Assembly: GCA_965153355.1 (NCBI GenBank) | Contig: OZ231126.1 | Span: 48,174,001 to 48,238,000, forward strand | Length of the DNA stretch: 64,000 nt | Source of the DNA: Flaccisagitta enflata | Lineage: Eukaryota | Direction: 5' to 3' | Part shown: positions 1 to 64,000 of the stretch, in pieces | Position numbering within the stretch: the first letter of the stretch is position 1 | Layout of the letters: the number at the start of each line of letters is the position of its first letter | Program-made: the position numbers and the translations under genes | Notes under the pieces: generated by a model | Database searches by the model: none | The model's input: the letters and a program-made list of their open reading frames with translations, nothing else | Told to the model about the DNA's origin: nothing

Positions 1-283
1 TTCTCTGCTGGCCCCTGAACTTATTGCGGAGTACAACTACAGTTCATTAGCTATTTGCCTACCTCACTATCTTCTATCCTTTGCAGAAACGTCATGGACA
101 ATCAAACCCTGCATTAACGGATAACAAGGGACCGATAGATTTTGGTAATTACAAATAAATTTTTATAATTGCAAAAAAGAAAAAAAAAATAAGCAGCTTA
201 AAAAGACCAACATTTTATATTTGTTAGAGGTGGATTTCCTTTACTCTCGGATCCGTCATTGCGGGGTGCAACTGTACAGGTAT

Positions 284-2328
284 CTACAGCAGAAATTTTC
301 GCATCACGTCGGAAAAATACGAGAGCGCCATCAATAAGCCATCGAACGAAACTAAGAGCTCGAAGATGAATTTGGACGTCGAGTTTGCCGTAAAGAAGAA
401 AATCACCCCGAAAATCCACTGCAGACTCTGAAAGACGATGAGCTTCATCAAAAATTTGACGAGGGCGAAGAATCCTTCTTTGTCCATAGGCTTGTCCCGC
501 AGCTTCACGAATTGAATCAGACTGAATACCAAATTTCCCACGCCGATCGTAACCACGATGGAGGCCGGCAAAGCTATGAAAAACAACCTTCCGCGCTCAC
601 CAGTCAACATGCAATACCCTTCGAGGCCGTAATGCATCGGAGATTCGTGGGAAAACTGCTCGATACACCATAAGATAACAACGGCGCCAAGTGGTCCAAT
701 CCAAACACCGATGGTCAGTAAAACCTCCCTTTGACTCAAGCCTGGTTCCCTGTTTTCAACAGTTAAAGCGGCCATGTTGTGATTTAACTGCCACAGAAGA
801 TGCGCAACTTGTACTCCATACCAGGCGACGTAACAAAAGGAAACGAGTAACGCGTAATGAATCAAAAGCGCAAACGCTTTGCAAACGACAGTGACACGTC
901 TGAAGGCTGTACCACCACAAAGAGCCAAGAAAAACGCGAGTTTACTGACTGCGATCCCCAACTGACATCGCTTGGCTTTGGAAATGACTCCCGTACACGT
1001 TAAATGGACAATCATCGACGAGAAGAAGAAGATGGAAGTGCCACTGCCAGTCAGGGAAATTACCAACACCCCAAAAAGCCGATCGCTATGGTCCTCCATC
1101 CCTCTTTTGACCGAAGCTTCCTCCATGATGGACCATAAAAAGCCGGAGTGACCCAAATTGACTCTGTTTTCTAGAAATCTCCAATCTTGAAAATTTCTCA
1201 TCATATGCATGATTTTATTCATGTTACTGGTCACAAATGGAAGCAAGATCGGGCCACAATGACGACAGAAACATGGAGAGTCTACCGCCTCTACCCTGTC
1301 GTGATGCATGAGCAGCAGAAAATTTGTACGCCTTTGATTCTTATCACGACTTTTATCGTCGTCGTTAAACAAGCATAACTTACCAAGCCTGTTGCGCCCA
1401 TGTAAACCATTCGAGTTGGGGTAAGAAATCGAGTCACCGGAGCAAGTTAATGATTCATTATCCAAAGGGCTAAAATCTAAGGAACCTCCAAGTTTGATGT
1501 CATGAAAAAGTTTGCGACAAGCCAAACCACCTGGGATTTCCAATCGCCAAAAGTGTTCCTCGGTGACATTTTCGAAATTACAAAGAGCGCAGAAAGCATT
1601 TCGGTACGTCAATCCATTGATTTCAACGGGTAAGCGTAACGCTGGATTGCTTTCTTTGCCCAATTTTGGTGACACACACTTGGACTTGATTTTATCATCG
1701 TGAAACCACTTTGAACACGACGTGATCACGTAAAAACCAATACCTATAAATATCTGATTTTGTCTGTAATTGTGTGTCGAAACGCACTTAACTTGGACTT
1801 CATCCGGTACCGTATCGTGGCCACGTCCGACGTCGAAATCCATACAGCAATCTCCAAAACGGACGCATAACTCGTCGCAGTGGCAAAGGGACAAACTTGA
1901 TTGGAAATCGTACAATTTGTCCTCGTCTTTGCCCGCGCAATATTTTGTTGGGAAATCAAGCGGACATGCTTCTTCTTGCTTTTGATCCTGGCTCCAGAAA
2001 TCCCTGATGGCCGATACATGCTCAAATATCTCCAGATGCTCGCCAATCAATCCGCCTATGGCCACCCGCGTGCCTTCGTTCATTTCATGTATGGTCAATT
2101 TTAAACACTTGATTCTCTTTGTTTGCACGGATCTTGTATGAAGCGAATCTGGTGAGGTACATTCTATCAATGCTGAGATAGGCATCCAATCCTCATTGGT
2201 AGAATAGCAATCCAAGTGTTTTCCAAAAAATTGAAACTTGGTTGGGAACAAAAACTTGCGAGTCTCAGTTGGAAACTCGTAAACTTGATCAAAGGTTGTA
2301 TTCTCTAAATCGTCAATGATTAGAGAAC
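284..2328 (-). CDS. Terminal coding exon of an adhesion/Methuselah-like (class B2) GPCR with somatomedin-B-like Cys domain and 7TM
   Basis: 655-aa ORF with SMB-like CHCDELCVRFGDCCMDF, YRNAFCALCN motif, seven hydrophobic helices and class-B-like motifs (CKAFALLIHYALLVSF, YGLEGYC, LQWIFG). The frame stays open upstream of the TTG to an acceptor ttttttttttaaattacag| (AG at 2330-2329), phase 1. Confidence 0.9.
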
Positions 2329-2544
2329 CTGTAATTTAAAAAAAAAACTTATATATCACAGACATCTAATTTTTTGTTGTCGGCAATTTAATACATCACG
2401 TCTAGGTCCATCATAAAGTTCTTCATCAGTCCGTGTACTCCGTCGTCAGTCTAGGTCCATTATCCATAAAGATTTGAGCAACGGCTGGGTCAAACCGACT
2501 ACCATAGCAACATAGTTCCGTACATCAACATGCGCAACAGTTAC

Positions 2545-2672
2545 CTTCCCAAGGTACTAGTGAGACGCTTTCATACCGCTCTAGTCTCAACACTGTGAAT
2601 ATCCAAGAATTATGCAAGTTCCACGCGATTGACAGTGGAGGAGTATAGGTTGAAATCCAAGGTAACTCTTCA
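2545..2672 (-). CDS. Probable upstream exon of the GPCR (EELPWISTYTPPLSIAWNLHNSWIFTVLRLERYESVSLVPWE)
   Basis: Acceptor ggttttctttcag| and donor GAAG|GTAACT. Open frame ends in phase 1, matching the exon starting at 2328 (G|GT = Gly). Confidence 0.55.
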
Positions 2673-3995
2673 CTGAAAGAAAACCATATAAACCAATGAC
2701 TTTAACCAATCACGCTATCGTGAATCATTGGCATATTCCAATCTCAACCCGATCGCCTCTGATATAAGTCCCATAAAGGACAGGATCAGTTGGCCATTGG
2801 AATCAACATCCATTGAATAGGGGTAAAATGGGACACCGAGGGTAAAACGGCCCCTTTTTCTCAGAAAATACGAATACTGTTGAACCTCGCAATAGTGGAT
2901 GTCAAGGAACCAACAAAAATCATCTGTTTTATGGGAAATTTATCTGTTGTTGCAGTTATGAGAAATTAGAAGAACATAGAGGAACCAAGATTCTAGGTCT
3001 GTCCGTTATCTATAGCCGGATCCAACAGGCCTTGATTTAGAGCGTACCCGCGTGCCCGATATTATTTGCTGAATTTTGCCATCGGGCACACTGTTATTCC
3101 TGACAGCGTCCCCGGCTGGCACGCTCATCACATCACACTGACTCTATTTCATCAAGGATAAAAAACGAATTATTTCACCATCGCAAATATTTTTGTGAAA
3201 CCATCAAAAAATTATGAATCAACGTGTGGATCCGGTATGGTGGGATATACTACCTAGGAAATAAGTTTGGCACCAACCAAATTTTAATTGAATTGTTAAT
3301 GTAGTATTTTCAGTACCTAATTTGATTTTTCTTTTACCTAATAATCCCCTGTGATACTTCCCAGAAACGATTTGTGCTCATTTTCATAGAAGATGAGGTG
3401 TTATTGTTTCATTGTTTGTTAGCATCATATCACAGACTAATGATACTGAAGGTGAGTTTTCATCATTTTTGTCTGAAAATTTTCTAGCAATTCTATGACC
3501 TGAGATATCTACTGTAGAAGGCCCTTTAATTTTGAATCTTTTTTTATCCTTACCTTGTCAATTTTGTTGCAATTTATAAAAGGACTGTTTTCTTTCTTTT
3601 AGTCATCTTTAAATGGTTAATGCCACTGATAAACTGTCCAAATTTTTTTTTGTATTTCTTGAAATTGAAGTTGATGCTCAAATTTTTTCCAAGGTAGTCA
3701 CTGTACTAGAAAATTGATAGTGATTATGATGCTTCAAAAATTTTTAGTGTATTTATTTTTCCGTGAAAGGGAAACATAGTTTTATGGAAAAGTTTTATAG
3801 TTCTAGTAGTTACAGTAGTTTTACATAGTTGTTTGGAAAACTAGGAGTGGGGCCTATAACTAGTCAGTGAGGGTTCACAAGGTCCTCTTCCATTTATTTC
3901 AATTAGGGTGTTGTTAGGGACACTATCATAGAAATTTAGCTAACATTTATACTGGGGAAGAAAAATGTAGGTGACCCATTTAACCCATCACCCCT

Positions 3996-4813
3996 CACTG
4001 TGCTTTTAAACAAGGCCGGATACACGGCTACCGAAGTCGCGTGCGGGTGGGCAGGGGCCATATTTGAGGTCACCAGATCATTTGGGCAGGAGCAGTGAGG
4101 TCAAAGAAATAAAATCATAAAAAAGTAAAGTGTGACGGCCCAACGGCCCAACGGACCAACCGACTGACAGACAAAGCGGGTTGTAGCGTCGCGTGCACGC
4201 GACTAAAAAATTCTCAGTGGAAAGTCATATAACTGTGGGTTTTTCTGCATTTTTGAGCAGTATTGGAATGTAAGAGCATGTAACTAGCAAAAATAAAATC
4301 ATTCCCCGAGCGCTTTTTGAGTAATCTTCAAAATAGAAAAAAAATAAACCTATTTGTAATGCAGATTCTAATGAGTTGTATTAGCTCATTTTTTAATTCC
4401 ATATTGTTATTCTATTCAAAATTTCCTTTCATTTGATAGGTCACACTATATAGTTTTATATAGAAATTCGGTTTTTATATTATGAGCCACCATTATTTTT
4501 TTGTAACGGTGACTCAAAAAATGAAAATTTTAATTCTTTGCAAAAGTATAGAGTGCGACATATCATATGAAAGAAAGAAATGCATATATTAACAATGTAG
4601 AATCAGAAATTTATTCAACGCATCCCAGAAGAATCTGCATTGAATTTGAAATTAGGTCTATTTTTGTCTGATTCTGAAGGTTACTCAAAAAGCGCTCAGG
4701 GAATGATTTTGTTTTTGCTAGTTACATGCTCTTACACCCCAATACTGCTCAAAAATGCAGAAAATCCCACAGTTATATGACGTTTCACTCAGAATTGTTT
4801 TAAAAGCACAGTG
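3996..4813. mobile_element. Non-autonomous CAC...GTG element with long TIRs and 4-bp TSD (Chapaev-like)
   Basis: Ends CACTGTG / CACAGTG, flanked by CCCT on both sides. About 130 bp of inverted arms (4210-4335 vs 4675-4800). Left TIR is interrupted by a HINE. Confidence 0.8.
4008..4208 (+). mobile_element. Helentron-associated (HINE/DINE-1-like) element, family A
   Basis: aaacaaggccggatacacggc hairpin end, subTIR AGTCGCGTGC, GGAC/CCAA repeats, terminal palindrome gtcgcgtgcacgcgact followed by an A run. Confidence 0.75.
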
Positions 4814-5654
4814 CCCTATGTAATTTAGTTAAAGTCTAATCCCCGTTTACTACGTTTTTTTTTTTTTGGTTCGTGGAATGAGTAGGATTGAAGTGATGAA
4901 TCAAACGTGAGTTTTCTTACAAGTTTGTCCAAATGGTCTCATTGCCAAAGGTATCCCGACCAGCTCCAATTATCTCAAAGGCTGGAAAGTGAAATGAAGT
5001 GAAGTTAAGTGAGTGATTGTAAAGAATCTGCTTTTACTTCAATCCTCATATTCTTATCCCAAACCCCATGACAAGTGCTCAACCACCTTTTGCACCCAGA
5101 ATTTCATGCTATCATCAAACAATATCTTAACAAAGGTAAAACGGAGTTACAGTTTCAGCGTGTGATAAAATCATCATTTTTAGGAAGTTTCCTTGAGATT
5201 AGATAATGAAATATACAGTTTCAAAATTGTTTTTTAATACATTAGAAATTTCATAAACAAAGTCCATCGTGAAGTAATGTATACCGTACTAAATCTTATT
5301 ACAAAATGAGTATAAATGATACTGGTGCTATATTGAGTAACAAGTAGTTGAATCTGTGAACTAGATTGTAATTGTTAAGTCTAGTCCCTTGGTCAAATGT
5401 TAGTTTGAAAATTAGGAGCCTGAAATTGAATTTAGATATACATGGAAATTGAAAGTCCTCAGTCGTCTTAAGATCGATGCCATGGATAAAGTGTTGCTTG
5501 CATTGAGTTTTGCACAAATCACCAAAAGCCGTGGAGCTGGTGATAATGATAATGAGCACAACGCTGTTAAAAGTGAACATACTGTCCGTGAATTTGATAA
5601 AAGAAAAATAAGTCAAAGTGAAATAAGTTTAATGTAGTTTCATGTAATCCGCTG

Positions 5655-5960
5655 TAGGGGTGTATGTAATTGAGTGAATTTTGATTTTATCCCCCCCTCC
5701 TGCCTTTGATTTTCATCCTCGTGACATGTCGCGGTTGCATTACAAAATCTATGATTCTTTCCCCACAAAGCAATAACACAGTGTATATTATAGGTTTAAT
5801 AGTGTTGAATTGTGTTGTTGTAATCAAATATCACCTTTTGAGACTACCATAAGTGTTTAATCTTCGAAATTTTTTTTCCCCATCTTTAAACCTTTTGATT
5901 CTCTTCCCCTCCTGCCTACGGGGGGGGGGGGGAGAGAATACTCAACTATATACACGCCTG
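5655..5960. mobile_element. Degenerate hAT-type MITE (same family as 22009-22350)
   Basis: Ends taggggtgtat / atacacgcctg. Flanks atccgctg / aaccactg match 6/8, consistent with a decayed 8-bp TSD. Confidence 0.6.
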
Positions 5961-7062
5961 AACCACTGGAATTCTGAATTGACAACTACTTTTGTCACAA
6001 AACTTTTGTGTTAGTTTGCTCTCTTGAGTTTATGTTCAGATTTTGCCTTTAAATCCACTTACACTATTTGTAACCTGGTGGGAACTTGATGACAGGGAGG
6101 CTTATGTCGATTGACGACTTTAAATGAAAAGGAAAAGGGGCCAATTTCTATGAGTGTTTCAAGTGATGCATTTATATTGAATTGATCTAAATTGTGTTGC
6201 AATGGTGATGACATGACATGAAAGAAAACCAAAGTACAAATTAGGAAAAATCCAAAATAGCAAAGTGTTACTGAGCGAGTGACGGATCAACCAACAGACA
6301 CAGCGGGTTTTTAGAGTTGCTTGATTAAAAATACGTCTGTGCATTTGTGAAGTAGCTCGAACATGTTGGAAAACCTTCGTACGAAAGAGGGTGGAACCAA
6401 GCCCAAGGTAATGAAGAAAATAATCGATATCGAGATTGAATCGGAAGAAAATTACCTATTTAAGAAAAAAACGCATTTACCTTTTATTAGGAAATCGAAT
6501 TAGGTGGAAAATGGCCAAGTGATATCGATTGCCAGCTATGAACCATGGCACTTTCCACCGCAGCCCAGGAAGTCCGTAGCTCGATCCGTCTGTCTGCCAC
6601 ACTTTCGCCATTTGTTCCTAAGGATGCACTAGTTCGCATGGATGTAGAGGGAAATGATTTTTCAAGTTTGACATTGAATTTGGTGACAATATACTTTTTG
6701 ACGTCATATTTCTTTTTTTTTTTTGCTATTAAAAAACAAAATTAAAGCTTTCTCGGAGCCTTTTTTGAGGGCCTAAGGGCCAATCTCATACATCCATGCT
6801 TGGTAAAAATGTTTGTGATGTACGTGACTTCGTTTATTTTTCTCTCTCTCTCTCGATTGGTAAATTGCGTTACTTTGTTTGCTCTTCTTACCGATTTATT
6901 AATGGATCCGGATGGACAATCAACGAATTCATCATTGCGTTCCATTGCTTTACCGATTGGTTATTCGATTTTCTTATAATTCAATATCATTCTTTATTAA
7001 AAAGGAAAGAAAGAAAGAATGACAGACAGAACGAAAGAGTCAGGACATCAGGAGAAAATAGT

Positions 7063-7284
<222 letters not shown>

Positions 7285-7499
7285 GAAATAAATTGGAAAT
7301 CGGAAAGCAAAACACAGCCATTTGAAGTTTGTGTTGAGGTTAAAAAATCAAAAACAAGTCTGCGTCTGTAAATGAAATATTTCAGCCATGTGAAGAACGG
7401 TTTTACGTGTTGACTCGGAACGCGAAAGGCTACGCGCGATTTCAGTAACAGTCACGAATCTGCGTCGGGTTTCTCTACTAAATGATACACGAACTGATT

Positions 7500-7765
7500 T
7501 ATTCATTCCTTTCATTAATTATGCACTCCGTCATTCATTCACTCACTCACTCATTCATTCATTCATTCATTCATTCATTCATTCAATCATTCATTCAGTC
7601 ATTCATTCAGTCATTCATTCATTCATTCATTCATTCATTCATTCATTCATTCATTCATTCATTCATTCATTCATTCAGTCATTCTTTCATTCATTCATTC
7701 ATTCATTCATTCATTCATTCATTCATTCAATCATTCATTCACTCATTCAAAAAACTCATTCATTG
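7500..7765. repeat. (TTCA)n microsatellite
   Basis: Direct inspection. Confidence 0.95.
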
Positions 7766-8039
7766 TTTTCCTTACTTGTTCCTCACTTGTCCATCGGCGG
7801 GTCGAATTGGACTGGTCGTTTTTATTTCTTAGCGAGGTAGTGACAACCAGCGGGCTGAAATGACCCTGCCCATAGCCCCTGCCCATTGGAAATACCATCT
7901 TATTAGGGCCATTGCCACTGCCTCTGCCTGAGATCCAACTGCTAACATGATCTCAATCACTCACCACCCCTTTTCCATCTACTTTACCACCCTCTCTCTT
8001 CTTCTACAATATTGACCCTACTTAGATAGTTGTCAGTGC

Positions 8040-9460
8040 TGCTGCCACTGCCTCCGCCGCCGCCGCCGCCTCTGCCTCTGCTACAACAAATCTGTCTACA
8101 TGATCTCAATCTCCCGCCGCCTCCTCCATTTGTTTTGTATCATGGGTATTTTCATTGTAGAGATTACTTTCAGCTGCTACTATCGCTTTAACGCCGCCGC
8201 CGCCTCCTCCTCCTCCTGCTGCTGCTGCTCCTCCTCCTCCGCCGCCGCCGCCGCCGCCGCCTCCACTCCTCCTCGTCCTTCTCCGCCGCCGCCGCCTCCT
8301 ATCATCCTCGTCCCTCTCCGCTGCCGCTGCTGCCTCCTCTCCTCCTCATCCTTCTCCGCCGCCGCCGCCGCCTCCTCTCCTCCTCATCCTTCTCCGCCGC
8401 AGCCGCCGCCTCCTCTCCTCCTCGTTCTTCTCCGCCGCCGCCGCCGCCTCCACTCCTCGTCCTTCTCCGCCGCCGCCGCCGCCTCCTCTCCTCCTTGTCC
8501 TTCTCCGCCACCGCCGCACTAAGGGCGTTTTTTTAGTAATATGGCGAATAAACAATGAATTTTTTATTTCAATTTTTGATTGATAGATCTATAGATAGGT
8601 CTTATGGAAAGTGATCCTCACCAGTTTTGAACAATTCTTCATCTTGTATTGCCCAGAAAGTTACTTTTAGTAATGTTTTCCTCTTTATATCATTACTGAG
8701 ACGGACAAAAAATCCATAGCCGCCTTTTGCCATGGAAAGACTAGGCTCTATCTGTAGCTATGGCAATAACGATTCTAGGTTCAAAATCTGAAGATACACT
8801 TTTTATCACTTTAGGAGTTATAGCACATGGAAAATAGTTGCAATATCTGCTCATTGCATTAGGGAAATCCATCATCGCATCTTTCAGCGATTTTTTCCCT
8901 TAAAAAACGGGACCAAAATGCAGCTGAGGAACAGCAGAGACAGCTGAGAGGCAGGAGAAGCTGCAGGGGAGTGAGAGTTTTTTGTTTTCATTGCACTTTC
9001 TGGCAATCAAAAGAGGTGGCCTCTACGTACAAAAATGTAAACCATTGCTCTCACAGACTCCAGACAGATGGTACAGACGGGTAAGCATGCCCTATTTTCC
9101 AGTGTGCGCCGCCGCCGCCGCCTCTTACCTCCTCCTTCACCGCCGCCTCCTCTCCTCATCCTCCTCCTCCTCTTCCCACTCTGCTGTCGCCGCCGCCGCC
9201 GCCGCCTCCTCCTCCTCCTCTGCCGCCACCGCCTCCTCCTCCTCCTCCTCCCCAACTGCCGCCGCCGCCGCCTCCTTTACAAAAAAAATCAAATTTAAAA
9301 AAATTTAAAGAACATTTTATAAAATATCAAAAAAAGAATCAAATTTAAAAGAAATCAAATAAAAGAAATGAAAAAAAAAAAAGAAAAAGAAAATCTAAAA
9401 AAAGTATTTGAAATGAATTAAAAGAATAAATAAGAAAAAAATTCAAGGAGAGGAGGCTGA

Positions 9461-9499
<39 letters not shown>

Positions 9500-9880
9500 T
9501 GCGGTGGAGGAGGAGGAGGAGGAGGAGGCGGCGGCGGCAGCAGCAATGGAGGAGGAGGAGGCTATGGCGGAAAAGGAGGAGGCGGCGGCAGGGGAGGAGG
9601 AGGCGGCGGTGGTTGTGGGGGAGGAGGCGGCGGCGGCGGCGGAGGAGGATGAGGAGGTTGAGGAGAGGAGGTGGTGGCAAGGGAGGAGGAGGAATGAGGA
9701 GGCAGTGGTGGTTGAGGAGGAGGAGGATGTGGAGGTGGGAGAGAATTTTTTTTTCACTTTAATGGTGAGGAAGATGTGTACTACACATTGTGTAGCAGCA
9801 TGGGAGGGGGCAACAAAGCTGGTGAGGGCGGCGGTGGTAGGAGGGGGGCTATAACAGTGGAGGCAGAGGCGGCGGTGGCA
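8040..9880. repeat. GCC/TCC triplet tracts (8040-8516, 9107-9277) and complementary GGC/GGA tract (9445-9880)
   Basis: Strong C-rich then G-rich strand asymmetry around an A-rich spacer. Confidence 0.85.
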
Positions 9881-10546
9881 GGTCCACTGTTATTTTTGAG
9901 TCAAATTTGAGACAGACCACTGGGAGTCAATGGGTGTTCTTAGCTATTTGATATTGTTAATTTAGTATTGATAATAATAAGACAAATTCTTTCCTCCCGA
10001 ATGAACACCAGAAGCACTAACGCGGTAATAGCATCATATAGGAGAGGTGCTGGGATAACATTGCGCCAGAAGCTTTGAAAAGTTCGAACGATTTATGAGT
10101 TTGCGTTTAATTATTGTAAAAAATTAATCGATATCACACTTCATAATTACTCCAAATACTCATTAGCTGAACTTAAAATGAGTTTAATTCTTTGATAATT
10201 AAAAGTTGAGACGCCAAAAGAAATAAATATTGTTTGACTGGCGTTTTCATTCTTTCGCAAACAAAGTTTTCAATGTGTCACATTGTCTCTAGAGCTGGAC
10301 TTTCATAAGTTGGTCGGTTCGTCATATTTGCCAATTCATGGATGTTGGGCCATGGGACGCCACATCCACCACATTCGGTCTTGAAGTCCAGTCGGTCGTG
10401 ATTTAGGGGAGATTCATTAAAGAAATGGAAAGAAATTATCTCGAAAATAGGCTATTTTTAGGAAATAAGCCATTTTTGATTAAGATTAACCTTGGTTAGA
10501 AAAAATGATAAAGAAACATAAGGAAAGGTTTTGGATCATGTATGAA

Positions 10547-11130
10547 AAGTCGCAAAAGCGTTAGATGGTTTGTGAGTGTATGTGGGTGTGAGGTGGTCAG
10601 AAGGGCAGCGGCCCCGAAGGGGCCGATGACCTATGCTGTTATAATTTGAGCCTCAAGGCTGGAATTGGGGCCTTGAGGCTGGGATTTGGGCCTTGAGGCT
10701 GGGATATGGGCCATGAAGCTGGGATTTGAGCCTTGAGGCTGGGATTTGAGCCTCAAGGCTGAGATTTGAGCCTCGAGGCTGGGATTTGAGCTTCGAGGCT
10801 GGGATTTGAGCTTCTTGGCTAGGAACTGAGCTATGAGGCTATGATTTGAGCCTCAAGGCTGGGATTTGAGCCTTGAGGCCAGGATTTGAGCCTTGAGGCT
10901 GGGTTTTGAGCCTGGAGGCTGGGATTTGAGGCTCAAGGCTGGGAGTTGAGCTTTTAGGCTGGATTTTGAGCTTTGAGGGCTGGAAAATGAGCCTTCAGGC
11001 TGGAAAATGAGCCCTGCGACTAGAATTTGAGCTTCAGAGCCGGGGGGGGGGGGACGGAGAAGAAGAAGAAGAAGGAGGAGGAGGAGAAAATCTCCCATAT
11101 GTGTGAGAGCATAGGTCATTGGCCCCTGGA
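10547..11130 (+). mobile_element. HINE-like family B with internal 20-bp minisatellite (gggatttgagccttgaggct)
   Basis: Left gtcgcaaaagcgttagatgg, then gggcagcggccccgaaggggccgatgacctatgct, a 20-bp array, and the inverted copy gcataggtcattggcccc. Near-identical copies elsewhere in the window. Confidence 0.75.
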
Positions 11131-13050
11131 CTTGAATTGTGAAGGGGACGTGAAAATTTTGGAGCTGGAATTCACTTATAGTTGACATGTTTGAATTCAG
11201 AAGTAGCTTTGGTTTCCCTCGTTAGTGACGTGCTAAAAAACAGCGACAGCAACAGCGACAGCGACAGCGACAGCAATTGTAGGAAAGAGGCCCTAAAATG
11301 ATTGAAAATGCTGAAAAAGAATGCAAGTTTCACATGACCAAATATACCGAGGGAATGCGTGACCATTTTGATCAACCAACCAACGGACGCACGGACATAG
11401 CTTCTTATGGAAAGTGTACACCAGATGACCAGTTCTCTTTCAAATTAATTAATTGAAATACGGCAGACGATTCAGACTAGCAAGCTGGTCTTTTAAAAGT
11501 GTACACCAGATGATCAGTTCTCTTTCAAATTAATCAGTTGAAATACGGCAGCCGATTCAGACTAGCAAGAAGGTCCTTTAAAAGTGCTGTTTTATGGACG
11601 CAGTGACGCACAAGGGTTTCAAGGCCACTTGCATGTCAAAATTTTCATATGCCAGATTGGACGCATGGGTATCCAATGCGTCATTGTTTTTTCGCCATTC
11701 AGTCACGTGGTTACGCAACTCGGAACATATCAGGCGCTTGTGTCAAAGGGCGGAATTTCAAGTGAAAAGGAAATAAGACGGATTTATTATTAAATGCAAT
11801 GTGGACGGTCTTATGAGCCAAAAAGAGATTGAAAAAAAAAATGATGTCATGGAATGCCAAAATTGAAGAGGCCGTAATGGTTCGTGATGATTGACGAAAG
11901 ATAAGTTGTAAGGAAGTTTATTTTACTTTGGCAAGGTCGCAAAATTTGTTGTTTTTGACGATTCTGCGCGTGAGAAACAAAGTTGCTTTAATTAAAAAAG
12001 GAAAAAAAGGTGGAAAAGGACAGGAAGAAAACTATCGATGAATGAAAAAAAAAAAAAGAAAGATGAAAAAAAAAAACAAGCCCAAGACGGGCAAAAGTCG
12101 CGGACGATTCTGCAGGGACAGAGCTACAGACAGTGCTATAAAACAACAGTATTTCACACCTACATATCTTACAATGCACAATTAAAAGGACAAAATAGAC
12201 GATGTTTCAAAAATATTTCGGACGGATGGATGGATGGACGGACGGAGGGACGGTGTAGACTGAAGAGTCACGTGTCCGCGACTAAAAAGAAAGAGCGAAA
12301 GAAAGACAGAGATGAGGAAAGAAGGAAAGATAGATTGAAAGAAAGAAAGATTGGCGGTAAGAAATAAAGAAAGACGGAAAGAAAGAATAACGCTTTCATT
12401 AGTTGTACGTATAAAGCACGTTTGGAAAGCTAATTGATCAGATGATCACAACAGTGATCGTTTCGTCTGGTCTAAGATCGATTATCTTTATATATATATT
12501 TTATGTAAATTTTTTTTAATAATCAGAAAAATCGGTACGACTTGTGTGCATGTGTACGATGATCTCTCATTTGTTGGCAAGTCATTTCGAAATTGGCTCG
12601 CTAGAGTGACGATGTTTTTCAAAGACCGCGGTATTGGGTAACGATTGAATCATGCCAGTCACGCGGGTGACCAAAAACGCCAAAAAAGGAGGGACGAACG
12701 AACGGACAAACGAACATACGTAAACCCGACGGAGGGGCGGAAAGAATCCGTTTCCAAATTTGTAAAGCAAAGCCTCTAGACTTAGTCAAAACCATTCGTC
12801 GTTTATATACAATTATACATTAACCACCGATTGTAACTCAACACACGATTCACGATTCACGTGGCACCGGTAACCTCCCGGCTCCTTCCCTGACATAAAT
12901 TTGCCGAAATATAACGATTCTTGAACCAATCGTTAGAACGCTTATTACCTCCCTCAACCTTTTTGGCGACACTTTTGGATTCAGTAATGCAAAAAAAAGA
13001 CAACATCAACTTTGGACCTTTAACATAAAGAATGAGAATTGGGAGGTGAA

Positions 13051-13254
13051 AAAACAAGGGCGGATACACGGCTATTCCAGTCGCGTACGGGTGGGCAGGG
13101 GCCATATATGAGGTCACTTGATCATTTGGGCAGGAGCAGTGAGGCCAAAGACCGCAAAAACCAAAAAAAGTAAAGTGTGACGGACGGACGGACGGACGGA
13201 CGGAAGGACCGACCGACAAAGCGGGGTGTAGAGTCGCGTAACACGCGACTAAAA
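13051..13254 (+). mobile_element. HINE family A copy
   Basis: Same ends and (GGAC)n as 4008-4208. Confidence 0.75.
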
Positions 13255-13454
13255 AGAGAAAAGAGTGTAAAAGAAAGCAAGAAAAAAAGTACAATTGAAA
13301 AAGAAAAGGAAAACAAAAGATATGGGAAGAAAAAAAAAGTAAAGAAAAGGAGGAGGCAAAAGAAAAAGAAGCGAAGAAGCAAAGAACCCAAGAAAAGAAA
13401 AACAAGGCCGGATACACGGGCCAAGACGGTGCGCCGAGCGTTACTAATTCATAG

Positions 13455-13800
13455 CTATCCCTAGCTCCATCAGATCTATTCCTAGCTCTATCAGACCATT
13501 CCTAGCTCTATAAGACCTATCCCGCCGGGCGTTATTAATCCACAGCTATCCCTAGCTCCATCAGACCTATCCCTAGCTCTATCAGACCATTCCTAGCTCT
13601 ATAAGACCTATCCCGAGCTCTATTAGGCCTCTCCCGAGTGCTAACAGACCTTTCCGGAGCTCTATCAGACCTATCCCGAGTTCTATCAGACCTATCCCCA
13701 GCTCTATCAGACCTATCCCCAGCTCTATCAGACCTATCCGAAGACATGTCCGACCTATCACCAGACCTATCCAACCTATCCCCAGCTCTATAAAACCTAA
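13455..13800. repeat. 21-bp minisatellite (ctctatcagacctatccc(t/g/c)ag)
   Basis: Roughly 15 imperfect tandem copies. Confidence 0.9.
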
Positions 13801-13829
13801 CCGTAGCTGATTATATTAGTATCATTTAT

Positions 13830-14880
13830 GATATATATGATATATATGATATATATGATATATATGATATATATGATATATATGATATATGTAATATATA
13901 TTATATATGATATATATAATATATATGATATATGATATGATATGATATATGATATGATATATGATATGATATATGATATGATATATGATATATGTAATAT
14001 ATATTATATATGATATATATAATATATATGATATATGATATGATATGATATATGATATGATATATGATATGATATATGATATGATATATGATATGATATA
14101 TGATATGATTTATGATATGATATATGATATGATATATGATATGATATATGATATGATATATGATATGATATATGATATGATATATGATATGATATATGAC
14201 ATGATATATGACATGATATATGATATATATATGATATATATATGATATATGATATATGTATAATTATATATGATATATATATATATATGATATGATGATA
14301 TATGATATGATATATGATATGATATGATATGATATATGATATGATATATGATATGATATATGATATGATATATGACATGATATATGATATGATATATGAT
14401 ATGATATATATATGATATTATATATATATATATGATATATATATGATATGATATATGATATGATATATGATATGATATATGATATGATATATGATATGAT
14501 ATATGATATGATATATGATATGATTTATGATATGATTTATGATATGATATATGATATGATATATGATATAATATATGATATGATATATGATATGATATAT
14601 GATATGATATATGACATGATATATGACATGATATATGACATGATATAAGATATGATATGATATATGATATGATATATGATATGATATATGATATGATAAA
14701 TGATATAATATATATTATAATATATGATATATGATATGATATATGATACATGACATGATATATGATATATGATATATGACATGATATATGATATATGACA
14801 TGATATATGATATATGATATATGATATATGATATATGATATGATATATGATATATATGATGTATATGATATATTTGATAT
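13830..14880. repeat. ATATG/ATATATG simple satellite (12-bp atatgatatgat period)
   Basis: Direct inspection. Bracketed by the direct repeat atattagtatcatttatgat at ~13813 and ~14891. Confidence 0.95.
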
Positions 14881-15173
14881 CATTTATGATATATTAGTAT
14901 CATTTATGATGAACGAAATGAGTTTTCTATTTATTTCAAACCTTTTTAGCCATTTTTCATTCAAGCGTGACCGACGGATGGACAGAGCTTCTTATAGAGA
15001 TGCTATGGCACATCTAAAAATCATCCTAGCATATTTCTGAATCATTTCCAGTGATTTTTTACTGTTTCTTGATATTTTCAACTCGAGCGTTACCGACCAA
15101 CCAACCGACCGACCAACCGACCAACAGACAGAGCCTCTTATAGAGGTGCTATGGCGCACCTAAAAACAGGCGC

Positions 15174-15738
<565 letters not shown>

Positions 15739-16952
15739 TACTAATCGACTCAATAAAAACGTTGCACTTTTTGAGCTGATGATCTGGAATACATCGAGTT
15801 TTTTTTTGTCAGTAGTGAAGGAAAGTTGTGAGCAATCCGGAGTAAACACCATGGAAAGCTTGCAAGGCTTTCATCCTTCGTAATCGTATATTGGAGAATT
15901 CTGGGCAATGTTATTTCAACTTTCATATGATTCTATCAAGAAATATCACATGCATTGAAATAAGGGTAAAGCTTTACACAATTTTCAACAGCATAGGATA
16001 TCAATGAAAAAAACTTTTTGATTGGATGATACAATTTGAAATCATTGCCTTCTTTTTATCGACCGGCAAAGTCGTCATCGTCATCGTCGTCATCGTCATC
16101 ATCGTCATCGTCATCGTCGTCGTCTTTTAAATCGGTCGGAAGTATTTATTCAGATACTTCCGGCCAGTTCCGGGTCTAACCAACCTCCAATATTCTTCGT
16201 CTCATATGAAATTCTTTCGGTGTCATAATGATGGACACTTTGGACAGGCCCAAAAAGTCGACCGCTTAAGAACACGATCATGAGTCAAAATTAATTACGT
16301 CTCTGAGGTCAGAGCCATTTGGGGCTCTGGGTGTACAGGCATAGGGTGGTTTATATTTCTCATATTGGTCTAAAACAAATCATTGACATCTGACACTGTC
16401 CTAACAGGCTGACACCTTAGCTTTCAGTGAGCATTACGGTTTTGATAAGATCTCCACCATGTCCCCGCCACTTAGTCATGCGCCAAAGTTAGTTACTAAG
16501 AAGGCATGTCAGTTCGTCTGTTGATATGATGCACGAATACAGGTTCATACCCGACGAGCCCGAGCGCGGGTCCGGTCGGCCATTTTATCTTGGCAAACCA
16601 GCGTCTCTAGATCTCTTGAATTTCTTTCGAGTGTCCAGTCCACACATATCCTGATACAATATGCAACATGGTCAGGGGGTTCACAACACCTTTTTTATCC
16701 ACCTAAGGTTTGTTCCTGGGATGCTTGAGACGGGCCTGAATAAGCGGAGTTGCGTCATCAAGTCACGGGCATGACACGGCCACGGGGAAGCGGAAGCAAC
16801 GAGGGTAAAAATGAATGGGTGGTTATGTTCTTGACCGGTCATAGATTATCTGGATGAAAGTGCTAATGTACTGACTGAGAATCAATGTCCTCATCATCGA
16901 AGGGGAAGGTCGACAGGAAATTCCTTTGATGGAAAAGATAGGGTAATAAAGG

Positions 16953-17000
<48 letters not shown>

Positions 17001-17290
17001 AAGGCAGAAGGAAATTATCAACGCGGGGTTACGATATCGTCGGGGACGGGTGGGCAGGGGCGTGCAACCAGGATTATACAAAAAGGGGTCGCCGGGGTAG
17101 CCATGGCGACCCCTGTTGTCGGACAGAGAGAGAGAGAGAGATTTTGCTTATGTTCTACCCCGCATAGGTGAGTGAAGTGACTTCATTATTCAATCAAACA
17201 GATAAATCAATGCTGGCTTCAGATGATTGTAGACAACTTTTAAAACCAAATAATCTTCATTGTGCACAAGATTTTTTGAGATACAGATTA

Positions 17291-17511
17291 GGGGTAGCTG
17301 GCTACTAAGGCCTTGCGGGTTTGGCCGTAAGAAGGCCGAGGTTTGGTTTTGAGGCCAAACCCGAAATTCGGTTTTGCCCTCAGACCCGACTTTGCTGTCT
17401 AAGATCTTTTTGCTTCTATATTATTTATTCTATCTTTCATTTATCAAATCATTTTAATATTTTCTTTTAACTTTTTTTATAATATTTGATAATATGTGTG
17501 TGTCTTTCTTT

Positions 17512-17544
<33 letters not shown>

Positions 17545-17963
17545 ATGCTCTATATATATATATATATATATATATATCTTTCTCCTCTTATCTCTCATAT
17601 ATATATCTTCTCTCTCTATATATCTCTCTCTCTTTCTCTCTCTCTCTCTCTTTTTTTCTCTCTCTCTCTCTCTCTCTCTCTTTTTCTCTCTCTCTCTTTT
17701 TCTCTTATGTCAGTGTGTGTTTGTTTCTTTCCTTTTTCTCTTTCTTTTACTTTCAGTTTTTCTTTTTTCTCTCATTTTTTTTTCTCATTCTTTTTCTCAT
17801 TTTTTTCCCCTCTGGCAAATAACCAGACATCTTTTTGTTACTATAATTACTTAATAAACCAATATAAACCCGTCATAAACCCGCGGCAAGGTTTTGAGGT
17901 ACTCCCAACCCAAACTGAAACCGCGAAAAAAAACGCCATACGCAAGGCCTTACTGGCTACCCC
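17291..17963. mobile_element. MITE with GGGGTAGC termini and internal CT-rich tract
   Basis: ggggtagc..taaggccttgcg vs cgcaaggccttactggctacccc; flanks tta/ata. Confidence 0.6.
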
Positions 17964-19139
17964 ATAAACTTTGGCTCCGCCCCCTTCACACAAACACAAT
18001 CACACGTTCACAATCATCCACATTTTCAAACTCTATCATTACGGACCACAGCAACGGACGGACAGAATCTTTTACAGAGTCGTGAGCCTACGACTAAAAA
18101 CCGAGAAGGATATGTAAGGAAAGAGCAAAAAATTTTCGGAAGCCAATTGATCAATCAATCAAGTCAAGAAAAGGAATTGAGTTAAAAGAAAGAGAAGTAA
18201 ATGAAATAAAAGGGAAAGTCTGTAAGAAGGTTTAAACATGATTGAGATACAGAATGATAGAGAAACAAGGCCAACACCTATATGTCGCGTGCAAGACTTA
18301 CATAACAACTTAGAATGATTTAGAATGACTAAGTATACTCTGAAATGACTTAATATGACTTAAGGAAATAGATTTGATAAAAAAGAGAAAAAGTGTGACG
18401 GACCAACAGAGAGACAGATAAACCGACGGACGGACGGTCCCACGGACAGACAAAGCAGGGTGTAGAGTCGCGTGCACGCGACTAATAAGGTGAGGCGCGT
18501 AAAAACTCGTGGTTGATTATTGGCGTTTTGCCTTCGACCTTTTGTTTCGCCCTCGACGCGTCGCCACTCGTCGATCGTCGCATCGTTTCATCAGTTGGCC
18601 TTTTGTTTCCGTCAGTTGGCCGTGTTTCGGATCATCGATGTCGATGACGTCACTCAACGCCATCTGCGCACATCCAAAAGGGAACGATGTGATTACTCAT
18701 TTTAACGTCATTCATTAAACATTTTGACGGTTTGTATCTAATTAATCGCCCGCGCAAGGCTCACTTCTCTTAATCACGCCTGGCGGTTCGTTGGATGCTC
18801 TTTTATTCTAGTGGTGTTTGTTACGCTCTTTTCGGATGGTGTATCCAAAATATTCTAGTTGTATAGAAAACCGGGGGTGATCAATTTAAAGCGTGATGGT
18901 TAGAAGTATTCACAGGCAGCCACAAACCCACAAGTCAATTGCTTATGTGCTTTGGCGCGTCTCAGTAAGCCTTAAATCGGCCTTGTAGTCGTCACTCAGG
19001 AAACCCCATGGAGACACTTGACCGTTGGCTTTGTCACCGCGTATTTGTTTTTGTTTACTGCCCTTTTTGTCAAATTTCTTTCGTGAATAATCCCCACAAC
19101 TTATTTTTTCGAGAAAAAAAAACTTAGCCCTGAGAATTG

Positions 19140-19890
19140 CTTCCTTTTCCCATCTTCTTTGTCTCTCTTTCTTTTTTCTTTTCTTTTCTTTTCTTTTCTT
19201 TTCTTTTCTTTTTTTCTTTTCTACCTTTTTCTTTTTTTCTTTTTTTCTTTTTTTCTTTTTTTTTTTTTCTTTTTTTCTTTTTCTTTTTCTTTTTCTTTTT
19301 TTCTTTTTCTTTCTTTCTTTTCTTTTTTCTTTCTTTTTCTTTCTTTTTCTTTTCCTTTTCTTTTTTTTCTTTTTTTCCTTTTTCTTTTTCTTTCTTTTTC
19401 TTTTTCTTTTTTTCTTTTTCTTTTTTTTTTCTTTTTTCTTTCTTTCTTTTTCTTTTTCTTATTCTCTTTTTCTCTTTCTTCTTTTTCTCTTTTCTCTTTT
19501 TCTCTTTTTTTCTCTTTTTTCTCTTTTTCTTTCTTTCTCTCTTTCATTATTTTTCTTTCTTTCTTTCTTTCTTTCTTTTTTCTTTGTTTCTTTTCTTTTC
19601 TTTTCTTTTCTTTTCTTTTCTTTTCTTTTCTTTTCATTTCTTTTCTTTTCTTTTCTTTTCTTTTCTTTTCTTTTCTTTTCTTTTCTTTTCTTTTCTTTTC
19701 TTTTATTGTTTTGTTTCTTGGATTCTTTGTTTCTTTTTTTCTTTGCTTGTCTCTCTCTTCTGTTTCCTTTCCTTTCTTTTCTTTTCTTTTCTTATCTTTT
19801 CTTTTCTTTTCTTTTCCTTTCTTTTCTTATCGTTTCTTTTCTTTTCTTCTCTTTTTCTTTTCTTTTTCTTTTCTTTTCTTTTTCTTTTCC
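19140..19890. repeat. ~750-bp polypyrimidine (TTTTC)n tract
   Basis: Almost only T and C on the + strand. Confidence 0.95.
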
Positions 19891-20468
19891 CAATTTCATT
19901 TACGCAGATTCTTCGCCCCTCGCATCGATTCGCGCCCAAGTGTGATTTGTTGTCTTTTTCCGGAGTGTGAGGGCCGAAAAAGGGGGATGATCAAAAGGAA
20001 GAGGTAAATGAATTGGTGAGGGAGAGTGATTGGAATGGGACTAAAAATGAGGGGTGCATACTAGAATTCAAATATCGCCGCGATTCTGACTTCCGATTTT
20101 GTCTTCATAACAACTTCATATGCTAAATTACAAGGAAACTATTTGCTCAAACATTGAAGACAAATGAAAAATTGAAGAGGGAAGTTGTTAACTTGTTGTC
20201 CCATTCATGAGAAATCGCTTTTGGCTTTTCGCCTGAGCTTTAGAAAAAAAAATCCAAACATTCACTTGTTCTGAAATCGATGAGAGATGCAGGGTAATAC
20301 CTCTCTTTTAGGCTCTCTCAGCGGCACTCATTTTTACAAATGTGAGGGTCGAAACAGAGGGAAGTCGGAAGGGGGAAAACCGTGTAATGATGGGGGAGGG
20401 GGATTGGAATTAGGCTAAGAACCAGAGGTGTGAAGGCCGAAAAAGAGGAGGGTCAGAAAGGGGAGGTA

Positions 20469-20552
20469 CAGTCAAATCCCGCTCTAACGAATTTCATAAG
20501 ACTAACTAACATTATCCGTTCGTGGCGGGCCTATTAGAGCGGGGTTCAACTG
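20469..20552. mobile_element. Tiny pogo/Tigger-like MITE
   Basis: ta-CAGTCAAATCCCGCTCTAA ... TTAGAGCGGGGTTCAACTG. Confidence 0.55.
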
Positions 20553-20877
20553 GATTTGAAAGGCTGGGGGAATGGGATTGAAATGGGGCTAAGAACCAGA
20601 GGTGTGAGGGCCGATAAAGAGGGAAGTTGGAGAGGGGAGGTATATGAAATGGGGCCGAGGGGGGGGGGGAAGGGGGAGGGATATAATGGGGGTGAGTCAG
20701 GAAGTGTGGGGGCAGTATAGGGGGAAAGAAAGGCTAAATAGGTAAATCAAATGGGGGTTGTGAATACACGAGTTGTGAAGGCCAAAAAAAAGTGGAATTC
20801 AGGTGGGAAAGTTGAATTATGGGCGTAGGGGAGGGTAGGCGAAAGAGGCGTGAGGGCCAAATGAGCGGGTAGCCAGA

Positions 20878-21538
20878 AAATAGTCGCAAAAACATTAGAT
20901 GGTCAGCAGTACCCGTTGCCCCAATGTAAGTATATGTGGGTGTGTGATGGTGAGAGCATCAATAATGGGATTTGAGACTCAAGGCTGTGATTTGAGCCAT
21001 GCAACTGTGATTTGAGCCATGAGGCAGCTATTTGAGCCTTGAGCCTGTGGTTTGAGCCTCAAGGCTGGGATTTAAGGCTAGTATTTGAGGCTTTAGGTTT
21101 GGATTTGAGCCTTGAGGCTGGGATGTTAGCCTTGATGCTGGGATGTTAGCCTTGAGGCTGGGATTTGAGCCTTGAGGCTGGTATGTTAGCCTTGAGGCTG
21201 GGATGTTAGCCTTGAGGCTGGGATATGAGCCTCAAGGCTGGGTTGTGAGCTATGGGGCTGGGATGTGAGCCTTGAGGCTGAAATTTGAGCCTTGAGGCTG
21301 GGATTTGAGTCCCGAAGTTGGGTTTTGAGCCTCAAGGTTGGGATTTGAGCCTCAAGGTTGGGATTTGAGCCTCAATGCTAGGATTTGGGCCTTGAGGCTA
21401 GAATTTGGGCCTGGAGACTAGGATTTGGGCCTCAAGGCTGAGATATGAGCTTCAAAGGGGATGGACGGAGAAGAAGAAGAAATTTCCCCTATGTGTGAAA
21501 GCGAAGGTCATCGGCCCCTTTGGGGCCGCTGCCCAAAA
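20878..21538 (+). mobile_element. HINE-like family B copy with 20-bp array
   Basis: aaatagtcgcaaaaacattagatggtcagc ... ggtcatcggcccctttggggccgctgcccaaaa. Confidence 0.75.
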
Positions 21539-22008
21539 AGGAGGTATTACATGTGGAAATAAGATTGACATTGGGGTGGGTGCAGGTATTGTGAAACGAG
21601 TGAGCAGTGACGCGGGGTCACAATATCATTGCGGACGGGTGGGCAGGGGCGTAAAAAACGCCCCCTAACTCCCACACACACACATATAGTATCCTAAACG
21701 TGCTTTGAGGTCAAATAGAGTGATAGACGCAACTGGGCAGAGTGGGAGAAATGAGGGAAGAAACGACGTAACAACAGAAACTGCAGCCTACCAAGCCCTC
21801 AAAAGATGTCACTTGAAATATATTGGGGATAAATCGGGGATGTACTGGGAAAATGGAGAAGGAATCCTTTCAAAATCTTTTAGCAGCCATTCGAGTGTCA
21901 ATATCCTTATATTCCAATCTCAACTCTAAATGGAAATGCCATGGGCATACGCGCTGGGCGTCAACGTCGCTTATGACGGTATTAACAACGGTCATGGACA
22001 CATTGGAG

Positions 22009-22350
22009 CAGGGGTGTATAAAGTTAAGTATTCCCCCATAAAAGGGTCTGGAGATTGGGAAGAAAATCAAAGGGTGGAAAGGGAGAAAAAAATAAAATTT
22101 TTGAAAATTCTACACTTTTGACAGTTCCAAAAGGTAGTATTTGATTACTACAACACTATTTTACACTTTTCTGACCATATTTATACTATATTTATAAATA
22201 TATACATATTAAATCATATATTATGTGTAATATTTGTACTCTATGGGTTAGAAAATCAAACCATTTTTTGACCTGGCCGGCCCGCGGGGAAGGAAATCAA
22301 AGACCAGGGGGGGAAAGAAATCAAAAGCCGCTCAACTTTATACACCCCTG
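22009..22350. mobile_element. hAT MITE
   Basis: TIR CAGGGGTGTATAAAGTT / AACTTTATACACCCCTG; exact 8-bp TSD CATTGGAG. Confidence 0.92.
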
Positions 22351-23562
22351 CATTGGAGAGTTGAGGCGGAAGTGGGGCGTGGTGAGTGTGTAGGGTGGCA
22401 AGCGTGTCGGAGCGGCTGGCAGTGGTCGTAAAGGTTGGTAGGGGTGTTAAGGGTAGTCGAGGTGGCTGGAAGGGGTGTTTAGGGGGGTCGTAGTTGTTGG
22501 CAGGGGTGTTTAGGGTGGTCGGAGTGACTAGCAGTGGTGTTTAGGGTGGTCGGATTGGCTGGCAGAGGAGTAAAGGGTGGTCGGAATGGCTGGCAGGGGT
22601 GTTTAGGGTGGTCGTCATCTAGCTCCTGGTCATGTACTTTATGGTTACGGGGGGGGGGGGGCGGGTTAGACATGAAAAAAGAGCTGGACTGTGCTGAATT
22701 GACACTGGTAATCACATTTTTAGATGATTAAGATAGGATGCTAGCGAAGCAGTTGATATGAAAACTGGACGCTTTCCCATCCTTTGTTGATGTCCATGAT
22801 ACCCACACTTCGAAAGACTTCGGAAGAGGCCTCATGAAAATACCATGTCATGAGACTTTACATGGTGTTCATAAACACTATGGATGAGGTCGGAAAAATA
22901 GGGGCAAAAAAATCCCTATTGTAAGAGTACAGTAAATGCCATTTAAAGTCAATGCACAAATTATACCTTTTTGAAAAAAAATCTAAGTGATTCTGATTAT
23001 TTAATTACTTATGGGTGCTTCTTTCTGCATGCCTTGATTGTCACAAACATGTCCCAGAGCATTGAAAGACTAGTCTTTGTTGTCCTTCAGTTGTCCCAGA
23101 CTTGTCCTGAAGTTGTCCTAAAAGTGCAGGTGGGTTACTATAGGACATTAATAATATTCTTTTCAGCCAAATTTTTCTGTGAAAAATGATTATCAGTTTT
23201 GCCAGATTTATCCCAGAGTTGCAGGAGAGATGTTCAAGAGTTTTCCTAGAATTGTTCTTGAATTTTCTCAGTTGTCCTAAAGTTATCCAGGTGTTGTCCT
23301 GATTATCCTGAGGTTAAACATGTTCGTCCATCCATCGGTCCATCCCCCATGCCCTTGTAGGTCTGAAATCTGCACTCTCAGGCCTGAAATCTATCTTCTC
23401 AGGCCTGAATTCTACCCTCTCAGGCTTTGAATCATAAAAGGCAGATTTAAGGCCTGAGAGGACCTTCAGCAAAGCACCGCTAAAGCGCACCCGCAATAAA
23501 GGCATGCACGCCTATAAGAGATTTTGTAGTCATTTCTACAATGGCAATAAGGCATCCTTTCT

Positions 23563-24157
23563 CACTGTATTTTTACAATATATCCTAGTGAAAAATCATA
23601 TAACAGTTTTTTTCAGCAGTTATGTGTAATATTGGGGTATATTAACATATAGGAGGTAAAAATGAAATTATTCCCCAGCGCTTTTTGAGTAATCTTCAAG
23701 GTAGGAATAAGTTGGATCTCTTTTCAATCCATATTTAACCAAGTTGTATTGACTCATTTTCTGATTCCAAATTGTCAATCCTTACAAAATTTCTTCTCAT
23801 TTGATAGGTTGCACTTAGAGGTTTTGTAAAAAATTAAAATTTATATTTTTTAAGTTGCGGTGGCTTAAGAAATAAAAATTTGAATTCTTTTCAAAAGTAT
23901 AAAGTGTGACCCATCAAATGGGAGCAAATTTTGCAAGAATTAACAGTATGAAATCAGAAAAATATTTGATCTGACTCCATAGAATCTTCAGTGAAAATGG
24001 GTTAGATTTTATCTATTTTGAAGATTCCTCAAAAAGTGCTTGGTCAATGATTTCCTCTTTGCTAGTTATGTGTTAAAACACTTTGATACCACACAAAACT
24101 GCAGAAAAACCCACTGTTATATGATTTTTTACTCAAAGCTGACTTAGAAGCACAGTG
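23563..24157. mobile_element. CAC...GTG element, same family as 3996-4813, nested in 22804-29863
   Basis: Ends CACTGTA / CACAGTG; 4-bp TSD TTCT; shared internal sequence (gcgctttttgagtaatcttcaa, catttgatagg core). Confidence 0.8.
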
Positions 24158-24811
24158 TTCTGTATAATTTAAAACTGCCCAGTCCCTTGAAATGCGCTCT
24201 AGTGAAGCCCAACTATATTTCAGGCCTAAAAGCGCAGCCTTTAGGCCTGAAAATGCGGATTCAAGGTCTGAGAGGGCAGATTTCAGGTCTGAAGGGTAGA
24301 TTTTCGGCCTGGGAGGACAGATTTCAGGCCTAAGAGGGCCTGTGGGACATAAATGGATAAACAAATGAATATATGAAGGCCCTCTGTTTTCTACAGAACT
24401 TTTTCCCCTTTGGGGCCGCTGCCCCAAAGGCTAAATGATAGCTTTGGAGGACTAATTTAAGGGCTTGGGGACAAAAGATCAGGCCTCGGCCTGAGAGAGC
24501 TAATTTGAAGTCTCAATGGCAAACAGAGGGGAGAAGGAAATAGTTGCAAAGGCGTTAGATGGTCGGTTGTACCCGTGCCCTGCCTAAGTAGGTTGTGGTT
24601 GAAGTCAAGGGGGAGCAGGGCAGCGGCCCCAAAGGGGTTGATGACCTTTGCTTTCACACATATGGGGATTTTCTCCTTCTACTCCTCTGTCCCTCCCCTT
24701 CAAATCCCAGTCTCAAGGCCCAAAATCTGGTCTTGAGGCCCAAATCCCAGTCTCGAGGCCCAAATCCAAGCGTCAAGGCCCAAATCCAAGCGTCAAGGCC
24801 CAAATCCTAGC

Positions 24812-26880
24812 CTGGAGGCTGAGATTTGGGCCTCAAGGCTTGACTGAGAATTTGACCTTGAGGCTGAGATTTGGGCTTCAAGACTGAAATCTGGGCCTCC
24901 AGGCTAGGATTTTGGCCTTGAGGCTAGGATTTGGGCCTTGAGGCTGGGATTTGGGCCTCAAGACTGGGATTTGGGCCTCAAGAGTGGGATTTGGGCCTTG
25001 AGACCAGAATTTGGGCCTCAAGACTGGGATTTGAAGGGGGGATGTAAAATAGTCGCAAAAGTGTTAGATGGTCAGTGGTACCCGTTGCCCCTTAGTGAGT
25101 AGCTGTTGACTTTTTGGGCAGCAGCCCCAAAGGGCCAAGGTCCTGTAAAACACAGGGGGGATTTTGAGACGTCCATCCGTCCTTCCATCCGTCCTTCCAT
25201 CCGTCCGTCCATCCATCCCCCCCGATGACCATCCAGGCCTCGAGTAAGCCCTCCCAGTCCTCAAGTGAGCCCTCCCAGGCCTCAAGTAAGCCCTCCCAGG
25301 CCTCTGTTTAGCCCTCCAGGCCTCAAATTAGCCCTCTTTGCTTCAAATCAGCCCCCCCCCCTCATGCCACAAATCTGCCCTCCAGACCTCAAATCCGCCC
25401 TCCAGACCTTCAATCAGCCCTCCAAGCATAAAACCAGCCCTCCAAACCTCAAATCTGCTCTCCAAGCCTTAATTTTGCCCTCCAGCCTTCAAATTTACTT
25501 TCAGTGGCCTAAATTAGCCATCTAGAGCCCCTGAGGTCAGACGGAAGGCCCTTTGGGGCCGCTGCCCTGCTCTCACTCCACCTCTTTACTGGATCACTCC
25601 CAGCAGGGCATTGGGTACCGCTGACCATGTGCGATCCTTGGATGACTTGTTTTGTTGTGTAATGGTGAGAGGGGCAGCGGCCCCAAAGGGGCCAATGACC
25701 TATGCTCAGTAATTTTTGAGGATCTAGGCTTGAAAGGGAGCATCAATAATGGGATTTGAGCCTTGATCAGAAAAGGATTTGAGCCTCAAGGTTGGGATGT
25801 GAACCTTGTGGCTAGGATCTGAGCCTTGAGGCTGTGATTTGAGCCTGGAGGCTGAGATTTGGGCCTCAAGGCTGGGATCTGGGCCTCTTGGCTGAGAATT
25901 TGACCTTGAGGCTGAGATTTGGGCTTCAAGACTGAAATCTGGGCCTCCAGGCTAGGATTTTGGCCTTGAGGCTAGGATTTGGGCCTTGAGGCTGGGATTT
26001 GGGCCTCAAGACTGGGATTTGGGCCTCAAGAGTGGGATTTGGGCCTTGAGACCAGAATTTGGGCCTCAAGACTGGGATTTGCAAGGGGGGATGCAAAATA
26101 GTCGCAAAAGTGTTAGATGGTCAGTGGTACCCGTTGCCCCTTAGTGAGTAGATGTTGACTTTTTGGGCAGCAGCCCCAAAGGGCCAATGTCCTGTAAAAC
26201 ACAGGGGGGATTTTGAGACGTCCATCCGTCCTTCCATCCGTCCCTCCGTCCGTCAGTCCATCCATCCCCCCGATGACCATCCAGGCCTCGAGTAAGCCCT
26301 CCCAGGCCTCAAGTGAGCCCTCCCAGGCCTCAAGTAAGCCCTCCTAGGCCTCAATTTAGCCCTCCAGGCCTCAAATTAGCCCTCTTTGCTTCAAATCAAC
26401 CCCCCCCTCATGCCACAAATCTGCCCTCCAGACCTCAAATCCCCCTCCAGACCTTCAATCAGCCCTCCAAGCATAAAACCAGCCCTCCAAACCTCAAATC
26501 TGCTCTCCAAGCCTTAATTTTGCCCTCCAGCCTTCAAATTTACTTTCAGTGGCCTAAATTAGCCATCTAGAGCCCCTGAGGTCAGACGGAAGGCCCTTTG
26601 GGGCCGCTGCCCTGCTCTCACTCTACCTCTTTACTGGATCACTCCCAGCAGGGCATTGGGTACCGCTGACCATGTGCGATCCTTGGATGACTTGTTTTGT
26701 TGTGTAATGGTGAGAGGGGCAGCGGCCCCAAAGGGGCCAATGACCTATGCTCAGTAATTTTTGAGGATCTAGGCTTGAAAGGGAGCATCAATAATGGGAT
26801 TTGAGCCTTGATCAGAAAAGGATTTGAGCCTCAAGGTTGGGATGTGAACCTTGTGGCTGGGATCTGAGCCTCGAGGCTGT
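24812..26880. repeat. ~1.05-kb tandem duplication of a chain of HINE-like family B/C elements
   Basis: For example, aatagtcgcaaaagtgttagatgg at ~25049 and ~26097; units nearly identical. Confidence 0.85.
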
Positions 26881-28977
26881 AATTTGAGCTTCTAGGCTGT
26901 GATTTGAGCTTCTAGGCTGGGATTTGAGCCTCAAGGTTGGAATGTGAGCCTCAAGGTTGGGATTTGAGCCTTGAGTTTTGGATTTAAGCCTCGAGGTTTG
27001 GATTTGAGCCTGAGGAATATAACTCATCTTCTTCTTTTAGTGTCAATACTAAAGAACCCAAACAAGATGGCATAACTCTTTTCCCATCTTGTTTGAAATT
27101 GATGTTCATCATGATTTTGCGTTATTTTCGCGATTTTTTGCGATTTGAGGTCTTATCAAAATATGGCCGGCGTTTTTCCAAATTTTGAAAAAAATTGAAA
27201 TGGACAGTTGAAATGGTACAGAAAATCATTAAATTTGATAAACCAGGTGTCCAATATATAATTGGAACATCTTTGTCAAAATGCCACCATCCGTGTCCCT
27301 CCCTACCTCTAGGCTGGGATTTGAGCCTCAAGGTTGGAATATGAGCCTCAAGGCCTTGAGGTTGGGATTTGAGCCTTAAGGTTGGGATTTGAGCCTTGAG
27401 GTTGGGATTTGAGCCTTGAGGTTGGGATTTGAGCCTCAAGGCAAGGATTTGGGCCTTGCGGATAGAATTTGGGCCTCAAGGTTAGGATTTTTGCCTCAAG
27501 GCTAGAATATGTGCTTTGAAGAGGGTGGACGGAGAACTAGTCATCCAAGGATTGCACATGGTCAGCGGTACCCGATGCCCTGCTGAAAGTGATCCAGTGA
27601 AGAGGTGGAGTGAGAGCAGGGCAGCGGCCCCATAGGGCCGATGTCCTGTAGAACACAGGGGGGAATTTTGAGATGTCTGTCCTTTTGTCTGTCCTGAGGG
27701 GGCATATTTCAGGTGTTATATGGCTGATTTAGGCCACTGAAGGTATATTTGAGGGCTGGAGGGCAGAATTAAGGCTTAGAGAGCAGATTTGAGGTTTGGG
27801 GAGTTGATTTGATGCTTGGAGGACTAATTTGAGGCCTGGAAGGGCTGATTTGAGGCCTTGAAGGTCAACGGGGGGGGGATGGACGGACGGATGGACGGAT
27901 GGAAGGACGAACGTCTTGAAATTCCCCCCTGTGTTCTACAGGACATCGGCCCTTTGGGGCCGCTGCAAAAAAAGGAGAAATTTCTCCTGTGTGAAAGCAT
28001 AGGACATTGGCCCCATTGGGGCTGCTGCCCAAAAAGGAGGAGAAAATCCCCCTGATGTGTGAAAGCATAGGTCATCAACCCCTTTGGGGCCACCGCCTAA
28101 AAGGACAAACAGACAGATGGATGAACATACAGATTGACAAATATTAGAATTATCACCCCAGTATCCTACCGGGCATTGACCTTGAAAGAGCTGTTTAAAG
28201 CCTGTATGAAGTGTTATGGGAGGGAGACAGACAAACAGAGTGATTGAGAAATAAGGCCTCAGAGGTCTGATTTACCCAAAAGAGGTTTAAGGTCAAATGT
28301 ATAAATGGACATTAAAAACTTAATTGCAGAACATAGACTTAGTGGAGGATGCTGAGAGAGGTATTGAACAAATATATTAATCAAAACCACTCCATGAATA
28401 TTCAAGCAACTCTCTAATAATTGAAAGACAAAAGTTTGTTTTTATTGTCATTTTACCACACTTGCAATGACGCTGAAAGAATTGAAAGACAACATTTGAA
28501 TAACTGTTAGACAGTTTTTTGGACATCTTCTTGACAACGATGTAGGATTTTTTTGAAAACTATTTCAACTTCAAGACAATTAGGACAGGCCTTGGACAAG
28601 TCTAGGACAAGTTATATATTCTAGGACAAATTGAGGAAAATTCAAGGACACTTCAAGGACAAGTCTAGAACACTTCTAAGACAGCTTTGGCGAGTTTAAT
28701 AAACATTTGTTAAGAAAGCTTTTGGCTGAAAGGGATTTTTCTTGATACTTTGGAGTAAGCTTTTTACACTTTTAGGACAACTTCAGCCTTCAGGACAAGT
28801 CTGGGACAACTGTAGGACAAATAGGATTAGTCTTTCAATGCTCTGGGTCATGTTAAGAACAAGTAAGGCATTGAGAATGAACCACCTGAAGGTGATTGAA
28901 CAATCAGAATCAATTGGATTTTACTAAAAAAGATAGAATTTGTGCATTGACTTTAGGTGGCATTTACTGTACTCCTA

Positions 28978-29743
28978 CCCTGTCTTCAAAAGCAACTGTA
29001 ACCAGCAAAAGATCTATTATGCCATAACTATTCCCATCATAAAATTCGGATTGTTTCTGTCTTAAAGCATATCAACTGCCATTTCTTCATGCAAAATTTC
29101 AGCACTTTTTGTCAAGTGGTTTAGCTTCTACATAATTTTGAAAAGTACCCAAATTTACTCAAAATATTGCAATTTTTATATAGAATAAAAAGAGTTAATT
29201 TGTTCAACCTGATGCAAACAGCCTAAAAATTGATTTTGAGTGTCTGTATTGATCCCATACTAAATCATCTTTATTACCAATATGACTTTCTTTCATATCA
29301 TGCATAATCATAAGATATTGCAATCAAAAAAGATAATTTTTCTATTATGAAATGTTGTGAAAATATGAAAAATCAGGGAAAACTTAATAAAAACATAAAA
29401 AATACATCAAAATGTGGGTTTTTTTTGAAACATGATATTGTCTCCTTCAAAAAATCTTCAATTTGAGACCAATCCCAGAGTCTTAGCTCAAAGCGTTTAA
29501 AAGTTACATAGGTTTGAAGTCAATCGCCCCCATCTAAGTCTGAAATGGAAAGCTGTATGGCCATGAGTGATGTTCTACTTTGAAATGGTGCAGAAGCTAA
29601 ACCACTTGACAAAAAGTGCTGAAATTTTGCATGAAGAAATGGCAGTTGATATGCTTTAAGACAAAAAAAATCCAAATTTTGTGATGGGAATAGTTATGGC
29701 ATAATACATCTTTTGCTGGTTACAGTTGCTTTTGAAGACAGGG
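28978..29743. mobile_element. TA-flanked (Tc1/mariner-type) MITE with ~150-bp TIRs, inserted in the right TIR of 22804-29863
   Basis: ta-CCCTGTCTTCAAAAGCAACTGTAACCAG ... CTGGTTACAGTTGCTTTTGAAGACAGGG-ta. Its removal restores the match to the left TIR. Confidence 0.9.
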
Positions 29744-29946
29744 TACAATAGGGATTTTTTTGCCCCTATTTTTCCGACCTCCTCCATAGTGTTTATGAAC
29801 ACCATGTAAAGTCTCATGACATGGTATTTTCATGAGGCTTCTTCCGAAGTCTTTCGAGGTGTGTACCATAAGATTGCAGTTTGCACGTAGAAAATGATCC
29901 CATCAACAGACGGACGGACGGACAAACCGTGAAGCATGCAGGCTTT

Positions 29947-30160
29947 AAACAAGGCCGGATACACGGCCACCAGTTGCGGACGGGTGCGGAGGGGCGGAAA
30001 TGCGCATTTTCCAATTTTTCGACTCGTGGGTTACGGACGGACGGACGGACGGACGGATGGACGGACGGACGGACGGACGGACGGACGGACGGACGGACGG
30101 ACGGACGGACGGACGGACAAAGCCTCTTATAATTATAGAGTTGCGTGTCCGCAACTAAAA
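29947..30160 (+). mobile_element. HINE family A variant (subTIR AGTTGCGGAC)
   Basis: aaacaaggccggatacacggcc..agttgcggac ... (GGAC)n ... agttgcgtgtccgcaactaaaa. Confidence 0.75.
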
Positions 30161-30758
30161 ATAGATTTGCGTAAGAAAGTGGGCGTGTTATAATCGAAAA
30201 ACTAAGGGGGAGATTCGGATAGCCGTCAGAACGGAGAGAGAGTTGTTTTTAGTGGGGGGGGGGGGAGCAAAGTAAGTGTGTTAAAGTAGGTCGATTGATT
30301 TCCGTTCTACGTGCGATTTTTTTCCTCGGAAGGCTGTCGCCCTTAGAAATATTGCTTGGCAACGACCAACAAGTGAGAAAAAGTGAGTAATCAATACATC
30401 GCAAAGGAAGTTTAACTACTTTTCTTTCTCAAAGGAAAACCCCTCTCCCTCCTGTTATGAAAAAGAAAAGACAAGGTTGTCAGATCAAACGGAAGCGGTG
30501 CGTGTTGCAATATCGGAGAAAGCGGTAAGATTTACAAGAAATATCATCAGAGTATAAACAAAAAAAGAAAAAAAAATTATCGATTATAAACAGATTTTAA
30601 CAAAGGCTGCCTCCGAATTAGAGCCCAGAATTGCAGAATCGAAAGCTTTGACATTAATTAATCGCCTCTCCCCTCAAAAAATGTCAAAAAATCCTATTTC
30701 ATGCACATCCCTTGAAACTTCAAAATTACCCTTCATCCTTTAGACCAACAATTTGTCT

Positions 30759-30803
<45 letters not shown>

Positions 30804-30863
30804 AAGATAAATGGCATGGACGCAAACACTAAGCCGACTACTACTCACCCGCTTTAGCGATAT

Positions 30864-31897
<1,034 letters not shown>

Positions 31898-32109
31898 TTT
31901 TTCCCCTCTTTATTTTTTATTTCTTATTCTTCTCCTTCTCTTTCTTCTTCCCTCTTCCCTTTCTTTTCCTGTTTTTTCATCATGTCCTTCTTTTTCTTTC
32001 TAGTCCTTTCCTATATTATTTTACAATAATTCCCCATTCGACAATTGCTAAACCAAAGAGGAAGATTTTCAACACCGAAAAAGTAACACCATAAATAGTA
32101 TTCACTGAG

Positions 32110-32312
32110 TTTTAGTCGCGTGCTACGCGACTCTACAACCCGCTCTGTCGGTCCGTCCGTCGGTCCGTCCATCGGTCTGTCCGTCACACTTTACTTTTTT
32201 TGGTTCTTTGCAGTCTTTGACCTCACTGCTCCTGCCCAAATGATCAAGTGACCTCAAATACGGCCCCTGCCCACCCATGCGACTGGGGTAGCCGTGTATC
32301 CGGCCTTGTTTT
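32110..32312 (-). mobile_element. HINE family A copy (reverse)
   Basis: ttttagtcgcgtgctacgcgact ... gccgtgtatccggccttgttt. Confidence 0.75.
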
Positions 32313-32757
32313 TCTCGAAACAAAAAGAAGAGATTCATGGAGGAACAAGGGTCAGGTTATGTCCACCACTGACCACACCACTGACCACACCACCGCCTTA
32401 ATGTCATTATTACTCGCAGTGGGGAGCGGAGGGGAAATAGTAGGCAAAGTCCATGGATCCAAATAAGGGTATAAGCTCTGCACCGACGGACGGATCAATG
32501 GACGTATTAAATGGTCTTGTAGAATTTCGTGCATGCGAGAAAAAGAATCTTAATCGATCATTTCATTGGGAGGGAAAAATTCCCATGATTCAACTAACAC
32601 TTTTTTTTCCATTGATGGAAAAGGAAAAAATCTGGTTTATATCCTCCAGTTTTTTTAGGTTACGAAATTGTATTGAAAGGAAAGATGGGTCATCGCACCA
32701 TGTGGGTTCATCGACACAGTAATCATTAATCTTGTAACCTAATTAATGAGCGTTGAT

Positions 32758-34427
32758 CTGAGCCGGACTTACCCTCCGCGGGGCCCTAGGCTTGACTAAT
32801 ACCGTGGGCCCCCAGCCCCCCTTCCATGGGCCCTTTCACCCCTTTCCCTTGGCTTTTCCACCCTTGCTGCCCCCTCCTCTTTTTCTTCTAAAAGCCCATT
32901 TGGAATGATATTGATATTTATTTTTTTTTGTATTTGATAAGTGGAACAATATCACAATAAGATTTTTTCTTTAGAATATTGAATGTATTTAATTCTGAAA
33001 AAACATCTGCAGTTTATGGTTTACAACTTAAAAATGAGCAATTCCTTGATACATTAAAAGAAGAAGATGAATTTCTCAATGTTTTATCTGTACCAATGCA
33101 GCTTTTCTTTTTTTTTTAATTGTTTTATTCTTTAATTTTCTTTCTTTCTGTGTTTCTTTTTCTCTTATTTTCTTTTTTTTTCCTTTTTGGGCAGGGGCCC
33201 CGAAGGGCCGATGTCCTGTAGGACACAGGGGTGAATTTCCAGACGTCCGTCCGTCCGTCCGTCCGTCCGTCCATCTGTCCCCCCCCCCGCTAAAGCTTCT
33301 GAGCCTCAAATTCCATTGAATAACATGGAAAATTGAAGAAATGCAAAATTCCCATTGAATAATATGGAAAATTGACAAAAAATGCAAAAATGCGAGATTC
33401 CCATTGAATAACATGGGAAATTTACCAGAAGTTGAAAATATGTGAACACCCTACTAAATAACATGGAAACTTGATAGAATTATGAAATAAATGCAGAATC
33501 CAGATCCGATAGCATGGAAAATTGACAAAAATATTGAAAAAAAAAACAGTGTTCTCATTGAATAACATGAAAAATGGCCCAAAAGCCCAAAGGCCTTCTC
33601 AGGACGTCTGGAAACTCACCCCTGTGTCCTACAGGACATTGCCCCTTTGTGGCCGCTGCTCTGCTCTCACTCTACCTCTGCAGCTAATCACTTCAAGCAG
33701 GGCATCGGGTACCACTGACCATGTGCGATCCTTGGATGACTAGTTTTTTTTCTGTCTTTCTTTTTTTTGGGCAGCGGCCCTGAAGGGGCCAATGACCTAT
33801 ACTTTCACACATGGAGAAATTTCTCCTTCTTCTCCTCCTCCGTCCATCCCCCCCCCACCCTGAGGCTCAAATTCTGGCAGAGATCCAAATTCTAACCTTG
33901 AGGCTCAAAATCTAGCCTTGAGGCCCAAATTCTAGCTGTGAGGCTCATGTTTTACCCCAGAGATCCAAATTCTAACCTTGAGGCCCAAATCCCAACCTCT
34001 TGGCTCAAATCCTAGCCTCAAGGCTCAAATCCCAGCCTTGAGGCTCAAATCCCAGCCTCAAGGCTCAAATCCAAACCTCAAAGCCCCAATTCCAGCCTCG
34101 AAGCCATAATTCCAGCCTCAAGGCCAAAATTCTTGCATCAAGGCTCAAATCCAAGCCTCAAGGCTCTACTCCAAGCCTCAAGGCCCCAATTCCAGCCTTG
34201 AGGCCATAATTCCAAATAAAAACAGCATAGGTCATCGGCCCCTTCGGGGCCTCTGCCCCTCTAACCACCTCACACCCACATACACTCACATAGGGGCAAC
34301 GGGTAGCGCTGACCATCTAATGCTTTTGCGACTATTCTATTTCTTTTTCTTTTTTCCATTCTTTCTTTCTTTATTTTTTTATTTTTTTCTCGTTCTTTCT
34401 TTCTTTCTTTCTTTTTTCTTTTTTTTC

Positions 34428-34475
<48 letters not shown>

Positions 34476-34541
34476 TTTTTCTTTCTTTCTTTCTTTCTTT
34501 CTTTCTTTTTTTCTTTCTTTTTTTTTCTTTTTTTCTTTTTT

Positions 34542-34612
<71 letters not shown>

Positions 34613-34780
34613 CTCTTTCTTTCTCTCTCTTTCTTTTTTTTGATCTTTTTTTTTCATTTTTTTCCCTACATTTGTTTTTTTTCTTGACTTTTTTCTATGT
34701 TGGGGGCCCTACCGCGGGGCCCCCCTTACCGCGGGGCCCTAGGCTTAAGCCTCTTAAGCCTACTGGGAAGTCCGGCTCAG
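32758..34780. mobile_element. Non-autonomous hAT element with nested HINE-like B/C copies
   Basis: TIR CTGAGCCGGACTT / AAGTCCGGCTCAG; exact 8-bp TSD GCGTTGAT; subterminal gggccc repeats. Confidence 0.92.
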
Positions 34781-35094
34781 GCGTTGATATAAAAAGGTTT
34801 ATTATCATTTTAGTTCGAGGACCGCCGGACAAAATGGCGTTTTATGGAAACGGAGTAGGGACGTAAGGGCGATGGCCTATAGTGCGATGTATCTTAACTT
34901 TTTGTCTTTCTTATGAGGACCCTTAAAGGTTTCTATATACCAGAGAAACAGGTCATTTCCCAGATCATCGCTTGCAAAAAGGCCTTGTTATACCACTTCG
35001 ACCCCCCTGGAGGCCGCGATAGAACATGATTTTGGCTTTGCCACTCGGACATGTTTGCAATGTATTTTGGGTGTATCACTGGGACTCAATGTCA

Positions 35095-35609
35095 AATAGT
35101 CGCAAAAGCGTTAGATGGTCAGCGGTACCCGTTGCCCCTATGTGAGTGTAAGTGTGTGTGAGATGGTTATTGGGGCAGCGGCCCCAAAGGGGCCGATGAT
35201 CTATGCTGATTTTATTTGAGCCTCAAGGCTGGGATTTGAGCCTGATTGCTTGGATTTGAGCCGCAAGGCTGGGATTTGAGCCTGGAGGCTGGGATTTGAG
35301 CCTCAAGACTGGGATTTGAACTTTGGAGCTGGGATTTGAGCTTCATGGCTGGGATTTGAGCTGCAATGTTGGGATTTAAGCCTGGAGGCTGGGATTTGAG
35401 CCTTGAGGCTGGGAATTGAGCCTTGAGGCTAGAATTTGAGCCTGGAGGCTGGGATTTGAGCCTCAAGGCTGAGATTTGAGCCTCGAGGCTGGGATTTGAG
35501 CCTTGAGGCTGGGATTTGAGCCTCAACGCTGGGATTTGGGCTTCGAGGAGAAATTTCTGCATATGTGAAAGCATAGGTCATCGGCCCCTTCGGGGCCGCT
35601 GCCCAAAAA
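35095..35609 (+). mobile_element. HINE-like family B, apparently full-length copy
   Basis: aaatagtcgcaaaagcgttagatggtcagcggtacccg; ~35-bp inverted repeats flank the 20-bp array. Confidence 0.8.
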
Positions 35610-36275
35610 GGGCCCTGAGACAAGAACAACTACCTCCGTGCCACACCTTTACTCTCCATTGTAAGAATATGAGTTTTATCTTGCTTTTCTTCCTCTTTAT
35701 TTATTTCAATGCAAATATGGGGTATGGCACAGGGGTAATTGCTGTGATCTGACGCTGTTTTCATTTCACGCATAAGATAAATAAGTTATTGCAAACGGTT
35801 TCATCGTATGTCCAAGTGGCAAAGCCCAATTCATGTTCTACCGCGTCCCCCAACCCATACACAGTGGCAAAACAATTTCCTTATACGCCGCTGCCCCATG
35901 GATGGGGCAGCGGCGGCTCATAGAGAAAAAATGTACTAGTAAGATAGTTATAGTTGATAAAGAGAGATTTACGAGAGCTGTAAAAATCTATCTAAGTTTT
36001 AGAGAGATAGAAAAAAAAGTCATTGACAGAAAAGTACAATTCAAAAGAAAGATTTTACTGCGTATTACCGATCAGATCATTTCGCAAAATTACAAAGTTA
36101 TAAACAATCCTCACTGTACATGGAAATCTGTCAAACCCGGATATCAAGCTGAGAACCTCCGCGGTCATCAGAGCCAATTTTAACGACCCCATGGATCAAT
36201 AACTGCCATCGATGTCTATTAATGAAGACATGAAGTTTATACAAATAGACTCGCACAGCAGCGCCGTTGGAACTG

Positions 36276-36358
<83 letters not shown>

Positions 36359-38751
36359 TACACACACACAAAAAAGCATCTGAAACTCTTGTCTTTTCAA
36401 CTCGTGCTTACGGACGGACCAACGGACGGACCAACGGACGAACCGATGGATGGACTAACGGACGGAAAAACGGATTTAGACAAATAAAGACAGGGAGACA
36501 ATTTTCATTTTCTCAGAATAAGCAGTAGAGAGAGAGAGAGAGAGAGAGAGCGCTGCTAGGGCTCTCTTAAAACGCGAAACGTAGTAAGTGGCCCGATAAA
36601 AAAAAGAAGAAAATAGAGTCTGCTACTTTTCAACTCGGGCTACGATTCTAACCGTCTTCTTTCAAAGGATTGTACATGGCATAGCGTCCTGCAATGGATG
36701 GATGGAGCACCTTCTTCACCTTCATTTACAACAAGAATGATAATCTTCATTAAAATAAAACAATAAATTTTAACCCTCGTCAGAGGAAATGATCTTTGTC
36801 TTGTCGTTGTAATCGCCAAAGAAATGCTTCGTGGGAATTATTATCAATGTCATCATTTTCGTCTCGTTGTCGAAATCGTTGAAAGAGTGTACCTTAGATG
36901 TTGCAAGGAGCTTAGTGTTCACTGTTTCTAGCGCTCTTACTCCCATAAATTGAGAGAGGAAATTTTTTTTATAATTCGAACAACGCGACGGCTCAACCTG
37001 TGTTGGCCCTTTGCGTTGGTGGCAAGCGATGGAATTTTTTATCTAATCTTTATTTTTAGATGCGTCCTCGCATCTCTAAAAGAAGGTCTGTCCGTCCGTC
37101 CGTTGGTCGGTCGGTCGCTCGGTCCGTCCGTCTGTAACGCCTCCTTGAAAATTGCAGTTTTTTTGCACGTTTCAGCCGCGAGGATGTCAGGTATGATGGT
37201 ATCAAGTCATCAGGATATTATGAGAGCCTCATCCGATACTATGTCTTCATCTGTCTGTCCGTCAAAGTCTAGCGCCAAAGTCAATACACGCAGAGACACA
37301 GTCAGGACGCATCGTTGCCTGATCGGGCTTATTCTAACCATGACCAAATAATTGTACAAACAGATGAAAAAGAAAAAACCAAAAGCAACATAGCATCAAA
37401 ACGCAAATCATATGCAATTGAGCGGATACTGACGTTTCCTGTGTGCCTATGCCTGGACCAAAAAAATATCTTATTTTTTCTCGGTGTATCAAATTGCCAA
37501 AATGAATATTTTTTTTTTCCTTCTCGACCTTAGGGATATTTTCATTTCTTGTCAATAAACGTCAGCCACCCCACATCTTCTTATCCGGACCTAGTTGTTT
37601 ATTGTATCGATTTTCTCCTTGTAATATTAAAACAAGGCTAAGTAGGCCAACGATGCGTCCTCTTTGAATGAATGTTTTTCATGAATGAATGTTTCTTATG
37701 AATAATTTTTTTATGAATGCATGTTTTTTTTTTATAAATTATGTCATTTATGAATGAATAAATGATTTAATGAATGAATTACTAAATGTATGCTACTGGG
37801 TTAGAACCACTTTACTGTTGAAAAAATGCATGATTTTTATGTTTTTAATGAATGCGTAACCAATCAACCGACCAACCGACCAACCGACCGATCAACGGAC
37901 ACAACCTATTATAGAGATGCGATGACGCATCTAAAAAGTATCTTTTAACACGAGAGAAAACAATTTTGATGTCCGAGAAAAAAAATCAATAAACAGATTC
38001 AAGGGACACAAACTCACCCATATAAAACCGCCGAAATCAATTTATGGCAAATAACGGTCAAAAAGGGGACACGTTTGACAATAAAATGACAGCTGAGATT
38101 CTAAATTATCAATTGTACAAAGAGATCATCCCAACGCGAAACATGGCAGATCGACCGACGGAATGATATTGTCACTCAAAATCCAGATCACCCTAGCCTG
38201 ACAGGAATTATCTGTCAATCAGGAATTAGATCTCTTGAGTCTTGTCTTTAATCTTGTGTGTTCCCCATCGTCTATGACGCATAAAAATAAATCTTCATCG
38301 ATGTACACAGTATCTAATAATCAATGTTGATAAACGTTTTGACCTCGATAATTGCTCATGCGAGCGATTTTTGAAATCGGAGAATTGTTTTTAATGAAAA
38401 CTCCCTTCCTGTGGAGAAAAACAAAAGCGACTGCGCAAAAACAAAAAAAAATCGGAAATTTGAAGACAAAAGAGCAGCAGATTAACTCCCATCTCGTGAG
38501 CAACCGACCAAACTTCCTCCGGAAGATCGACAAATATTATTTAAGCGATAATTGGAAGCAGAAGGAAGAGAATTGAATTGTAAGACGACGGAAAAAGAAA
38601 AAAAAAATTGCGCCGCTAGAAAAAAAAATATAAAAAGAACAAGAATCAGAAACAATAAGGAGATATTCTCCAAAGAATACTTCAAAAATTGACAATTCTA
38701 TTTCGTGACAAGAGTAACTTTCTTGAAAACGCAGTGAAAATAACGGTGATC

Positions 38752-38758
38752 ATGAAAG
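38752..38758 (+). CDS. Sclerostin/SOSTDC1-like gene, candidate coding exon 1 (ATG AAA G)
   Basis: gatcATGAAAG|GTAAAT. Phase 1 joins exon 2 to give MKGYVWIFFLSSWMSQRVFP, a signal-peptide-like start. Confidence 0.55.
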
Positions 38759-39696
38759 GTAAATAGAGAACAAATGTAAAAAGAGTGGGATAGGTGAAAA
38801 AAGAGTGAACAAGCCGGACTGTGTCTCTGTGTGCATTGAACATGTGACATGAAGAAGATGAATTCCCATTCCTCCAATCATTAAGATTTCCCTTTAACAC
38901 AAAATATTCCCACCCCCATAGTTTAATTGAGAGGAGGGGGTAATAGCTAGGGAGTCGGATCCCCATAGTTCCTTATTTTCAGTAAGATTTAACCTTTGCT
39001 GAATTGACTATCCCTGTCAATGCCAGAAGTCAGCACTAACATCTATCCCTTAACCTAATAGCTATAATGAAAAATTATAATTGTTTGAGAGGTAAGACAA
39101 AAGTTTTGTTTTCTGCATAAAAATTACTTATCCAAAGGTTTTGAATTTCAGTAACCACTAAATTTAGGTCGTACATAAAATTGGATATGTAAGTAAATGA
39201 ATGGAAGCATATACTATACAGAAATGTGTAGCTTTTGAATGTTTTATTCTACTTTTATATGTTAAGTTAATTTTTCAATAACATTTTCCTAAAGTCTTTT
39301 GTAAGATACTTTTTGTTGCACATTTCATGAATGAAGAGACAGATGGACAAATTGACAGATTTAACGACTGAGTAGCAAAGGAGGCTCTAAAACATATTTG
39401 TCGATCATTTGATTCAGTACAGGATCTCACCGCGGCCAAAAACAGCCGAGAAACCCGGTTTTTGTACAAGCGTAATGGACGGACGGACGGGCTGACAGAC
39501 GGACGGACCAACGGACGGACAGACCCTCTTATAGAGTTGCTGTCCTGACGGATGCATCTAAAAAAGAATTTTACAAAAATCTGATTTTATGCCATCAAGA
39601 TGAGAAAACGGAAGTCAATAAGTCGATTTTGATTCTTTACCGTTTTATGTTTTTAAAAAGTAATGCGGGGTTACAATATCGTCGTGGGGCAGACAC

Positions 39697-39784
<88 letters not shown>

Positions 39785-39789
39785 CCGCA

Positions 39790-40473
39790 CACAGTGGGCC
39801 TTAATTGGGTATGGATTTTAAAAAATCCTCAAAGGTAGTGATGTATACTAGTAAGTACCTTTTATAGTGGAGGATTGAAGTTGACTGTTAAAAGAAATTT
39901 CCCTTGAAAATTTTTGCAAAAATCACCAAAATGTTTTGAAATTTTCAAATATTTGATATATAACTTTAGGATTTATGTATTTTAAAGTTCTGATTGAAGA
40001 TTCATATTCCTGGTAAACTTTCCAATCATTTGATAGGTCGCACTATATATTTTTATCAATAAATAAAATTTTCATTTTCTGTGCTATTGTTACAAATAAA
40101 GCAACGGTGGCTTAAAATATAAAAATCTTATTTTTTCATGAAAGTTTATAGTGTGACCTATCAAATGATTGAAAATCTCACCAGGACTATGAATCTTGAA
40201 TCAGAATTTAAAATAGATCTATCCTTGAGATCTATATGTAAATATATAAGAAAATTGATACTTAATAGGGGTTTTCACATTTAGATATCGCCTATGTAAT
40301 ATCTCGATGATATTCCCAATGCGAAAACCCCTATTATTGATTTTTGCAAAAACTAGCAAGGGAAATTTTTTTTCAAAGTTAACATTGGTTCTCCATCATA
40401 AATTGTACCTACTTATGCAAGTCACTACCATCAGGGATTTTTTTTAACTCATATCCAGTTAAGGCCCGCTGTG
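39790..40473. mobile_element. CAC...GTG element with RSS-like termini and 4-bp TSD, in intron 1 of the SOSTDC1-like gene
   Basis: CACAGTGGGCCTTAA / TTAAGGCCCGCTGTG; CGCA on both flanks; imperfect TIRs over 100 bp. Contains a ~72-bp nested hairpin MITE at 40264-40335. Confidence 0.85.
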
Positions 40474-40715
40474 CGCAACATCTAAAATATGCGTTTAAAA
40501 TGCGATTCAACTCGATCATCACAGACCAACGGACGCTCAGTGAGGAGTCGTGAGTCCGCGTCTTGGTCTAAAAACGCAAGTTTTTGTGAATTGAAACAAA
40601 AACTGAATAATTGAAACAAAAATTGGCCACCTGCATCCTTGATAAGATCGAGACGTGTTTGTCTCCAAGCTTTAAATTCAATCATCCACCTGATTATTGG
40701 TCATCATCTAATCTA

Positions 40716-41133
40716 CACTTTTTATTTTCTATAAGAACCTAGTTTATAAGAACATCAAGGCTTCAAATTGCCCCAAAATTAAGAATATTTTAAGAACATA
40801 TGAAGGCTTCATATTCTAAAAGAAATTGTCTGCTAACAATGAAACTTTTGGAACATAGATAAAATACTTTAAATTAGAAGATTTACATCAAAATTCTGCT
40901 ATTTCTACCATAGATACCATAAAATATCCCTTGACTTTATAATTCAGTATCTATTTTAGCAATTATTGATAAAAATACATTTATTTCTAATAATCAATAG
41001 TGTATTAGAAGGTTTGCTATAATTTGTTTATTATCTAAAAACTCTAAGAACATTGAAGGCTTAATTTTGCCTCAAAAATAAGAACATGAAGCCTTCAGAA
41101 AAAAAATGACGTTCTTATAAAAAATAAAAAGTG
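40716..41133. mobile_element. TA-flanked MITE
   Basis: ta-CACTTTTTATTTTCTATAAGAAC ... GTTCTTATAAAAAATAAAAAGTG-ta; subterminal taagaacat..aaggctt repeats. Confidence 0.85.
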
Positions 41134-41373
41134 TAATCTGAACATAAGTTGTACTTTGAATGCTGATACAATGGAAGCGCTGATTGACATCACAACCATG
41201 TTGCAATTTTTACCAATGACACCTAATATACCGTCAAGCTCAGAGTTCTCAATTATGCAAGCGCAAGGGTATCAAAGCCATCTCAGGGGCAAACTTATTT
41301 CTAGTTCCATTTCCCCTCAGTCAGGATCGATCTCAATTCTAACAATCATTCCCATTCCAATTCCGATTTCTAG

Positions 41374-41532
41374 GTTACGTTTGGATTTTCTTCCTCTCTT
41401 CTTGGATGAGTCAGAGGGTATTTCCCGCTCCTCAGCCCGGAGATGCGAAGGGAAAAAGATCATCTTCATCATCCTCATCCTCATCATCCTCTTCATCCTC
41501 ATCTTCTTCACCTCAATTGGAGTCCGCGTTTG
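41374..41532 (+). CDS. Sclerostin/SOSTDC1-like gene, exon 2 (YVWIFFLSSWMSQRVFPAPQPGDAKGKR-S17-PQLESAF)
   Basis: Acceptor ttccgatttctag|, donor TTTG|GTGAGT, phase 1/1, compatible with exon 3. Confidence 0.65.
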
Positions 41533-41818
41533 GTGAGTTTTTTTTTTCATTTTAAGTCACTCTAATCGCCTCGGTCGCCAAACTAGATACTTAGGATCTA
41601 GATCTGGATACTTTTTAGGGGGGCTTAGATACTTGAAAAGGCATTTGGATCCTGGCTACTAATCTAGATACTTTTGGGAGAAAAATTTAGATACTCCAGC
41701 TGAAATCTGGATACTTGAAATAGTGGGTTTAAAATACTTTTTTAAACATGCTCAACTACTTTTTTTAAGTGATGGACTTAAATCTGGGCTAAGAAAATAA
41801 ATTTGTTATCTTGGTTAA

Positions 41819-42588
41819 AGGTGCGTTTGCATTGATTTGCTTATCCGGATACTTTATCTGGATATCAATATCCGGATATTTTACATAGAGAATTTACAAA
41901 ATCTACTACGTAAAATATCCGGATATTAATATCCAAATAAGATATGACGGTAAATTTATGAAGGAAAATGAAGTGTTTCACAATACTTTTTGCATCATTA
42001 TCAGGACAATAATGAAGCTGGAATGCTTTTAGTGGACAAATTGTCTCTAAGGATACTTGGTGCATACATGTTTATCATATTCTGACTTAAATTGCAATTT
42101 GAACCATGCGATTCACATGAAAACAAGCAAGAAAATGATGATTTTTAGTGATTTTCTACTTACACTTTTTATCATTTTCTGCGGTTGAAATTCTAAGAAA
42201 GCCAAATACAGGGAAATTTTGCATTTTGAAAAACATAGTTCTCTCTGTAATCGACTTGGGAAGAGAACTATGTTCTTTGTTTTTTCATTTTTTCATTTCC
42301 TATGCAGATTTAGAATTTCAACCAGCCCCCTGTCAGTGACCAAAAATAAAATAAGTACAAATTTTCAAAGTGATTTTTTTGTAACATTGGCTAAAATTGG
42401 TCCTTTTGCTGAATCAATGCAAATTTTTCTTTTAAATATTATATCTGTGCTATCTCAATCATCTTTATTCACTTATTTTTGCATTTTCATTTAAACATTT
42501 TTTCTATTTTGATCTTCTTTGAAACATAAATGTTGCCTTCGGAGGGAAGCCGTCATATCCAAATAAGCAAATTAATGCAGACGCACCT
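41819..42588. mobile_element. Harbinger-like MITE (AGGTGCGT termini) interrupted by a TGACGG element
   Basis: aggtgcgtttgcatt / aatgcagacgcacct; an uninterrupted relative lies at 58176-58327. Confidence 0.7.
41945..42555. mobile_element. ~610-bp TA-flanked element with short TGACGG/CCGTCA termini
   Basis: Second, highly similar copy at 48819-49427 in a different context. Confidence 0.8.
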
Positions 42589-44293
42589 CAAGGATGTGTA
42601 TATCTGATAAAAATGTTCATGTGTTTGTGAGTCAGTTGCTTGATTTTTTGGATGATGCCAATTTTGCCATAGAATTTTTTAAGGGTCATATTGCCTTTGC
42701 CCCTACTTACCAACCAAGCATCCAATATTGTTTTTGAATCAATTCAAGATGCTGTAACTAAATTATGAATTACATGAAATAACTGTGTCCTAGAAATTAT
42801 TTTGCCTCTATAATTTTCCTTAAGCCTTCATAACCCTCATAGCCTTCATAGTTTTCCTAAAGAGACCCCAGATTTCCCATTGCATCATAAACAATGTTTT
42901 TAGTGTCGGACACACAACTCTAGAATGTGCTATATTGGTCTGTTAGTCTGTTCATCTGTTTATTTGCTGGAAACTATTTTAAAATGTGAGCAGTTTTTTA
43001 GTTGTGTGCTATGCAACTCCACCCTGTATTGTTTGCCCATCCATCGGTTGGTTGGTTAGTTGGTCCCCTTCTTATTTTTTTGGTGTTTTTGAGCTTTTTT
43101 GAGCTAACCCCTCCTGCCTAAATGCTCCGGTGACCTTTCTTTTCACTGCTCTTGCCCACCCACATGCGACTGGGATAGCCGTGTAACCGGCCTTGTTACA
43201 ATACTTCCTTAGCCTACCTGTCCACAACGGAAGGAAGGTATTACGCCTTGTCAATGAAAATAGCCATTACGAAATATCTCTATTCTTTCTAATCTTTCTA
43301 GTTCTATTTTTAGTTCAAATTGTAGCAAATCAAGTGATACCTGTAGGGATTTGCTTTATATATTTTTTTGTTATTTGATTTTTTTGTTATTTGATTAATT
43401 GATTTTTTTGTTATTTGATTAATTGATTTTTTTGTTATTTGATTGATTGATTTTTTTGTTATTTGATTAATTTTACTTATGGGCGCCGCCTACCTTACTT
43501 TTTTTATAAGATAAAGGCAATGCTGAGGCCAAAATACTACCTGTACTTTTTCATTTGGAAATGAAGAGATTAAGGTAGATGAGCAAAATAATCATATGGC
43601 TATAAAAGTATGACGTACAAGATAATCCCTGCTGTTACAAGCCAACTTTATTCCATAAGTTTTCTATAGCAATTTTTTCACAAATCCTCTTTGCATTGTT
43701 GATTTAAAGAGTTATGAGCTCAAGAGTTGCAGCATCCTTTACATTAATCAGTCTATCTAAATCACAAAAATGTTTTTTTTTGACAAATATCATTATTCAT
43801 ATTGATTTCTTTAATAAAACATTATCTAGATACTAATCTAGATACTAGCGAAAAAATCCTAGATACTATCTGGATACTTTTTGGGGTTCATTTAGATACT
43901 TGGCCTCCACTACATTTGGCGACCGAGCTAATCGCATTTAATCACTCTTTAGACCTAGAGGACCCGGACCCGGGATTAGAATGACTTGTAGGTCGGGTCA
44001 AGTTAAACAAAGCCAGATGCAAAGATCAAAATCAGTCGCGTCCTATTGGGCTGGATCAGTATAAGCCAAAAACACATAAGCATTACGGACGGACCCACCA
44101 AGGGACTAATCGAAGTGATCCAATTTACGTTAGAGTTTAGCCAATCGAAAGTTGCTCCCTGAAACAAATGAATGCGTCACGCGTGCAAAACAGCAAATGG
44201 GCACCTGTCTGTGATTCATCGTGACGGAGTCGGAAAATGAAGAAAAATAAGTAAGGAATTCTTCTCTCCTTGCTTCCTCATCCCTTATTTGTC

Positions 44294-44351
<58 letters not shown>

Positions 44352-44707
44352 CACATTACAAAAATTCTTTACTTTCTTGACTTATTTCAAAGACAAACAT
44401 GCCATCTACATATTTTTTCGTACCTCCAAGACGGAGATCCGTAGATAATCCTTCCTGCGCAATACCCCCCCTCCTTTCACCTCCCCTCTCCTCCGCATTA
44501 TATCCCTCAGGTCAATCACCTTTTTAACTTCGATGTAACAACCCTTGCCCCAAAAAATTCATCGTTGCCAAGCCCAAGGCGTCAACGTATCTAGAAATTT
44601 GAAAAAGTATCTATTGGCATTGAAACTTCAAAGCTCTACCACAACCTTGTTCTATTCTAGTCTGTATGATTTTTTTTATTCTCTGAATTCAATGAAACTT
44701 GGGCGCA

Positions 44708-44931
44708 AAACAAGGCCGGATACACGGCTACCCCAGTCGCGTGCGGGTTGGCAGTGGCTGTTTTTGAGGTCACTTGATCATTGGGGCAGGAGCAGTGAGG
44801 CCACAGACCGCAAAAACCAAAAAAAAAGTAAAGTGTGACGTACCGACGGATGGACGGACCGACGGATGGATGGACGACGGACCGACAGACCGACAAAGCG
44901 GGGTGTAGACTCGCGTAGCACGCGACTAAAA
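44708..44931 (+). mobile_element. HINE family A copy
   Basis: Same ends as 4008-4208. Confidence 0.75.
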
Positions 44932-45189
44932 ATGATTCGTCTCATCCCAGCAGAAAGTGGCAACAAATGCTAGGCAGTCCAAACAGCACACCTTTGTTGA
45001 TATCGGATTGGAAGCTTCTCTTTAAACATGGGAGCATCTTGCTAAGAATCAGGATATCATTGATTCCGGAATCACTTTCGTTGAACTGCACCTGAGAAAT
45101 TCACTTCATAACGCCGGGGGTCGCGTTCCTTGCATTCCGGGGGTCAGGTTCCCCAAAAGACGTGAAAATTGCGCACCTGGACAGAGAGG

Positions 45190-45266
<77 letters not shown>

Positions 45267-45454
45267 AGAGAAAGAGAAAGAGAAAGAGAAAGAGAAAGAG
45301 AGAGAAAACATAATTTTGTATTAGCAAAAGGATATCGAGCCACATTTGTGTACACACATTCTTTTTGTCTTTTTGCCTCGTGTAATTAAATTGTTGGAGA
45401 TATTGTCCCTGATCTCTTATTTTGAACCTCTCTCTATTCATCTTTCAATGCCAG

Positions 45455-45560
45455 GATATGACGTTGGCCCCCGGAAGTCAGTAGGAACTCGTTCTGTTGA
45501 CGACTCTCTTGGATGCAAAGATGTCGTCTCCAAGCGTTTTATCAGCGATGGATATTGCCG
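45455..45560 (+). CDS. SOSTDC1: Sclerostin/SOSTDC1-like gene, exon 3 (YDVGPRKSVGTRSVDDSLGCKDVVSKRFISDGYC)
   Basis: Acceptor ccag|, donor CG|GTAAGC. GCKDVVSKRFISDGYC parallels SOSTDC1 GCRELRSTKYISDGQC. Confidence 0.88.
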
Positions 45561-45619
45561 GTAAGCGGGATTCTTTGTCGCGATGACGATATCGAGCAAT
45601 CTATAAAACAATCAATCAC

Positions 45620-45751
<132 letters not shown>

Positions 45752-45760
45752 AAAAAACAC

Positions 45761-45821
<61 letters not shown>

Positions 45822-45872
45822 GACGGCATGACATGTGTTCACAACTAATCTAACAACTCATCCAAACTTCAG

Positions 45873-46206
45873 CGCCAAGAAGCCGTTGGTCGACGTTTTG
45901 TGCGTCGGCCATTGCTTGCCGTTGGATCACGTGCCTTGGTACGCGGAATACGTCAAAACCATCAGCAAACGCAAATTGATGGAATTCCACTGCGTTAACG
46001 ACGTCGTCGTCCGCAGAAGGGTACAACTAGAGTGCCCTAACGGCAAGAAAAGGTACTACAGGATCAAAGTCGTCAAAAGCTGCAAATGCAAAAGATACAG
46101 AAAAAAGGACAACAACCCGCGCTATAACAAGAGGCACGTTCGTCACAATCATCATCATCATGATGGTGGGGAGAATCATGATGATGGACACAATGATGAA
46201 ACCTAG
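45873..46206 (+). CDS. SOSTDC1: Sclerostin/SOSTDC1-like gene, last exon (cystine knot)
   Basis: Branch-like ctaac plus ttcag|, phase 2. LCVGHCLP...FHCVND...RVQLECPNG..YRIKVVKSCKCKRY matches the sclerostin family. Eight Cys in total; spliced CDS 606 nt = 201 aa. Confidence 0.92.
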
Positions 46207-46213
46207 GAAAGGA

Positions 46214-46304
<91 letters not shown>

Positions 46305-46636
46305 CAGAGACAGAAAGAGACAGAGAGAGAGAGAGCACTAACAAGAATCAGGGCATTCTTTTATTTATTCTTGATTTAAAAAAAAAACAATGTATGTAAA
46401 TAACCCCCATCCTTTTCACATATTCTCCCTGTCCTTAGCTTGCGGACAAAATGTGTGCGTGCTTTTGCCACTGTGTTAAAAATTTCTTTAAAAAACTTTT
46501 GTCATTTTTTTTTATTAGCAAATTTAGTTGACTGATCGATGCAACTTTTCGATTTCATAATTTTCATTTTGCTACATAAGATACTTTTTTGTCGGCCCAC
46601 TATCTCCCAAACATTTGCAAAACTGTGCTACGTGTA

Positions 46637-47238
46637 CAGTTGGGTTCGTGGAATAACAGCCTAAACTGGGGGAAGGTATTTAAGTGTCTTAATTTTTTTT
46701 GACAAACTTGATATTTGAAATATAAGTTGTTCACTCGATGCTTTTGTCCCTGAGTTTTTCGGTTGCTATGGAAACCAAAATTATTTTTTCAAACATTTAT
46801 AACCACTAAAATATCAATATTTTGAGAAATATTGTCAGGGAACATTGCTCAAAATTAAATTTGCTACAACTTTCCCACAGTATGTTCTGTAAGAATATTG
46901 CTCGTTTGGCCGTTGCTAGGGGGCATCACACCTAGCAACCGCTAAATGATGCTCCCTAGCAACGGCTAAACGAGCAATATTCTTACAGGACATACTGTGG
47001 GAAAGTTGTAGCAAATTTAATTCTGAGCAATGTTCCCTGATAATATTTGTCAAAATATTGATATTCTAGTTGTTATAAATGTTCAAAAAAATAATTTTGG
47101 TTTCCATAGCAACCGAAAAACTCAGGGACAAAAGCATCAAGTGAACAACTTATATTTCAAATATCAAGTTTGTCAAATGAAATTAAGACACTTAAATACC
47201 TTCCTCCAGTTTAGGCTGTTATTCCACGAACCCCACTG
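46637..47238. mobile_element. Near-perfect foldback MITE (TA-flanked, Tc1/mariner-type)
   Basis: ta-CAGTTGGGTTCGTGGAATAACAG ... CTGTTATTCCACGAACCCCACTG-ta; ~290-bp arms, ~18-bp loop. Confidence 0.92.
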
Positions 47239-48310
47239 TACTTACGCCCGCCAGCCTGGCAAATCATTTGTTGTTTACTATGAATTTCATTTTAGATTTA
47301 AGATTTTATGAAGTCATGCGCGTTTGATATATTTACAATTGACTTTATTGACTCAAATGCCTTCATTGACTCACACGTCAAAATCTTGAATGACCATAAA
47401 AGCAACGAAAAAGAACATAATTCAAAAATGTTGCCGACTGACGGACCGACTGACTGACAGACACACAGGCAAACATGTAGCGACACGTGCATGCGACTAA
47501 AAAGGACTTGAATGTCTTCGTGAATGCTAAAATGACTGAATCGACCTCATTTGCCGAAAAGATTTGACATTTCTGACTCAAATGACCTTAAAATCGACTC
47601 AACAATCAGAAATAACCAATGGACGGATCGACGAAGGGGGGCACAGAATCGCGTAGCACGCGACAAAAAATTGATGAGAGTGATATGTAGAATATCCATC
47701 GCATCGGCGATAAATGGATTCTTCTCTGTTTTATAGTCGCGGACTTTAGAAATGTTAGGATTGTTTTGTTTTTTTTTTTGCCAGTAATTTTTGAAACATA
47801 AAGGCCAGTAAAACGAATTGAAATAACAATGAAGTGGATGATACATTGTTTAACTTATTCATTCTAGAAGTAGCCAGTCATAGGCGAGCCAGGGCAGCTT
47901 TAGTGATCGAAGTTGGTTCAGCTAGGATGGTAACCAAGTATGATCATTGATCGATTGATTTATCCCTGACATAAGTTGCCGCTGTAACCTGTAATACTTT
48001 AAAAGAAAGAAGAAGAAGTATTCATTATGAAGATTCCAAATTACTTTATTGGAATTCATGAAATAGCATTTACCATCTTGCTCAAAGTAAATAATGAATA
48101 GGAAATTCGAATTTTGAAACTAAAGGGAGAAATCAGGTTTTCCAGCATAGTAGATCTTTGAAAGAAAGATGAACGCGTCCCAAAAACGGCGCCACTTTTC
48201 TGCCGCGTGGGAGTCATCTCAGCCTCGCGACTTGGGTCTCTATTCTTGAGTCCCGCTTTGACATTTGCGACTACCGGACGCACGAGGCTTAATTCAAATA
48301 GTCTTAAGAA

Positions 48311-48407
<97 letters not shown>

Positions 48408-48818
48408 CAAAAAGCTCTCTCATTAATGAGGGAATTTGAATAGAAGCCGGCGTAAAATTGCGTGGGGATGTCTTTTTGACTCGTGGCATTTGTAGTCAAG
48501 AAGATCAATCATATAATAGATTGATGAAAAAAAGAAACCAAGACGAAAGTTACCTCTTCTCAAGATACCTACTTACAGGGGGTTAAAAAAGTTTAGACGG
48601 GAAGAATGGGAGGAGGGTGGTAGAGGAAAAAGTAGCACATGTACAACTGTAAAAGAGGTAGCACAACTTATATGAAAGTTGGACAACATTACTACTCAAC
48701 AATGTCAACAATATGTCACTCCCACTGCACTTATAACCTTTTTGTTAGGCGCAAACAGAAAGAAAACAAAAGGTTGAACGAGACTTCCTCTTCATATTAT
48801 AGCCTCATCAACTTCTTA

Positions 48819-49427
48819 TGACGGAAAATTTTTGAACGAAAATGAAGTGTTTCACCATACTTTTTGCATTATTATCCGGACAATAATGAAGCTGGAATGC
48901 CTTAAGTGGACAAATTGTCTTTAAAGACACTTGGTGCATACCCTTTTATCATATTCTGTCTTAAAATGTAATTTGAACTATGCAATTCACATGAAAACAA
49001 GCAAGAAAACGTTGTTTTTAGTGAATTTCTGCTTATACTTTTTTTCATTTTCTAAGGTTGAAATTCTAAGAAAGCCAAACACAGGGAAATTTTGCATTTT
49101 GAAAAACATAGTTCTCTCTGTAATCGATTTGGAAAGAGGACTATGTTCTTTGTTTTTTCTTTTTTTCATTTCCTATGCAAATTTAGAATTTCAACCAGCC
49201 CCCTGTCAGTGACCAAAAATAAATAAGTACATATTTTCAAAACAATTTTTTTGGTAGCATTGGCTAAACTTGGTCCTCTTGCTAAATCAGTGCAAATTTT
49301 GTTTTGAATCTTATGTCTGAGTCATCCCTATCACTTTCATTTACTTATTTTTGCATTTTCATTTATACATTTTTTCTAATTTGACCTTCTTTGAAACACA
49401 AATGATGCCTCCGGAGGGAAGCCGTCG
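48819..49427. mobile_element. Second copy of the TGACGG element
   Basis: ta-TGACGG ... ggagggaagCCGTCG-ta; colinear with 41945-42555. Confidence 0.8.
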
Positions 49428-49761
49428 TATGAAATGTTCGCTTTTCCCCCGTTTTGAGGCATGCTTGTGAATCACGCCTTCGTCTAATTCATCAGATTGA
49501 CATTTTCGTATTGGCACATGATCGCATCTTGTTCAAATTTGCTTTCGGGTTCGTCTTTTTTTTTTTTTTGCTTGACAACGAGTGAGTCAGCATTGGAGCA
49601 ACGCAAAATGAGCAGACATGCCTCTCAACGGCAAAACATTGTTGAATGTCACCTGGAAATTTTTTCTCCATCTGCCTACAACTATGATAAGTGAAACTTT
49701 ATCCTGATCGTGGACGTGGACAAATACTGCGAAACGAAATGTGAAACAATGTCTCGATGAA

Positions 49762-49865
<104 letters not shown>

Positions 49866-50034
49866 ATAGGTAAACACAGATGTCGTTGCCAACGTAGAAC
49901 TTTTTTTTCTCTCTATTGGTTTTTGAATATTGGTTCTAATTTCAAACATACGGCGAAATTATGATTTTTTCACAGCGTGGGGTAATTTTTTACGTTTTTG
50001 TCAATATGACTTTTAAGCTTATGGCGTGATTGTG

Positions 50035-50129
<95 letters not shown>

Positions 50130-50432
50130 AGTCAAAAAAGTTGAACGCAGAAGCAACAATCATGTTCACTGTTAAGCTTTCAGTATGAGACAAGGCCAAG
50201 TAGGTTAATAAGGTGCGACGTGTGGGTCATCGAACGAATGCGTTACCCGACCGACAGACCGACCAACCGACGGACACAGCCAGTAATAGAGGTGCTTTGA
50301 CACACCTAAAAATGAGAGCATAGAACCTACCTTTCTCACAGCACTGCTTACAAAGCCAATAACAAATTATTCTGGATTTCCATGATCATAACTAGGACAA
50401 GGACAAACACTCGTTCATTAAAGAACAAATCA

Positions 50433-50700
50433 GGGCGTGTTTCTAATGAAGATAAAAAACGTGTTTCTTCCAATTGAACGTGTTAACAACGTGAACACTT
50501 AAACTTGAATTTCACTTTCCCACAAAGGAGTGAGCGAAGTGAGTGAGCGACCCCGTAAATGGAGCGAGCAAGCGACGCGAGCTTAGCTAAGCGGATTGCT
50601 GCGGAGCGAGTTAGTGGATCAAGCGGTACGACCGAACGAACGTATCGAGCGACCGAGTGGCCCGTTAAAAACGCGATTGTCTGTGACAAGAAACGCCCCC
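50433..50700. mobile_element. PIF/Harbinger-like MITE
   Basis: GGGCGTGTTTCT / AGAAACGCCCCC; 3-bp TSD TCA; internal gagcga repeats. Confidence 0.7.
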
Positions 50701-51892
50701 TCAGTATGACTGAAATTAGATCAAATGACGCGATGAATGATAATCTTTATTGAAAATATGAATTGGTATAATGAAATTTGACAAATTTGTCCAACGAATC
50801 ACGGGAGGAATTCATTTGAAACAGGAAAATTGCGAATTATTGTTCCGTCGAAAGATGGCATAAGTTTTACCAGGTGCAATTTGAAATTTCCTATTTCGGG
50901 GTTGACTCGCGGCTTAAAAAGTCACTTTTAAGTCGGGCCTCTCGTCAATATGTCGGTCTGTCCGTCTGTCTGTATGTTCTTTTTGGACATTTACTTTCCT
51001 GCCCATCGCACCCAACGGTCGAGTTGACCAAGGTTTTTAGCCCTTGAATTTGCTACCAAGCAGAACGGTATAAACCTATCCTCGTCAACACACTTGGTCA
51101 CTTGTACCACGACGGATATATCTTCAGCACAATGAATGCAGAGATGAAACGAAAGACGGAACGAAAAAAGTGTCAACCATGGTAGTTACTGTTTGAGATA
51201 AACAACTTGACCCATAAGACGACAACAAAATCTACCACGCATTTGCTGAATCTACTGCTAACACTTCAAAACTGCGAAGGGGAGGCTACGTTCTACATTA
51301 CACATTCTACAGCATTTACGGATATTCTATCGTCAAAATTCCACGGCCACGGAACTGGCCTCGGTCAAATTCTTTAAAGGAAGGATGAGAAGTATAAGAA
51401 AACAAACTCGAGAGGAATTAAGAATATGAGTAAGATGGTGGTGGTGGTGGTGGGGAGGGGGGGTATTGGGCGATTAGGGATAAAAGAAAACAACGCGGAA
51501 GGTGCACCTGTCAGTAAAATCCAGTGCATTATTGCGCCGGCGATAACTTTTGAAAATCGAGTCCAATGAGATTGTCTTGTCTGCCAGCCTTAGCGATATG
51601 AATCAAAGTCATCACATTTTACAACCTCATGTCTTTTTGAAATTGTAGACTGTCTGGGACCAGCGTTGCGATTACGTCCTGTTTTCAATTGCACTTACAT
51701 GTACAAACTGACAGACAGAAAGATAGACAGAGAGACAGACTGACGGCTAGTTAGAGACATACATTGACAAGTTGTCAATTGTCAACTGACAACTCTTTAA
51801 AAACACCGATGGATAAATGGTCACACAATGATGACAACATCATAAGGATGGGAGGAACCGGGAACGTAAGTTGGCTGTACACCAAAACAATT

Positions 51893-51898
51893 TTTATT
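51893..51898 (-). promoter_or_regulatory. Candidate polyadenylation signal (AATAAA) of the GNAT gene
   Basis: tttatt on the + strand, ~130 nt downstream of the GNAT stop. Confidence 0.45.
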
Positions 51899-52027
51899 TC
51901 ATTATCACATGTGGAATTATTGTCTCAGCTCAGCACAGTCGATGCAAGGGAATAATGTCGTGGCTGTCATGATTTTTTTTTTTGGCACTGAGTATTTGCA
52001 TTTTTGTGGTGAAATGATTGATGGATT

Positions 52028-52446
52028 TCAATCGTCTTTTGACTTTTTGTCGCTCCCAGAAACTGCTACTTTACTGCCACCTCCTCCACCACCTTCACCA
52101 TTATCCCCATCACCACTACCACCAACTCCTCCACCACCGTCTCCTCTTCCTCCTCCACCACCGCCCCCTCCTCCTCCACCACCACCACCACTTCCATCTC
52201 CGTCGTTGTTGGTGGTGAGTAACACGGAGATTTTGCTTTGCGCTTTGAGTCTGATCATGCCTGTGATGATGACGCCGGCGGAGATTTTGGTTGACAGCGC
52301 CGTGAATCCGTGACGTCCGTAGAAAGGAATATTGCGCGGGTTGGACGAGATCATCGCCACGGAAGCGGATTGATGATCCGCTTCCTCGAGTCCCACGCGC
52401 AGGCAAGAAGAACCGTAACCGCGACCTTGATAAGCGGGATCGGCGC
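52028..52446 (-). CDS. GNAT N-acetyltransferase, last exon (motif A GADPAYQGRGYGS, NPRNIPFYGRHGF, Gly-rich tail)
   Basis: Acceptor (tc)n-cccag|, phase 1. Acetyl-CoA-binding Q/RxxGxG motif and N..FY.R.GF motif present. Confidence 0.9.
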
Positions 52447-52448
52447 CT

Positions 52449-52509
<61 letters not shown>

Positions 52510-52804
52510 GGCCAGAAGGTAAGATAGTTGAGTCTGGAGGGGGTTCAATTGTTATTATGAATTGTCAAGGGACTCCTGCGCAATAAGGACTAAAATGAAT
52601 GCAACGCCTACGCCAGGAAGTGCGCAAGTTCTTGCTTACTGTTTTGACGCCAATGTCGAATAAATAATTGACTGATTAATTAACCTTTTGAGCTTCTAGA
52701 TATATGAACAAGGTTTCATCTTCGTGTCATAAATGCATTGCCAGTGGCATTTAGCCTCAAGATCAACTGGACCGATGGCCCAAGACCCATTACATTAGAG
52801 TACA

Positions 52805-53211
52805 AACAAGGCCGGATACACGGCCATCAGTTGCGGACGGGTGGGCAGGGGCGGAAATACGCGTTTTCCCACTTTTCAACTCGAGCGTGACAGACCAACC
52901 AACCAACCAACCAACCGACCGACCAACCAACGGACGGACGGACAAAGCCTCTTATAGAGTTGCGTGTCCGCGACTAAAAATTCAGATTATTTGACGTTTC
53001 ATACACCTTCATAGAAAAATGATATCTTTTTAGTTATAAGAGGCTTTGCCCGTCCGTTCGTCCGTCCGTCCGTCCGTCCGTCCGTCCGTCCGTCCGTCCG
53101 TCCGTCCGTCCGTCCGTCACGCTAGAGTTGTCACGGTCGAGTTGAAAAGTGAGAAAACGCGCATTTCCGCCCGGGCCCCCCCCCCCCCCGTCCGCAACTG
53201 GTGGCCTTGTT
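52805..53211. mobile_element. Two HINE (AGTTGCGGAC variant) copies in inverted orientation within GNAT intron 3
   Basis: 52805-52980 (+) and ~53027-53211 (-). Confidence 0.75.
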
Positions 53212-53278
53212 CAGTGAATTCATTCATTTACGATAGATTCGGTAAAACAGCATCCTGAAAAGACACTACCCCATTTAC

Positions 53279-53576
53279 CGATAAAATCCAAATGATAGAT
53301 GGGTAACTGCGCCGATCCTTGAAGACGTTTATGCATCGCGTCATACAAATTACTAAAATCGCTGTCCATCGTGAACAAAATAGCGCGGAAATAGTCGATT
53401 GTGCCTCTCAATCCCAGCCACCAGAGGCTTTCGAACAAAAGGTAAACGTAAGTCAGATAAGACGTGGGCAGATTCCACAACGCCGCCGCTTTGATGACGC
53501 CGGCTTCGGCGCCTTCCGTGTCACATGTGACCACGCAAAATGTGGCGCCGCCGCGACGCCATCGTGCCGCTTTCAC
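53279..53576 (-). CDS. GNAT N-acetyltransferase, exon 3 (VKAARW...AAALWNLP...IYHLDFI)
   Basis: Acceptor ttttctcttcccag|, donor ATCG|GTAAAT, phases 0/1. Confidence 0.88.
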
Positions 53577-53686
53577 CTGGGAAGAGAAAATTGGGGTTGT
53601 TAATTGTTATGTGGTCATAAAAATGTCGTGGACATGGATTGAGGCAATAATATTATCAGATACGTTGCATGCCTTTGCACTGAATC

Positions 53687-53790
<104 letters not shown>

Positions 53791-53908
53791 GGTTAAGTCC
53801 AACTGGAACAAATCTTAATTGCATACGGTTCCGTTTCATCCATGTTATAACTCATGTATTTCGTAGATCGATCCTGCTACGGTATGGACATGGTTCTTAA
53901 CTTCTTAC

Positions 53909-54019
53909 CATGGCATCTAACCACATTTTTGTTTTCAATTCCGGGGTGTCGGGCCAAAGTGATTTGGAGTAAGGATCGAAGGCGAAAACACGACCCAAAA
54001 ACCTGCACACTTCAGACAT
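53909..54019 (-). CDS. GNAT N-acetyltransferase, exon 2 (MSEVCRFLGRVFAFDPYSKSLWPDTPELKTKMWLDAM)
   Basis: Acceptor ttcaacag|, donor ATG|GTAAGA, phase 0/0. L.R.F..DP....WP resembles the N-terminal LARAF..DP motif of this GNAT group. Not present in the ORF track. Confidence 0.85.
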
Positions 54020-55367
54020 CTGTTGAATCAATGGAATGGAAACCGGAAATGAATCATTTTCGATAAACTTCACATTTCACGTATTTTTCCTGGCCATCCT
54101 GGGGCATCACGAGTGCAAATTGTACAAAAACATAAAATCAAGGCCGGATACACGGCTACACTGTCATTCTCTTGTTACACACTGTTTTCTGCACCCATGT
54201 ATCAAAGGTCATAGAGTATCAAGGGTGCACGTGTATTCACGTATGTAGTCGCTTTTCCAAACAGTATCACGCGGTTAAGTATTACGAGTCTTGATAACGT
54301 GTATAATGAATGACTTTTCTCCCCGTCTTAGTCTACAGTCATTCAGTAACTTTGGTAATTAAATCAGTAGATAGATTTGTGACTCATCCTTAAGTTATCC
54401 GTGAGTTATTGAATCATCCATGAGTCAATCTTAAATATTGTAGGAGCATAAATGCTCATGCTCATGCTCATAAATGCTCATCCATTTCAAACGTCCTATC
54501 TGAAGCTGTGTACGTGTAGTAGTTAGATGCTATTGTGTATCCTTTACCGTTTGAAATTCCAAGTGTTGAATTGATTGGAAATGTGCTGTGATCATTCTAA
54601 ACCATTTTTCCATTCCTAGATATTGTTGTGCCGGAATGTGGAAGTCGTGCTATTATAGGCTTTATGTATTTACCGCTTAAAACTAGAAGATAGAAGATCA
54701 CAGCAACAGTGCTGTTGGCGAGATCTAGGGTCTAGGGCGTCTGTTGATGATTACCATATATGTTCTCTCCCATTTGATACAACTAGAAGTGGCTAAGGCC
54801 CTGTTAAGAAGAAGAATTCAGGAGTTGATTCATAAGTCACGGAGACTGCCGTAAGTTATTCATAAGTCATAAGAGACTTCCTCAAGTTATCCGGAAGTCA
54901 AGGGATCAAGTTGCGTGTCGTGGTCAAGGTCGCAACACCGCGTGGTGCAAGCTCAATGTGGACGGCCCACTTGCGAAGTCGAGTGGAGACGTGGATTCAT
55001 ACGGACAAGGAGTAAAGATCGTGTGCAGGTCCGTATGGTAATGCTTGAGCTTGTCTGTTTGAGAAATATACACTGAACATAATCATACTCTATTGGTGCA
55101 ATTATCTATTTTATAATGGTGCAACGTCCAAATTATCCATGGTAAGCAGCCGTGGATGTTGACCAAATACGACTTGTTATCTGACTGCCTCTCTTTGGCA
55201 TGAGGAGCCACTCCTCTCTGGTGGTTAACCAGTCTTGCCCAGTCCTGTTTGCAAGACCCTGAGTTCTCTCTAGTATTTGAGTCAAGTAGGTCATAGTTTG
55301 AAGGATCAAGCGATAAGTGATCGAACCTTAGGGAAAAATCTTGAAAGAGTATGGGTCCGCGACTGGG

Positions 55368-55927
55368 GTCAAACGGCGTTGTCAAACGGCGTTGTCAAAC
55401 GGCGTTGTCAAACGGCGTTGTCAAACGGCGTTGTCAAACGGCGTTGTCAAACGGCGTTGTCAAACGGCGTTGTCAAACGGCGTTGTCAAACGGCGTTGTC
55501 AAACGGCGTTGTCAAACGGCGTTGTCAAACGGCGTTGTCAAACGGCGTTGTCAAACGGCGTTGTCAAACGGCGTTGTCAAACGGCGTTGTCAAACGGCGT
55601 TGTCAAACGGCGTTGTAAAACGGCGTTGTCAACGGCGTTGTCAACGGCGTAAGGGCGTAGTCAAGCGGCGTAGTCAAACGGCGTAGTCAAACGGCGTAGT
55701 CAAACGGCGTAGTCAAACGGCGTTGTCAAACGGCGTTGTCAAACGGCGTTGTAAAACGGCGTTGTAAAACGGCGTTGTAAATTGGCGTTGTAAAACGGCG
55801 TTGTAAAACGGCGTTGTAAAACGGCGTTGTAAAACGGCGTTGTAAAACGGCGTTGTAAAACGGCGTTGTAAAACGGCGTTGTAAAACGGCGTTGTAAATT
55901 GTCGGCGTTGTCAAATGGCATTGTCAA
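55368..55927. repeat. 13-bp minisatellite (gtcaaacggcgtt), ~43 copies
   Basis: Direct inspection; variant blocks gtagtc and gtaaaa. Confidence 0.97.
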
Positions 55928-55954
55928 ACGGCAGTGTTGAATGGCATTGACCAG

Positions 55955-56745
55955 TTAGCATGCTAAAATCTTTATAAATCAAATTCATGTGTTGAGTCCT
56001 TCCATTTAGGGACTACATACCAAGTTTCAACCAAATCGGTTGAAAAATGCCGTAGTTATGCACGTTTTTCACATTTAGGCTGGTACGCTAGTTGGGTGGT
56101 AGGCTGGTTTGGCTGGTTAGCATGCTAAAATCTTTACAATTCAAATACATATGTTGAGTCCTTCCATTAAGAGACTACATACCAAGTTTCAACCAAATTG
56201 GTTGAAAAATGCCGAAGTTATGCACATTTTTCACTTTTAGGCTGGTAGGCTAGTTGGGTGGTAGGCTGGTTTGGCCGGTTAGCATGCTAAAATCTTTACA
56301 ATTCAAATACATATGTTGAGTCCTTCCATTTAGTGACTACATACCAAGTTTCAACCAAATCGGTTGAAAAATGCCGAAGTTATGCACGTTGTTAACTTTT
56401 AGGCTGGTAGGCTAGTTGGGTGGTAGGCTGGTTTGGCCGGTTAGCATGCTGAAACCTTTACAATTCAAATACATATGTTGAGTTCTTTCATTTAGAGACT
56501 ACATACCAAGTTTCAACCAATTTGGTTGAAAAATGACGAAGTTATGCACATTTTTCACTTTTAGGCTGGTAGGCTGGTTGGGTGGTAGGCTGGTTTGGCC
56601 GGTTAACATGCTAAAATCTGTACAAATCAAATACATATGTTGAGTCCTTCCATTTAGAGACTACATACCAAGTTTCGACCAAATCGGTTGAAAAATGCCG
56701 AAGTTATGCACATTTTTCACTTTTAGGCTGGTAGGCTGGTTGGGC
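55955..56745. repeat. 162-bp tandem repeat, ~5 copies
   Basis: tta(g/a)catgct at 55955, 56117, 56279, 56441, 56603. Confidence 0.95.
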
Positions 56746-57112
56746 CGGTTGGGTGGGTCGGATCATAACATACGCATAGGATGTAAAGCGGCTTACCCTA
56801 GTACAACTTCCCTCCAAATATGAAGCAAATCGGTCAAGGCGTTCAAAAGTTAGCCCATTTTTAAAAGTGTGGACAACGACGACGACGACAACAACGACGA
56901 CGACACCCACCCGCCTCGAATTATAGTCCGCGTCGGAATGGTATTCCATCGCGGACAAAAACCTGTTGAGTAATTTCCCTGTACACAAAATGTCTACCAA
57001 CTGTGCAGAAACATAAAAACAAGGTCGGTGGGCAGGGGTAGTGATAAAGTCACTGGGGCATTGAGCAGGAGCAGCGAGATAAAAACGCCTAAAAAACGTC
57101 AAAAAAGTAACA

Positions 57113-57636
57113 CTCAAAAAAGCGTTAGATGGTCAGCGGTACCCGTTGCCCCTATGTGAGTGGCTGTGGGTGTGAGGTGGTTAGAGGGGCAGCAGCCCCA
57201 AAGGTTTTTTCTTGAGCCTCAAGGCTGGAATTAGGGTCTGGAAGCTGGATTTAGGGCCTTGAGGCTAGGATTTGAGCTTCGAGGCTAGGGTTTGGGCCTC
57301 ATGGCTGGGATTTGAGCCTCGAGGCTGGGATTTGAGCCTCGAGGCTGGGATTTGAGAATCGAGGCTGGGATTTGAGCCTTAAGACTAGGATTTAAGCTTC
57401 AAGGCTTTGGTTTGAGCCTCGAGGCTGGGACTTGAGCCTTGAGGCTGGAATTTGAGCCTCGAGGCTGGGATTTGAGCTTCAAAGCTAGGATTTGAGCCGA
57501 GGCAAGGGTTTGAGCCGAGGCAAAGATTTTGGCCTCAAGAGGGGGGATAGAGGAGAAGAAAGAGAAGAAGAAGGAGAAATTTCCCCTATGTGTGAAAGAG
57601 TAGGTCATCTGCCCCTTCGGGGCCGCTGTCCAAAAA
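57113..57636 (+). mobile_element. HINE-like family B copy
   Basis: agcgttagatggtcagcggtacccg, 20-bp array, ggggccgctgtccaaaa. Confidence 0.75.
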
Positions 57637-57947
57637 GGATACCAAGCAACGGACGGACGGACAAAGCTGGAACTAAAAATGCGTTTTTCCGGACAAAATA
57701 CTTGTTCGGAGCTACAGAAAACTATAAAAACATCTGTCAAATAGCTTTTCGTAACAGTATTTGATACTATTACCGCCCCAATGTCTCTTTCATTCTGCCC
57801 GGCATGGCCCTGCCCACTTCATCGGGATAAAAGAACTACGGTTGCTTATGGTAATGAGTAAATAGTACCGTGATAAAGATGCATATGGATACAAATATGC
57901 ATAAATGCATGTTGCCCCTGTCCGAGGGGACACTTTCTTACACTCAC

Positions 57948-58130
57948 CCTGGGTGATTTGATGTCAATCATGGTTGAGGAGTGGGCGACTCTCGGAGCGG
58001 TGCTGGGCTTTGCACCCAAACCCATAATCAGTGAGTCTGTTCTTTCGGGGGGCGATTTGGCGGGACGGCGACTTGGTTTGATCCCCAACTGAGGGTTGTT
58101 CATCTTCGCTAAATCTTCTTGGGGCTCCAT
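57948..58130 (-). CDS. GNAT N-acetyltransferase, probable coding exon 1 (MEPQEDLAK...IDIKSPR)
   Basis: ATG at 58130, consensus donor AGG|GTGAGT in phase 0, giving a 336-aa total. Alternatively translation starts at the ATG at 54019. Confidence 0.55.
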
Positions 58131-58175
58131 GATTCTCCGGGGTAATTTTTGTAATCGGGAGACTTTCAACACTCA

Positions 58176-58327
58176 AGGTGTGTCTGCATTAATCAGCTTA
58201 TTTGGATATTTCATTTGAATATTAATATCCGGATATTTCATTTAGTAAATTTTGTAAATATGTAGAATATTCGGATATTGATTACCAGATGAAATATCCA
58301 AATGATATGGTGAATGCAGACGCACCC
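58176..58327. mobile_element. Harbinger-like MITE
   Basis: aggtgtgtctgcatt / aatgcagacgcacc; relative of 41819-42588. Confidence 0.7.
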
Positions 58328-59021
58328 AAAGTTGCAATTGTCTGCAAGTAATCCCCGCTGCTTATTTCTCCAGAGATGGTTATAATCAATTTCAAAGGTC
58401 ACTAATTGTATGTCGCAGATTTTTATTATTTCTTTGCTCTATACGTCCCACTTTGCATTTTCTTTACTACTGGCCCAGAAGGCTTCTTTTTCAAAATTCT
58501 TGTTTTATATCCAGTAGTTTCGCGAGTCTATCTCAATGCAATGTCATTTTCTTTCATCTTCAATTCTACTTTACATTTAACAGGTAATCCTGTTTAGAGA
58601 TGCGAATCAAAACAGGAAAGAGTCACGTGATACAGCGCCTCCAATCACATGATTACACACACACGAAGACACACACGTAAAATGATCCCCGGGGACCTAA
58701 AAAGCGAACTAGATTGTGTATGTGTGCGTGTGAAAACGCTCTCTTGCTGATGCTGATGGTTTTTTTTTTTCTTCAATCGCGCGCGCTCATGGAAATGCTG
58801 TGCAATTGATGTTAATTTATTTCCGCTGGTCGGCGATCGTCATTTGGGTTGATGTTTTGGTTGTTGTTTTTAGTAAGTCGTTGTTGTTTCTTCTCTGGGT
58901 TAGTTCTCCGCGAAAAAAAGATATCCCGACAAAAGGTCAAAACAAAGCCAGACGAGAGGCAACGCTCGTGCACAACCAAGTAGCGCCACCTCCTCTTCTT
59001 TCCTCTTCCTCCGTTCCAAGG

Positions 59022-59132
<111 letters not shown>

Positions 59133-59249
59133 TATTGATTTATCCTCAGACTGCTGTCTTCCTCGAGATTAAGGCTTTATATGGAAAATGTTAAAGTTTG
59201 AAGTGAGAACTTCCCCTCCCTCCGAACTCTTATGAATTTTTCTTTTTCT

Positions 59250-59436
59250 TTTTTTAGTCGCGTGCTACGCGACTCTATGACCCGCTAGGTCGGTCGGTCG
59301 GTCGATGCTAGCTTTTTTGGCGTTTACGGGCGGTTTTTGCGTTACTGCTCCTGCCCAATTGCTCGATTAGCCTTTTTCATCACTGCCCCTGCCCACCCGC
59401 ACGTGACTATGGTAGCCGTGTATACGGCCTTATTTT
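59250..59436 (-). mobile_element. HINE family A copy (reverse)
   Basis: ttttagtcgcgtgctacgcgact ... gccgtgtatacggcctt. Confidence 0.7.
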
Positions 59437-59528
59437 GTTCCCATTTAATCACCCATTTCAATTTAAACCATACTGACGTATTGATCGAAAAAGACTTGTT
59501 TAAAGTTGTCGTCGTTGCTTTTGTTCTT

Positions 59529-59677
<149 letters not shown>

Positions 59678-62328
59678 ACGGATGAAGGGAAAAGACGTTC
59701 CTCTACACGAAACCAATTTATGGCGATTAAGCATCATTACATAATGCATAACTTATACCTCGAGATGACGGATACTCTCCTCTCGAAACGAATAGTCACA
59801 AATCTAGTCTCCGAGCGCCCCTAAACGGATCTTTTTATTACTCTCCGGTCCATCACACATGATGAATGATGCCCTATCGACGCGTTTGATCAAATGAACT
59901 GCATGCTATCGAGTATCTGAGTTCAGCTTACCCTTCCCCTCCTCCTCAGGTTGTATCAAGCATCTGAAATTGTGTCGCCCTTTCTAGTAACAATGGCAAA
60001 AAAAAAAAAAAAAATCGGACATTGCTTATTTCTTTCATAACTTGGTGCTGCTTTTGAGAAAGAACATAAAATCTATGACTATTCTAAAGAACTTCAAAAA
60101 AATCTTTAATTTGAGTCGTTGAACGAAATTCTAACTTGAAAACTCTAGAAGTTATGTTAATTTTAAAAAAAAGTATCAAATTGAAATCTGCCAGATATGA
60201 CATTTTTTACTAACTTGAATTTATGGACTTAATGTCTTTATTTGATTACCATTTTCAAACGGATTGACTCAAAAATGTCTGCTTGGCGCCATTTTGTAGA
60301 TAAGGAGTTATATTTTCATTTTCTCTTAAATTTTTCTTAGGTTCCTTTTGTCAAATATGATTTTTATGCTTTTAAAGACAAAACTAAAAGCACATAATCC
60401 CTTCAATTGACAAATTATGGTGATGCTCACTTCAAACTGTTGCCATTTCTATACCAATTGAGCTACAACTTTCTACTTGGTCTAGATTTAAAGAAATTTC
60501 GAAGATCTTTCAAACGGTCACTAATTTTTTGTATCTTCGTTGAGACTGAGCCAGTCAAAGGCATCAAAAACCGCCCTGTCCGTTTTTTTTTTGGCCATTG
60601 TTATTTTTCGCTTTCTCGACCTGACAAATTTCAAAGAAGCATTGTGATACCAGTAATGGCGGCTGTCGCCGTGAAGAAAAAAGTCGTAAGCATTGGTCAT
60701 TTTTCACCATGCTTTTGTCTTTCACTGAATTTTTTTTTTGTTAGATCAAATCAAAAGCAATTGTAAGTATTGATTGCACTGAAAATCTGAGAAAAATAGA
60801 ACTGAGCCAAATGAGCTAGATGAGCAAAAATATTCAAAAAAATTCAACCAGACAACCAGCTTTGCTCACTGACATGCTTTCCTGTATTTGCATGCTTAAA
60901 TCAAAACATTGATTTATTTATCCTATTTTAAATCAGAGAAAAAGAGCGAGCTAAATGAGCTAAATAAGCAAGAACACTAAAAACACCCCCACAGATAAGC
61001 AGCTTTGCTCACTGACAGGTTTTTTTATTTGCTTGCTTAAACAAGTATGAAAATACCGAGTGGACATAAAAAAGGTAGCTCTGTATCTGAATAAAAGAAC
61101 TAAAAGAGATAATTAGTTGTTGATAGTGTTTTGGATGTGCAATTAATTTTTTACTTAAAAAGTCTTGGTTTTTACAGTTTCCTAAGACCCACTTTTATTC
61201 AACTGTCTTTATTCAAAAGTAAACTTTGTAAAAATCATTGATTTTCAGTCAAATTTAAGCAAAATTCTTTAAGTGGTCCCTAATTCAATTCAGTTTTTTA
61301 AAGATAAAATGAAAAATATTGATCCTCATAGAAAATGTTCATAATGGCACATGTAGGCCACAATCATTTCTAGGTAGCTAAAAAACTTTTTTTTACTTAA
61401 GAGAAATCTTAAAAATTATATCCAGAAAATTAAAAGCTACCTTTTTAAAAACCACCCGTTATTTATTCATTTATTGTATTTGAAATCAGAAAGAATAGAC
61501 TGAGCTAAGTTAGCTAAAAGAGCTAAAATGCTCAAAAACGCCCTCACAGATGAGCAGCTGTGCTCATAAACATTTTTTTGTATCTGCAAGCTCAAACACA
61601 AATACACTCCTTTATTGATCTTACACAAAATAAAAAAAAATTGAAAAAAATTTCATTTGAATTTTTTGTAAATAAATCTTTAAAAAATTATAGCGCGAAA
61701 AATATTTGTTGTAGAGCATTCTGCTTGGCGCCAAATGAAAGAGAATTGTCAAATTTGATGAGATGCTTAACATTCTTATAAGAAAATGAAAACCCTGTTT
61801 TTCTTGAATATGTCAAAAAGTCAAAGACTGAGTTCGACTTTTTTCCCCGATTAGTCCTGTGAAAGGGTAAAAATCGGAATCCTGTCAGTATATAAATCAT
61901 TGGAACCTTACCCTCTGGTCGGGTCTAATCAAATCTAAACATTCGAAATGTCCATTACAATGGTTGATTTGCTTAGAAAGTAGAAAGCCTAAGCATTACC
62001 AAATATACCCAAATTATTTTTTTTCTTTTGCCTAAATGCTTAAAAATTACTCCTTGATTCACTTTGAAATCCATCTAGAACCATATAATGGGACCGATTT
62101 CAGTTTAAAAAAAAGAAAAAAAAAGATATATCTTCCGAAGGGGAATCCTGAGGAAATTCTTTCCTATCTGCTTCTGTGTTAAGTCTCTGCTTACCCTAAA
62201 CATGGTTCCCAAATTGGGAATCCCAATTGATTTTAAAATCAATCAACGGCTCATTGCAGGGAATCTTCGAATGAGTATAAAATAATTAGGTTCATTTTCA
62301 ATTAGGTTCATTTTCTGCATCAGTTCTA

Positions 62329-62898
62329 TTTTTAGTCGCGTGCTACGCGACTCTACACTAGGGTGACTTAAAATATGGTCAAATCCGAATCTCGTCTTTC
62401 TCGCGGGAGAAATGTGACCATTTCCATTATAGATGGTAACTCTAAAATCTGGGGATGATCAGACAAAGTTTACTTATGGCCGCAACCCTACCCCATTCCC
62501 ATTATAAAAGATAGGAAGCTGCAGAGGCCAAATTCCCTCCTGTATATTTTCTATGGGAAATGAGGGGGGGTTGCGGCCATGAGTAAACTTCATTTGATTG
62601 CCACCAGATTTTAGGGTTATCATCTGTGATGGAAATGGTCTCATTTCTCCCGCGAGGGAGACCAGATTCAAATGTGACCATATTTTCAGTCACCCTACTC
62701 TACACCCCGCTTTGTCGGTCCGTCGGTCCGTCCGTCCGTCCGTCCGTCCGTCCGTCCGTCCGTCACACTTTACTTTTTCGGCGTTAATGGGGTTTTTGGC
62801 CTTACTGCTCCTGCCCAAATGCTCCGCTGACCTCAATTATGGCCCCTGCCCACCCGCACGCGACTGGGGTAGCCGTGTATCCGGCCTTGTTTTTTTTT
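62329..62898 (-). mobile_element. HINE family A copy (reverse) interrupted by a hAT MITE
   Basis: Both ends present; continuity is restored by removing 62359-62697 and one TSD. Confidence 0.8.
62359..62697. mobile_element. hAT MITE (TAGGGTGAC termini, ~130-bp imperfect TIRs)
   Basis: Exact 8-bp TSD CTCTACAC. Confidence 0.92.
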
Positions 62899-63075
62899 AA
62901 CATCAAATAGGGAAATGGGAGGTTTTTCATTGTCTCAAATAGTAGTGCGGTGACTGCGGCTCGGCCAATTACTTTGTTTTCTTAGGTAATTCAATTAGCC
63001 CTAACAAGCGGAGTAAATACTGCAACCTCAACTTGTCCGTTTCATCCTCTTGAAACTCAGAGGGAGTGAAACGAA

Positions 63076-63162
63076 ATGATAAATGAACAAGAATCACTGC
63101 GGTTGAAGAACGAGGAGTTGGAGAAAAAGCGCGAAAAGCTCACGCAGAAGTCTACTCTGAAG
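63076..63162 (+). CDS. Possible coding exon (MINEQESLRLKNEELEKKREKLTQKSTLK), coiled-coil-like
   Basis: ctaac branch-like site and ctcag| at 63060, donor AAG|GTAGAG, charged helical peptide; no homology recognised. Confidence 0.3.
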
Positions 63163-64000
63163 GTAGAGACTAGAGTCCAGTGTATTTTTTGCTCCAGAGA
63201 CGTGGAGGATTCGACACGCAATCTGTGAGACTCAAATGCTAGTCTCATAGCTCAAATCACACTGTCGAGGCAAATATCCCAGTCTCGAAGCTCAAATCCC
63301 AGCCTCAGATTCAGATCTCATCTGTACGGCTCAAATCCCAGCCTCAATAGGGAAGTTGATGCAAAAATCGCAATAGAACGCCGAGGGGAAGTTAAGCGTT
63401 ACCGACTGACCAACAGACGGCACGCCACGGGGAAAACATCTGCCGGCTGTATCAAATACTCGGTCTTAATGTCCATTCGTTTTGTCAACAGGAAGACTTC
63501 CTCTATCTGTTTCTATGAAAGATAAAAGAAATGCGCTTCAAAATTTGTTAAAAATCAACAAAAGGTAGCTCTACAATCATGTTTTTGCCATGAATCTTTT
63601 CACATTAAAATCATTGAAGTTTCGAGTAAAGATTTAAATTCCTGGTCAAATTTCCAATCGTTTGATAGGCCGCACTATATAGTTCTACTAAAAAAAAAAG
63701 TCGAATTTTCCTTCAATATATGACAACAACATTGCTAATATAACAACCAACAGTGATGTAACAAAAAACTGAACTTTTTTGTTTCTTGATAAAAGCATAT
63801 AGTGCGACCTATCAAATGAACAGAAATTTTGCAAGGAATACGATTCTTTTACAAGAATTAAAGATGGGCGACAGCCATTCGACTTATCTGGCAAAACATA
63901 GAAAAAATTTAAAATTTTGTTAGTAAAAAAAAAATAATTTTGAAGCCATTTTTTCTCTCTTTGCTAGGGAGTGATAGAGTAGACCTTCCTGAAGTCCAAA

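What the first reader, a model, noticed from the sequence alone, without database searches (positions are those of the whole stretch)
39790..40473. Transposon with V(D)J-RSS-like ends (heptamer + 23 bp + nonamer) at both termini, but a 4-bp TSD
Seen: the left end reads CACAGTG (perfect RSS heptamer), then 23 bp, then AAAAAATCC (39820-39828, 7/9 to ACAAAAACC). The right end read inward is CACAGCG + 23 bp + AAAAAATCC. Flanks are CGCA/CGCA. Established: Transib and ProtoRAG have RSS-like TIRs but 5-bp TSDs, whereas Chapaev elements have CAC...GTG ends, 4-bp TSDs and an N-terminal region related to RAG1's. Inference: this is a symmetric 23/23 RSS-like non-autonomous element whose mobiliser may be a Chapaev/RAG-like transposase. 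Because the two ends are copies of one TIR, they are not independent evidence, and an A-rich nonamer match can arise by chance.
Basis: partly seen in the sequence, partly recalled or inferred. Interest (0 to 1): 0.72.

Follow-up and report, generated by a model that had tools for sequence, protein, structure and literature searches.

The report
Miniature transposon with antibody-signal-like ends
This is one of several hundred copies of a small, gene-less jumping DNA element whose two ends resemble the cut signals used to assemble antibody genes; that resemblance is known for a related transposon group, but the 4-base insertion scar is not typical of that group, and the enzyme that moves the element is still unidentified.

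Summary
Observation confirmed. The element is one copy of a ~618-bp fold-back MITE family (537 exact 16-mer ends genome-wide). The TSD is exactly 4 bp at 31 of 43 sites and not GC-rich.

The ends fit the published 38-bp Transib consensus better than the RSS: nonamer 9/9 at positions 30-38. A younger family of 2-12-kb elements keeps heptamer, spacing and nonamer but changes the mid-spacer. All 9 variable end positions lie in the spacer (p about 0.004), so the box is probably functional. However, 14 of 23 spacer positions are invariant too.

Three Chapaev-type transposons read end to end here also make 4-bp TSDs, and sister MITEs sharing this core carry Chapaev ends. This MITE's own ends do not fit those clades, and no Chapaev or RAG1-like probe hit inside the long elements, whose interiors were not read.

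Verdict: CMC/Transib-clade MITE with Transib-like ends and a Chapaev-like footprint; mobiliser unidentified (Chapaev-type ~0.55, Transib-type ~0.27). The scan earlier noted RSS-like ends with a 5-bp TSD in another genome and judged them ordinary Transib.

The parts
39786..39789 (+). Left copy of 4-bp target site duplication (CGCA)
39790..40473 (.). Fold-back MITE, 684 bp here (family mode 618 bp), no ORF of 150 aa or more
39790..39796 (+). Left terminal heptamer CACAGTG
   Evidence: 0.98 conserved over 63 ends
39797..39819 (+). 23-bp 'spacer': conserved proximal block, family-variable positions 10, 16-19, 22, 25, 28, 29, conserved TGRGT
39820..39828 (+). Left A-rich box AAAAAATCC (7/9 to RSS nonamer; family consensus 9/9 to Transib consensus nonamer at end positions 30-38, this copy 8/9 on the left)
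39892..39907 (+). Subterminal motif about 103-118 bp from the end, weakly in register with a motif of Chapaev TIRs of this genome
   Evidence: 0.76 vs rotated-control maximum 0.65; only about 4 bits and matched off-register
40026..40168 (.). Central palindromic core shared with other fold-back MITE families, two of which carry ends of transposase-bearing Chapaev families
40263..40331 (.). 69-bp hairpin insertion found in this copy, absent from the subfamily consensus
   Evidence: (I7)
40435..40443 (-). Right A-rich box AAAAAATCC
40467..40473 (-). Right terminal heptamer CACAGCG (one change from the family CACAGTG)
40474..40477 (+). Right copy of 4-bp target site duplication (CGCA)

Best explanation
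A non-autonomous cut-and-paste MITE of the CAC...GTG (CMC/Transib) clade, moved in trans by a Chapaev-type DDE transposase of a lineage not yet read. Shown: hundreds of copies, fixed 39-bp end, 4-bp TSD without sequence or GC preference, several waves of amplification (3.4, 4.7 and 7.2% from subfamily consensus), and a younger 2-12-kb family with the same end layout. Inferred: the transposase dimer binds each end in two places, a terminal block (positions 1-15, cut at the CAC edge) and a distal box (TGRGT plus A-tract plus TCC, positions 23-39) held at fixed distance, with a tolerant stretch between them; strand transfer is staggered by 4 bp. Inferred, weaker: the long family is the parent lineage or its deletion series; the enzyme is Chapaev-like; the RSS/Transib match is an A-tract box that the local Chapaev L176 group carries 3 bp nearer the end.
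For: 4-bp TSD at 31 of 43 sites, 32% GC against 41% in flanks. CAC...GTG with 3-4-bp TSD is the stated Chapaev hallmark (PMC4079192). All 3 Chapaev-type elements read end to end here have CAC ends, long TIRs and 4-bp TSDs (L165, L167, L189/L176); an exon of the last aligns to the Chapaev-family profile A1 at probability 96.6, E 4.9e-10, and A1 relatives carry RAG1_imp_bd and RING domains. Sister MITEs with the same core have ends 68-83% identical to transposase-linked Chapaev ends and 4-bp TSDs. L176 was the closest of 18 ends to this MITE's end (z 9.7 against doublet shuffles) and has TGAGT starting at the same position 23. Bipartite end: 9 of 9 variable positions fall in the spacer (p 0.004; nonamer alone p 0.03).
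Against: A position-weight matrix from 17 transposase-linked Chapaev ends scores 4 of 6 sister ends at +32 to +60 bits over positions 40-135 (the other two +1 and -34), but this MITE at -25 to -48, no better than off-register; positions 40-95 are at background. None of 24 other CAC ends exceeds 6/9 to the Transib nonamer at position 30 or 5/9 to the RSS nonamer at 23+-1. No listed hit of the Chapaev probes lies inside the 13 long pairs; searches scored only 81 of 109, 150 of 196 and 150 of 193 candidates. The core motif also occurs in a TA-flanked MITE with non-CAC ends (L121), so it is not superfamily-specific. TSD length can vary inside the Transib lineage (bioRxiv 10.64898/2026.08.26.747230).
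Confidence: 0.55

Rival explanations
1. A Transib/RAG1L-lineage element whose strand-transfer stagger has shifted from 5 to 4 bp; the RSS-like end is inherited from Transib, and the shared core was picked up from the local pool of fold-back MITEs.
For: The end equals the published Transib layout (38 bp, heptamer, spacer, AAAAAAATC; PMC1131882): 9/9 in 6 of 6 subfamily-end consensuses and 41 of 63 single ends, against 20 exact matches in 128,000 window positions. Six of 13 long pairs are 3.0-3.9 kb or 2997 bp, near the 3-4 kb of autonomous Transibs. Exact 5-bp TSDs at 2 of 43 sites. The genome holds many RAG1-like transposases (102 matches). Transib relatives with 3-bp and TA TSDs are reported.
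Against: No 5-bp rule and no GC-rich target preference, both Transib/RAG hallmarks. No RAG1-like hit lies in the long pairs. On C1-C3 the only listed exact MITE end within 30 kb of 32 RAG1-like places is a MITE sitting in an intron of such a gene. No MITE-like end was found within about 8 kb of the 4 PF12940 loci.
Confidence: 0.27
2. The mobiliser is another CAC-ended or undescribed CMC/Transib-clade transposase (EnSpm-, Mirage-, Plavaka-like or a new branch), or it is extinct and the long elements are non-coding too.
For: All Chapaev and RAG1-like probes miss the long pairs; their lengths are scattered (2007-11983 bp). The clade as a whole spans 2-5-bp TSDs with CA..TG ends (PMC12730594). The three longer MITE copies that were read (760, 889, 1202 bp) are plain MITEs with extra sequence inserted.
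Against: PF06869 found nothing anywhere (uninformative) and PF20231 nothing in the pairs; 4-bp TSDs in this genome are otherwise tied to Chapaev-type proteins.
Confidence: 0.18
3. On the separate question of the nonamer: the RSS match is a coincidence of an A-tract inside an ordinary 39-bp TIR that is conserved as one block.
For: Single-copy conservation is flat (heptamer 0.98, positions 8-24 0.95, nonamer 0.97); 14 of 23 spacer positions never vary; 19 of 262 interior 9-bp windows are also invariant among six subfamily ends; about 25 CAC-ended families were looked at and one matches, with a per-family chance near 2%.
Against: Variable positions cluster in the spacer (p 0.004); the box is kept exactly in 27 of 27 testable long-family ends; it is bounded by variable positions on both sides (28-29 and 40-45).
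Confidence: 0.35

Closest known systems
Chapaev transposons (CMC clade; Kapitonov and Jurka 2007 as cited in PMC4079192 and PMC4411706)
   Same: CAC...GTG termini, 4-bp TSD; shares its core with MITEs that carry Chapaev ends; same footprint as the 3 complete Chapaev-type elements read in this genome
   Different: Ends do not fit a profile of 17 local Chapaev ends; the Transib-type nonamer at positions 30-38 is absent from all 18 transposase-linked Chapaev ends examined; no Chapaev transposase found between such ends
Transib transposons and their non-autonomous TransibN families (PMC1131882)
   Same: 38-bp end with heptamer, about 22-23-bp spacer and AAAAAAATC nonamer, symmetric RSS23-like ends as in most Transib families
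   Different: 4-bp instead of 5-bp TSD; no GC-rich target preference; arms fold back over about 300 bp; no Transib ORF linked
ProtoRAG / RAGL transposons (PMC7204232, PMC10462144)
   Same: CAC-initiated heptamer followed by a conserved proximal block; RAGL-A also has a nonamer-like box
   Different: RAGL TSDs are 5 bp; their proximal block (TR2) is A-rich, here GC-rich then TTAA; RAGL-A ends are asymmetric, these are symmetric; no RAG1L-RAG2L pair shown
Vertebrate 23RSS
   Same: Perfect heptamer, 23-bp spacing, AA at nonamer positions 5-6
   Different: Spacer mostly conserved, nonamer 7/9, no 12/23 pair, dispersed transposon ends rather than gene-segment signals

Membership tests
MITE (non-autonomous TIR element) | Short, TIRs, TSD, no coding capacity, many copies of uniform length | tested here: met
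   33 of 43 copies 598-620 bp or close, mode 618; 537 exact 16-mer ends, control 0; no ORF of 150 aa or more
Chapaev | 5'-CAC ... GTG-3' termini | tested here: met
   84 of 86 ends begin CAC
Chapaev | 3-4-bp TSD (Chapaev3: TWA) | tested here: met
   exact 4 bp at 31 of 43 sites, no fixed sequence, so not the TWA of Chapaev3
Chapaev | Ends homologous to an autonomous Chapaev | tested here: inconclusive
   closest end L176 z 9.7 and in-register motif, but profile score at background over 40-95 and negative over 40-135
Chapaev | Partner encodes DDE transposase with C2C, LH, H4H motifs and Chapa domain | tested here: inconclusive
   such genes exist in the genome but no probe hit inside the 13 long pairs; interiors not read
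Transib | 38-bp TIR: heptamer, variable spacer, AAAAAAATC nonamer | tested here: met
   9/9 at positions 30-38 in 6 of 6 consensus ends, 41 of 63 single ends
Transib | 5-bp TSD | tested here: not met
   2 of 43 sites
Transib | GC-rich target preference | tested here: not met
   40 of 124 TSD bases G or C (32%) against 41% in flanks
Transib | Partner encodes a Transib/RAG1-core transposase | tested here: inconclusive
   no hit in the long pairs; single-sequence probes can miss distant clades
RAGL / ProtoRAG | 5-bp TSD and A-rich TR2 next to the heptamer | tested here: not met
   4-bp TSD; positions 8-15 read GGSCTTAA (definitions)
RAGL / ProtoRAG | Convergent RAG1L-RAG2L gene pair between the TIRs | not tested
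   no RAG2L search was run; RAG1-like probes did not hit the long pairs
V(D)J RSS | 12/23 asymmetry | tested here: not met
   both ends of MITE and long family have the same spacing
V(D)J RSS | Heptamer and nonamer conserved, spacer sequence free | tested here: inconclusive
   9 of 9 variable positions in the spacer (p 0.004) but 14 of 23 spacer positions invariant
V(D)J RSS | Nonamer bound by a dedicated domain at fixed spacing | not testable with these tools
   needs the transposase and a binding or cleavage assay

The most novel reading that the evidence does not exclude
The young 2-12-kb family encodes an active transposase on a branch between Chapaev and Transib/RAG1 (or a Chapaev proper) that reads a true heptamer / 22-23-bp / nonamer end yet integrates with a 4-bp stagger. 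That would place RSS23-type recognition before the Transib-Chapaev split, or show that it arose twice, and would give a natural enzyme for separating nonamer recognition from target-site geometry.
Probability: 0.15. Interest if true: 0.75.

Novelty: new variant of a known kind. Interest (0 to 1): 0.42.

Why it matters
RSS23-like ends are a published property of Transib, so the resemblance alone is ordinary. What is unusual is the combination: a Transib-consensus end with a Chapaev-type 4-bp, non-GC footprint. I found no report of it in the listings or in the passages read; Repbase Reports are not in the library and no supplements were read. If the long family supplies the enzyme, it bears on when nonamer recognition arose in the lineage leading to RAG1, and the 13 listed loci make that directly checkable. 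If it turns out to be a plain Chapaev or Transib, this is a routine repeat annotation.

Tried and rejected
1. DUF1280 (Chapaev-type) loci as partner: 13 loci read over 20-40 kb; none has this end.
2. PF12940 RAG1-like loci: 4 read over about 18 kb, no such end.
3. Second Chapaev clade: 6 loci read over 8 kb, 3' flanks of 20 and then 12 more regions; ends located in 8 of 20 and 10 of 12, none is this end.
4. 3' flanks of 3 intronless RAG1-like families did not reach their ends.
5. My interim reading that the MITE is a direct derivative of the L176 Chapaev: weakened by the profile test; the sisters pass it, this family does not.
6. My interim note that sister families put the A-tract 5 bp from the heptamer: incomplete; they also have one at positions 29-33.
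7. Test of whether the 5163-bp pair at C2:7387426-7392588 carries the MITE core: the listing stopped on C1, no answer.
8. Metagenome scan for the 24-mer: 0 matches.
9. RNA: no RNA holder listed; in one run (about 6 in 100 of its reads) 659 of 663 laid reads fitted the L189 interior only in part, and the bins over its first and last exons were empty; not used as evidence.
10. Homolog searches: 3 hits, none, 1 hit. PDB: none for P0001; RAG1/RAG1L only at E 0.03-0.09 for profile A1. Atlas: recognition below its threshold, lead only.
11. PF12560, PF06869, PF20231: nothing in the long pairs; PF06869 rang nowhere.

Full report
Observation. The sequence is as described: heptamer 39790-39796, 23 bp, AAAAAATCC 39820-39828; mirror image at the right end with CACAGCG; CGCA on both flanks. 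The element is a fold-back over its whole length (fold z -17.2), so the two ends are one sequence seen twice. This copy is 684 bp because of a 69-bp hairpin insertion at 40263-40331. The window lies in a 794-Mb eukaryotic assembly of 9 contigs.

The family. Exact end matches: 246 for a 24-mer and 537 for a 16-mer, reversed controls 0. On C1, 23 of 54 end loci had both ends exact, which implies roughly 450 copies (inference). Of 60 loci examined, 5 lacked a second end and were dropped; the 55 others collapse to 43 distinct sites. TSD: exact 4 bp at 31, exact 5 bp at 2, exact 3 bp at 1, 3 of 4 bases at 6 more, none of these at 3. TSD bases are 32% GC against 41% in flanks. Three subfamilies lie 3.4, 4.7 and 7.2% from their consensus; a fourth appeared.

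Is the nonamer special? Among single copies it is not: heptamer 0.98, positions 8-24 0.95, 25-30 0.83, nonamer 0.97, 40-55 0.81 over 63 ends. Neutral decay after insertion would give that, so families are the better test. Across six subfamily-end consensuses positions 30-39 are invariant, against 48% of positions 40-100, though 19 of 262 interior 9-bp windows are invariant as well. A pattern that kept the geometry but excluded the main MITE found 99 places against 7 in the control. Of these, 29 are ends of a second, very homogeneous family that forms 13 pairs of 2007-11983 bp; 43 belong to a fourth MITE subfamily; 27 are mutated ends, older relatives or chance. The long family keeps AAAAAAATCC in 27 of 27 testable ends but differs at positions 10, 16-19 and 22. 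All 9 positions that vary among families lie in the spacer (p 0.004; nonamer alone p 0.03; families are related, equal rates assumed). So spacing is fixed and the box is probably bound, but 14 of 23 spacer positions are invariant, unlike an RSS.

The better reference is Transib. PMC1131882 gives the Transib consensus end as 38 bp with heptamer CACAATG and nonamer AAAAAAATC. This family matches that nonamer 9/9 at positions 30-38 in 6 of 6 consensus ends and 41 of 63 single ends; the window has 20 exact matches in 128,000 positions. The same paper gives 5-bp TSDs and GC-rich targets as Transib hallmarks; both fail here.

Search for the mobiliser, Chapaev side. PF06918 (DUF1280; my recollection that it marks Chapaev proteins was the lead) found 15 places. 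Database relatives carry RAG1_imp_bd (2 of 19) and RING domains (4 of 19), the architecture PMC4411706 describes for Chapaev. None of these loci has the MITE's end. A second, intron-containing clade (134 last-exon matches) has C2C, LH and H4H motifs. Three elements were read end to end: 5200, 5347 and 5341 bp, CAC ends, TIRs of 345-1000 bp, all with 4-bp TSDs. Sister fold-back MITEs share this MITE's core (68-80% identity) and have ends 68-83% identical to transposase-linked Chapaev ends. The MITE's own end was nearest to L176 among 18 ends and showed an in-register motif at 103-118. A stricter profile test undercut this: 4 of 6 sister ends scored +32 to +60 bits, this MITE -25 to -48. None of 24 other CAC ends has the nonamer at position 30 above 6/9, although four reach 7-8/9 three bases nearer the end.

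Search for the mobiliser, Transib side. PF12940 gave 4 places; proteins from them gave 14 and 102 matches, many in open frames of 740-790 aa, and P0153 gave 34. No MITE-like end lies near the 4 loci read. On C1-C3, one of 32 RAG1-like places and none of 58 Chapaev places lies within 30 kb of a listed exact end; that one is a MITE in an intron. These lists cover only the first 100 places of each pattern.

The long family. No listed hit or 122 falls inside the 13 pairs (compared by eye). Their interiors and flanks were not read, so their TSD, coding content and relation to the MITE beyond position 39 are unknown. They are the obvious candidates for the parent lineage.

Mechanism. Shown: trans-mobilised, CAC-edged, 4-bp stagger, fixed bipartite end. 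Inferred: DDE cut-and-paste transposition with a terminal contact over positions 1-15 and a distal contact over 23-39. By analogy with RAG1L proteins, which use a heptamer-proximal clamp and a nonamer-binding domain (PMC10462144), both contacts may be used at once. Lineage odds: Chapaev-type 0.55, Transib/RAG1L-type with shifted stagger 0.27, other or extinct 0.18. Odds that the box is functional: about 0.65.

Comparison and novelty. It works like a Chapaev in footprint and looks like a Transib at its ends. It cannot be filed as Transib (two defining features tested, not met) or RAGL; Chapaev membership meets termini and TSD but the protein test is open. TSD length is reported to be labile within Transib (bioRxiv 10.64898/2026.08.26.747230), and the wider clade spans 2-5 bp (PMC12730594), which lowers the surprise. 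Searches for Chapaev with RSS-like ends (6 papers listed) and for Transib with a 4-bp target site (1 paper, on Kolobok) listed no paper on this combination. Score 0.42: new variant of a known kind, with a concrete route to a more interesting result.

What I saw of each paper: passages only, by term search, of PMC1131882, PMC4079192, PMC4411706, PMC8355894, PMC7204232, PMC10462144, PMC12730594, PMC3014272, PMC6004678, 10.64898/2026.08.26.747230 (10) and 10.1101/100735 (124); search listings. No supplements and no Repbase Reports were seen; TIR tables there may bear on novelty. The labels 'Chapa-like motif' for the second clade's N-terminus and 'Tc1-like' for L121 are recalled and come from no call (Pfam found nothing on those exons).

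Noticed in passing
window ~4190-4813, 23563-24157, ~63480-64000: Three more fold-back MITEs of sister families share the central core; 23563-24157 has CACTGT ends and a 4-bp TSD, and the first two have ends of the L176 Chapaev type.
   Followed up: partly
window 284-2335 (-): Intronless 683-aa frame with a somatomedin-B domain and a secretin-family 7TM domain, an adhesion-type GPCR candidate.
   Followed up: no
window 40263-40336: A 64-69-bp hairpin with G4/C4 ends inserted in this copy; a 22-base piece of its loop recurs in another locus, so it may be a mini-MITE.
   Followed up: no
L078, L088-L107 (e.g. G000:C3:39036455-39043189): Chapaev-type (DUF1280) transposase genes with long low-complexity repeats on both sides of the catalytic core, one an unbroken 2245-aa frame; several sit in 13-22-kb units duplicated at 97-99% identity without evident TIRs.
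   Followed up: partly
G000 one search places; L204, L205: Many RAG1-like transposase genes, with open frames of 740-790 aa, plus an intron-containing clade; two families have arrays of 22-28-bp tandem repeats downstream of the gene.
   Followed up: partly
L192, L202 (G000:C3:82.829 Mb): A Chapaev element ends exactly at the centre of a half MITE made of a Chapaev L174-type end plus the shared core; several longer MITE copies likewise carry insertions at the palindrome centre.
   Followed up: partly
L071/L072 (G000:C1:86939618-86940201): A copy of this MITE sits in an intron of a RAG1-like transposase gene.
   Followed up: yes
L002, L007, L009, L011, L019 and L018, L024, L026, L028: Copies with identical flanks on different contigs: the MITE travels inside larger repeats.
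   Followed up: no
G000:C2:7387426-7392588 and C4:37626415-37630195: MITE-type ends 5163 and 3781 bp apart; content not read.
   Followed up: no
G000:C9:12968141, C4:43942407, C5:65036299: Matches of 34-35% identity to only the N-terminal 270 residues of the RAG1L-like protein P0153.
   Followed up: no
L121:5523-6057: A TA-flanked fold-back MITE with non-CAC ends shares part of the core motif.
   Followed up: no
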